Shown here one piece after another: positions 1 to 64,000 of a stretch of DNA of 64,000 nucleotides. The stretch is from the NCBI GenBank assembly GCA_051294375.1, contig CM119271.1, forward strand, positions 16,558,681-16,622,680. Reading direction: 5' to 3'. A model generated the notes under the pieces. It was not told where the DNA came from, made no database searches, and was given only the letters and a program-made list of their open reading frames with translations. The stretch is from Paraspadella gotoi (taxonomy: Eukaryota; Animalia; Chaetognatha). How positions within the stretch are numbered: position 1 is the stretch's first letter; every line of letters begins with the position of its first letter. The translations under genes and the position numbers were made by a program.

Positions 1-610
1 TCAATGAAGTGGAAAATATTTCAAAGAATGTTTCAATTGTATGAAAAGACACACTCCCTTAAGTATTAGATCGGGAATACTTATGTACTCGCCACTAGCA
101 TCAAAATACAAGGAGCTGAATTTTATGAAATTGGTACAACCAATATAAAAATTATCCATTCATTTAATAAATAAGCTATCTTGCCCCTGACTTTGGACAG
201 GCTTTGGTGGTTTAAGCGCCTCCATCACTCTTACAAGATAATGACATAGCAGGTCCTGCCCAAGCTTTCAATCAAGACTCTCTCACAGTCTCGTTTATTC
301 ACTCCCAGAAGTACCTGGCTTCCTATCAATGAAGTGGAAAATATTCAAAGAATGTTTCAGATTGTGATGAAAAGACCACTCCCTTAAGTATTAGATCGGG
401 GAATACTTATTGTACTTCGCCACTAGCATCAAAATACAAGGAGCTGAATTTTATGAAAATTGGTACAACCAATATAAAAATTATCCATTGCATTTAAATG
501 AATAACGCTATCTTGCCTCCTGACTGTTGGACAGGTCTTTGGTGGTTTTAAGGCCAGTCAATCATCTCTGTTACGAAGATAATGACATAGCAGGTCCCTG
601 CAAGCTTTCT
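1..610 (+). repeat. Head-to-tail array of a ~325-bp interspersed repeat (family A)
   Basis: Junction GGAGCTGAATTT|TATGAAATTGGTACAACC at ~124 and ~451. Dispersed copies at 9215-9395(-), 24365-24800, 33323-33392, 42864-43050, 62083-62361(-), 63155-63950. Confidence 0.85.
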
Positions 611-1456
611 GTTTCTGTTTCAAACCTTGGCTCTAACTAACCCTAACCCTAACCTTAATCCCAAATTCTCTAACCCAAATCTTTAACCCACTCTCCCTAA
701 CAATAACCTTTAACCTAAAAATTGAAATTAAATAACTTTTCAGTCTTCTTTAAAATTTTAAAAATACAGGGATAAATCTCTAAGACTCAGCGGGTCCAAG
801 ATGATTTGCGTAAAAATATTCAATTTAACTCCCTCTAGCAGCCATTGCCATCCCAACGACGAATATTTCATTGTAACGAAGCAGTAATACTGTAATACTG
901 CCCGATTACAATAACTCGTTTGTTACACATTGTAATCTTCTGCGATTAAATAAACAAGCTTTTACAGCTTGTAAAATGTAAAAGGTTTGACATGAAAAAA
1001 TCTTAATTAATCGAAACTGTAAACTTAATTTTTATAGGATTTATTTTTATTTTAATATACTATATAAATGAGTAATAAATGAATAGTACAAATAGAAAAT
1101 AATAAACTAAACTAAAATGAATATAAAAAACAAACGTCTAACAAACCAGGAAATGTAGTCGATGTCTTCGTCGTCGTCGTCGTCTTCGTCGTTGTTTTTG
1201 TTTTAAAATGTTTTCTTACCTCATTGTCATTCACCTTTGAACTTTAACTCTTAACTTTCTATAACTATCTTTTTATGTAAACTTTTAATTCAAATTTAAA
1301 CTTGGGTTATTAACTTATATTTGTACAGAAATTTATTCCATAAATATATTTTTTTAAGGTCGGTTCCTTTTCTAATTCAATTTTCAATTATTGTGAAACG
1401 ATAACTTTTTCCTTTTTGTCCTTTTTGAGTAAAACGTAAAAAAATGAGTAAAAAGC

Positions 1457-1518
<62 letters not shown>

Positions 1519-2588
1519 GAGGAAAGAAGAGAAGAGGGTGAGGGAAGGAGGAAAGAGGGAGGAGGGAATGAGGAGAGTGGGAGAAAGAGAGAAGAAAAAG
1601 AGGAGAGGAGGAAGGTGAAGAGAAGAAAAGAGGGAGGGATGAGAGGGGAAGTAGAAGAGGAGAGGAGCGAAGAGGGAAATGAGAAAAAGGAGTGAGGAAT
1701 GTCACAAGTGACACGAGTACCACAAATGTGACAAAATCACGGATCTAAAATTTCTTTCTTCCCGAGTTGAAGCCTGAAGAGTAATTTTTATTGGCCATCT
1801 TCTCCGAAAGCTTCTCATTTCAGATTTAGAATTAATTTAGTTTAGTTTATTTAATTTAGGTTAACTTAAAATAAAATTAGATTTCTTTTTAGATTTAAAA
1901 ATAAAAATAAAATATTAAGAGACAGAGATTGGGATTAGGTTAAGGAATGGGATTAAAGTTTAAGGGTAAAGAGATAAGGTTATGGATTATGGTTAAAGAT
2001 TAGGTATTAAGATTAAGATTAGAAATTAAGGATAAGGTTAGGGTTAGGGATTAGCGTTAGAAATTGAATTAAGCATTTTAAAAAGGATTAGGCTTAGGTT
2101 AAAAATAAATTAAGGGATTAGAAACAGACATAGTGTGGCAGTTATTAAAGGGACAAAGTTCAGATCGAGAATGATATATTCTCCAACAACAAATATAAAA
2201 ACAACAAGTGAAAATGCTAAGTCTAAAACAGTAAACAAAAACTTGACCAAGGAACAGGCTAAGGACAGACGAGAGAGAATCAATGATAACAGTGGTGATC
2301 CTTCGGCGATTGAGTGAGAGAGAGTTCCATCTGCTAAGGTCGCGTCTTCTTCTTGCCACACATTCCCCCCAGACCCCCCAGACCAGGGGGAAAAGGCTGA
2401 GAGTTCTGATCGTTCCCATCTTTGACCGGTGGTTGCAGCATTGTTGGGAGGTTGCTGATGAGGCACACCACATATGGCAACGGGAGGAATGCCCGTGATA
2501 CCAGGGGCGCGGGATATCTCACCAACCTCCTCCTGTCACTGGTATGTTTAGTAGGCCGGAACAGGTTGAAAACTAGAAGTTCTTTCAA

Positions 2589-3047
2589 NNNNNNNNNNNN
2601 NNNNNNNNNNNNNNNNNNNNNNNNNNNNNNNNNNNNNNNNNNNNNNNNNNNNNNNNNNNNNNNNNNNNNNNNNNNNNNNNNNNNNNNNNNNNNNNNNNNN
2701 NNNNNNNNNNNNNNNNNNNNNNNNNNNNNNNNNNNNNNNNNNNNNNNNNNNNNNNNNNNNNNNNNNNNNNNNNNNNNNNNNNNNNNNNNNNNNNNNNNNN
2801 NNNNNNNNNNNNNNNNNNNNNNNNNNNNNNNNNNNNNNNNNNNNNNNNNNNNNNNNNNNNNNNNNNNNNNNNNNNNNNNNNNNNNNNNNNNNNNNNNNNN
2901 NNNNNNNNNNNNNNNNNNNNNNNNNNNNNNNNNNNNNNNNNNNNNNNNNNNNNNNNNNNNNNNNNNNNNNNNNNNNNNNNNNNNNNNNNNNNNNNNNNNN
3001 NNNNNNNNNNNNNNNNNNNNNNNNNNNNNNNNNNNNNNNNNNNNNNN
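2589..3047. other. Assembly gap (others at 4048-4257 and 53220-53229)
   Basis: Runs of N. Confidence 1.
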
Positions 3048-4464
3048 ATAAAATAATGGTTAAGTGACTGTTAGAAATAATGAAAATGAAAATAATTTTT
3101 AAATTTATCTTATTAATTAGCCACGGAGGCATTTAAAGATTATTTTAATTACAATATAAATTTAAAATATTTTTTAATTTTTTCAATTTTTTTTTAATAG
3201 ATTCAGATAAAGCTTTAAAAATTAGATAAAGGTTATTAAACAAATTTTAAAAAATTTTGTTTATTGATAAAAATTTTAAAAAAACCATGAAATTAAGCAA
3301 TGATGATGATGATAATAATTTTTTCAGGTTTTTCTATTTTTAATTAATTATTGTCAAAATTTTAAAAAATGTAGGACTAACCTTTTAAACTTTTAAGCTC
3401 TATAGGAATCGTTCTTAAAAAATATTAATTAAATTTTTTATTTGTTATATATTAATAAATATTTAAAAGCTTAAGTGCAAACAACCCAATGAACTAATTC
3501 AAAAAGTTGCATTGAAAATCGATTAATCAATCAATCAATCAATCAATAAACAAATAAATAAAGTAAGTTTGCTGTTGCCTTACTTTTTTTAAAAATTGAA
3601 AGAAGACGATTTCTTGTTTTACTTATTTTTTTATAAAATATAAAGAGTTATGATATATTTTATATACATATATATAAATAAAAATTCAAAATTTAAAATT
3701 TAAAGGTACGATTTATGTAATGACTTTTTGCTGGTCATTAAAATCGTCGTTACAAACAGTACATTAAAGTACAATTACAATACATTTCTGAATTTGACAT
3801 TGGTCTTGTCTGCGAATCTGAAGCCATCTATCTTAATTTCCAAACGCTCCCTATTTCAGACTAAATTCAGAATAATGATTAATTAATTTTTTTGCTTTAA
3901 AGATTAAGTTTAAGATTAGGAATGAGGCTCAAGTTAGGGATTAAAGTTAATAGTTTAGTTTAGAATTTGGCTAAAAATTTGGCTTTAGATTATGGTTAAA
4001 AATTAGTGAAAACAAAGTTTAGATTTGTACTACAACGGTTTTATTTANNNNNNNNNNNNNNNNNNNNNNNNNNNNNNNNNNNNNNNNNNNNNNNNNNNNN
4101 NNNNNNNNNNNNNNNNNNNNNNNNNNNNNNNNNNNNNNNNNNNNNNNNNNNNNNNNNNNNNNNNNNNNNNNNNNNNNNNNNNNNNNNNNNNNNNNNNNNN
4201 NNNNNNNNNNNNNNNNNNNNNNNNNNNNNNNNNNNNNNNNNNNNNNNNNNNNNNNNNTAGGTTTTAAGATTACATTAAGTATTTGGTAGATATAAAAGAT
4301 TAGAGTTAACTATTTTGGTTAAAACTAAGTTAGGAGATGGGAATAGAATTGAGGCGCGTTCGGAAAATAGTGCCTTCTTTTCACAACGCAGAACGCAAAA
4401 TCGTCGAGAGGAGTTCTTTTACGACACGAGTTAAAAATTGAGTTTGAGCGTAAACGTGAAGAGG

Positions 4465-4505
<41 letters not shown>

Positions 4506-7289
4506 ATGGAACTTGATTTTCGTTCCTAATCTGTTTTCATGTCGACGGATTATAAGTTAAGCTTTACTTCGTCTACGATTTAAGTTCGAGTCTTCCCAAA
4601 GTCTTCCTCTCAGACTCCTTTAAGTCTTCCTCCTTTCTCAATCTCTCCTCTTTTCTTAGTTTCAGTCTTCCTCTTCTTAGACTCTCAGCCTTCCTCCAAA
4701 CTTCTTTTTTTCTCTTCGGGAATTTTGGTCAAGTCCTTTCTCGGCTCTCTTTTCCGAAAGTGGACCAATTTTTGTTCAATTATCCCATTTAACTGAAAAA
4801 TATTCTTAAACTTATAAACTAATTTTTAACCTTAATCCCTAACCCTAATCTTTAAACCTAACCTAATTCTGAACCCTTATCCTTTAACCTAACCACTAAC
4901 CTTAAACACGAGACCTTAACCCAAATTCCTAATCACAAACTAAGTCCATAACCTTAATCTCCTACCTAATCCATAATCTCTTACATAATCTTTAACTAAA
5001 CAAATTTGAGCAAACAATGTCGGATCTGCCCACGATCATTAATTAAAAAATTAATAAATTTGATCTGAAATGTTTGTTTTTTGGTCTTTTTGTCACTGAC
5101 CACGACAAAAGCAACGACGACGATGATGGCGACGACGACAATAATGCCGATAACGATTGACTTGATTGATTGATTGAGTGATTAAGTAATTCATTAATTT
5201 ATAAATAAATTGATTGATTGAATAATTAATTAACAGGTAACTAAATAAATTGATTGATTAAATAATTGATTGATAAATTGACCGATTAATTCATTATTTA
5301 TTAATTAATTGATTAATTTTTTGATTAATTATTACATCTTGCATTTACATTTAATATAAAAAGAAAAAGAAGCATAATCAATTAGTGAAACAGGTTTTTT
5401 GTCTTTTCCATTAAAACTCATTTCCACTCAGACGATTCCATCGAAACTTGATTTCCAGTTTAATCACACACTTTTCTACCCAAATACAAAATTTCAAGTC
5501 AATCGTCCCATTCATATCCAGTAATTGAAGTTAAAATAGTGAAATAGATTTTTTGGTTTTTTCCATTTTAACTCATTTCCACTCGTACGGTTCAATCGAA
5601 ACTTCATATCCAGCTTAATCACACACTTCCCTACCCACATACAAAATTCCATTCCAATCCATTCATCCAATCACGAGTAATCACGAGTTTTTTGCTAAGG
5701 TGGGATGGACGGACAGACGGACGGACAGACAGACGGACGCACAGATGGCGAATGGACGGATGGACGGACGTCTTTTTCTGCATAATTTTCTCCCTTAATT
5801 TTTTTCCTTTGTCAGGTCAGCGACCTCTGGTATCTCTTACCTAGGAGTGACCTTGTTTGACGTCATCTGAATCCGTACATCTGTTTTTTTATGCAAAGAA
5901 AATGAAAGAATTAAAGAAAGAAAGAAAGAACAAAGGAAAGAAAGAAAGAAAAATAAAAAGTATAAAAGACAGAAAGCGAAATAGAATGAACAAAATGAAA
6001 AAGAGAAAAAGAAAAAGAAAGGAAGACAAAAAAATAATAAAATATTGAAGAAAAAAAAAGATAGAAAGAAAGAAAGAAAGAAAAAAAGAAAGAAAGACAA
6101 AAATAAAGGAAAACAAAACAAAAAATAAGGAAAGACAGAAAAAAAAAGAAAAATAGAAAGAGCAAAAGAAAAAAAAAGAAAGACAGAAGAATTACAAGAG
6201 CCAAAAGGAAAGGAAAACAAAGAAAAAAATAAAGAAAGAAGAAAGAAAGAAAGAAAGAAGAAAAGAAAGAAAGAAAGAAAGAAAGAAAAAGAAAGAAAGA
6301 AAGAAAGAAAGAAAAAGCAAAAAGGAGCAAAAGAAAGAAAGACAGAAAGATAAAGAAAGACTGAAGAAAGAGCAAAAGAAAGAGCAAAAGAAAGGCAAAA
6401 GAAAGAGCAAAAGAAAGCAAGCCATTTAAAAAAAGTCGGTACAAACTCAATTATCATCGAAGTCGCTTCCTCGTTTTTTCGTCGTCGCTCGAATCTCAAT
6501 GGAGGAACAGGTTTCGATCGGCAGGCGTTGTTGTTTCGTCGTTGTTGTTGTTGTTGTTTGTTGTTGTTTCGTTGTTGACATCTTATCTTATCTTATCTTA
6601 CTATATTTGGGATTTAAGAAAGAAATCTAATCGAAACTTTTCATCCACATTTTCTTTGAACAAAAACGATCAATTTTTCAATTTTCTTTCTTTTATTTCT
6701 CTTCTCTTTCTTATCTTCTCTTCTCTTCTCTTCTCTCTTCTCTTCTCTTCTCTTCTCTCTCTTTCTCTCTCTTCTCTTCTCTTCTCTTTCTTCTCTTCTC
6801 TCTTTTTATTTTCCTTCCTTCACTTCTTTTCTCTATTCTATTCTATTCTATTCTATTATATTCTATTCTATGTATGTATGCTTTTCTGTTCTATGTAATT
6901 GTCTGATTTCTTATTTAATTTTTCTCCACGAATTCCTTTTCTCTTTCCCTTTCCATTCTTTTCTTTCCTTCACTCTCTCTCCCTGTCCTTTTCCACTCCC
7001 TCTCCCTCTTTTATGCCCACTCCCTCTCTCTCTTTTTCTCTCACGAATTCAATTACTATCCGATTTGACTCGTAGTATCAACCACGGGATCCAAGCGCCT
7101 GACGAGGCCCGGATGTTCGGCCCCGGATGTTTAGCCATTGACAAAAAAGAGAAATAGTGAAATCTTTTTTTAAAAATCATTGATGTCGTAATCGTCGTCG
7201 TTGTTGTTGTTGTTTAGTTGTTGTTGTAGTTCAACTTCAACTTCTAATTTAAATTTTATTCGTTAAATTCATTTAAATTTAAGATGTGA

Positions 7290-7840
7290 AAGTTGCAGAT
7301 CAAAATTTGAAAAGTTAATCATGAACAGTCTTAGAGTAAAAAACTTTGATATATAAAAAAAATTGTTTTTAAATTTCTCAATTTTCGTATACGACAATAT
7401 TTATACATAGTACTTACCATAGAAAATGTTAAAATTTTAAAATAATGTTTCTTAATTTTGAAAGCAGATTCGAATTCCTCAAAAAAAAATTGATAAAAGA
7501 AAATATAAGTCTTAAACAAAAATGTTTTAATTAAGTTTGCCAAAAAATTAAAAAACTATATTTTTTAAACTAAAATTTAATTATAATAGTTTTTTCCGAT
7601 TTTGATCCACTTAATGAAATAATTTTCTAAAAAGAGTTATATTTCTTTATATCAACTTTTCGTAAGGAATTCTAATCTCCTTTTAAAAATAAGGAAAAAA
7701 CATTTTTAACATTTTCTATGGTGAGTACTGTATAAATATGGGCGTATGCAAAAATTGAAAAATAAATATTAAATTTTTTAATTTAAGAATGTTCACAGGT
7801 ACTAGCCTGTTCGTGATCTACTATTTGAATTTTGATTCTA
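7290..7840. mobile_element. Foldback-like element with long imperfect inverted arms; related copy at ~21800-22280
   Basis: TCATGAACAG/CTGTTCGTGA and AGTACTTACCATAGAAAATGTTAAAA/TTTTAACATTTTCTATGGTGAGTACT inverted pairs; central CCACTTAATGAAATAATTTT shared with 22077. Confidence 0.6.
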
Positions 7841-7908
7841 CTTGATTTGAATATTTTTGCTACGCTTTAATATATATATTTATTTTTTTATTATTTATTA
7901 TTTATTTT

Positions 7909-8008
<100 letters not shown>

Positions 8009-8074
8009 ATTTACCTCTTTATCGTTTTTTATCAACTTAGGATTTATCAATTCCCACATCAAAATAAACTTGTA

Positions 8075-8174
8075 CATGGTGTCAATATAAATCGATTTTT
8101 ATATGTCTTGACAAAAATAGATTTGAAAATCTTTGAAAATTTTGAATAAGATCATATTAATATTATTAATATTA

Positions 8175-8210
<36 letters not shown>

Positions 8211-9130
8211 GTTGTTGTTGTTGTGTGTTGTTGTTGTTGTTGTTGTTATTATTATTATTATTATTTGTATTATTATTAATATTATTATATCTGAAAGCAA
8301 ATATGTAGAGAATGAGTTACTTAGTACGAATATTTAAGTATAAAACTTAACCTGCCATCTTTAATGTAATTAGGATAATAAAAACCGAGACAACTTTCAA
8401 AAAATAAATAGCTAAAAGGCAAATTTATGATTATTATTAAATTGTGATTAGCTATTTTAGCAGATTCGAAAACGAAAGTTTTAGTATTTTTTTACAACGA
8501 TTTTTATTTACAAAATATTGGACATGTTTCGACTCTTGTCGACATGTCCAATATTTTGTAAATAAAAATCGTTGTAAAAAAATACTAAAACTTTCGTTTT
8601 CGAATCTGCTATCTTATTGAACAACGAAAAGAGAGAAAAAAAAATTACACAATGATTAGCTATTTTAAATAATTTTTTTCTTGGGTATTATCATGATACC
8701 CCAATAAATGATGACTCTTTAAAATATAATAATTTAAACAGGTTATATATGTTAAAAACAGATTTAAAATTTTGGATAATTCAATTTCTATTTTCTTATT
8801 TGAACAGAGGCTGGGCAGGTTAACTTTTTTATTAGAGCTTTAATAAGCAAATCAGCTTTCAGAAGATATTATTATTAATAAGATTTTAAATAATATTTTT
8901 TTTAAAAACGTACTTGAAGTTAAATAAAAAAAATAAAATTTAGAAATAATGAGTTAAACAATGAAAGCCCATTTTTAGAGCTAACTTTGTCCACTTTGTC
9001 AAGGCATATTTTAACTGATGAATAAGAAATTTTTACACAGTTTGGTATTTTCCACTAAACCCATTTTTTAAATTAATGAAGTGCGCAATGGCAGCGCTTT
9101 TTTAGCTGGGGGTTTAAAATTGTTATCATG
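8075..9130. mobile_element. Diverged, oppositely oriented copy of the 47525 MITE; hosts the Penelope palindrome
   Basis: TA-CATGGTGTCAAT...AAAATTGTTATCATG-TA ends; internal blocks match 47760-48330 in reverse complement. Confidence 0.7.
8460..8652 (+). mobile_element. Penelope-like terminal fragment with a 70-bp perfect palindrome and 15-bp TSD
   Basis: Arms 8458-8527 and 8542-8611; TSD TGATTAGCTATTTTA at 8445-8459 and 8653-8667; shares GACATGTTTCG, CAACGATTTT and CAACGAAAAG with the 53926 copy; the empty site is visible in the host-MITE paralog near 48000-48060. Confidence 0.75.
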
Positions 9131-9838
9131 TACAATGGTACATCCTTAACGGTCCCGTAACTTGACAGAGAATGTTCTTGACGATTTCCAAATAGACAAA
9201 AAATTATAAAATTACTCTGAGAGTGAATAAACGTGACTGTGAGTCTTGATTGAAAGCTTGCAGGGACCTGCTATGTCATTATCTTGTAAGAGTGATGGAG
9301 GCCTTAAACCACCATAGCCTGTCCAAAGTCAGGGGCAGGATAGCTTATTTATTAAATGAATGAAAATTTTTTATATTGGTTGTAACAATTTCATATAATA
9401 ATTAATATTAATAATAATAAATATATAATAAATTATAAATGCGCGTTATCTTGCATTTTGTCCTCTTTCTAAACTCAACGCAATAATATATTTATTTAAT
9501 TTTCTACTCTTGAAAACTTGAACCGATTCGATGTTTTAAACAGAAACAAAACCAGTGGCTGCGCTAATAGATGTAAATCACTTTCAAGGGCTTAAACTGA
9601 ACTGTTACTGTGGCACTAATAATATTTTTCTACTTGCAAAAATATTTTATAAATCAAAATAATATTATTTTTGTTTCGATATATTGTATATGATTAAAAT
9701 GCTTTGATCATTACATAGAATAAGAAAAAGAATAAACTAAAAAATTGCTATTTTGTTGAAGAGCAGGTGGAAGTGAAGATCTAGTGGGTAAAGATTAAGT
9801 ATATTTTGAATGTCCTTTTGTCTTATAAAAGCTTCCTT

Positions 9839-10662
9839 TGAAGAGACAGTAATAATTAGGCCGGAACAGGTTGAAAACTAGAAGTTCTCTCAAATAAATA
9901 ATGGTTAAGTGACTGTTAAAGAATATGAAAATGAAAATAATTTTTAAAATTTATCTTATTAATTAGCGCACGGAAGCATTTAAAGATTATTTTATTACTA
10001 TATAAAATTTAAAATTTTTTTAAAATTTTTTAATTTTTTTAATAGATTCTGATAGAGCTTTAAAACGTTAGATAAAGGTTATTAATAAAAATTTTTAAAA
10101 TTTTGTTGTTTTATGGATGAAAATTTTAAAAAACCATAAAATTCAGCCGATGATAATGATGATGATGATTTTTTAAGGTTTTTTCTATTTTTATCCAATT
10201 TATTGTCAAAATTTTAAAAAATTGTAGTACTAACCTTCATTTAACTTTTTAAGCTTTATAGGAATCCGTTTTTAAAAAATTTTGTTATTTGTTATATATT
10301 AATAAATATTTAAAAGCTTCAACAACCCAATGAACTAATTCAAAAAGTTGCATTGAAAATCGATTTAGTAATAGAAGGAAAAAATAAATTTTTTTGAAAG
10401 AACTAGAAGTTATAAAGTGTTAAATTTTGGCCCGCCTTAGTAATTATTGCTATGAATTAGTGACAGAACCGTTCAATATAAGCAGTACCTGAGCTTCAGA
10501 TCAGGCTGTAACACTGTGTTACAGGCGGGTTAAGTGCCCCGTCCCTTTTAACTGCTCGGCAACCACCGGGCTAGAACCCTGGACCTTTGGGTTGGCAGGC
10601 GAATGACTTGCCTCTGGCACCAATGGCCGCTGATGAACGATTGGTGGATTTCAGTCCACCAT
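9839..10662 (-). mobile_element. Internally deleted copy of the tRNA-Gly SINE-like element, interrupted by the 9857-10439 element
   Basis: Same TGAAGAGAC terminus as 43089; tRNA-like head 10630-10559; approximate TSD CTTCCTTTG/CCTTCTTTG in the host repeat, whose empty site is at ~46305-46330. Confidence 0.7.
9857..10439 (+). mobile_element. AT-rich non-autonomous element (second copy at 2552-~3525, spanning an N-gap)
   Basis: TAGGCCGGAACAGGTTGAAAACTAGAAGTTC start and the body are shared with 2552-3525; weak inverted ends TAGGCCGG/CCCGCCTTA. Confidence 0.65.
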
Positions 10663-11052
10663 ACCTTCTTTGTAAAGCCCTGGAGTAGAATAGGATGAAA
10701 ACTATTTCTGTAGAAAATAAAGGGAAAATGCTCATAGTAGAGAAATTAAGAGACAAATCCTCCTAGTAGGAAGATATAGACGGAAAAAAAAGAAAAAAAA
10801 AGAAACTAAATGGTACAATTTCAGAGGTTAAGTGATTCACAATATAGTTCACCATTGCTACAGTCACTGTCATTTTGTGCAGGGGCGGCGAGAGAAATGG
10901 CCGCCCCCCCCCTGCTCTCGATAATTTTAGTTTTTAGTTTTCGATTACAGACTTTCTGCTTTGAGAATTTCTCCAGTGCTCAAACTTCTGCCTCCTCTTC
11001 TTTTTATCTTCTTTTTTTCTTCTTTTTTTCCTACTTTTTTCTCTCTTCTCAG

Positions 11053-11113
11053 GGCCATCCCGGGCCCTCCGCCTGAAACGAATGAAATCCTCCCTCTCAC
11101 CGCCCCTGATTTT
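11053..11113 (+). other. Candidate 61-nt exon (AIPGPPPETNEILPLTAPDF)
   Basis: Long pyrimidine tract + ctcag acceptor, GTGAGA donor, GC-rich open frame; no homology recognised. Confidence 0.3.
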
Positions 11114-11859
11114 GTGAGATTAGCGAGAAGACAAATTTGTATTGATTTAAAGATAGAAAAAATCACAGAATCACAGATTCAAAGTTCAAAGAGCGTTTGT
11201 GAATGAAAGACATACAAATACATAGAAGCAGAAAACAGAAGGCAAACGAAAACTTATACGCGCTTCAATGTAAAAAAAAAGAAAGAAAAGAGAGAGAGAG
11301 AGAGACGAGAGATGAGAGGAGAGACGAGGAGAGGAGGAGAGAGAGAGAAGAGTAGAGAGAGAGAGAGAGAGATATTTTATTTTTTTCTCGATCAAAGACA
11401 AAGAAATTCAAGCCTTTAAATCAAACTTGATCACGTGACATGGATGCGTAGTTGTTTCCTTGTCGACGTATCCGCCGAAACAAAAGGCGCCAATGACTCG
11501 GTTCCGCTTCTTAACGGCGACAGCGGCGTGCAGCATCAGTCCGCCGCCGTCGACGCAGAGCTCCGCCGGAAGGTCGGGCTCATCTTTCCAAGTCGAGTTT
11601 CTGGTTTCAGGTGGTGGTGGGGTTCAAAGAAATATTATATTTAGTTATTTGATGACTTTAATCTGTGATTTATTTGTGATCACTCTGTATTAAAAAGTCG
11701 TGAATGCGTCGTGTACGCATCCAGAAAAAAAATCTTAAAAGTAGTATTGATCGAGCCTGCTAGCTATTAAAGAAAATCAATGAAAAAATCCGGAAAAAAA
11801 ACCAATGCTTGATGCGATAACGAATTATTAATGTAATAGTAAATTATTGATGTAATAGG

Positions 11860-12080
11860 ATATATTGATTGTGATGATAACCAATTATTGACGCGATTTG
11901 ATAACCAAATATTGATGCGATATTATCCAATAATTGATGCGATGATAACCAAATGATTGATGTGATGATAACCAAATGATTGATGTGATGATAACCAAAT
12001 GATTGATGCGATGATAGTCATCATTGATGTGATGATAATCATTCATCGATACGATAATAGTCATTCATTGACGCGATGAA
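11860..12080. repeat. ~21-23-bp minisatellite (TTGATGTGATGATAACCAAATGA)n
   Basis: Read directly. Confidence 0.8.
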
Positions 12081-13553
12081 ACATTCATCGTAAATAAAAC
12101 AAACAAATGCGTGTATGAGTGAAGAGAAGAGAAAGAGAGAGAGAAAGAGAAAGAAAGAGAGAGAGAAAGAAAGAGAATAAATCCACGAAAATCTCGGATG
12201 TAAATTTGGGATTTTGTATTGAAAAAAAAGCGCGGATTGAGGCGACTTACCACCGGTCTCTCTCTCTTAACCCTTCCTCTCTCCTCTTTATCCGAGCCGG
12301 TCTATCCACACGGTCACTTTGCCCTCGTCTTTGGCAATGACCTTAGATTGACCGGACACAGGAATAGGGCCGAGGCGACCGTAAGGTCAAGTTGGTCCGG
12401 GCGATGATAAAAGTGGATCAGGAGAGAGCTCGTCTCACTTCTTTTCTAATTCTCTTACATCGTCACAATTCTTCACCTTCTCCTCACTTTTATTATTACT
12501 ATTTTCGTCTTCTACAGGATTAAATTTTTTCAAAAAACGAACGATCACGCAAGAGATCGTACAGTGAGAGAGAGACAGAGAGAAAGACAGAGGAAAGACA
12601 GAGAGAAACAGAGAGAGACAGAGAGAAGAAAGCTGGACAGCCGCTGGAAGGCAGCTGTACAGTCACTGCATAGCCTGAACTCGTTTTTAAACGGTTCAGA
12701 TAAGGCAGCGCCTGACAAAAATAAGAAGAAAAATATATATAAAAGAAAGGCAAAAAAATGTTACAATTTTTTCCAATCATAGCTTGTAAAAGATTTTATT
12801 TTTATTTGTATTAAAATTAAGATATAGCTGCTCATTAAAAAGGTCTTTTTATTTCTCATGTTTTTTATTGTTTCAAAGATTTCTTTATGAATTTCATCTT
12901 CAATGTTATTTACTGCAATATGTAAATAAGATTAAAGCGTTTCTATAAAATAATTTGGATATTATATTGAGTACTATAATCTCATTTGAATATGGCAGTA
13001 AATCATAATGAAGTGGAAATTCAAACAAAAAATAATTGAATCAAATGTAATATTTAATATTTAATATTTTTAACTTACTATGATCACACACTTTTGTAAA
13101 ACTTTATCATAATTCATAATAATTTTTATTTAAAAAAAAACGGTAAGTCCCAGCCAAACCTATAAAATCGTAGTAGTTTTTATATAAAAACAGCGTGACG
13201 CCGACGACGACGACGACGACGCCGACGACGACGACGACGACGACGACTACGTCACAAAGAAGCAATCCTAAAACATTAAATAGAGCCAGGACCTGGCTCG
13301 ATAAAAAGCGGCTGGAAGGCAAGCGCACCAGTGGTTTTGATGTAAAGTATTATCAATTTGCCTTTTTGGAACTTAAACGTCAGGGAATTTACTAATAAAA
13401 TGATCAAATATCAATCATATTCAATCAGTTAATAGTAATAACAAATATTTTCATTTCACTCCCATTTAAAATCCGAGTATAATCTATGTTTCGACTACTT
13501 AATATTAATTGTAAAATAATGTTTCATTGAATTAATACTATTAATCTCTTCAG

Positions 13554-13955
13554 TTAAATAACTAATCCCCTCGTTTCAAACCTCGCATCATAGATCCCGA
13601 CTTTTTTAGAAATTTGACCAAGCTTGCTGCCCCCAACGACCAGAAACTTTGACCCAGTGATCGGGGTCATCGTTTGGGTGCAGATTGATCGCCCTATTCC
13701 CGTATCAGTCAGTCGACTCCAGGCTGCGGTCTTCATCTCAAGGGAGAAAAAACCCTCGGCAATTTCTTCTCCACAGATTCCACCGTGGAGAAAAACCTTG
13801 GTTCTGAGCCGGGCCACGCCAAAGTTGGCTCTGGGAGAGGGAGGTGTACCGGATGTCTCCGGCAGGGAAAAGTTGTTGGGCCCTGGATCATAGCGGAGCA
13901 ATTGGTTGTTGGCAAAGCGGCCTGGTTGCCCTTCCCATTGAGACCAGTCGCCGCC
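13554..13955 (-). CDS. Exon 3 of the NLR-like gene: further Kelch repeats (a further 3' exon is possible)
   Basis: Acceptor TTTTTTGTACCCCGTCTCCAG|GGC at 13956/13955 (phase 0), in frame with ORF 13554..13901: GGDWSQWEGQPGRFANNQLLRYDP..PPSPRANFG..VFLHGG..W..FLVVGG..IYDA. TAA at 13556-13554. Confidence 0.85.
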   Translation of the reverse strand, partial: GGDWSQWEGQPGRFANNQLLRYDPGPNNFSLPETSGTPPSPRANFGVARLRTKVFLHGGICGEEIAEGFFSLEMKTAAWSRLTDTGIGRSICTQTMTPITGSKFLVVGGSKLGQISKKVGIYDARFETRGLVI

Positions 13956-14105
13956 CTGGAGACGGGGTACAAAAAAGGTTGTCTTTAGTTTTTAAAAATA
14001 CATATACTCACATATCTCGTACTACAAGCACACTTCAATAAAATTCTTTGATAAAATCAATTTTTTCAATATATCTATCACTATTTACTTTTTTAAATGT
14101 GCTAC

Positions 14106-14629
14106 CTGGAGAAATCCTGCAAATGTGAGTCCAAGCTTTGGCCCACAGCCACCAAAATAGTACAAAGCACCTTCATATTCCCAGCCACAAAGGTGGCTTC
14201 TTGGAGCTGGGAGTTGGCCAACGGGATTGATCTTTTCAAACCTCCCTGTTAGATCGAGGGTATAAAGCTTATTGGAAGCTTTGCCCTCAGCAAGCCCACC
14301 AAATAGGTAGATGGATTCTTTAGTTGCAACGCCTATGGCTGAGGTTGTTGGCGGTGGCACATCGCCTGATGCTTTGATTCGTTGCCAAGAGTTGTCCTTT
14401 GGATCCATGACAAAAAGGTCAACAGGTAGAAAAAAAAGTGCTCCATTTGGCTGCTCTTGATATCCTCCCCAAATATAAATCTTTCCCTTGAAGGAAACTG
14501 CGATTATCCCGACGCCAATCGGGAATCGATTTGCTGTCGCGTGATGCGAGCGGAAGATCGGAGGAGCCTCAACCAATTCCACTGGAATAGGATCAGGCAG
14601 CCGAATGGTCCGTGCATGGAAAGTTGAAC
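14106..14629 (-). CDS. Exon 2 of the NLR-like gene: Kelch repeats
   Basis: Acceptor TTTTAAG|GT at 14630/14629 gives G-STFHARTIRLPDPIPVELVEAPP, in frame with ORF 14085..14582. Kelch signatures RSHHA..KIYIWGG..LFVMDP..W, IYLFGG, PAPRSH..LYYFGG. Donor CAG|GTAGCA at 14106/14105 (phase 0). Confidence 0.88.
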
Positions 14630-14686
14630 CTTAAAATTTAAAATTTATAAATAATTACACTAAAGTATCATTGTTCATATCTTTAC

Positions 14687-17222
14687 CTTTGAGGCAAATC
14701 ATGGGCATTCTTAGAATAAATGTGGAGTTTCCTGTAGCATGTTCTTGAACCGTGAAACTATCCTTTTCGTGCAAGCACAAAAAAAAGAAATCGTCAGAAA
14801 TAAAAAAAATTTTATGGATGTAAAACAACTCTTCATGGGGCCAACTTTGCTCTGAAAATGTATACTCTGCCACAAAAGCAAATTGAGCTAATTTCTTGAC
14901 AAGTTTACGAGGTAAGGCGCACAAAGTACAGAATGTAGCCACTAAATGTGATCTTAAATGCTCGTAAAACTCCTGGTTTATTTTGTTTTGCAGAATAGTC
15001 ACTTCTTCTGGAGAAAAAAAAGATTCTCCCCTTGTCTGGACATATCTTATGACCTCAGATGCCATGAGTATGCATGATGATTTTTTAATTACAATTTTTA
15101 TCATCTGAACTATGATTTGCCAGCATCTCCATCTTGTGAACGATTTGGAAGAATCAAAAATGTATTTCACATATTCTACAAACGCGGTGGATGAGTGTTT
15201 CTTCTTAAACATATCCTTAAGTAACAAGGTTGAAGCGCACCTCAATACATTGATATGCTTTTGCCCAATGTTTGAGCGAACAACCTCTTTACCAATTGGT
15301 GAAGAATTCGTGATGAGGAAAATACCAATGATAAGTTCCTCCAATTTTTTGTCAATGACATAAAAGGAAGACCATGATTTAGTTCCTTGGTCAACCACAA
15401 CTTGATGTAGTATGGCCAGCCTGCAAGCGATACTAGCTTGGTCTTGTGTAAGCGACTTCTCCAGCTTTTCATAAAATCTATCCTCAGATATATAAAAATC
15501 ACTTCTCAGAAATACTTTGCCAAGGGCAGCCAGGATACGAATATTTTCAGTGAGAAGCACCATCGTGCCTCTTCTGTACAATTTATCCATATCCTCTCCC
15601 AAACGACCAATTTCTTGTTTGATCGTCATGGCCAGAATGTGAAGGAAGCCCCCCAGCTCATCTGAGATTGTTCTGTCATCAAAAATCGCGCAAATCATAA
15701 CTAGAAACATTGGAAAAGTCATTAAGTTGATCATGGAGGAACTGCTTTTGTACTTTTGTCTAATTGCTTCACGTTTTTTATCCTGGTCATCGCAAAACTG
15801 AAAACGATTCACAAATTCTAAACTGTGGTCTTTGGATAAAGGCGCAATAGTAAACTCTGTCACATCAGCCACAATTCCTTTGAGCAAGTCTCTGGATTTT
15901 GGTCGAGTGAGAAACAAAAAAGAACTGCTGCCAAAGACCGATGAACCAGAAATGTTTTTCCGTAGAAAATTCCTAGCAATGGGTTTGGATGAACAATCAT
16001 CCAACCCATCAAGTATCCAGAGCAAGTTTGATGACTTATTGATCAACGTTTCATGCAAGTTGCTGTAATTTTCTAAATGATGGTGTTGAATAATAATATT
16101 TTCAAACAAATCCTTTGAAAAATCGAGATGTTTAATCATTAAGTGGAAAACCATGAAAAAGCTCGTCAAGCATTCATCATTGGCCCATTTGTAGGTTATG
16201 TTTTTGGCAACTGTGGTTTTTCCAAAGCCACCATTGGCACAGATCAGCAGTTTTAGACTTTTTTGATTTTCAATCTCGGACACGAGACCCTGGAAAAAGC
16301 AGTCAATTGTCGTTGTGCTTTCCAGCCTTGGTTTCCAAGTGGTTTTTCCCAAAACTTCATCATCATCGTCACTATCCTCATCGAGGCAAAGATTTTGCTT
16401 TTCCATTTCATTGGTAATTTTTTTGAAACCAACGTCAATGTAATCTTTGGATACGTCCAGCTGTTGCCTCGATCCTGGCACGTAGAAGATCTTGCACATT
16501 TGCTTCACATCTTCTTTGAAATCCTTTGACATTTCCGCAGAATCTTTGAACTCTTTGCTTTTTCTTGATGGTACCTGATTCAAAGGATACAGCGTCTTTA
16601 AATTTTGATGCGATAATCCTTTCCTTAGCTGAGGCGCTTTTTCTCTCTTCATAAAATTTTCAAAATCTGTGTTGTACATTTCTAAGAGAAGCGCATAAAT
16701 TTGTTCCATTCGATCCTGGTTATGAATTTCTTCCAGAAGAAGTTTGGTCAAATATTCCTCCCACTTTTGGCGAATATCAGGATAATCTTGGAACAGTTCC
16801 CGACAAATGACGACAATCTCGCCAAAGGCAACAACAAAGTTCAAAACATTCATCTCCTTAACGTTTGTATGGGCGTATTCGTTCCGTTTGTCCTTCAGCT
16901 TCTTTAGAAGTTCCAGGTTTTTCACGAACTTTTGCAGAACGTGATAAAGGAAAGTAACGTCGGCTTGGTCCAAATCGGGAACGTCTTCGCCTTCGAATTT
17001 GATGGTCGACATTTTGTTGGCGAACCTGAACTTCTTGATGTGCTCGATGTTCTCCACGCACCACTTTTTCCACAATTCCCCGTCTTCCCATGGTTGCTCT
17101 GTGTGACGAGGGAGTTCGACTTGGACCAAGTCTTTGAGGATCAAGGGACTTCCCTCAAACGAAAATTGCAAGAGTTTCAGATGAAATAATTTGTTGGAGG
17201 CGAGTGGATTCTTGTCCGTCAT
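14687..17222 (-). CDS. Exon 1 of an NLR/STAND-like gene: N-terminal DZIP3/hRUL138-like HEPN domain, NACHT NTPase and helical domains
   Basis: 855-aa open frame in otherwise non-coding DNA. HEPN R-X4-H motif 'KLKDKRNEYAH' (aa 113-118, nt 16886-16869) preceded by 'DLDQADVTFLYHVL'. Walker A 'ICANGGFGKTT', Walker B 'LLWILDGLDD', sensor-1 'FLFLTRP', and 'FPMFLVMIC' motif typical of NACHT. Donor AAAG|GTAAAG at 14687/14686 (phase 1). Confidence 0.9.
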
Positions 17223-17911
17223 GATGGAAGCTCTGTCGTGATAAGAGTGGTCATAGGAAAGTCGATGCGCAAAATATACTTTTCATTACACATATGTATC
17301 CAATATCAAATTGAAACCGAAGAAAAATGTAATGATTCAACTAGGTAGAAGATAAATATTTTCATTGTATTCATTCAGTACATTTAGTATTATCATAATG
17401 ATACAAACTGTCAATTTAAAAGCAACAACACATTTTAAAAACCATCCAATTTAAGTTAAAGCTACAAAATTATTAAAAATGAAGAATTATGTTCTTTTCT
17501 TTATTTTAACTTGGTTCCGCCTCCCAAATTTTTTGGTAGATAAGTAAAAATAAATAAGTAAAAGATCAAATGTTTAAGATAAGTGATAAGAGGTCATCAT
17601 AACTTTTGTGCCGAGTCTCACAACCTTGGACTAAGTAGTGGTCGATCTTATCAAATGCACTTTGACTTTCAGTTTAATTTTAAGTTCTCTGAAAGATTTT
17701 GATTAAAGAATTAACATTAACATTAACAATCGGTTATATTGTTAATCATTTAAGAATAAAAAATGGGTTAAGAAATAAGAAGATTGGTTATAACGAAATT
17801 TCCTTTTCAATGACTCTACTAAAAACTTTCTTTACATTGCGTGATTTCAGATTAAGAAGGGGAGAGAGAAAAAGAGAAAGAGAGAGAAAAAGAGCGAGTA
17901 CTAGAGACAAG

Positions 17912-17967
<56 letters not shown>

Positions 17968-18351
17968 GAAAAAAATTAGTGAAGAGTCTGGAAAGAAAGA
18001 GGGGCCGAGAGGCGGTCGTCTTAATCAAAACCCTTTTATCATTGCGGACTCAGCATTAAGTATTCATGGTCATTAATTGGAAGGTCTCTGTGGGGGACAA
18101 GGGGGTGATAAAGGAAAGGAAGGAAAGGAAGGAAAAAAAGGAAAAAGAGGAAAGAAAGAAAAGTGAAAAAAATAAAGGATGAAGAGGGATGATAAACAAA
18201 AGAGAAGACTAAAAAAGGTGGGGTCTGGAGGGGCTTGATAAAAAGAAGAGAAGATTTAAAAAGGTGGGGTCTGGAGGGGCTTGCTAAATTATAGAAAGGA
18301 TCTTGAAGGGAGATTTAAAAAGTTTGATCTGGAGGAAAATGAAAAAAAATA

Positions 18352-18665
18352 AGCTCTCTTTTCCGAGAGTGCTCCATTTCTGTTCGTTTATCCCAGAATT
18401 TAATTTTAACCTCAAGAGATAACCTAAATATATTTTTGAACTTATAGACAAATCCTTAAATCTAACTGTAATCCTTTTTCCTAATCCTGAACCCTACTCC
18501 TGCACCCTAATCCTGAACCCTTATCCCTAATTTTTTAACCTTAACCTCTAAACCTTAACAATAGTCCTTAACCCAAATCCATAACTCTAATGAAGAACCA
18601 AATCCCTAACCTTAATCACTAACCTAATCCCTAAATAAAATGGGGCATCCAGTGAAAATAAGGTT
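18352..18665 (-). mobile_element. Inverted copy of the telomere-core MITE
   Basis: GCTCTCTTTTCCGAGAGTGCTCC ... CCCTAA-like core ... GGGGCATCCAGTGAAAATAAGG termini. Confidence 0.65.
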
Positions 18666-18789
18666 AAAAAGGCTTGGGTCTGGAGGGAGACAAATAAAAT
18701 AGACTTTGGGTCTAGCGGAGGAGGATAAAAAAAGACTTGTGGGTCTTGAGGGTTGAGGTCTTGTGGTCTTGAGGTCTTGAGGGGTGTCG

Positions 18790-18890
18790 GTAAAAATATT
18801 TGGGATCTGGAAGGGGGTGATAAAAAAATTTGGGATCTGGAAGGGGGTGATAAAAATATTTGGGATCTAGAAGGGGGTGATAAAAAAAGG
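18790..18890. repeat. 30-bp tandem repeat, ~3 copies
   Basis: TAAAAA(A/T)ATTTGGGATCTGGAAGGGGGTGA units. Confidence 0.85.
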
Positions 18891-19758
18891 CTGGCAACGA
18901 CGAAAAACGGATTATTGCGCCACAAGAGAATTCCGGAGGCTGAAAGAAATGTGAGGAGGAAGAGGGTGAAGAGGAGGACAAAGAGGAGAAAGAGGAGGAG
19001 GAAGAAGAGGAGGAGCGAGAAGAGGAAGAGGAAGAAGAGGAGGAGGTAAAGGAAGAAGATGAAGAGGAAGAAAAGAAAGAGGAGGAAGAAGAGGAAAAGG
19101 AGGAAGAGAAAGAGGAGGAAGAGAAGGAGGAGGAAGAGGAAGAAGAAGGGAAGAGGAGGAAAAAGAAGAGGAAGAGGAGGAGGAAGAGGATGAAGAAAAT
19201 GAAGAGGAGGAGGAAGATGAGGGAGAAGAGGAGGATACATAAAGAGCGAAACTCTAGCAAATGATGGAGAAGAAATTGATGCGGAAGGACAAAGAATGAA
19301 TGCTGGGGAACAGATTTTGATGGAGTCGGCGACGGAAATGATGTGAACGATGGAGAAAGGATGGACATTGTGACATTGATTTGGGCAAGGAGGAAACATG
19401 GTGACATGATTTGGGCAAGGCGGAAACATGTTGACAATGATCCATACATAATGATGTACACGCTGATGCCGAAAAAAATAACTCGAAGCCGCAAATGACT
19501 ACTTACTATTGACCACTGACCATACCAGTCTTCACCAAGATTTTAGTCACCCTAAGTTAGGGCCTAACACTGGATGCAGTTTCCACTGGCAAATCGAATG
19601 GAGCTTTCTCTAGAAATGAGGGAGAGACAGCTTTTCAGTCAAGTCAGCGATTTCGCTGAGACTCAGTCTCACTTTTCTGGAATCAAAACTGAAAATGTCT
19701 TCGTCGTTGGGATACTTTTTTCGCTCCACGTGATTTTAAAAGTTTTTGACGCGATAGA

Positions 19759-19809
<51 letters not shown>

Positions 19810-20007
19810 TGAAGGAGGGAGTGAGGGAGAGAGGAAAAGAGAGAGGGAGAGGGATTTAACCAAGATATGCCTCGCCCCCTCAATTAATCCCGTTTAGTAT
19901 CTTTGTTACTTTAGCTTCTCCGTGAAATTCAAATGCCAGAGAAAGGAAAGAAGAGAAAGAGAAGTTATATGTAGAAAAGAGAGGGAGAGACAGAAAAGGA
20001 AAGTAGA

Positions 20008-20053
<46 letters not shown>

Positions 20054-20129
20054 CTTCTTCGGCGTCTTTACAATAGACAAACAGGGTTAAAAGAGAAAAA
20101 AAAAGAGCTGACGATAGGTGGCCCTGTTT

Positions 20130-20196
<67 letters not shown>

Positions 20197-21241
20197 TTAA
20201 GAAAAAAAGAGCAACGCTTCACGATTTTGACTTTTAATGTTTTTTCTTTCTTTTGATGAAATTATTAGATGGTGAAGAAGGAGGGGACGGCAGAAGGAAG
20301 GGAGAGGAAGGGAAGGTGATAAGAGGGAGGGGAAGGGAGAAGGAGAGGGAGAGGAGGGAAGGGATAAGAGAGAGGAAGGAAGGCAGAAGTAGAGAGGGAG
20401 AGGGAGGGGAGAAAGGGATAAAGAGGGAGGGGAAGGAGAAGGAGGAAGGGAGAAGGAGGGAAAGGGGATAAGAGGGAGGAGACGGAAAGAAGGAGAAGGG
20501 AAGAGGAGGGGAAGGGGATAAGAGGGAGGGGAAGGGAGAAGGAAGAGGAGAGGAGGGGAGGGGGATAAGGGGGAGAGGGAAGGGAGAAGGAGAGGGAAGA
20601 GAGGGAGAAGGAAGGGGATAAGAGAGGGAAGGGAGAGGAAAGAAGGAGAGGGAGAGGGAGGGGGAGGGAAAAGAGGAGGGGAAAGGGAGAAGGAGAGGGA
20701 GAGGGGGAGGGGAAGGGGATAAGAGGGAGGGGAATGGGAAGGAGAGGGAGTGGAGGGGAAGGGGATAAAGGGAGGGGAATGGGAAGGAGAGGAGAGGAGG
20801 GGAAAGGGATAAGAGGGAGGAGACGGAAGAAGGATAGGGAGAGGAGGGGAAGGGGATAAGAGGGAGGGGAATGGAGAAGGAGGGAAGGGGATAGAAAGGG
20901 GAGGATAGGGGAGGATAGGGGAAGGGATAGAAGGAAGGATAGGGGGAGGATAGAAGGGGAGGATAGGGGAGGACGTGATTGGAATTAACAATATTTTCTA
21001 AGGCGTTTTGGTAAAGATGACAGTTATTAATATGTTGTTGTTTATGTATTTATGTATTAATGTTTTATGTATTAATATGTATTAATTATTAATTGATTTG
21101 TTATTTGGTTATTTATGTAATTTATGTTTGTTTATTTAAATTTTCTATACCCTACATTTCATCTCTTTTCTCCTCTTTTTTCCTTTTTCCCTCCTCCCTA
21201 CTATCTCTCTCTCTCCCCCTCTCACTCTCTCTCTCTCTCAG

Positions 21242-24131
21242 TCGGTCGACGTCGAACCTTTTGCTCTTTTCTCTGATTCTCCGATTTCTTGGAAAAGCGG
21301 AGTGAGAGAGGAACTGGAGGAAGGGTTGCTGAACAGGTGAGAGGGAGAGAGGGAGGAATGGAGGGAGAAAGAAAGAGAGAAGAGGAAAAGAGGAAGTAGA
21401 GGGAGAGAGAGAAGAGACAGATTATATCTTAATATAAGGAGGGGTTGCCAATTTGGAGAAAGGACAGAAAAAAGAGAGAGAGAGAGAGAAAGAAAGAGAG
21501 AGAGAGAGAGAGAAAGAAAGAAATAGAGAGAGAGAGAGCTCTCAACCAACTCCATCTCAATAATTCCTTCTTTTCTTCTTCCAGTTCTTTCTCTCCGTCA
21601 TCTTCTTTCTCTTCTCAATCAAACGACGATTTTCATTTTTACCAAATTCGGCCAAAGATCGAGAGACGAGAATCCGCCGGAAGATTCGACGGATCAGACG
21701 GACGTCCGGTTCAGGTGATTCCGGCTTGATCCTATATAGTTATAAATTTAACTTTAATTACAATTCTAAAAGTGAGGAACGAACAACATTATACTAATGA
21801 CTAATAATGTATAAAAAATTTGATAATTAATTTTACAATATATGCAGTAGGCCATATTTATACTAGTACTAATTCAATAAATATTAAAATTTCAAAATAG
21901 TTTTTTGTAAGATTTTTTTTGCAGATTTGGATTCGTCATGAAAAGTTGATATAAAGAAATATAAATCTTTTTTAAAAATTATTTCATTAAGTTGATCAAA
22001 TATAAAAAAAACTTATACATATTTTAAACTGAAAATTAAAATTTTACATATTAAATAGAGTTTTTTTATTTTAAACCCACTTAATGAAATAATTTTTAAG
22101 AATGATTTATATTTTCTGTTATTAATTTTTAACGAGGAATTCAAATCTGCAATCAAAATTAAGAAAAGCCTATTTTGAAATTTTTCGATTTTATAAATAT
22201 AGCCTACTGCGAAAATTAAAAAAAACATAAAATTATTTTTTTTTACAAATTAATTTTCACTGATGGTATGTTATTCATAATTGACATTTAGAATTATTGT
22301 ATGTAACTTTCACTACGCCCTACCGCTCAGTGCCGGACCGGATGTCGCGGCTCCGCCCAGTGCCGGACCGGGTCACGCAAAGCCCCTCAGTGCCGGAAGA
22401 TGCCGGAAATTCACGTGTCTCGCGTCGGCAGAAAATCGGCGCCGTCGTTTCTGCCGGAACCGCAGTTCAACTCTTTGGGTAAAAACGAGGAGAGGATTTT
22501 TTTATGTCAATTCGATTGGTTATACGGATGGATCCCTCTGTCTGACTGTTTGTCCTTCTGTCCATCGATCCATCTGTCTGTCTGACTGTTTGTCCTTCTG
22601 TCAATCGATCCATCTGTCTGCCCTAAAGTCAACCTTTCTATTTGTCTGTTCGTTAGTCAATCTTTTAAATGATTCCCCAGTCTTTCAATCTGGTTTTATG
22701 AATTTATTGTTCGTGTCTCTCTGTCCGTTAGTCTGTCTAACTGTCTATCTGTCTATCACTTAGATGATCGTCCCTTAATATGTTTGTCTTTTTGTCCATC
22801 TGTCTGTATATCCGTCTCTCTGTAAGTCCGTCTTTACTTTTTAAAATACTTATTTTTAAACACACTCACTCTTCCTTCACTCACCTTTTCTTCCTCCTCA
22901 CCCACCGGCCCGCTTAACTCCCGAGTTCCCCTTCAATTCGTTCCGACTTCACCGCCTTCACCGTCTCGTCCGCCCGACGCCGTCGACGTCTCCACCATCG
23001 AGTTGGAGAATTCGACGAAACGCTTCAGCCTTCAGTCGGCCATCCTCAGCAGGGATCGTCAGGGGAATCCTCCGCCGTGTATTCCTTATTGTAATAGGTA
23101 ATGGAGAAGGAGAAGGAAGTGAGGTAGTGTTGAGTCGGGCAGAGAGAGAGAGAGGAAGGAGTCTTTCTTTATTTCTTTCTTACTCTCTATTTATTGTTCT
23201 TTCACTTCCTTTCTCTCCTTCTCTCCTCTTTCTTTTCTCTCTCTCTCTGTCTTTCCTCTCTCTCTCTGTCTTTCTCTAACTCTCCCGTTTTTTCTTTCTT
23301 TCTCCTTCACTTTCTTTTTCTCTTTTCTTTAATTGATTGATTGATTTTGCGTGATATATTTAGTTAATGAATAATTTGGGTTGATTGGTGCATTGCCGCC
23401 TAATTATTTCTCTTGAGTGATTGATTGATTGAGTTCTTGATTATTAAACTTAGTACATACAAAAAATAACTAATTTCTTTATGATCTACATTACATTAGC
23501 CACACATCAAAGGATTAATCGGATCATGATAAAGTCAGCGTCACCCTCTCATCCATTTTTGAACGCGTCTCTCTCTCTCTCTCTCTTCGCTCTCCTTCCT
23601 CTCTCCTCTCTCTGCTTCTCTCTCTCTCTCTCTCTCATCTCCTCTCTCTCTCTCTTCTCTCTTTGCGTCGAGCTCTCTCTCACTCTCCTTTCTCTCTCTC
23701 ACTCTCTTCTCTCTCTTTTCTTCTCTCTCTCTCTCTCTCTCTCCTCTCTCTTCTCGTCTCTCTCTCTCTCTTCTTTCTCGCGCTCTCACCTACTGCCTCT
23801 CAACTCTCACTCCCGCGGCGCGCAAGAGAGAGAGTAGAGAGACAGACTCCCAGAGCCCGCGAGTTCTGATCGCAATCATATCAGGCAAATGAGGCCTAAT
23901 CACTTATGATCTCCTTCATATCTCGCTCTCTCTCTCTCTCTCTTCTGCTCTCTCTCTCTCTCTCTCTCTCTCTCGTTTCTCTGCGCTCTCTCCCTACTCT
24001 CCTCCACACTCTCACTCCCGCGCGCGCAGAGAGAGAGAGAGAGACAGACTCCCAGAGCCCGCGAGTTCTGACGCAATCATATCAGGCAAATGAGGCTATC
24101 ACTAATCACTTATGATCCTTCCATTATCTCG

Positions 24132-24187
<56 letters not shown>

Positions 24188-25648
24188 CTCTCTCTCTCTC
24201 TCCCTCTCACTCCCTCTCTCTCTCTCTCTGTCTCCCTCTCCCGCAGCCCTATCCCTCGCGGCGGGAGCTTGGGTCGAACGTTGGGCAGAGTTCGTTTTGC
24301 TTCGCCATTGTCGTTCCAAGTGGCACATTTTGGCGTGTGGTAGGTTTTCCACGTTGGGCCACGTTATGAAATTGGTACAACCAACATAAAAATTATCAAT
24401 TCATTCAATAAATAAGCTATTCTGTTTTGACTTTGGACAGGCTACGGTTGAGACAGAGAGAGAGAGATAGAGGGAGAGTGAGAAAGATTCTCATGATGAC
24501 AACAGATTTATGTGAGCAAAGAAAATAACGACGACAATGATGACTATGAAAAAATAGGTGCAACTAAAAATAAAATTATCTATTAATTAAATAAATAAGC
24601 TATCTTGACAGGCTCTGTTGGTTTAAGGCCTCCATCACTCTTACAGATAATGACATAGCAGGTCCCTGCAATCTTTCAATCAAGACTGTCTCACAGTCTC
24701 ATTTATTCTCTGCTCAGGAATGTTTCTATTTAAAAATAACACTCCCTTAAGTATTTGTCGGAGAATACTATATATTGTACTCCGCACTAGCATCAAAATA
24801 TTACAGTAAAGAGGGCTGCTCTTTTACTTTTATCCTAACTGGAATAAGTTTTTTTTTTGCTTGATAATTTGAGTGATTGCTGTAGATGAATAGTATCATT
24901 AATAATTTTCTAATTTTTAAATCGTGGCTGAAACCAACTTTAGGAAGTTCCTTCTGCTTAGATTTGATTAGGTCCTATTTACCACAAACTCAAAAGCTAA
25001 TATTCAATTTTTTAAAATTATCCAAAAAATTGGAATTCGTAAACAGGAATTTCCACTGTTTTTTCTAAAATATATGATTTACTTATGAACCGAAAAAATA
25101 CAATGAATAGATGGAAAATCTGCAAAATGACTAATTGAGAATGGAAATCCCACTGGACTAAGTTGTAATATTAAAATGCTTTTTTTTTTTTCGCCGTCAA
25201 AAAAGTAGTTAAACCTACTCTTAATAAGAGTCTTATTCTTTTCTCTTTACTGATCACTTTCCCTCAAAATTTCATTCTCTCAGTGAACAAAATTACCACC
25301 TAGGGACCCACCTCTCACTTCGCGCTTATCCCTTCAATCTCCCCCCTACTTTTCCACCATAACTCTGCCCTCCCGAAAAAATCATAGCCACCCCACGCCC
25401 TCTTTTTATTTTTCCACTCCACACCCCCTCTTTTTATTTTTTCATTCCACACCCCCTATTTTTATTTTTTTCATTCCACACCCCCGCTCTGTAATAAGCC
25501 GGCCGGGATACATTTCGATTCTTTTTTGAATGCGGGTCGACGTACGGCGACGACGACGACGACGACGACGATGCCGAAGATAATCACGACGAAGACTTTT
25601 CCAGAATGTAACCGATGCCGTTAATTTTTTGTCACACTCGAATTTCTC

Positions 25649-25684
<36 letters not shown>

Positions 25685-26120
25685 TAATTAGATCGATTGT
25701 TTTTGGCGGCTTAAAAGTCTCGCCCTAATTTTTTTTTTTAGCTTAAATTTTTGGGATTATTTTTGGGACGTTAGCTGAATAAGATACAAAAATAATATTT
25801 CCTATTGATTTTTGTTGGTAACAAGTATATTGAAAACAAATTAAAAATATAATATTTTGTAATGACGGATTAATGATAAAGTCGTGTCATGGTATTTGCA
25901 TTATTAGTCATAACCACCCTCGGCCGCAGAGTCGACAACAATTTCGAAAAATTACAAATATAATTTAAAATTCCGTTTGCCTTTTGTTCTACTCTAGGAT
26001 CCAGTTCCTCGGCCGACTCTCGTCTCGGCGACATCTGCCGTCGCCATCCCTCTCTCAGCCGATGCCTTCCTTCCCAAAAAACAAACGAGCAACAGGAGCG
26101 GTCGTACCGCCTTTTACTAA
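21242..26120 (+). other. Chain of candidate small exons of an unidentified gene (21242-21336, 21658-21714, ~22926/23029-23097, 24247-24339, 25998-~26120)
   Basis: GC-rich islands bounded by pyrimidine tract+AG and GT donors (AG|GTGAGA, AG|GTGATT, AG|GTAATG, TG|GTAGGT). Each has an open frame and the phases can be chained, but the reading frame is ambiguous and no domain is recognised. Confidence 0.35.
23773..24135. repeat. Local tandem duplication of a ~200-bp unit
   Basis: CTCACTCCCGCG..GACAGACTCCCAGAGCCCGCGAGTTCTGA..CAATCATATCAGGCAAATGAGGC occurs twice. Confidence 0.85.
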
Positions 26121-27074
26121 GTTTTATTCAATTTTTATTAGATGTTTTCGTTTAGTGTTTGTATTGGAATATAAAAAAATCTTGCTCAATCTTGATAAAA
26201 CTTGTTAAAAAAGTTGTCTATATTGGTAAAAGTAATTATTTTTTCGTGAAAACAAAAATACTTTATTGATTTTAATATAGTGTAATTAAATTAAATTATA
26301 ATGTATTATGTGCATTCTCTGGCTCGTATCATAATCATCATCAGCATTTACATAAATTATTGTATTAGGAAAAAATCAATAATTTAAATCGAGAATATCT
26401 GCCCATTTAAAAAAACTTATGTAACAAATAAAATTTATATTTGATTCAAGCGATTCATTCGCAATAAAAGCAAACGTTGTTAAGCATGACAAGCATGGTA
26501 ATCATCATGGAGGCATGTTAACACAAACCGCATGCGTTTTAGAAAAAACTAAAAATTACTTTTGATGAAGTCATCTTGGAAATCTTACTGTTACAAATTC
26601 GAAATCTGTACCCCTAATTTCCAGAATGTAATTTATTTAAATTAAAAAATAGAAAACAACTTTTGTATTTATATACAAACAAGTGGGCCTTTTCAATCAT
26701 CGATGCCTCCTTGCCGTATGACGGAGCAGCGAATCTCTCTCGCTCTCTCTCTGGCTGGATGACTTAGTCAGGATCGGGATTGACAAAAACGACGACAATG
26801 TGTGTTTGTGTCCGCTGCTTCAGAAGCCACAGCAAGGGAGCTTCTTTGAAAAAAAGTGCCGGCCTCGCAGTCAATCACCAAATTAGGAAATAGGAACTAA
26901 ATCGACGTCTAAACAATTTTTTCTTTGACAAACGAATCGATGTCAGTTTTATTTTTTTCCCCCGTTTTTAGATAAAAAAAATTCCTCAAATGGCGGTTGT
27001 CCGTTCGTCATCGTCTCGTCGTCGTCGTCGTCGTCGTCGTCGTTTAAATTTTCCCACATTCCACTCGAAGTCGA

Positions 27075-27150
<76 letters not shown>

Positions 27151-27558
27151 CTCGTCTTATTTATTTGATTTTTGTCTCATCATCGTCTCGATCTTGGCCC
27201 GCATCTCCAAGGCAACGGAATCAACGGAATCAAAGCCCCCGTTGACCCCCGCATTGGACTCACTCCTCCTCTTTCTCCTCTTATTCCTCTTTCACCACCT
27301 CCTCCTCCTCATCCTCCTCCTCATCCATTGTCTTTAATTTCTTTCTATATAATTAAGCCTTCGTTTTGTACAGTTTAAGTTTAAAGCAAACGACTGACTT
27401 TCGGAGGAAGATAACACGAGTACAGACGGACAAACTGACGAAAGGATGGAAGGACGAACAGACAACTGCCAACCGGAAGAAATTCAAAGCGGAAATAAAA
27501 AAGCATCCCCAATATGACGCAATCGAACGATGCACAACAGAATTGCGTCATGTATTAA

Positions 27559-27646
<88 letters not shown>

Positions 27647-29553
27647 TCGAATATATATAAAGTTGTGAAGAACGGACTATCACAAATCACCATTCACAAT
27701 TTCTTGATGCTCGAGAGAATCCCCAACTGGAGATAATGAACTTTGTACGCAAACGAAAAATTAATATACACTCATGTGCAAACAAAACAGAGACAAAACA
27801 AAACAATTTTTAACTTTAAATTCCAGACGCTCTATAAAGACATTTTAAATTTTTTTTAAAAAATATAATGATTTTTTAAAACTTCTTTTTTTGTTTGGGA
27901 CTAATTCATTTTTTGGCTAAAAACAAAATTATACTTTCTGTTAAGTATAAAAGGTAGAAAGTATAAAATGTACGCATCGTATTTCAGAAATAATTAGTCA
28001 GGGGTTCAATTTTTGTGTCCCCTGGTACTTAATGAATAATAGTTTAATAAATTAATAACATTTCTATCCTCTTGAAAAAAGAAAAGAATTCCATTTAAAT
28101 ATCTTTTTTTTAATATATCTATTGATATATACCCTTTAAACAACAACAACAACATTAACAACATTAACTTCCGCATTAAAAAAAAAACACACAAAACTTA
28201 TTTCCAGGAAATTAATAAATGCAAAAATAAAACCAAAATATCATCGGGTAAAGTTTAATCATCAAAAATAAACAAACTCTGTCATTCGCTACAAATGTAA
28301 AGAATTAAAAAAAAGACAAGACCGCATAAACTACAGTCAACCTCTTCCTCCTCCTCCTCCTCCTCCTCCTCCTCCTCCTCATCCGCCTCCGCCCAGGCCT
28401 CCTCCCTTCTTTTCTTTCCTACGGGTTTCCTCAGTCTTGGGAAGTTGCGAGTCGAAAGGAAAAAGAAAAAACTCACCAACAGAAGAAAAAAGAAAAAAAC
28501 TTACTTCTTGGAGTAACTGACCTCCTGAAAAAAAGGAAAATAAAACCTCATCAAAAATCTGAACTTCTTTTTTCATTTACGAATTTTAGACTAACATTGT
28601 GATAAAAAAAAGTAAGTTTCTAGGATTTTACGAGTTATGAACGTTGGTTATGATTGATTCATAGTAATTAAAAATAAACTTAAACAGAAATTTATTTTTT
28701 TAACTGTGTTTTAAGTTACTGGATACAATTAGTTGAGATGGAACGAAAACCGCAGAAGCGCCGAATCCCGCCACTCGATTTACTGAATTGCTGTATCACA
28801 TTATCCCGCCATAATGAACGCAAATGAAATAGCGCGGATGCATACAGAAGATTCATTCATTCCTTATCTTAAACTAAGACTTGGAAAATATTATCAATCA
28901 ACTAATGTAACCCTTACAATAACGATGCCAACTTAAAGTGACAAGTTTTCATACTGTTTTCGAAATGTTTTGTTTTTTTAAACTGAAATTTTAAAAGTTT
29001 TAATAGCGTATTTCATTTTTCAACGTTTAAACGATTTTTTTAACGTAATCCCTAATATATATATATTCTCTTATCAAGGGGGGATTCCTTTTATACAATT
29101 AAAACAGTTTATAAAACTGTAGTAAAAGGGTTAGGGGCAAGGGTTAGAAATTAAGATTAACAATGAGAGTTAGGGATTAGATAAGGAACAGGGATTAGTG
29201 ATTAGACTAAGCATTTTCAAGAGATATTTGATATTAGATATTAAGGTTGAGATTGGGCGCTTTCGGAAAATAATGCCAATTTCTTGTCACTAAAATAACT
29301 GATCAATTGCGTCGAGAAGCACGAAATTCTTTTTAATTTCGTTTCTTTCCGCTAAAAACCCGCATGACTTTAATTTAGTTGTCGAGGGGGAAAAAAACAA
29401 AATATTTTTGCGCCTTTCATGTCAAAAGTCGAAACAATAGGGAAAAAGAACAACAGATTAAGTCGTTTTTGAATTCTTAATTTAAAGATAATTATAATTA
29501 ATTCACAAATCAAATATGACAACGTTCACAACGATATCGTTTCTTCTCTTTCA

Positions 29554-29567
29554 GTAACCATGGCAAC
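29554..29567. promoter_or_regulatory. RFX X-box motif overlapping the start codon of the AEK-rich gene
   Basis: GTAACCATGGCAAC matches the X-box consensus GTNRCC(N0-3)RGYAAC exactly. Confidence 0.45.
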
Positions 29568-32500
29568 GACGGAAGAGACGGCGACGGCATCAGGAGACGC
29601 AGCAAAGGCGTCGGAAGCGAGTCCCTCGGCGGCAGCCGAAGCCTCGACAGGAACCGCACCAGCCGCGTCGACGCCCGCTGCAGCGGCGACGTCAGAGTCC
29701 GAGGCTTCGAAGCAGAGCGAAGGAAAATCAGGTGAGGAAGGTAGGTTCGAAAAAGCTGCTGACAAAGGGGCTGAGGCGGAAACAGCTGCAAAAGAAACGG
29801 CAGCTGCAGAAAAATCGGCTGCTGAAAAGGCTGCAGCTGAAAAAGCAGCCAAAGAAAAAGAAGCGACAGAAAAAGCTTCTGTAGAAAAAGCTGCAGCTGA
29901 GAAAGCAGCCATAGAAGAAGCTGCAGCAGAGAAAGCAGCCAAAGAAAGAAAGCGCCTGAAAAAGCTGGAGCTGAGAAAGCAGCTAAAGAAAAAGCTGCTG
30001 CTGAAAAAGCCGCAGCTGAAAAAGCAGCAAAGAAAAGCTGTAGCTGGAAAGCAGCCAAAGAAAAGGAAGCGGCTGAAAAAGCTGGAGCTGAGAAAGAAGC
30101 TAAGAAAAAGCCGCAGCTGAAAAAGCAGCCAAAGAAAAAGCTGCAGCCGAGAAAGCAGCTAAAGAAAAAGAAAGCAGCAGAAAATGAGGCTGCAGAAAAA
30201 GCTGCAGCTGAGAAAGCAGCCAAAGAAAAAGAAGAAGTAGAAATAGCGGCTGCAGAAAAAGCTGCAGCAGAGAAAGCAGCTAAAGAAAAAGCTACTGCTA
30301 AAAAGCCGCAGCTGAAAAAGCAGCCAAAGAAAAAGCTGCAGCCGAGAAAGCAGCTAAAGAAAAAGAAGCAGCAGAAAATGCGGCTGCAGAAAAAGCTGCA
30401 GCTGAGAAAAGCAGCCAAGAAAAGAAGCAGCAGAAAAAGCGACTTCAGAAAAGGCGGCTGCAGAAAAAGCTGCAGCTGAGAAAGCAGCCAAAAAAAAGAA
30501 GCAGCAGAAAAAGCTGCAGCTGAGAAGCAGGGCCAAAGAAAAGGAAGCGGCTGAAAAAGCTGGAGCTGAGAAAGAAGCTAAAGAAAAAGCCGCAGCTGAA
30601 AAAGCAGCCAAAGAAAAAGCTGCAGCCGAGAAAGCAGCTAAAGAAAAAGAAGCAGCAGAAAATGAGGCTGCAGAAAAAGCTGCAGCTGAGAAAGCAGCCA
30701 AAGAAAAAGAAGAAGTAGAAATAGCGGCTGCAGAAAAAGCTGCAGCAGAGAAAGCAGCTAAAGAAAAAGCTACTGCTGAAAAAGCCGCAGCTGAAAAAGC
30801 AGCCAAAGAAAAAGCTGCAGCCGAGAAAGTAGCTAAAGAAAAAGAAGCAGCAGAAAATGCGGCTGCAGAAAAAGCTGCAGCTGAGAAAGCAGCCAAAGAA
30901 AAAGCAGCAGTAGAAAAAGCGGCTGCAGAAAAAGCTGCAGCTGAAAAAGCAGCCAAAGAAAAAGAAGCAGCAGAAAAAGCTGCAGTCTGAGAAAGCAGCC
31001 AAAGAAAAGGAAGCGGCGGAAAAAGCTGCAGGTGAGAAAGAAGCAAAGAAAAAAGCCGCAGCTGAAAAAGAAGCCAAAGAAAAAGCTGCAGCCGAGAAAG
31101 CAGCTAAAGAAAAGAAGCAGCAGAAAATGAGGCTGCAGAAAAAGCTGCAGCTGAGAAAGCAGCCAAAGAAAAAGAAGCAGTAGAAATAGCGGCTGCAGAA
31201 AAAGCTGCAGCAGAGAAAGCAGCTAAAGAAAAAGCTACTGCTGAAAAAGCCGCAGCTGAAAAAGCAGCCAAAGAAAAAGCTGCAGCCGAGAAAGTAGCTA
31301 AAGAAAAAGAAGCAGCAGAAAATGCGGCTGCAGAAAAAGCTGCAGCTGAGAAAGCAGCCAAAGAAAAAGCAGCAGTAGAAAAAGCGGCTGCAGAAAAACT
31401 GCAGCTGAAAAAGCAGCCAAAGAAAAAGAAGCAGCAGAAAAAGCGACTTCAGAAAAGGCGGCTGCAGAAAAAGCTGCAGCTGAGAAAGCAGCCAAAGAAA
31501 AAGAGGCAGCAGAAAAAGCTGCAGCTGAGAAAGCAGCCAAAGAAAAAGAAGCAGTAGAAAAAGCAGCAGCTGAAAAAGCAGCTAAAGAAAAAGCTGCAGC
31601 TGAAAAAGCCGCTGCTGAAAAAATTGCAGCTGAGAAAGCAGCCAAAGAAAAAGAAGCGGCAGAAAAAGCTGCAGCTGAGAAAGCAGCTAAAAAAAAAGCT
31701 GCAGCTGAAAAAGCTGCAGCTGAAAAAGCTGCGGCTGAAAAAGCTGCAGCTGAGAAAGCAGCAAAAGAAAAAAAAGCAGCAGAAAAAGCGGCTGCCGAGA
31801 AAGCTGCTGCTGAAAAATTTGCAGCAGAGAAAGCAGCCAGTGAAAAGGAAGTAGCAAAAAAAGCTGAGGCTGAGAAAGCAGCTCAAGAAAAAGCTGCTGC
31901 TGAAAGGGCCGCAGCTGAAAAAGCTGCAGCTGAAAAAGCTGCAGCTGAGAAGGCAGCAAAAGAAAAAAAAGCAGCAGAAAAAGCGGCTGCCGAGAAAGCT
32001 GCAGCTGAAAAATTTGCAGCGGAGAAAGCAGCCGAAGAAAAAGAAGTGGCAAAAAAAGCTGCAGCCGAAAAAGCAGCGAAAGAAAAAGCTGCGGCTGAAA
32101 AAGCTGCAGCCGAAAAAGCTGCAAATGAGAAAGAAGCCAAAGAAAAAGAAGTCAAAGAAAAAGCTGCAGCTGAAAAAGCAGCTAAAGAAAAAGAAGCATC
32201 AGAAAAAGCGGCTGCAGAAAAATCTGCCGCTGAGAAAGCAGCCAAAGAAAAAGAAGCAGCAGAAAAAGCGGCTACAGAAAAAGCTGCAGCTGAGAAAGCA
32301 GTCAAAGAAAAAGAAGCAGCAGAAAAAACTGAGGCTGAGAAAGCAGCTAAAGAAAAAGCTGCAGCTGAGAAAGTAGCCAATGAAAAGAAAGCGGCAGAAA
32401 GAGCTGCAGCTGAGAAAGCAGCTAAAAGAAAAGCTGCAGCTGAAAAAGCGGCTGCAGAAAATGCTGCATTTGAGAACTCAGTCAAAGAAAAAGAAGCAGC

Positions 32501-33080
32501 AGAAAAATTGGCTGCAGAAAAAACTGAAGCTGAAAGAGCCACAGCTGAAAAAGCTGTAGCTGAGAAAGCAGCTAAAGAAAAAAAAACAGCAGAAAATGCG
32601 GCTGCAAAAAAAGCTGCAACTGAAAAAACCGCAGTTGAAAAAGCTGAAGCTGAGAAAGCAGCTAAAGAAAAGGCAGCAGCAGAGAAAGCAGCGAAAGAAA
32701 AGGCAGCTGTATACAAGGGCGCAAATGATAAAATTAAGGTAGGGAAAACAACTGACAATTCATCTTCTAATAAAAAGGCTTCATTAGATAAACCTACAGA
32801 CGCTACACCGTCAATTTCGCCCAAAGAAGAAGCCAAAACAGAAGATGCCAAAGAGGCCAAAAAGGAGGAACCCAAAGAGGCCAAGAAGGAGGAAACTAAA
32901 GAAGTGAAGAAAGAAGAAACCAAAGAGGCTAAGAAGGAGGAAGTGAAAGAGGCCAAGAAGGAGGAAGCCAAAGAGGCCAAGAAGGAGGAAGCCAAAGTGG
33001 CCAAGAAGGAGGAAGCCAAAGTGGCCAAGGAGGAAGCTAAAGAAGCCAAGAAAGAAGAAAACGCCGCGGAGGATCCAAAG
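29560..33080 (+). CDS. Large coding exon of an Ala/Glu/Lys-rich low-complexity protein ((AEKAA/KEK)n helical repeat, then (EAKKEE)n); frameshifted in this assembly
   Basis: Acceptor ttcttctctttcag then ACCATGG start at 29560. Repeat units vary at synonymous positions (GCT/GCA/GCC/GCG, GAA/GAG), as expected for coding repeats. Single-base slips in 29940-31400, mostly in A-runs. Donor AAG|GTTGAA at 33080/33081 (phase 0). Confidence 0.75.
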
Positions 33081-33508
33081 GTTGAAATCGGGTTAATGTT
33101 TATTGAATTATATTTGAGTTTTTTTAGACTAAAAAATGTTTTATTTTTTTTTAATATAACTATTAATTTTTTTTAAAGCTTTAAAGCTTATAAATAATCT
33201 TATAACCATGTATATTATTGGGAAGCAAAGCATTTTGGGAATTTGAAAGTCTTGATTAAAAGTTTGAATGGTTATGAAGGATGAACCGACCTTAGTCTGT
33301 CCAAAGTCAGGGGTAATATAGACTATGAAATTGGTACAACCAATATAAAAATTATCCATTCATTTAATAAATAAGCTATCTTGCCCCTGACTATTGACTC
33401 TAGTATAGCTCATTTATTGGATGAAAGAATTATTTTTACACAGTTGTAATTTAATGCATATTAATCAATTAAATTTTGATATAACTTTAATATATCCTTG
33501 CTTTTCAG

Positions 33509-33928
33509 AAAACGCCGGAAGCCAGTGCAGATACCCCGGCAGACGCCTCAGACGCCGTAGAGCCCGCCGCTGAGCCCGCCGCTGAGCCCGCCGCTGAGCC
33601 CGCCGCCGCCGACAAATCCCATAAAAAGTCGAACTTTCTCGGGCGCCTCAAATTCTGGCAGAAAAAGGATAAGAGCGAAAAGGAAAAATCGGTAAAAACG
33701 AAAAGCAAGAAGGAAAAGAAGAAGGCAGCTGCCGACGCGGCTGCCGACGCGGCGCCGGAGGAAGAGACCGCTCAGCCGAACGGCGCCGCCGTGGCCGTGG
33801 ATAACGGCGCAAAGGACTCGAAGGAAGGCGCCGAGGACGAAGTCAAAACGGAAGGTGGCGCTGCGAACGAGAAAACCGACGGGGAAGCGAAAGGAATTTT
33901 GAAAAATGTGGAAGACGTCGCTGCTTGA
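33509..33928 (+). CDS. Terminal exon of the AEK-rich gene (KTPEASADTPADASDAVE(PAAE)n..KKSNFLGRLKFWQKK..KGILKNVEDVAA*)
   Basis: Acceptor ccttgcttttcag|AAA at 33508/33509; 420-nt open GC-rich frame ending TGA 33926-33928; AT-rich 3' region follows. Absent from the ORF track because it lacks a start codon. Confidence 0.85.
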   Translation, partial: KTPEASADTPADASDAVEPAAEPAAEPAAEPAAADKSHKKSNFLGRLKFWQKKDKSEKEKSVKTKSKKEKKKAAADAAADAAPEEETAQPNGAAVAVDNGAKDSKEGAEDEVKTEGGAANEKTDGEAKGILKNVEDVAA

Positions 33929-36900
33929 AGAGAGAGTATTTGTAATTTATGTAAAAATTATTGTAATTATTTATTTTATCATTTTTTAAAATATTTTTTC
34001 TCTAAGCTAATTAAAAAAAAATCATTAGAAAAATCATCGATTTTCCGGACAAATATTATAATTTAAAACATATATTATATAGTTCACACTATTAATTTTT
34101 TTCATCAGTATTAAAGAAAATCTTTTAAACTTAGGTCGTTTTATTCTTGTTCGGATTTTTTAGGAAAAAACTTTATGATCTTTTTTAAACATTTATTTTT
34201 CACAAATTTATTTCAGAAATAAACGGAATCCCGACCAGTAATCCCAGGGACGAGAGGAAAGGACGAACCTTCGCTTATCTTCAATAGTAGTTAACTAATT
34301 TAATAATTAATTAAAGTATAAAAATTAAATTTACTTAATAAATATCTTCATTTTTTTCGTCTTTTCTCTCTCTCGTAACTCGGAGGTTCTCGACTTAATT
34401 TTCCGCGCTCGAATCTGATACTCTCCATGTTGTAATGACGGATACTGTAATAATGCCGCGTTCCACTGTAACGAGTAAATACTTTACGCCACAACCTGAT
34501 TTCACGTTTTTATCTACTTTCATAATGATTTTTATATATTTCTCCAGTATTGTAGAAAAGGCCTTTTCAAACCAACTTATTTTAGTAACTAATTTACTTT
34601 AAATCATTCTATTATTGAAAAACAAACGTACGTTTAACTTAAAACTTAAAAACCCGGTGTGAGTAGACCAAATTAGATTTAAAGTATTCAAATTGTCCCT
34701 TTTTTTTTTCTCGTTCATTAACGTTGATAACCCCCACTCGTTTCTGTACACTTTGTTTAATGTAAATATACCTGGTGAACTGATTATTAAATTCTTTACG
34801 TCTCATGAAAACAAAACTACACAGTTTCTTTGTAAGAATTTTTTAAAAAAGTAATTCACCGTAAACAAGCAGCTCAAGTTTGAGCGAAATAAGGTTTAAT
34901 CTAGAAAATCCTCCGCTAGGATTCGAAAAAGCGATGATAAGGAAAACAAAAGGGAAGCGATTTTAGATTTTTAGAAAAGAGATTATTATTAATATTATTA
35001 TATTATATTATATTATTATATTTTATTATATTATTAATATTATATTATTAATATTATATTATTAATATTAAAATTGTTTTGAGGCGACGGTCAAAAATCT
35101 GAATCTCCCTTTGTCGGTCTGTCGGTCTATCGGTCTTTATTTCCTCTGTCTAAATCGAGAAAAGAATCTACGAAAAAATAATCAAGTATGAAATGTACAT
35201 ATAAAGATGCATAGTTTATGTATTTGAGATTTATATCTCAAATACATTATATGATTATGAGCGAAATTCGAGAGCAAATAAAAATGAAGATTTAGGTTAC
35301 AATAAATGAAAAATTGTTTCTAATTAATGTTAAATTTTTTAACCATAATGTTTAATAATCTGAAATAGTAAAGAAGGGAATTATACAAAGTTTTACAAAC
35401 ACATTTTTTCCAATCCGTTAATTTAGATCCCGGCTCTATAATTCACTTTGTCGGTCCGTCGGTCCGCCCCCCAATATTGTCGGGCACTAACTTATATCAT
35501 GTCAGAACATCGAATTATGATAAATTATGCAAAAAAAAGAAGTCCGTCCGTCTGTCCGTCCGTCCGTACGTCCGTACGTCCATCCGTCCGTCCGTCCGGC
35601 CCACCTTAGAAAAAACACCAATTACTCGTGATTGGATGGTATTGTAAATCGCTTAGCGATTTCTTACCCCCCGAACAAATTGACAAATTTTGGGCCTGCT
35701 CCCTTTTTTTTTTTTTTTCAATTTTTTTTTTTTTTTTTTTTCCCGTCTTTGTAACTTTTGTTACCTACAACGAGGAGTTTGTCTCTTACTTTTTCTACTA
35801 TGAGCATTTTCCTTTTACTTTCTATAGAAATTTGCTCTTATGTCTGCACCCACTAGATCTTCACTTGCATCGCTTTACACAAAATAGCAATTTTTTTTTG
35901 CCTGTTTGGTCTTAATAAAACAGATGCTCACAACAAAAGAGCATATTTCTGAAACAAAAGAACGTCCATTAAAATCTTCTTAGTATTTTCACCCTATTTA
36001 CTAGAGGGCTTTACAAAGCAGGAGGTCTTTTGTAAGACAAAGGAACATTCATGCCCTTCCTGTCTGCACCCCACTAGATCTTCACTTGCACCTGCTTTCA
36101 ACAAAATAGAATTAGAAAATAGAAATAGAAAAAAAAAGGAAATAATATTGCTTGTGCCTCTGTAGTTTCGATCACGTTGGCTGACTTAGTCTTATTTAAA
36201 TAACGTTCAGTTTTTGGAACAGGTTGGCGAGTCTTATTTATCACAAACCAATTGGCGACGAGGACGGAGATAAAATGTTTGTTTCATAAAAAGGGAGGTG
36301 TGAAATTATTCTTTAATTTCGAGATTAAATATTACAAAACCGTGAATATAAAATCAATTAAAATAAACCCCAACGCGAGTTAAAACGTGAACGTTCTAGA
36401 GCACGACTTTCTCTCTCTAAAACATGCCTAAAGGTTAAAAATAAGACGGATACCAATTGTCCCCCTTTTTCCCCTTTCTTCGGCGACTGAATCAGTTGTA
36501 AAACTTTTCCCTATTATTTGGGCCGTCTCGATCGCGATGTCGTCCGCGGTGACTCCGCGGACGTTGACTTTCATTCCGCGCGACACGCACGCATCGGCCG
36601 CCACGAGCGTCAAAACAAATATAATATAATATAATATATATATAGTATATATAATATATTATTAATTAATTAATTAATAGAAAAAATAATAAGTATATCA
36701 TTTCATGTAAAATTAAATTAAATAATTAATAGAAAATAGAAATAGAAAAAAAGAATAATTAATTAATTAAATTAATTAATTAATTAATAATTAATTAATT
36801 TATTGATGTTTTTTAAAACCACTAAGCAGTTTAAATATGGGTGGGTGATGTCACGTGATTTACTTACCTTATGTGGCACAATAAGTAAAAATTTTTTTAT

Positions 36901-37689
36901 TAATCATTTTCTTTTAGTCGCGGTCACTCGATTTCCTATTTTTCTGGCACTTAGCAAATCTTTTTTTTATGGGAGTGCCCCGTTTTAAAAGCCGTATTTA
37001 TTTTTTATTTCAATGTTTATTCATGTTTTATTTGCCTATTTATTTCGTACTTCTGACTATGTCGGCCTTGACGCATAGGAGCGCCTTTGTGGACGGAGTT
37101 CCTCTTGCTTTGCTCGGCTTGACGTCCGTCTCGGTCGCAAAGTATCGGGTGGAAGGGTGTTTTTTCATGGCTGGCGGCACACTGCCTCATTTTTCAAAAG
37201 ACCTCCAGCGTTTAACGCCCTGCCTCCTTCCTCGTCCGCCTATCTCCTACACACTGCCTGATTATAAAATCGCGACAAATCCCACCACCCCCGATTTAGT
37301 GTCACCAATTTAATGATTAGTCTAGCTCGAAAAAATATTCTAATTGTTTTTACTTTTGCTTTAATAATAATGACATCAAACGTTTATATAATTATTAAAC
37401 ATTGATATAATTTAAACATCATATTTTTAAGAATTTTTCTTGTTTTGCGTTAAATATTTATATTTACTAATATATTTAAGAATATGTTCCTAAACTACAT
37501 ATGGCAAACACATTTTGTCCTTTTTGCTTGTCAGGGGTTGGTTTCCTCATTTTCTCATTGCATAATAAAAGAAGGGAATAATAAAGGGAAAAGAGCGCGT
37601 TGTTTTTATTTAACTACTTTGCGGTTATTATACGTATTTTTATCTCTCTCTCTTTTTCTTTCTTTCTTCTCTCTCACTCTCTCTTCTCT

Positions 37690-37724
<35 letters not shown>

Positions 37725-38428
37725 TAGCTGCTCTCTCTCTTCTCTGTAGAGAACTTGGCTCTCCCGCGTCACAGGTAGGAATGTTCGTCGTGAGAGAGGC
37801 TCAACTGCATTGACAAACTCCCGAACGATTCTCTTCAAAAGCAAACCAAATAATAAAAATCTTAAAAGAATAGGATCGAGCCTGCCTTCATTGGCATAAC
37901 CAAATACTTGAAGTGGAAATTCAAACAAAAAATACTTAAATCCAAATGTAATATGAAAATATCAAGCTATTTCAAGATGAAAGCCATATCTAAATTTTTA
38001 ACTTACATGATCGGATCACACTTTTGTAAAACTGATATAATTCGCGCGAGGATCTTCATTGGCACGATCACATCGAAACGGGACCAATGAGAAGACAGGC
38101 TTCTTGCCATCGGGAAAGACCCGTGTCGATGATCCAATTGTACTTATAAATACTGGACTTTTTGTATAGATATCTGTCCAAATTCTACACCGTTCTTCCT
38201 TGTTGACTTTCAGAATAAAATCCACTTTTGGTTTCATGTTAGAAATCTCTGTTACTTACTTAAATGAGAGAGACAGGGCGCGAGAAACCGGGTTAAAAGA
38301 GAGAGAGGGCGAACGAAGTCGTACGTCAACTTGGTCCGGTCATCGTGTCAGTTCCTCGACCTCTGGTTGTCGTAGTCTTTGTCGTCGCCCTCCGTCGGTC
38401 TCGTGCCCTTTTTCTCTTCACACACACA

Positions 38429-38475
<47 letters not shown>

Positions 38476-41400
38476 CTAATGGATTGTAATGTTTTTTATT
38501 CATTAGTTGCTTCAATGATTGATTGAATTATTGATTAAAATGACGATCAAAGAGGATATAATATTAGACAAGACAAAAATAACAAGACAACATAATACCC
38601 CAACCAGAAAAATAAAAAACAAGTTTGAGGCAAACATTGATATTTCTGAGGAGGTTTCTGGATGGGTTTACTGGGATGAGCTTTCTTTTCTCCATAAAAA
38701 CTGAAAATAACGAAAAATTCCACTTTAACCCTTATATCAGACTGTAATCTCAGGCAGCTTTTAAACATGAATGTATTTCTGTTTATTAACCAAAAACCTT
38801 CGTAAACGAATTCGTCAAATAAAATATGAAAGAAATTTAAAATCCTAGTTCTTTTTTGTTATTTCTTGGAATTGAAAGTTTCATTGTTTAAGATTGGTTT
38901 CTCTCTTAAAAATACAAAATCGCTAAAAATCCGCATTAACCAGTTATTACTGAACCTTTGCTACCTGTTCAACCTGACATATGATATTTAGGTTCAGATA
39001 ACCTGGTGATTGTTAAACGAGATACCAGAAAGTCAGAAAAGAAAATCTGGAAAACCTATTCATTTCTTTGTTATTTTCGAGAGATTGACATGTCAACTGG
39101 TAAGGTATATTTCTTTCCTAAAAACTCAAAACAGCAAAACCCAATAGCTCCATTAATAGCCAAAACCGATACTAACTATAATATTATTTATTCGAATTTT
39201 TAAATAATAAACCTGTTTAAACGAGTAACTGCAGAACAAATTTTAAATTCTTAAACATAGTTAATTTCTTATATATTTTGCCGTCTAATGTGTAGTGGTT
39301 GAATACCTGTTTTTGAAAAATCAAAATCTCTCTTAGATTTAAAAAATGGCAATGATCGCATCAGACACAGGACTTAAGTAAAACCTTCCTTTGTCTAATA
39401 AATCTATAGATATTATTAGCAGTGATAAACCTGGTAAACGGGTGACATTAAGTAAAAAAATGGTTTTTTGTAAAATTTTTCAATGTTAAAATATACATTG
39501 AAAAGTAATGTTAAAGAAAAAAATTATATTACTTTATACGTGTGAAAAATAACATTTGTCCTTATCACATATCCAAGGAAGACAATCAGCTTTCGAACGC
39601 CGTATCATTTTTATGCAATTAACATAGTATAATAAAATGACAGTTGCAAAAAAAAAAGAATTGATTTTAGTCAGAAGAAAAGAAAGAAAGTACGAGTTTT
39701 ACCGATCTTTCTTCAAAAAAGCCCGCAAGACCATCTATACTTATCAGATTTGCCTATCAAATCGAAATTCGAATGACATGACTTTTTTCACTCCGATTTT
39801 GAATCTTTTTTTTTTTCCTGGGAGTCTGAGGCACCGTGGGCGGGGAGGTTCGTGGGAGGCTTGTCGTGCGGCGGAAAGTCAGCCGTTCCAGCCTTCTCTC
39901 GTTTGACCATTCTCGTAACTTGACCTTTTTCAAATCTCGATTTTGCCTTTTTCCAAGTATCGAATTTAGCGTTTTTGTTATGTAAAAGAAATTTTAGGTT
40001 TTTCGTGTATCCATCGGAAGTTTTTAGATTTTCGCTTTTCAGCATCCGAATTTCTTTTTTATTCGTTGGTATTTAGGGTCGCGTGGCCATCGACATCGAT
40101 TCATCGTCATGGCTCCGTAAACTTTACAAAGACATTGTTTTCGTGTTTTGTGCTCGTTAACATCCGGTTTCGGCGGCTTTTGAGGTGAACATGACTCCGG
40201 TTCGTCGTGGACGCTCGATCGTGACTACGATTTTTCGGGCTGAGGCTACGAATTTAAAGTTCCCGTTGATGCATGCTGAACTTGTGCGGCGGACATTTTT
40301 TGAAAATAATTAATGTGTACTTTACGTTTTTTCATATATTTTTAGTTTTAATAATATATTTATTTTTAGGTAATTTTTGTTATTTTTTGTGTTTGGTTGT
40401 TTCGGCGGTGTTAACCTAATTTACATCGATCGTACGGCCTCGATTATCTCGGTTTAAAGTGTTATTTTCTCGATCATGCCTTTTTTCTCAGATCTTCGCG
40501 ACTTTACGCTCGGAGAGATGTAATTTAGGATTATTCCCCCCGTTTCCCTTTCAAGCTTACAAATTAAAAACTATTATAGTTCTCCCTTTGTATTTTTTGG
40601 GACATCGATTTTTTTGCTAATTTTTTATTCGAAAAAGTTTTTCCTTTTTGTACGAACCGTCTCCGTTCGTGGCGGTGGGTACGGGGCGGCATGGTATGTG
40701 TTCTCTAATGAATTCGTTAGGTAGTGTTGTACTAGGCTATTTGTGTCGTGTTGTCCTTTTTGAGTAAATTTGATATTGGTTCGGTTGGCTTATTTTAAGT
40801 ACTTTGGCTGCCGCAGCTTTCACGATTTTCATGGTAAACGAATCTCTCTCTTGCGATTCTATTGCATGTTGTTATATGAAGATTGTGTATTTTTTTTATG
40901 TGTTTTTATTTTTGCTTTTTTTTTATAGAGCTAGTTATGTGGACTATGTGATTTTTTAGATGCATATTTTATTAGTTCCTATTTAATTGTGAGTTATAAA
41001 TAATTTCATAAAAAACTCCTAGAACAAAAATATTAAATATATATCACTATTTGGCCAGTACTGATCTCTACTTGTCAATATAACCTTATTTTAGCTGTAC
41101 TTTAATTAAAATGAGAAAAATGCCACCATTTAGACAAATTAAATGAACCAAAAGCAAAGAAAGACAAACGTCCACATATCAAATTTTTCTATGTAATAAT
41201 AACAGTTTTAAATTCAATTATTTAGAATAATAGTAAAAAACGCTGAAATATTGAAATAAAATAATATTCAAATAATAAAAAAATAATGAAGATTGTAAGG
41301 TTATTTGAACACTTGTTTTTCTTCCTAACTCTATTGATAAAACTACAATTATATTCCAAGTTAATGACCGTCAGTAAATTCTCAGTTTCATAGTAACATT

Positions 41401-43088
41401 AAATCCGATTAAAACCATTTTATTAATTTTAATAAAGAAAATAAAACGCAAATAATATATTTAACACTAAAAGACCCAAATTAGTTTACTGACATGTAAA
41501 TAAACAGTCTTAATTTATTCAGTTAATTTATGTGCATAGTTAAAATTAAATTAAATTAATGTAATATTAGTAAGAGAAATATGATAATCATGATTATAGT
41601 ATTTTAATTTATTTAATTGTCTTCTATATATAGATTATTAATAGAAAAAAGAAATTAAGCTATTATTTCCTCATTTTCATCTGGTAATTATTACTAAACT
41701 TTTTATATTTGGAATTAGAGGATAAACAGAAATGAAAGAAAAAGAAGATAAGAAAGTAGTGATCATATTCATGTATAGCAAATTTAAAATTAAATTATTA
41801 ACGTGAGAAAAGAAAGAAAAAACAATATAAATTAATTAATTAATTAATTAATGTTTTTACAATGACTTTGTTCCAAGCGTTAATAGATCCCGCTCTATAA
41901 TTCACTGTTGTCGTCCGTCGGTCCGCCCGCCCTCAATAAATTGTCACGCAACGAAAACTTAATAGTATGTATACATCGATATGAATAAATTATGGCAAAA
42001 AAAAGAATTCGTAATTAATCAATTTGTCAATTAATTAATCAATGATTAATTAATCAGTCAAATAATCAATCAAAACAAACATTTCGGATCAAATTAATTA
42101 ATTAATTGCCTAATTAATTAAATAATTAACTTGAATTAAGTAATTATTAATTAATTAATTAATTATTAAATAATTAATTAATTACCGATAATGATCGTGG
42201 GCAAATCCGACATTGTTTGCTCAAACTTGTTAACATGTAAATCCAAACTTTTTTCATGTTTTTATAGAAAAAAATGACTGTACTTTTGTTTCCCCATTCC
42301 CGTTAATGTGGGATTGAGCGACATCTTTCAGCCGTATTGGCTAAACCTTCTATGGAACAAAAAGACAAGGAGGAAAGTGAAATTCATACTATTTTGTTTT
42401 ATCTTTTATCCTCGAAAGATAAAGATTTGCACTCTCCTCACTATTCCACATCTACCTATCTATCTAACCACCGTTTTGTTTGAACAACAAGGTGATTCGA
42501 TACTTCTCCTCCCTTTCCCCCTAATGGTTGTAAACAAAAGGGGAAAACGCGGTCGAGTTAATTTTCGCCGCTTGGGGGCGAAAAAAGTTTCTTCGTCATT
42601 GTCAAACAAAAGGCGGTCGCGCTTTATATATCAATGGGAATTGCGTAATCTCTTTAGTAAATATTTGCTAATGAGATTTATCCTTTTACCCTAACGTAAT
42701 ATTTATATTGATTTATTTTTATCAACAGAAATAATTACAGGGCTTGTAATGTATAAATTGTATATATTGGAAGTAAGGAGATATTTTATTATTAGTTTTT
42801 TATGAGTGAGTATTAGTATCCCCTTAATCAAATACTTGCATTAAAAGCATTAAATACTCCGACTTATGAAATTGGTAAAATTAATATAAAATTATTGATT
42901 TAACAAACAAGCTATCTTAGAGACTTTGGAAAGGGCTTGTGGGTTACAAGATAATAATATATATCTCTCACTCTCTGGTTTATTAACTCCCAGAGTGCTT
43001 GGTTTTCCTATCAATAAGGTGTTAGGATATTTTAAAAATTGTTTCATGAGTCGAGGTAAAGCGAATAAGAAGGTGTTTTTATTCATAT

Positions 43089-43581
43089 TGAAGAGACTGT
43101 GGTGGTATATTCACACCGCCTCACGTCCGTCATCCTTCAGCCAAATCCATTGGCTCAGAGGGGGAACACACCATCCCAAGCGTAGTGTTCCATCCACAGT
43201 CCTAACGACTTCCCTCTGCGTTGGCAAAGCGAGACCGTCCTAGGGTAACCGCGCCAGTGACTGGAGGCGTCACTGAGGGTCGGAAGCCCCCAAAGCCAAC
43301 AGTGAGATGCCCCATCCCAATGGGCATCACAGGCAACCCGGCTGTTGCCATAAGACAGTAATTATTGTTATGTGTTAGTGACAGAACCGTTCAATATAAG
43401 CAGTCCCTGAGCTTCGGATCAGACTGTAACACCATGTTACAGGCGGGTTAAGCGCCCCGTCCCTCTTAACTGCCAGACGACCACCGGGCGAGAACCCCGG
43501 ACCTTTGGGTTGGGAGGCGAATGACTTGCCTCCGGCACCAATGGCCGCTGATGAACGGTTGGTGGATTTTTAGTCCACCAT
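43089..43581 (-). mobile_element. tRNA-Gly-derived SINE-like element (~490 bp) with a hairpin-rich body
   Basis: Minus-strand tRNA-like head at 43548-43477 (GCGGCCA acceptor stem, TTCGCCT-CCC-AA anticodon arm, GGTTCTCGCCC T-arm/B-box-like). A second copy at 10440-10662 is highly similar and has a GCC anticodon. Confidence 0.75.
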
Positions 43582-44512
43582 AATATCCTATTAATGAATC
43601 AGATGAGTACAATATTATTCAATCAATAATACATTATGAAAAGAATTACAGCATTTAGCAAGTAGCGTTTGTGGAACAATCTGTTTTGCCCGAGGCGTCA
43701 ACTCTGTCATGCTTGCCTCGAGGGTTGCAAGCAAAACCGGAACACGGGATACGACATTGTCAATCGGCGATCTCACCGAATTGCTAATTATGGCAGCGAA
43801 GGGAGGGCTCGTGTATTGCGACCGGCGCTAAGCTAAGCTGCTCCATATGAAATTCGATTATGTCATGTCCAAGATTAAAGTCAAAATATCTTGCGTCATC
43901 ATCGGCGATGGCTCTCTTCAATTTCAACGTCACTTCGTCATTGTCAATTCCGATCAAAGCTGATGAGCAGATCCCGACTCTATAATTCACTCTGTCGGTC
44001 CGTCGGTCCGCCTCCTGAACTTTGTCAGAACATCGAATTATGATAAATTATGCAAAAAAACGATGTCCGTTCGTCCGCAAGATGTATTAATTAATCAAAT
44101 AAATAATCAGTTAATTAATAAATTAGTCAATTAATTAATAAATAATTAATTAATTGGTCAATTAATAAATCAATTACTTATTCAATCAATCAATTTATTT
44201 AGTTATCTATTAATTACTTATTCAATCAATCAATTTATTTAGTTATCTATTAATTAATTATTCAATCAATCATTTTATTTATCAATTAATTAATTACTTA
44301 ATCAATCAATCAATCAAGTCAATCGTTATCGGCATTATTCTCGTCGTTGCCATCATCGTTTTCGTTGCTTTTGTCGTGGTCAGTGACAAAAAGACCTAAA
44401 AACAAACATTTCGGATTAAATTAATTAATTTATAAATTAAATTATTATTTTAGTTTATATAGTTTGTATTAATTAATTAATTACCGCTGATGAACGTGGG
44501 CAGATACGACAT

Positions 44513-45350
44513 TGTGATAAGAGGCGCTCAAAATGGATGTCGAAATTTTAAATCAGTTTGAGATAAGAGAAAACCTGAAACTGATTTTCCAATTTTTAAC
44601 TAAAGTCGGCGCCATAATCGCTGGAAATTTAAAGTTTTTAATTATCCAGAGCGAATTTCTGTTTATACTCGCTTAAATACTGAGTCAAAGGCCTGGATGT
44701 ACGCGAACTTAAGACGATGGTAACTAGGCTACTGTGCGTAGTTTATTTCTAACTAAGAAACTAAAGAACGATCTCGAAAATAATAAAGATATATGCATAT
44801 ATTATACATATATACATATTTTGTAGTCCTTTTGTATCAGAGAAAGAGAGATAGAAGCAGTTCTTAAGAAAACTGAAAGAGAAAGTTTAGAAAGAAGATC
44901 GTGTAGGGATCCCTAAAGACGGATCACTAAATCATAAAATGTAATAGATTCATCGCAGATGAAATCGGAACCAAAAATGGAATCGGATCCGCGACTCTGA
45001 TTGGATGAATCATCATCGAAACGGACCAATGAGAAGACAGGCTTCCTGCCATCGGGAAAGGAGCCCGTGTCGATGATCCGATTGTACTGTATAAATACTG
45101 GACCATTTTGTATTGATGCCATCTGTCCCAAATTCTGGACACCGTCTTTGCTTGTGACTTTCCAAGAATTAAATCCACTTTTGGTTTCATGTTAAAATCT
45201 CTGTCTACTAACTTAAATGTAGTGACAGGAGTGGATTCGACAGACCACGACTCCGAGAAGAAAAAACAAGCCTGGACCCCGCAACCACGTTTACTATTCA
45301 AGAAGATGGACTTTACCGGCAGCGCCAGCAGCGCCCGGAAGCTCCACTGA
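44513..45350 (+). mobile_element. 5' remnant of an LTR retrotransposon: LTR, tRNA-Leu-type PBS (45220-45240), start of gag; left boundary uncertain
   Basis: CCAAT and TATAAATA boxes in 45025-45097; the same block recurs at 38070-38265. TAGTGACAGGAGTGGATTCGA resembles the complement of the tRNA-Leu 3' end (TGGTGTCAGGAGTGGGATTCGA). Followed by a 'MDFTG' gag-like start. Confidence 0.55.
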
Positions 45351-45399
45351 AAGCGAAGGCGGTAGCATTGACCGTCTCAGCGATGTGTTCTGCTCAATA

Positions 45400-46935
45400 T
45401 TTGTCTATATTTTCACTCTACGTCCAAACGCAAGACAAAATTGTCAACCAGCGATTAATCACTATGTTTAACCAGTGGCTGCTCCAATACATGTAAATCG
45501 CTTTCAAAGGCTTAATCTGAACTGTTACTGCGGCAACAGTAATATTTTTAACATTTGCATCATTTTTTAACTTTTTCAGTATTATTTTTTAGCTTGTATC
45601 AATTTTTTAGCTTGCATCATTTTTTTTAGCTTTTATCATTTTTTATAGCGTTTATCATTTTTTTAACTTGTATAATTTTTTAAAATCGTATCATTTTTTC
45701 AACTTGTATCATTTTTTCAACTTGTATCTTTTTCAACTGCATATTTTTTCAACTTGCATCATTTTTTCAACTTGCATACTTTTTTTCAACTTGCATACTT
45801 TTTCAACTTGCATACTTTTTTCAACTTGCATAATTTTTTCAACTTGCAGCATTTTTTAAACTTTCACTATCTAGTTATCAAGTTCCATTAGTAAGGCAGT
45901 AAGGAAGTTGAAATGTGTATCCATTTTCTTTGTTTCATATCGATTTAAAATATTTTTTGGTTTGAATATCCATTTATCATGATTTACTGCAATATGCATT
46001 ATGCAAATTAGATTATAATACTTTTTTTAAATTTTTTTTGATAGTAAGGTCTGGCGAGATCATTATACTTTTAAGATTATGTTGCATGCGGCGAAAGGAG
46101 GCCATTCACAACGCAAGCATCAAGAAAGTAGTAAAACAGGTAATTTTGCACATTTTTATATTTTGAAAAAATATTTAAAAAATATTTTTAAAATATTTAC
46201 GTTTAAAAAAATCGAAAAAAACACTTGCTATTTTGTTGAAGAGCAGGTCCAAGTGAAGATCTAGTGAGTGCAGATAAAATTTTTTGAATGTTCCTTTGTC
46301 TTACAAAAGGCCTCCTGTTTTGTAAAGCCCTCTAATAGAATAGGGTGATAATATAAAGAAGATTTAATAGGACTGTTCTTTTGTTTCAGAAAAGATATAC
46401 TTAAACTAAATTTCATTGCTATTTTGTTTTAAAAACGCTCTTTTGTTTGTGGAGCCCTCTAACTGAAGGGTTCTGGGCCTAACTGAGTCTCACGTCTACA
46501 GAAACCGAAAGGGATGGAAGGTGAATAAGTATATTTCATAACTGGGGTCTATACTCTATCCGAAAATATAAAAAGGTCCAAAAAAAGGGGAGAGAGAAAG
46601 AGTCTGAGAGAGAGGAGAAGATGGACTGAACCTAAACTTGAACGCGACCCCGAATCCCCGTGAGGAGGATGAGGAGGGAGGAGGAAAAGAGAGAGAAGAG
46701 GAGCTGTAGACCCGCGACGTCTACCGGCCTTCGATTCTGGAGCCATCTGGTTTATTAAGACCAAAACAAGCAAAAAATTGCTATTTTGTGTAAAGCGATG
46801 CAAGTGAAGATCGAGTGGGTGCAGACAGAAGAGCAAATTTCTATAGAAAGTAAAGGGAAAATGCTCATAGTAGAAAAAGTAAGAGACAAACCCTCATAGT
46901 AGGTAGAAAAAGATACAAATAAAACGGAAAAAACG
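45400..46935 (+). repeat. Large interspersed repeat (family C) with an internal ~18-bp minisatellite at 45540-45860
   Basis: Blocks ACCAGTGGCTGC..CTGAACTGTTACTG and TTGCTATTTTG..AAGTGAAGATC recur at 9550-10800 and, reversed, at 35690-36110; unit TTTTTTCAACTTGCATCA. Confidence 0.7.
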
Positions 46936-46972
46936 GTTACTGTTTCACTATTTCTTTATTTACTTTTTCCAG

Positions 46973-47022
<50 letters not shown>

Positions 47023-47524
47023 TGGACTCTTTTGAAGTCACATTTAAAACGTTTCATTTTCATCATTTGTCACAAATTGTCAAAATGCACTGATGATGAA
47101 CAAAACAATTGTTCGAAAGATGTCTGCATTAATAATAAAAACAATTCGTTGTGAAAATCAAATTTTCTGTCTCTAAATCAACAACGAAAAAGAAAAGAAA
47201 AAAAATAATATTATTATTGAAAAAGTTTGTTTAATTTGTATACTGCAATTTTTCTCTAACTAACCACCGACGTTTATTTAAATAACGTTGTTTAATAAAA
47301 AGACGAAATTATTTTTACGATGCCACGATGACAATAGGAAACACTTCACATTTATTTCTGAAATTGAAAACATAACAATGCTTGATACATGTTGTCATGT
47401 ACAAATAAACAGTGTATTCAAAAATATGACATTTGTTTCTTAAAAAGGGAAAGAGAGAGAGAAACGGAGAGATAAATAAAACAATTATTAGCAACTTAAA
47501 TAATAAATAAATGCGTTTGACTTA

Positions 47525-48470
47525 CATGGTGACAATTTTACAAGCGCCGGTAGAATACGCTGTCATTTGCAAACCAGTGGTTATTTTATTGATTTTAAAA
47601 ATTAGTTGAGTAGAAAATACTAAAACTATTTATGTGTTCAATTTTATATTGATCAGTTAAGATATGCATTGACAATGAGTGGAGAAAGTTGGCTTTTAAA
47701 ATCGGGTTTCATTTTCCAACTCACTGTTTTTAAATTCTTTTTTTTTTGGATCGTTTAGCATTTTTAAAAAAAAGTATTTATTAAAATATTAACAATATTA
47801 ATATCCTCAGAAAGCCCTTAAAAATACGAAGAGAATGATTACTTACAAAAGCTCTAACATAAAAGTAAGCTGCCCAGCCTTGGTTCAATTAAGAGTATCA
47901 ACAGTGAATTATTTAAATTTTTAAATCTTTTTTCAAAATATATGACCTGTTTAAATTATTATAACATAAAATATTATTATTATATAAGTATCATGAAAGA
48001 GCCTGAGAAAAAAAGATTTAAGATAGCCAATCACAATTTGATAAAAATCATAAATTTACTCTCCAGCTATTGATTTTGAAAAAGATGTTTCGTTTTTGAG
48101 TATCCTGGGCCAGTTAAATTTTATACTACAGTATTCGTAAGTAAGTCATTCTCTTTAGATTTGAAAGGGCTTTCGGAAAATAATAATATTAATATTATTT
48201 TATTTATATTTATTTCAAATTTCTTAAGAAAACTTGCTGAAAGTAAGAGAAAAAAATTAAATATAAAAGTGAGTTTAAAAATTAGAGACGATTTTCAAAT
48301 CCATCTTCCTGCTATCATTGCTGAGGCATATCAAAGTCGATTTTGACAAAATTTGCATATATAAATAGTTTGGGTTTTTAATTTTAAATTCATATTTAAC
48401 ATTGAAAAAATTTTCATGGGTTTGTAAATGACAGCGTTTTTCTACCGGCGCTTGTAAAATTGTCACCATG
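47525..48470. mobile_element. TA-flanked MITE with ~50-bp TIRs (Tc1/mariner-type)
   Basis: CATGGTGACAATTTTACAAGCGCCGGTAGAA..ACGCTGTCATTT..AAACC at the left end and its reverse complement at the right; TA on both sides. Confidence 0.85.
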
Positions 48471-48680
48471 TATAAACCGGATAGTCTAATCGGGTAATTG
48501 AAAATTGTACTGAAACTTTTTTTTCAGGGAAATGATTATCGAAATTATTCGAAAAACCCCAAAGTTTTGTAATTTTGTAGTAAAATACACTCGTTTGTGA
48601 ACTTGACTCAATATAAGATAAAACGCCGCACCCAAAGAGGCAGCCATTCTTAAAAGATAAGGGCAATGAAAGAGAGAGAG

Positions 48681-48730
<50 letters not shown>

Positions 48731-49156
48731 GTACTGGAAAAAGTAAATAAAGAAATAGTGAAAGAGAGAGAGAAAGAAAGAAAAAAAGAGACAGAGAGAA
48801 AGAGACAGGAGAGAGAGTCAATCAAAGCTCATCCCTTTAATTGCATCCGATAGAAGAAAAAAAAACAATGTTTAATACACGTAATTAATATTCATTTCGA
48901 TTAATTATTAGAATAGAATTCAGCTGAAAGACTTGTAAAACCCCGTTGCGCACTGTAGCGCGAGTAGGTCTCCGTAAAGATATCGTACAGTAAGGCAGAT
49001 TTAAACCGACGCGAGAAAATGAAGCGAACGCGCGAGAGTGGAAATTTGGAAAGGGGGGGGTGGGTGTTAGGTCTTGGGACTTAAGACTTGGACCTTGGTC
49101 CTCAAGACCACGCCAGTTTAAGACGAATAGGCGGCCGGTTGAGAATTTAAGCCCTT

Positions 49157-49503
49157 GGGGGTCCTATTTTCACAAAGCACCCAATATCATTTTTAATTCA
49201 AAATCAAGTTATTTTTTTGGGTTTAAAGATTAAGTTAAAGTTAGTAAAAGGTTTAAAGTTGGGGATTAGATTAATGATTAGGTTTAAAGGTTAGGGTTTA
49301 AGGTTAGTGATTATGATTAGAGAATAAGGTTTACAGTTTGGGTTTGGGGTTAAAGATTAGGCTCTAAAGTTAGGGTTAAAGTTTAGTATAAATTAAGAAT
49401 TACAGTTAACGATTGGGTTTAAGGTTATAAATATAGCAACTGATTAGGGTTACATCTTAAGAATAAAAAACAGAAACGGGTCGCTTTGGGAAAAGAGAAC
49501 CCC
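49157..49503 (+). mobile_element. MITE with ~28-bp TIRs and a degenerate telomere-like (TTAGGG/TTAAAG) core
   Basis: GGGGGTCCTATTTTCACAAAGCACCC ... GGGTCGCTTTGGGAAAAGAGAACCCC. Other full or partial copies at ~1793-2125, ~3845-4374, 4743-4995, 18352-18665, ~29080-29280, 51209-52348, from 53304, ~56457-56960 and ~58290-58792. Confidence 0.7.
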
Positions 49504-49728
49504 TTTTGTTAAGGCTTAAAAGTGTCAGATTCTTGGGCTTTAGAGGACCAAGGTGGTTTCAGAGTTTACAATTGTTGGGGAATTCAAGAATTTACTATTT
49601 TTTTTAATTCTGGAAACTTTTAAGTTATTGGACTTCAAAAACCGGCGAAAAAAATCTGTACAAAATAACTTCGCCCAACCTGATTGGAGTCTTGAAATAA
49701 AGTCGTACTACGGAACCGCTTTTTAAAA

Positions 49729-49949
49729 GAACAAGTTTGAGCAAACAATGTCGGATCTGCCCACGATCATGAGCGGAAATTAATTAATTAATTAATTAAT
49801 CTATTCATTCAAGTTAGTTAATTAATTAATTAGGCAATTATAAATTATTTAATTTGTTCCAAAATGTTTGTTTTTTGGTGTTTCCGTCACTAACCACGAC
49901 AAGAAAAAGGATGACGACGACGATGACAATTATGCTGTCAACGATTGAC

Positions 49950-49980
<31 letters not shown>

Positions 49981-50649
49981 ATTAATAGAAAAATAAATCG
50001 ATTTATTGAATAATTAATTGATCGATTAATTGACTTATTAATTAATTATTGATTAATTAATTGACTAATTGATTAATTAACTGATTAATTATTTGATTAA
50101 TTAATACATCTTGCATTTAAATTTAAAGGTTTTTTATTTTTTCAATTTAAACTCATTTCCACTCAGACGATTCCATCAAAACTATTTCCAGCTTATTCAC
50201 ACACTTCCCTACCCACATTCAGAATAAATTTTAAAGTCAATTGCTCCATCCATTCATGAGTATTTGGCGTTCAAATAGTGAAATAGATTTTTTAAGTTTT
50301 TCCATTTAAACTCATTTTCACTCGGACGATTCCATCGAAACTTTATATCCAGCTCATTCACACACTTCCCTACCCACACACAAAATTTCATTCCAATCCA
50401 TCCATCCAATCACGAGTAATTAGAGTATTTTGCTAACGGTGGACGGATGGACTGACGGACAGACAGACAGAGAGACAGACAGACAGACAGACGGACGGAC
50501 GGTCATCGTTTTTTTTATCATAATTTATCATAATTCGAAGTTCTGATATGATAATAATAATTTACCGACAAGATTTTGGGGTGTGACCGAATGACCGACA
50601 AAGTGAATTATAAAGTCGGAATCTGCTGATAAGCAGATCCGTCTAAAAA
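49729..50649 (+). mobile_element. Helentron-associated/DINE-1-like non-autonomous element
   Basis: AACAAG start, subterminal TCGGATCTGC, (GGAC/AGAC)n microsatellite, 3' stem-loop GGAATCTGCT..AGCAGATCC then CTAAAAA. Partial copies at 5000-5790, 35425-35640(-), 41885-42230(-), 43960-44513(-), 54925-55368(-). Confidence 0.7.
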
Positions 50650-50957
50650 TGCTCTTAGACAAACCGGAATTCTTTTTAAAAAGAAGACGCTGTACAAGTT
50701 GAAACTTTTTTTTTAATTTTATGAGATTTTTTTATATAGAAAAATATATTTAATTTATGGAATACACCGGAACGCTTTTAAAAAATACGGTACTAAAACT
50801 TTTCGAGTAATTTATGAAAAAAAAAATTTAATAAGAAAATAGTAATAAAGAATACATGAAGAATAAATTAAAATGATATGAATAACGACGACGATAAGGA
50901 TCATAATTCTTTTAACGAAATGAAAGAAAGAAGGGAGAGAGAGAGAGAGAGGGAGAG

Positions 50958-50994
<37 letters not shown>

Positions 50995-51387
50995 TTCCTG
51001 TTTCCGAATTTTGAATTCTCAGTATCGGTTTTTCGTTATTAAAAACTGTTCGTGATTCCTTGATGCCTCCTTCTCCCCATCTTTCTCCTCCTCTTCCTCC
51101 CCCTCTTCCTTTTCTTCCTCCTCCTCCTCCTCCTAATCTTCTTCCTCACCCATCATATTCGTGATTATCTTTTCCTTCCTCTTCCCTATAACCTGCCCCT
51201 CAGATTTCGGCCCTATTTTCTAAAAAGCGCCCAATTTCAGAATAAATTAGAAATTATTTTTTTTAAGAGCAGGTTTCCAACTAATATAATGGTTTAGGTT
51301 AAGGATTAATGATTTGGTTAAAAATTGAGGAATAGGATTAAAGATTAAAAATTAGGGTTTAGGCTTAAAGTTAATTAATACATTTAG

Positions 51388-51848
51388 GTTTATTGTATTA
51401 ATCCTTTCTTTTCGGTGTTTGAAATGTTTAAAGATTGACAAAGAGGGCAGCCGGCAGGTGTATCAGGCCAGAGAGATATAAGAGTGGCACTGGAGTTATT
51501 TCCGCCTGGATCAATCCCTGGTGCAGAATTTACCGGTTCGGTCACACTCATCACTCAGCCAGTGACGCGCCAATGACCCATCACCATCGTCCATGCCTTC
51601 ATTTGTATAAACCAAGGGGGGCCAGCTCATTTTGAGCTCTTTCTTACTCCTTGAATTTCACTTTATAGTCACTTACCTATCACTTAAAAATTATTATTTT
51701 GACATTTCAAATTTTCTCTTAACTATCCTTTAGCTAATTATTTATTCAATAGATAATTGTTAAAAACTTCATCAACTTTAGTTTTTCAAAGCATTATATT
51801 TTTGTTGTACATTGCACAATATATCTTTATTATTATTTATCCCTGTTG

Positions 51849-51897
<49 letters not shown>

Positions 51898-52016
51898 CCA
51901 TCTCTCTCTATAATAAGTTTTACTTCTTTTTACAACTTAGTCTGTCCTCACCTTACCCTGTCCTCACATCTGACACTATCTGTCTCACAATTTTGTTTTG
52001 AAAACTTTTACCCTCT

Positions 52017-52071
<55 letters not shown>

Positions 52072-52217
52072 CACACACGCCCTTCCTATACATAAACTTC
52101 AACTCTATTTTCACAAACTGTTTAAACCGCTGAACGAAGGCCTTGAAAAAACAAGTCGAAGCATGTCGGTTTTATATAAATAATATTCGTTGCAAACCAA
52201 AAACTTTGTCAATCTCT
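51388..52217 (+). mobile_element. Older Penelope-like fragment with a degenerate hammerhead, short inverted terminus and 10-bp TSD
   Basis: TSD ATACATTTAG (51378-51387, 52218-52227); inverted repeat AGATTGACAAAG/CTTTGTCAATCT; same TCCTTTCTTTTCG tail; degenerate core CTGAACGA..GTCGAAGCATGTC at 52130-52167; CCAAT/TATA-like block at ~51570-51612. Confidence 0.6.
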
Positions 52218-52437
52218 ATACATTTAGTTTAAAGATTAAAAATTAAGAGGAGGTGGGCGTTAAGAAGGAGAAGAGAAGGCCCGGCGGGTTAAATTAAAGT
52301 TTTTAGGTTAAGAAACAGAAATGGGGCGCTTTTGGATAAAAGTTCCCAAGGGGGCACACTTCTCCTTTGAGCCTTTTTCGGATGAGGGAATATCTTCTCA
52401 GTCTTCTTCCTCCTCCTCCTCCTCCTCCTCCTCCTCG

Positions 52438-52554
52438 TCAGACTTTGGCGCTTGGGCTGCAGGTGATCATCTCTCCCTTGTTGTTGTCATAGATGAGAGA
52501 GAGGCCGCGGGCGGGTGCTGGTGGCGGGTGGCGGGAAGGGATGGGTAAGGGAGG
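52438..52554 (-). CDS. Terminal exon of the C1orf87-like gene (PPLPIPSRHPPPAPARGLSLIYDNNKGEMITCSPSAKV*)
   Basis: CTGAT branch-like motif, CCTTTCTCTCCCTCTTTTTCCGCAG acceptor at 52555, phase 0 matching the previous exon, TGA at 52440-52438. Confidence 0.8.
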   Translation of the reverse strand, partial: PPLPIPSRHPPPAPARGLSLIYDNNKGEMITCSPSAKV

Positions 52555-52919
52555 CTGCGGAAAAAGAGGGAGAGAAAGGACATCAGCAAAGATGGAAGTT
52601 GTTAAATTTGAAGGTTTATGTGACAGTTTAAATAAATATTTAAATGAATGAATGGATGAAAAAATAAAGAATGAAAAAAATGAATGATGGCGAGAAAAAA
52701 GCGAAGGATTAAGTTGAATAATTATTTTTAAACTAAGTAAATGAATGAGCAATAATATGAATGAATAAAATGAAGGAATAAATGAATACATGAATGAATA
52801 ATTTATAAGATAGGAAATTAATGAATGAATGAACAAGAAAGGGCTAATTATATATTTATAAATAAAAAAATCAATCAATCAATCAATCAATCATTCAATC
52901 AATCAATCCATTCCCTTAC

Positions 52920-53188
52920 CTCCGGTACAGCTGCGTTGGAGATGGGGTTAAACGTTCCCTGCTGCAGCTGCTGTAGGGGCGGTGGCGGCGGCTGCAGCGT
53001 CGTCATCGTCGTCGTCGCCGTCGTCGTCGTTGGCGCTGAGGCGATGATGGGATTTAAGGCGTCGGCGGCGGTGGCGGAGGTTGCTGCCGCAGCGGCGGCA
53101 GCGGCGGCAGCGGCAGCGGCGGCGGGGTCTCCCTCTTTGTCGTCCTTCGGGCTGGAGTTGAGGAAAGGGTCCGTGGTGGAATGGTTTG
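52920..53188 (-). CDS. Penultimate exon of the C1orf87-like gene: polyA/polyT/polyP low-complexity tail
   Basis: TCTCTTTCCCCCAG|CA...GAG|GTAAGG; phase 1 to 0, compatible with the 55427 exon: (A)NHSTTDPFLNSSPKDDKEGDP(A)nTSATAADALNPIIASAPTTTTATTTMTTLQPPPPPLQQLQQGTFNPISNAAVPE. Confidence 0.8.
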
Positions 53189-54011
53189 CTGGGGGAAAGA
53201 GATTGATGATGGGGTGATGNNNNNNNNNNAGAAGATGAGTTGATGGAGTGATGAAGTGATGGGGTGATTGGAGAAGAGGAGGGATTTAGATTCGAGACAT
53301 GGATGGCTCTCTTTTCCAAATTGCCCCGTTTCTATTTCTTAATCCCTGAACCTATTATTTAGTAAATTTAAACAGTAATCTGCTACTAAACCCATAATCC
53401 TATTCTTAAATCTAATCCTTCACCCTTAACCCTAATCTATCACCCTAACTCTAATCTATCACCTTAATTCTAATCTATCACCTTAATTCTAATCTATCAC
53501 CTTAACTCTAATCTATCACCTTAATTTTAATCTATCACCTTATGGTCCACCATAACCTTAATTCTAATTTATAACCTTAACTCTAATTTATCACCTTAAT
53601 TCTAATATATCACCTTAACTCTAATCTATCACCTTAATTCTAATCTATCACCTTAACTCTAATCTATTACCTTAACTCTAATCTATCACCTTAACTCTAA
53701 TCTATCACCTTAACTCTAATCTATCACTTTAATTCTAATCTATCACCTAAACTCTAATCTATCACCTTAATTCTAATCTATCACCTTAACTCTAATCTAT
53801 CACCTTAATTTTAATCTATATAATATATAATCTATTTTAATCTAACCTTAACTCTAATACATTACCTTAATTCTAATCTATCACCTTAATTCTAAACTAT
53901 CACCTTAATTTTAATCTATCACCTTGTGGTATAATCCTTTCTTTTCGTTGTGTAATAATTATTAGAAAAGTTTGAAATGAATTTTCAACAACGATTTTAT
54001 TTTTAATAAAA

Positions 54012-54053
54012 AACGGACATGTTTCGGCTTAACTACAAGCCTTCATCAGCATT
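54012..54053 (-). ncRNA. Inverted copy of the same hammerhead ribozyme
   Basis: Exact reverse complement of 54081-54122. Confidence 0.8.
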
Positions 54054-54080
54054 AAAAAAAAAGTAACTTTTTTTTTTTTT

Positions 54081-54122
54081 AATGCTGATGAAGGCTTGTA
54101 GTTAAGCCGAAACATGTCCGTT
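54081..54122 (+). ncRNA. Minimal type I hammerhead ribozyme (Penelope-type)
   Basis: CTGATGA (54085-54091), helix II GGCTT/AAGCC, GAAA (54109-54112), palindromic ACATGT helix III, GTC cleavage triplet ending 54118, helix I AATG/CGTT. Confidence 0.8.
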
Positions 54123-54274
54123 TTTTATTAAAAATAAAATCGTTGTTGAAAATACATTTCAAACTTTTCTAATAATCTATCACCTTAATTCTAATCTATC
54201 ACCTTAACTCTAATCTATCACCTTAATTCTAATCTATCACCTTAACTCTAATATATTACCTTAATTCTAATCTA

Positions 54275-54885
54275 CTATCTAGGAAAAAAGTTAGAAACAT
54301 TTTTTTTTTAAAAGTTCATTTATTCAATAAAAAATATACAAAACATGGGTAAAACATTCTCAATATTTGGTATGCCCTCCCTCGGCATCGACCACTGCCT
54401 GCATTCGTCTGGGCATGCTCTCGTAAAGCTACACACACAAATGTTTTTGATTTGTTGTATCGCCGTAAAAAATTTGCAATGGTGGAACGAGGGATTCCAA
54501 GTCTATTGCTGATGAATTGTTGCGTCTTTCCCTCTTTTCTCAGAGCTACAATTGCACCTTTATGAACCAAAAAGAGGGGCTGTCTATTCGGCATAACCAA
54601 TTTAAAAAAATAAAAAAATAACTAACTCAATTTGAAATAAAAACAAATAACTCAATACCAAGAATTGTGGAAAACTAAAGGCGATTTTTTCCGCCATTTT
54701 TCACTTGAGGTAGCAATCTTATTTTGCCTCTAACTTCTATACGGTTGGATCTACGAAAAAAAGGAAGGAAGCAACTGAAAGGAAATTTAGTGTAAAATCT
54801 GAAACATCCTGATTTTTTAAAAATCGAGCAAGTTTTCGAGTAGATATCCTCAATTAAAAATGTTTCTAACTTTTTTCCTAGATAG
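54275..54885 (-). mobile_element. Internally deleted Tc1/mariner transposon (611 bp)
   Basis: Perfect ~30-bp TIRs CTATCTAGGAAAAAAGTTAGAAACATTTTT; TA duplicated inside the host unit AATCTA|TCACC. Retains the N-terminal HTH (MPNRQPL..KGAIVALRKEGKTQQFISNRLGIPRSTIANFLRRY) and, in another frame, the classic Tc1 C-terminus LYESMPRRMQAVVDAEGGHTKY*; the DDE core is missing. Confidence 0.92.
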
Positions 54886-55426
54886 TATCACCTTAATTCT
54901 AAACTATCACCTTAATTTTGGCTTTGAACGCCAATTACTCAAGATTGTATGGGGCGATTGACTTCAAATTTTTTATGTGGGTAGGAAAGTGTGTGATTGA
55001 GCTGGAAATCAAGTTTCGATGGAAAAATGAAAAAAAACTATTTCACTCTGGCGACTCGAGTTGACCTCAGTCAACCAGATCACCATTTGATTATGTTTTT
55101 TTTTATATTAAATGTAAACTCAAGCTGAATTAATTAAAATAAATTAATAATTAAGTATTATTATTAATTTTTTTGTAATTAATTGATTAATTATTTAATT
55201 AATTTTGTGATCGAGATTGTTGTTTTTTGATTGAGAATCGAGACAAAATGGAAAACGATTTTGACACGAATTAAAAAAATTAATTAATTAATTTTTTTCT
55301 AATTAATCATCTGATCAGCTGCTTACCGCTAATGATCGTTGGCAGATCCGGCGTTTGCTCAAACTTGTTAATATAAAGTCATGATTTTTTTAGATGGGTT
55401 GTCAACTTTCCATGGTCCTGACATAC

Positions 55427-55576
55427 CTAGCATTCTGAGCATGGTCTCAACATCAACCAAAACCCCGTTGGAGCATTGCTTCAAAACTGTGTTGAGAATC
55501 ACGGGAGAAATGTTGAGTTCGTAAACTGAGGAGTAAGCTTCAAGAACAGTGAGAACATCTTCGACGGGGAGGTAGC
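55427..55576 (-). CDS. C1orf87: Internal exon encoding an EF-hand-like segment resembling the C-terminal part of vertebrate C1orf87
   Basis: CTCTCACAG|GC...CTAG|GTATGT, 150 nt, phase 1-1: (G)YLPVEDVLTVLEAYSSVYELNISPVILNTVLKQCSNGVLVDVETMLRML. Same register (G-x-L..E..Y...Y.L..SP......L.....G.....E..LR.L) as the C1orf87 C-terminus as I recall it; the name needs a search to confirm. Confidence 0.6.
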
Positions 55577-55611
55577 CTGTGAGAGGATGAGAGAAAGAGA
55601 GGAAGAACAGA

Positions 55612-55666
<55 letters not shown>

Positions 55667-55926
55667 GGAGAAGAAAAAAGAGTGAAAGAAGAGTGAGAGA
55701 GAGTGAAAGAGAGAAGAGAGAAAGAGAAAGAGAGAGAGAAAAAGAGAGGGAGAGAGTGAGTGTGTGAGAGAGAAAAAATGAGCCCCTGCCTCCCTCCTTC
55801 TACTTCCCTGCCTATCCCTCCCTCCCTCCTCATCCCTGCCTCCCCCTGTTTCTCTCTTCGTTGACATGACAACGGCGCGGTGTTATTTCTCCCTCCCTCA
55901 ACATTTTCAATCAGGACCGAGTGAGA

Positions 55927-55958
<32 letters not shown>

Positions 55959-56254
55959 GGGCGAGTTCCTTTTCTTTTTTTCAATGACTCTTCGTTTTTT
56001 TACATACATTTTTAGTTACGCCGAGAATACTCGCGGTCGGTCTGTCGGTCTGTCGGTCCGTCTGCTGTTCCACGCTTATAACTTGCCTATAGTTCGTTGC
56101 TCATTGCACAAAACCTCAAATCAAAGCGACTACTTGCGCCGTCTTATCTTATCAACTATTAGAAATAAAAGACGTGATTCTGATGTAGAGCGGGTCGTAT
56201 ATACATGGAAATAAAAGGGATAAGAAAGTAAAAAGAAAATTAAAGCAGCGTAAC

Positions 56255-56317
<63 letters not shown>

Positions 56318-56544
56318 ACCCTCTTAACACTTACTCGTCTTATTTACTCATTTGTTTTTCTGACGTGATGCTTTCCTTTATTTTCTCGTTACTTAACCTT
56401 TGTTAGTTTTTTTTCTAGTAAAAAACCTTCATTTTTTTTCTTCCTTATTTTCTTGACCACATTTTCCAGAAGTACTACAAGTCAGCTTAAATTCACAACT
56501 AAGAAATATTAAAAATTTTAAGATTAGGTTAAAGATTAAGCAAG

Positions 56545-56730
56545 GGGATTAGGTTTAGGATTTGGTTAGGGATTTGGTTAGGGATTTGGTTTAGAATTTG
56601 GTTAGGGATTTGGTTAGGGATTTGGTTAGGGCTTAGGTTTAGGAATTGGTTAGGGATTTGGTTAGGGATTAGGTTTAGGATTTGGTTAGGGATTTGGTTA
56701 GGGATTTGGTTAGGGATTCAGGTTTAGGGT
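56545..56730. repeat. 12-bp telomere-like tandem repeat (GGGATTTGGTTA)n
   Basis: Read directly; lies within a telomere-core MITE copy. Confidence 0.85.
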
Positions 56731-57377
56731 TGAAGAATATTGGATAAGATTTGGAATTATGGTTAGGGATTAAGCTAGAGTTTGGTATGCATATTATGAA
56801 TTAAGGTTAGCAATTAAGTATTTAATAAAAGATTGAATTTAAACAATTAAGAATTTTAACCTAATTTTTTAAAATCAATGTTTTATCAAATATTTAACTT
56901 AATTGCTAACCTTAATTCATATTAAAAACAGAAACGGGCGCTTTCGGAATATAGCGCCATTTTCTTTCTTTCTTTTTTATTTTTATCCTTCTTTCCTTTT
57001 CCTCTATTTTCGATTTTCTCTGTTTCTCATTTCTCTTTATCTTTTTCCCTCTCTCCTCAGCTCCTCAGCTCCTCAGCTCCTCAGCTCTTCATTTTCTCCT
57101 CTCATTTCTCCTTATCTTTTTTTCCCTCTCTTCTCTCCTCGGCTACCAAGTGATTTATTCTACATAATTTTTCCCGCTTAAAAAAAACCTCATATTTTTT
57201 TTTACAAACCTATTTTTAATTTTTTATTTTTTTCTTTCTCCTTTTTTTGGTTTTTAGATTTCTTGTTTATTATTTATCCCTTTGTCTTTTTTCTTTTAAT
57301 TTATTTTTTTTAATTTTCTCTTTTAAATTTGCTATTTGTTCTCTTTCTTAATTTTTCTTTATTCTCTACCCTCTTCC

Positions 57378-57409
<32 letters not shown>

Positions 57410-57498
57410 TTTCCTCTCTCTTGCGTCTTGTTATCATTGAACGCTTGATTGAGTCTCTCAGCCAAGGGATGTGGTTTATGCCGTCTCTCTCTCTCTCT

Positions 57499-57546
<48 letters not shown>

Positions 57547-58864
57547 AAGGTTTCTTACTCTTTTTCCCTCTCCCTCTCTTTCTCCTTCTTTCTTTCCCTC
57601 TATCTCTTTCTGTCATTCTTTCCCCTTTTAGCTCTCTCTCTCTTTCTACTTCTCTCCCTCTCTCTCTTTATTTCTATCTATATCACTATACTCTCTCTTT
57701 TACTATCTCTTTCTCAGGGTTTCTTTCTCTCTTTCTCTCTCCCTCCGTGCTCTCTCTCTCTCTCACTCTCTCTCTTGTTTCTCTGTTTTGATCTCATTCC
57801 TTCTTCTCATTCTCATCATAATGATGCTACATGTTACATAATGTTACACAGGAAGGGTCAACCATGCCTGAAAGGCTGCAGGAACCCGTAGGCCATGCCA
57901 GCGGGGCAGGGTCAACCATGCCACAAAGGCTGCGGCTTACTGCGGTTAAAGGACGGCCTTGCGAGAAAAGGCACAGGGAAATGACATCTCCCTCGATGCT
58001 CGACACCGGGCCACATAGGATTAGGAATGGTTTTAGTTGGATAAACGAGACACACTATCGATCTTATACCAGACCAGAATTCTAAAGGACCACGCTTCAT
58101 GTCCATAAGACGACTTTGCCGCTGGGGGTCGCGGTGACTGTCGCACCCTTTGCTTTAACATCGGTTCAATCGTTATTCGCTTAATTAATTGGGAAGAAAA
58201 GAAGTCATAACGACGACGACGACGACGGCGACGACGACGATGACGATGATGTTAACAAAGGCTGACTTTAGATGGAAGCGCTACAGGAGGATCATTTTCG
58301 GCTTGAATTCAGAATTAGAAAAGTATAAAAGGTAGAGAGTAAGGGATAAAGGTTTGGTTAGGGATTAGGGTCAGGGATAAGTTTATGGTTAGGTATGTAG
58401 TGAGGCATTGCGATACATTCACCCCATCTATTAGTAACCTTCAGTTGTGACCCGCTGACTCATTGAGTAATACCAGCGGCTTATGACCATTAGGTCCCGG
58501 GAACGCTCCCCAATGGTACTTACCCAGAAGGAAGCGTGAGGAGTCCTCACCTAAGACGGCCATAAAGCGCTTTGGGCGCTTGGAAAACCTTCAAGCCTGG
58601 TTTCAAGCCCAGGACCCGTTCCATTGCTGTTCCATTCCACTTAGAAACTTATCCACAGGTATTTATTTGGGTGTGGGATTGGGCTAAGAGATTGGCTTAA
58701 GCATTTAGTATAAGATAAGAGTTAAATAGTTGGCTTAAAATTAAATACAGGGATCAGAAACTAAAATGGGGTGTTTTCGTAAAATAGTGCTCTTTCCTTT
58801 ACTACTTTCTTTCTACTCTGCTACTTTACTTTAGTCACTCTTTTCAAAGTCAACAATGTAATCC

Positions 58865-59150
58865 TTCTTAGTCTAATCTTCCACCATCTTAATCCTATTT
58901 TCCTATTCTATTTTCCTTATCTAATCTAGTCTAATCTAATCGAATCTAGTCTAATCTTCCATCATCTCAATCCTATTTTTCTATTTTATTTTCCTTATCT
59001 AATCTAGTCTAATCTAATCGAATCTAGTCTAATCTTCCACCATCTCAATCCTATTTTCCTATTCTATTTTCCTTATCTAATCTAATCTAATCTAATCTAG
59101 TCTAATCTTCCACCATCTCAATCCTATTTTCCTATTCTATTTTCCTTATC
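58865..59150. repeat. ~60-80-bp tandem repeat
   Basis: TAGTCTAATCTTCCACCATCTCAATCCTATTTTCCTATTCTATTTTCCTTATC, about four copies with variable (TCTAA)n linkers. Confidence 0.8.
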
Positions 59151-60292
59151 CTATTATAACGGCATTTCCATTTTCCATCCCATTAACCCTATTCCACATA
59201 TTCCTTTCCACTTTCTTTCTTTCCTTTCCTCCCTCCGTTCCACTTTCCTTCTTCTTTCCTTTCCTCATCTTCTTTTCTCCCTCTTTTCTACTTCCATTCT
59301 TTCCTTTCCTCATCTTCTTTCCTCCCTTCTTAACACTTTCTCTCTTTCTTTTCCTCATCTTCTTTCCTCCCTTCTTAACACTTTCTTTCTTTTCCTCATC
59401 TTCTTTCCTCCATCCTTTCCACTTTTTTCCTTTTCTTATCTTCTTTCCTCCCTCTTTTCCACTTCCCTTCTTTCCTTTTCTCATCTTCTTTCCTCCCTTA
59501 TTTCCACTTTCCTTCTTTTCCCTTTCTTATCTTCTTTCCTTCCTCTTTTCCACTTTCCTTCTTTTCTTTTTCTTATCTTCTTTTCTCCCTAATTTCCACT
59601 TTCCTTTTTTCCTTTCTTCATCTTCTTTTCTTTCCTCCATTCAGTTTACTTTTTAGTTTGAATTTTTATTTTGCTCTTTTTTTCTTTTTTATTTCGCTTC
59701 CTCTTCTTCTTCTTTTCTCATTCCTCTCTTATTTCTCTTCATTTTCTTTTCTCCTTTTTCCTCTTTTCTTTCTCCCCCTCTTCCTCACTTTTTTCCTTCT
59801 TCATTGAGATTCAAATGAGACACAACGCAACGACTCAGGAATCCGAAACCAAGTCTTTGCTTTTACAAGCAATAGCGGAAACGTGGGAATCGCTTTTACA
59901 AGCAGAGGCGGTTGACGGAGAATCGCTTTTACCAGCAGCAAGATGCTAAGAAATAGCTTTTACAAGCAGCGAAGGAGCAAAGAAAGACTAGCAAGAGGTG
60001 AAAGCCAGATGTAAGCAGAGAAGGAAATAATTCCTTTGTCCGGAGAATTACGAACGGCGGGGGGGGGGTTTTAGTTGAAATTAAATGACCGAAAATTGGT
60101 TAATTCAAAAAAATCACGCCGCATTAATCATATTTAAATCAATTAAATTACTTCCAAATCACACAGTAAGTTTATAATGAGTTTATCTCTTTAATTTCTC
60201 CCTCGGAAAACAAAACGCTGTACGACTTTATGTTTGTTAAAATTGTTTTTCTTTTGCAAAAAACAAAGATTTTATTGTCATTAATAAAAACA

Positions 60293-60328
60293 GACATGTT
60301 TCGACTCTATGTTTCGAGTCTTCATCAG
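60293..60328 (-). ncRNA. Minimal hammerhead ribozyme, second subfamily, in a Penelope-type fragment (~60255-60340)
   Basis: Minus strand CTGATGA-A-GACTC-gaaacata-GAGTC-GAAA-CATG-TC, followed by an AT-rich tail with AATAAA like the other copies; helix I weak. Confidence 0.65.
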
Positions 60329-60665
60329 CAAGCCGTAAAGTTATAATCACGAAAAAAGTAATGTCTAAAAACTACAACAATAACAGATCCCAAAACGACG
60401 AATAATCCTCGACAAAATTCTTTCCAAGGATAAAAAAAAAGAGGAAAGATTTGATTTGTTTTGAGTTAATCAAAGAAAAAGAAAAAAAAGAAAAAAGCGA
60501 GTTCACCACCTGAACTTCAGATTTCTTTCTTTTTGCTCTTATTTATGCTTTCTGTCTTTCTGTATTTCTGTCTTTCTCTTTTTTTATCTTTCGTTGTTCC
60601 TAAATTTTTTATTTTTTTATTTTTATCTCTTTTTATCTTTCATCCTTTATTTCTTTATTTCTTTT

Positions 60666-60696
<31 letters not shown>

Positions 60697-61284
60697 TTCC
60701 CTGTATTTTTTTAATTCAATCTTTCTTTCTGTTTTGCTTTTTTTTGTCTCCAATTTTTCTTTCTTTCTTTCTTACTGTATTTTTATCTGACTTTCTTTTT
60801 TTCAAATTCAAACTTCCTCAATCTATGACACAGGGAATGGCTTTAAATTTACCACGTGACATTTTTAATCATAATAATATATCTAATTAATAGGCATTCT
60901 ATGAAACCTAACTGAGATAAGCTAATCGTCGTTCCATAATAACCTTGAATGCTCACTTTCATTTAGAATTGACTTCACTAACTAAAACAAGAGCAACTGA
61001 AATCAGGGTTTTTGCAAAAGCTTGAAACAGTTGGACGAGACAGATTTAATCGGCGGGTCAAGCCTCCTTGGAAAACACTTGAGAAAAAAAATGTAAAAGC
61101 AAATCTTATTCTTTTTCTAAGAACAACAATGATTTCGGAGCGAGAACTGAACTTGACACGGAGCCTTTCACGTCGTTTCGTCGTCGTCGTCGCCGTCGTC
61201 GTCGTGTTGTTGTTGTTGTCGATTGGCTCGTTGATTTTGTTGCTTCTCTCAAGTTTACAATGTCAAGCTGTTGAAAGAAACTTA

Positions 61285-61328
<44 letters not shown>

Positions 61329-61552
61329 TCTCTGTCTCCTCTCTCTCTCTTTCTCTCTCTCTCTCCGTCTCTTTCCCCTGCGTTCCCTCTTTCACCTCCT
61401 CTCTCTTTCCCTCCTTCAATCAACGATCAAGTTCTCACAGCTGCAGTCTCCACGGTCTCCGGAATTCACATCATTTCAAGCATCACATTCACCGACTTGT
61501 TAATCCCACAATTATCACCTCCATAGGAAGACAACTGAGAGTTGAAATAGAG

Positions 61553-61647
<95 letters not shown>

Positions 61648-63221
61648 ATCGCTTCTTTCGTAGAAGCGAGTAAAAGCGATATATTGGAAGATACGTAATC
61701 AAACGTCTAGTAAGCCAGGTGTATGCGTAAGCAGAAGGATTAAGCGAGAATCGATTCCGTTTCCGTAGTTCGTTTGGCGACATTACTGAGGTTAAGAAGA
61801 AAGAAAAAAAAAAGAAAAGAAAGAAAAGAAAAGAAAAGAAAAGAAAGAAAAAAAAATGAAAAAAAAGAAAAGAAAAAGAAAAAAGGAAAAGGAAAGAAGA
61901 AAAAAAAAGAAAAAAAAAAGAAAAGAAAAAAGAAAAGAAAAGAAAAAAGAAAAGAAAGAAAGAAAGAAAGAAAAATGAAAGAAAAGAAAAGAAAAGAAAA
62001 GAAAAGAAAAGAAAAAGAAAAGGAGGATTTTAGATAGGGAAGAGTCAATAACAAGAAAAAAGCAAGGCATTCTGGCAGAGAATAAAATTCAGCTCCTTGT
62101 ATTTTTATGCTAGTGCAGAGTACAATATAGTACTACTACTTTAGGGAGTGGTCTTTTCATACAATTGAAACATTCTTTGAAATATTATACCACTTCATTG
62201 ATAGGGAAGCCAGGTACTCTGGGAGTGAATAGACAAGACTGTGTGAGAGTCTTGATCGAAAGCTGGCAGGTACCTGCTATGTCATTATCTTGTAAGAGTG
62301 ATGGAGGCCTGTCCAAAGTCAGGGGCAAGATAGCTTATTTAATGAATGAATGGATAATTTGGAATTTGTTAAAAGTTATACTTATTTACTTCTCTTCAGT
62401 TTAAATTCTTTAACTATTCTTACTTTTATAACTTCTCTTCTTTATCATTTCCCTAAACTTCACTTTCTTCCTTCAACTTGCTTCATCTGCCATCTCTATC
62501 GTCCACCCAACTTTACTCTTCCCGCTTTTTCTTTAACGGTCTTTTCGCCTGCAAATCTCCTTGCACCTTCTAACATGCATGCACCTGTCACCCGCGTGTG
62601 ACTTCGCCACCTGCCAATTCGTCGCGACCTCGTTTACCCTAAAAAAAATTTTAAAAAATCCCTCGTCTTTTTTTACGCGTCGTTCGTCGGAAGTCGTTGT
62701 TGTTGTCCTTGTCGTTGTTGTCCTTGTCGTTGTTGTCGTCGTCGTTGTTGTCATCATTATTGTTGTTGTTGTTGTCGTCGTTCTTATTGTTGTCATTGTT
62801 GTCGTAGTCATTGTTGTAGGTATGTTGTTGTCGTTGTTGTTATCATCGTTGTCGTTGTTGTTGTTTGCGAGAGAGGACAGGAAGAGCGAGCACGAGAATA
62901 GGATCCAGTCAGCGTGCACAATATAGACGTCGCAAAGAAGAGAGACGCACGGAGAGAGAGAGATAGAGAAGAGAGGAGAGAAACCCAGCGTCTCATATAC
63001 CTCCAAGACGACCGGAAGTCAGGACGGAGATATCCGCATTACAAGAGTGAGAGGAGCAGACGGAGAGAGATGAGACAGAGAATACAATCCATTCCAACTA
63101 TCGAACGACAGATGTAGTAGCAAGAAACGTATCGATGTTGACTAATGAACAAGTAGCAACTAAAAAGACAAACAATTCATTAAATAAAATATGCTATCTG
63201 GACAGGCTATGGTAATTAAGG

Positions 63222-63735
63222 CCTCTATCACTCTTACCATCACTCTCCATCCACTCTCCATCACTCTTACATCACTCTCCATCACTCTTACATCACTCTC
63301 CATCACTCTTATATCACTCTCCATCACTCTCCATTACTCTTACATCACTCTCCATCACTTTTACATCACTCCCATTCTCCTTTCACTCTTACATCACTCT
63401 CCATCACTCTTACATCACTTTCATCACTCTTACATCACTCTCCATCACTCTCCATCACTCTTACATCACTCTCCATCACTCTTCATCACTCTCATCACTC
63501 TCCCATCTCATCACTCTATACATCACTCCATCCACTCTTACATCACTCTCCATCACTCTACATCACTCTCATCACTCTTACTCACTCTCCATCACTCGTA
63601 CATCACTCTCCATCACTCTTACATCACTCTCCATCACTCTTACATCACTCTCACATCAACTCTTACATCACTCTCCATCACTCTCCATCACTCTTACATC
63701 ACGCTCCATCACTCTCCATCACTCTCCATCACCTC
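63222..63735. repeat. (CATCACTCTC/CATCACTCTTA)n satellite inside a family-A copy
   Basis: 10-11-bp units; explains the spurious 244-aa ORF 63191..63925. Confidence 0.9.
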
Positions 63736-64000
63736 TTGGCAGCCCCGTCAGCATTCTTGTCACTCCGAATTTTCTGATGACGAAACCTTCAACAATTTGT
63801 TCTGTAGAAACGGATATGCAATCCACAACAATCCACCTCTAACATCTCACATCTCACATCTAACAAAAGACTTTCTCACAGTTTCGTTTATTCACTCCAA
63901 GAGTCGCTGGCTTTCCTATCAATGAAATGGTATAATATTCTAAAGAATCAACTACATTCATTACAATAAACTTCTTTCATCTCCAATAACAAAACGATGG

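Follow-up and report, generated by a model that had tools for sequence, protein, structure and literature searches.

Gene structure and splicing

The locus, which lies on the reverse strand of a 64,000-nucleotide stretch of Paraspadella gotoi DNA analysed as a whole (the window), is a spliced gene that most likely has four exons and encodes 1208 residues in a 3627-nt frame open in the window (Table 1). The original prediction had proposed a CDS of 3462 nt and about 1153 residues. Its join on the reverse strand (17222-14687, 14629-14106, 13955-13554) is free of internal stops and its two GT-AG introns (57 nt in phase 1, 150 nt in phase 0) stand. In contrast, its end at 13554 is most likely wrong, as exon 4 appears to continue the gene.

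Table 1 Coordinates of the gene and of its domains in the window
Feature	Position	Strand	Description
Exon 1, coding part	14687..17222	-	aa 1-845; HEPN, linker, NACHT, HD1-WHD-HD2, CxxC linker; single open frame
Probable divergent HEPN domain	16713..17180	-	about aa 15-170
R113-x4-H118 motif	16869..16886	-	R113-N-E-Y-A-H118
NACHT NBD	15801..16238	-	PF05729, E 7.3e-12
HD1-WHD-HD2 and family-specific linker	14709..15725	-	aa 500-838
Intron 1	14630..14686	-	57 nt, GT-AG, phase 1; skipped in X8 contig
Exon 2	14106..14629	-	Kelch blades 1-3, KLHDC2-like
Intron 2	13956..14105	-	150 nt, GT-AG, phase 0; skipped in X8 contig
Exon 3	13582..13955	-	Kelch blades 4-5
Intron 3	11601..13581	-	1981 nt, GT-AG, phase 2; inferred junction
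Exon 4	11408..11600	-	sixth Kelch blade and stop; 1208 aa in total
AATAAA, candidate poly(A) signal	11376..11381	-	27 nt past the stop

The first two introns are removed exactly in a 2064-nt contig of run X8, which spans 15797 to 13582 and omits precisely 57 nt and 150 nt, both gaps being bounded by CT..AC, as predicted for the junctions 14687/14629 and 14106/13955. This contig links residues from about 476 onward to blade 5, so the NACHT exon is joined to the Kelch exons, and the possibility that the latter form a separate gene can be discarded. Neither splice joint is present in the three DNA runs compared alongside X8. X8, the source of this cDNA-type contig, is guessed to be RNA, none of the listed runs being recorded as RNA; X8 and X9 were counted once because their contigs and depths are identical. 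Contigs of X10, from another organism, matched repeats of the window only.

The third junction (13581-11601) was inferred from three observations. Firstly, the alignment of the spliced contig ends at 13582, immediately before a GT beginning at 13581, and leaves 28 letters unplaced, which by arithmetic correspond to 11600..11573, where an unspliced contig also ends; the adjoining part of exon 4 is covered by an X8 contig (11391-11572). Secondly, exon 4, which has no Pfam match on its own, aligns with the last 55 residues of the relative P0005 (32% identity, pairwise E 4e-7), and the score of the Kelch part against P0005 is 121 bits with exon 4 and 100 bits without it. Thirdly, an AATAAA follows the stop of exon 4, whereas the two earlier stops have none nearby, to a distance of about 250 nt. 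On these grounds, the stop at 13554 was rejected.

The HEPN part is found on separate contigs with a depth of 3-5, similar to that of the unspliced intron contig (3.8), and it presumably belongs to the same mRNA as the Kelch exons. The spliced contig also has one base too many in a run of T at 15013 and, close to its 5' end, skips 32 nt at a non-canonical site; if real, each of these alone would disrupt the frame.

Domain composition

With regard to the N-terminus, the R-x4-H motif announced by the original prediction is intact, and it terminates a predicted helix. The RNxxxH pattern is kept in 12 of the 13 relatives that reach this position, the R and the H being conserved at about 25-30% identity. 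The top Atlas clusters are HEPN_DZIP3/DUF4559 (score 0.95), with a recognition value of 2271, just below 2300. Among the aligned rows of the region, for which 18 relatives were available, HEPN families of Pfam match weakly in 13 of 19, none at the curated cut-off, and PF18738 matches in seven of 19, all below cut-off (best E 0.00066). The query itself matches neither PF18738 nor any HEPN family at the curated cut-off in the Pfam scans, and a profile comparison with a DZIP3-type HEPN reaches a probability of only 56%. Neither the N-terminus nor its profile retrieved a HEPN chain when searched against PDB sequences, and a weak single-sequence model of residues 1-220 (pLDDT 50.8) gave no clear match with Foldseek or VIA. 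A PADLOC match to PD-T4-2_B (residues 104-124, E about 0.01) was too short to count; that system is listed as HEPN in two papers. The HEPN identity originally proposed is thus probable through the relatives, not through a direct match at cut-off: the N-terminus is probably a divergent HEPN which, judged by its sequence, belongs to a subfamily of its own below the PF18738 cut-off.

The NACHT module is recognised well above cut-off (PF05729, 45.9 bits against 26.7), and the Walker A (A329-T336, with K335), Walker B (D405/D408) and sensor 1 (T439-R440) motifs that had been predicted all align, with D409 at the Walker B position where nine of nine aligned relatives carry E. An HMM built from seven relatives only, with the query excluded, matches residues 500-838 (E 1.3e-37), and the family profile matches the NLRC4 and NLRP3 chains, the NLRC4 alignment (E 2e-13) extending through HD1. 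The WHD and HD2 labels rest on position and on the FxHxxxxE motif of the relatives, which we take to be the WHD motif. The ADP-contacting His of the WHD, present in eight of eight relatives, is replaced by D624 (V622 in an alternative register). Downstream lies the linker motif H759-x5-C765-x2-C768, with H-x-CxxC in seven of seven relatives. Animal NACHT clusters, one of them a HEPN_DZIP3-NACHT-LRR cluster (0.95), are similar to exon 1, and the Pfam scans found no LRR family on any exon. The single-sequence model of residues 225-845 had a pLDDT of 37.7.

Kelch families of Pfam match exons 2 and 3, in agreement with the original prediction, the match of exon 2 to PF24681 having an E value of 4.9e-23. 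Of the roughly five repeats predicted, five lie on these two exons, and a sixth blade, on exon 4, had been missed. The best PDB sequence for the propeller is KLHDC2 (E 1.5e-20), with which the six blades are colinear from its N-terminus, all six GG motifs being kept. KLHDC2 carries a tail that binds Elongin BC and Cullin 2 after its propeller; the present chain stops right after blade 6. R236, R241, and S269 of KLHDC2 are carboxylate contacts (PMC11470957). The query exhibits Ile in place of both arginines, and the Ser is kept in HMMER's register only. KLHDC2 reads the C-termini of proteins, and the propeller is derived from it.

Relatives and the C-terminal slot

Three relatives group with the query on one branch comprising 12 of 57 rows (support 99/95), on which the query branch is long (1.06). 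P0005 (24% identical to the query over 967 columns) carries a NACHT, this linker, and a Kelch propeller of six blades in a single frame. KLHDC2 is again the closest match of the propeller, which keeps both carboxylate arginines; the N-terminus differs from that of the query, and P0005 is the sole Kelch-bearing protein among the 150 matches listed. The full HEPN-NACHT-Kelch form is therefore seen only here among these matches. P0154 is a HEPN-NACHT-linker protein colinear with the whole of exon 1 (24% identity, pairwise E 3e-51), and P0152 exhibits, after the linker, a second P-loop NTPase in the place of the Kelch. The slot that follows the shared CxxC linker is thus likely to take different modules in different members of the family.

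For 20 relatives that were looked up, the only annotation is "hypothetical protein". Within the window, tblastn found no second copy of the gene, and the 24 other ORFs scanned yielded transposase-type HTH only. A metagenome scan with exon 2 gave 256 pattern matches, none of which was confirmed. Word-index protein searches returned no relatives, a negative result without weight since they also missed the relatives found by phmmer.

Proposed function

On balance, we slightly favour the view that this four-exon, 1208-residue HEPN-NACHT-Kelch protein is an intracellular immune switch that cuts RNA. The KLHDC2-derived six-blade propeller would bind a protein of foreign origin or one derived from damage; oligomerisation would fall to the NACHT module and RNA cutting to the paired HEPN domains. 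The modules held in the slot after the CxxC linker would differ between family members, much as integrated domains do in plant NLRs. The proposed binding of a ligand, assembly into oligomers, RNase activity and immune role carry over what is known of STAND and HEPN proteins.

The query copy lacks the WHD His, and two other samples carry broken alleles, so it may be decaying. Codon 97 is covered in four samples other than the source: S2 and S3 have a stop at this codon, S2 also having a +1 frameshift at codon 54, whereas S4 and S5 are intact. A formerly active HEPN-NACHT-Kelch receptor now drifting to a pseudogene would account for these alleles, for the loss, relative to the relatives, of the WHD His, the Glu of Walker B, and the two carboxylate-binding arginines, for the indels in the sole spliced contig, and for the long branch. 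Nevertheless, the whole frame is open, the six GG motifs, Walker A, sensor 1, RNxxxH, and CxxC are retained, and splicing occurs at exact sites. In addition, pearl-oyster genes for HEPN and NACHT proteins are reported to vary in copy number and presence between haplotypes, which means that broken alleles suit an active family of immune genes equally well. We consider decay a minority reading, plausible but doubtful.

It is less probable that the Kelch is a decoy that mimics the host KLHDC2, the receptor firing when a pathogen protein attacks or binds it, and the lost WHD His making a hair-trigger held shut by the propeller or by a partner. The propeller is indeed colinear with KLHDC2 without equivalents of R236 and R241 and ends at blade 6, the integrated Kelch domains of plant NLRs overlap effector targets, and His443Leu renders NLRC4 constitutively active (PMC7583971). 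However, P0005 retains both arginines, which suits real peptide binding, and the analysis brought up no pathogen factor directed against KLHDC2.

A non-immune role, in which the HEPN would bind RNA without cutting it, on an ATPase scaffold recruiting proteins through the Kelch, is more unlikely still. The window contains no neighbouring immune genes and no paralogue, as this role would allow, but the conservation of the R and the H at such low identity speaks against it, and the exchange of domains on either side of the NACHT core, together with the broken alleles, fits conflict-driven evolution. Lastly, a Kelch mRNA beginning inside exon 1, without HEPN or Walker A, so that the three-part protein is not made, is very improbable: the spliced contig does begin near 15800-15855 with fragmentary coverage upstream, yet low depth explains this fragmentation, exon 1 is uninterrupted and colinear with P0154 from the HEPN to the linker, and P0005 runs from NACHT to Kelch in one frame.

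If the immune switch is retained, a bolder and rather speculative extension, which we hold to be improbable, can be formulated. The family would be a lineage-specific, NLR-like class of animals in which the LRRs gave way to a zinc-binding linker and an exchangeable captured domain. Its Kelch members would use a propeller taken from KLHDC2 to sense the new protein C-termini that proteases of pathogens create, and would in this way link the C-end rule to a death switch based on a HEPN RNase, as an animal counterpart of the plant integrated-domain NLRs.

The tails reported for animal NACHT receptors are LRR, TPR, WD40, and ankyrin; in either form, the Kelch would add a sensor fold to this set, and relatives with another module in the slot point to domain integration of the plant kind within a NACHT family. 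As the donor KLHDC2 has a solved ligand chemistry, the ligand question is testable, and a member with a tractable sensor could allow a test of the RNase role proposed for the numerous HEPN-NACHT proteins of corals and bivalves. This value falls if the query copy is decaying, but P0005 and P0154 keep the residues that the query lost.

Comparison with known systems

HEPN-NACHT is the commonest NACHT partner pairing in several anthozoans and is present in more than 50 pearl-oyster proteins; the bivalve and anthozoan proteins were proposed as immune receptors, their RNase role being only proposed (PMC9646362, PMC8260672, PMC3710099). The HEPN-NACHT head is already in print for corals and bivalves and is not new. 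Our search of the literature found no published HEPN-NACHT with a Kelch tail. The original prediction, which knew of no animal NLR class with a Kelch sensor, agrees with this search for the tail, but the head is known and the Kelch recurs in P0005. Besides exon 4, it had not recognised the KLHDC2 descent of the propeller, the exchangeable slot at the C-terminus or the signs that this copy may be degenerate. The predicted effector-NTPase-sensor layout is borne out by the splicing of the Kelch exons to the NACHT exon and by the NACHT-Kelch join of P0005.

The query resembles the HEPN-NACHT proteins of the DZIP3/hRUL138-like and CXorf38 types (PF18738/PF15112 with PF05729) in its N-terminal HEPN Rx4H, in the Asn following the Arg, and in its central NACHT. 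It also shares a C-terminal repeat domain and haplotype variability with the bivalve and anthozoan proteins. In contrast, the tails reported for the latter are LRR, TPR, WD40, or ankyrin, whereas that of the query is Kelch, and the query is set apart by its own HEPN subfamily below the PF18738 cut-off and by the CxxC linker after HD2. The order NBD-HD1-WHD-HD2 is that of the canonical animal NLRs (NLRC4, NLRP3, NOD2), from which the query differs by having no LRR, no CARD or PYD, and, in this copy, no WHD His. KLHDC2, the C-degron receptor of a CRL2 ubiquitin ligase, is the best solved-structure match and has a colinear propeller; the query differs from it by the replacement of R236 and R241 by Ile, by ending at blade 6 without the Elongin/Cullin tail, and by its fusion to a NACHT. 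Plant NLRs with an integrated Kelch retain their LRR and are of the NB-ARC type, whereas the query exhibits a NACHT core, a HEPN head, and a Kelch replacing any LRR. Nevertheless, the plant NLRs with an integrated Kelch_1 are alike in that a host Kelch was captured by a STAND immune receptor and in that different domains occupy the same slot of related genes (PMC4759884, PMC5819176).

Gene structure and splicing

The locus is a real spliced gene, for which we propose a model of four coding exons (Table). The join originally predicted, 17222-14687, 14629-14106 and 13955-13554 on the minus strand, translates without internal stops, and its introns, of 57 nt (phase 1) and 150 nt (phase 0), are both GT-AG. 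As both contain in-frame stops, splicing is needed. The stretch is present in nine of 11 sequencing runs, none recorded as RNA. In X8, presumably an RNA run, a 2064-nt contig aligns to 15797-14685, 14627-14105 and 13954-13582 with no substitutions; the two pieces left out measure exactly 57 nt and 150 nt, each with CT..AC at its ends. Neither joint is present in runs X1, X5 and X7, and X6 has a single unspliced contig across 13560-16062; run X9 has the same contigs and depths as X8, so that the pair was counted once. The spliced contig of X8, compared with the unspliced X1, X5, X6 and X7, therefore shows that splicing links the NACHT exon with those encoding Kelch, and the alternative of a separate gene for the Kelch exons fails, because this contig joins them.

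The predicted end at 13554 is most likely too early, with a sixth Kelch blade probably encoded in a further exon. A GT starts at base 13581, and 28 letters of the spliced contig remain past 13582. The minus-strand frame 11408-11623 encodes an extra Kelch blade, with an AG just before the exon, at 11602-11601. When 13582 is spliced to 11600 the reading frame continues, for a total of 3627 nt, or 1208 aa, with six GG motifs. Counted from 11600, 28 letters would reach 11573, which is the end of the unspliced intron contig of X8 and adjoins the start of its shared contig. We infer that this junction (intron 3) is part of the gene. Independent support comes from the alignment of exon 4 with the final 55 residues of P0005, a relative protein; scored against P0005, the Kelch part rises from 100 to 121 bits when exon 4 is included. 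It also comes from an AATAAA found 27 nt past the exon 4 stop, with none in the roughly 250 nt behind the two earlier stops. Exon 4 alone gave no Pfam match.

The HEPN and Walker A parts are found in separate X8 contigs at depth 2-5, similar to the unspliced intron contig (3.8), so that their place on one molecule with the Kelch exons is putative. The spliced contig carries an additional base in an eight-T run at 15013, with which translation would end after 772 aa. It also omits 32 nt at a non-canonical joint, 26 letters in from its 5' end. As a further X8 indel, at 15955 (depth 2.4), also falls in a homopolymer, the extra base at 15013 suggests a sequencing error. A three-part HEPN-NACHT-Kelch gene is very likely.

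Coding exons and other features of the window
Feature	Position	Strand	Observation
Exon 1, coding part	17222-14687	-	join translates without internal stop
Exon 2	14629-14106	-	Kelch Pfam families
Exon 3	13955-13582	-	Kelch Pfam families; aligned part of spliced X8 contig ends at 13582
Exon 4	11600-11408	-	additional Kelch blade and stop; junction inferred
Acidic Asp/Ser run	16345-16380	-	aa 282-290, just ahead of NACHT; also in several relatives
Very high-depth repeat	12800-13480		fills intron 3 together with the array below
22-23-nt tandem array	11864-12090		in intron 3
Low-complexity coding-like region	29473-33928	+	long; 15-nt repeats (EKAAA-type peptide), split over several frames; an exon-like ORF rich in acidic residues and lysine comes next
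ORF remnants	38006-38255, 44916-45376	-	mutually similar, frame-broken; no Pfam match
19-nt tandem array	~53363-54311		beside the transposase fragment
Near-perfect hairpin, 105 nt	53958-54176		adjoins the transposase fragment
Transposase HTH fragment	54319-54621	-	Tc1/Sleeping Beauty type, E 9e-6

Elsewhere in the window, the EKAAA-type region may encode a structural or neurofilament-tail-like protein, its frame interrupted by slips in the assembly, and the two ORF remnants probably represent copies of a mobile element that has since decayed.

The N-terminal domain

The predicted HEPN domain is probable, on an RNxxxH motif common to most relatives that extend to it, but no Pfam HEPN family reaches its cut-off. 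The N-terminal 190 aa gave no HEPN Pfam match, and the N-terminal 180 aa only HEPN_RiboL-PSP at E 0.077. The top clusters in the Atlas, a protein-cluster resource, were those with HEPN_DZIP3 (21% of members) and DUF4559, with a score of 0.95 and recognition just under threshold. Searched by phmmer with exon 1, a set of 1.84 billion representatives yielded 247 matches at E 0.001, and among the best 150 at least 18 relatives match the N-terminus. RNxxxH occurs in 12 of the 13 relatives long enough to include it. Of 19 alignment rows, 13 match some HEPN Pfam family with E no higher than 1 (the best at 1.9e-5), none of them reaching the cut-off; the remaining six comprise five fragments and the row in which the motif has been lost. 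Compared as profiles, the domain and two HEPN copies of DZIP3 type from P0030 align at their motifs (probability 56%). A model of aa 1-220 folded from the single sequence had a pLDDT of 50.8 and gave no clear structural match. The domain is thus likely a HEPN domain, with putative RNase activity.

The NACHT core and its family

The NACHT domain is confirmed by Pfam (aa 332-474, E 7.3e-12), and the NACHT cluster neighbours of exon 1 are of animal type; together with the spliceosomal introns and the likeness to KLHDC2, they point to an invertebrate animal as the likely source. A NACHT tree of 57 rows places the query and P0005 together with ten further sequences in a single clade (support 99/95), within which P0055 has a long branch. 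The relatives are mostly incomplete frames from contigs 0.6-4.3 kb long, several stopping near the end of the query's exon 1; the 20 looked up are ENA, JGI or Logan records, named 'hypothetical' at most. P0154 (954 aa) is colinear with the entire exon 1, including HEPN. P0005 (1332 aa) differs at its N-terminus; it has a NACHT domain, then the region that also follows NACHT in the query, and a Kelch propeller of six blades, and is 24% identical to the query across 967 columns. It is the only Kelch-bearing relative among the best 150 of the 247 matches, most of which are partial frames.

An HMM of seven relatives built without the query matches query aa 500-838 (E 1.3e-37); its last third matched none of the other relatives among the best 150 of 247. 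An H-x(3-7)-CxxC motif and a W-P segment are common to the query and all seven, in a region with no Pfam match, and this linker may bind metal. In P0152 the same linker is followed by a second P-loop NTPase in place of Kelch. This tail (residues ~470-832) is STAND-like, and its end shows a short, weak pairwise likeness to P0005 residues ~69-92 (E 0.013). This likeness hints that the second NTPase module may have moved to both sides of the NACHT core within the family.

The Kelch propeller

The Kelch assignment holds: exons 2 and 3 both match Pfam Kelch families, the strongest match being to the KLHDC2/KLHL20/DRC7 model (E 4.9e-23). Among solved chains, exon 2 best matches human KLHDC2 (residues 16-164, E 1.5e-20), as does the P0005 propeller; exon 3 continues along KLHDC2 181-286, other Kelch proteins scoring higher for it. 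KLHDC2 binds C-terminal degrons, whose acid group is contacted by R236, S269 and R241 (PMC11470957, PMC12035522). Whereas KLHDC2 has R236 and R241, the query has isoleucine at both positions; both arginines are retained in P0005. The query chain terminates at blade 6. The G+C content is 39% in exon 1 and 48-55% in the Kelch exons, and intron 1 lies at the module boundary, both of which fit capture of a KLHDC2-like gene. If this was a single event it is old, since P0005 is only 24% identical.

Broken alleles and possible decay

Codon 97 is a stop in X5 and X6 (samples S2 and S3), with sites 16934 and 17063 corresponding to codons 97 and 54. X5 has an additional +1 at codon 54, and in X6 the contig carrying the stop also shows one gap that could not be placed; the codon 97 region is intact in X7, X8 and X1, the last being the possible source run. 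As the next in-frame Met, 124, lies past the HEPN motif, the restarted product of a broken allele would be without the putative RNase site. Allele turnover, as reported for pearl oyster HEPN/NACHT genes (PMC9646362), would account for the broken alleles. These alleles are also consistent with a decaying copy, as are the replaced winged-helix His, present in 8/8 relatives, and Asp409 in Walker B, where 9/9 aligned relatives have Glu. This His keeps NLRC4 shut, and its loss activates NLRC4 (PMC7583971).

Proposed mechanism and comparison with known receptors

By analogy with STAND and HEPN biology, from which every step is drawn, the propeller would bind a foreign or cleaved protein, NACHT would then open and oligomerise, and the HEPN domains would pair, cut RNA and arrest the infected cell. 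We give this order of events slightly better than even chances.

The HEPN-NACHT head is already published: more than 50 proteins of the pearl oyster, whose tails are LRR, TPR or WD40 (PMC9646362), 17-83 per anthozoan species (PMC8260672), and an entry in the family table of PMC3710099. For the Kelch tail, no description of a NACHT-Kelch protein was found within open-licence papers. 'Kelch' is absent from the main texts of these three papers and from eight supplements of PMC8260672; the architecture tables of PMC9646362 may bear on novelty. Co-mentions of NACHT and Kelch, among the papers listed, are mostly in Keap1/NLRP3 reviews, and in one paper on NACHT/NLR domain architecture that mentions Kelch, the Kelch genes are separate. 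In excerpts from a 2026 preprint about STAND effectors in animals, the tails named are WD40 and TPR, not Kelch. In plants, NB-ARC NLRs are known to carry Kelch_1 as an integrated domain (PMC4759884, PMC5819176). The gene belongs to the known HEPN-NACHT receptor kind, from which it is set apart by its KLHDC2-derived tail and likely swappable slot.
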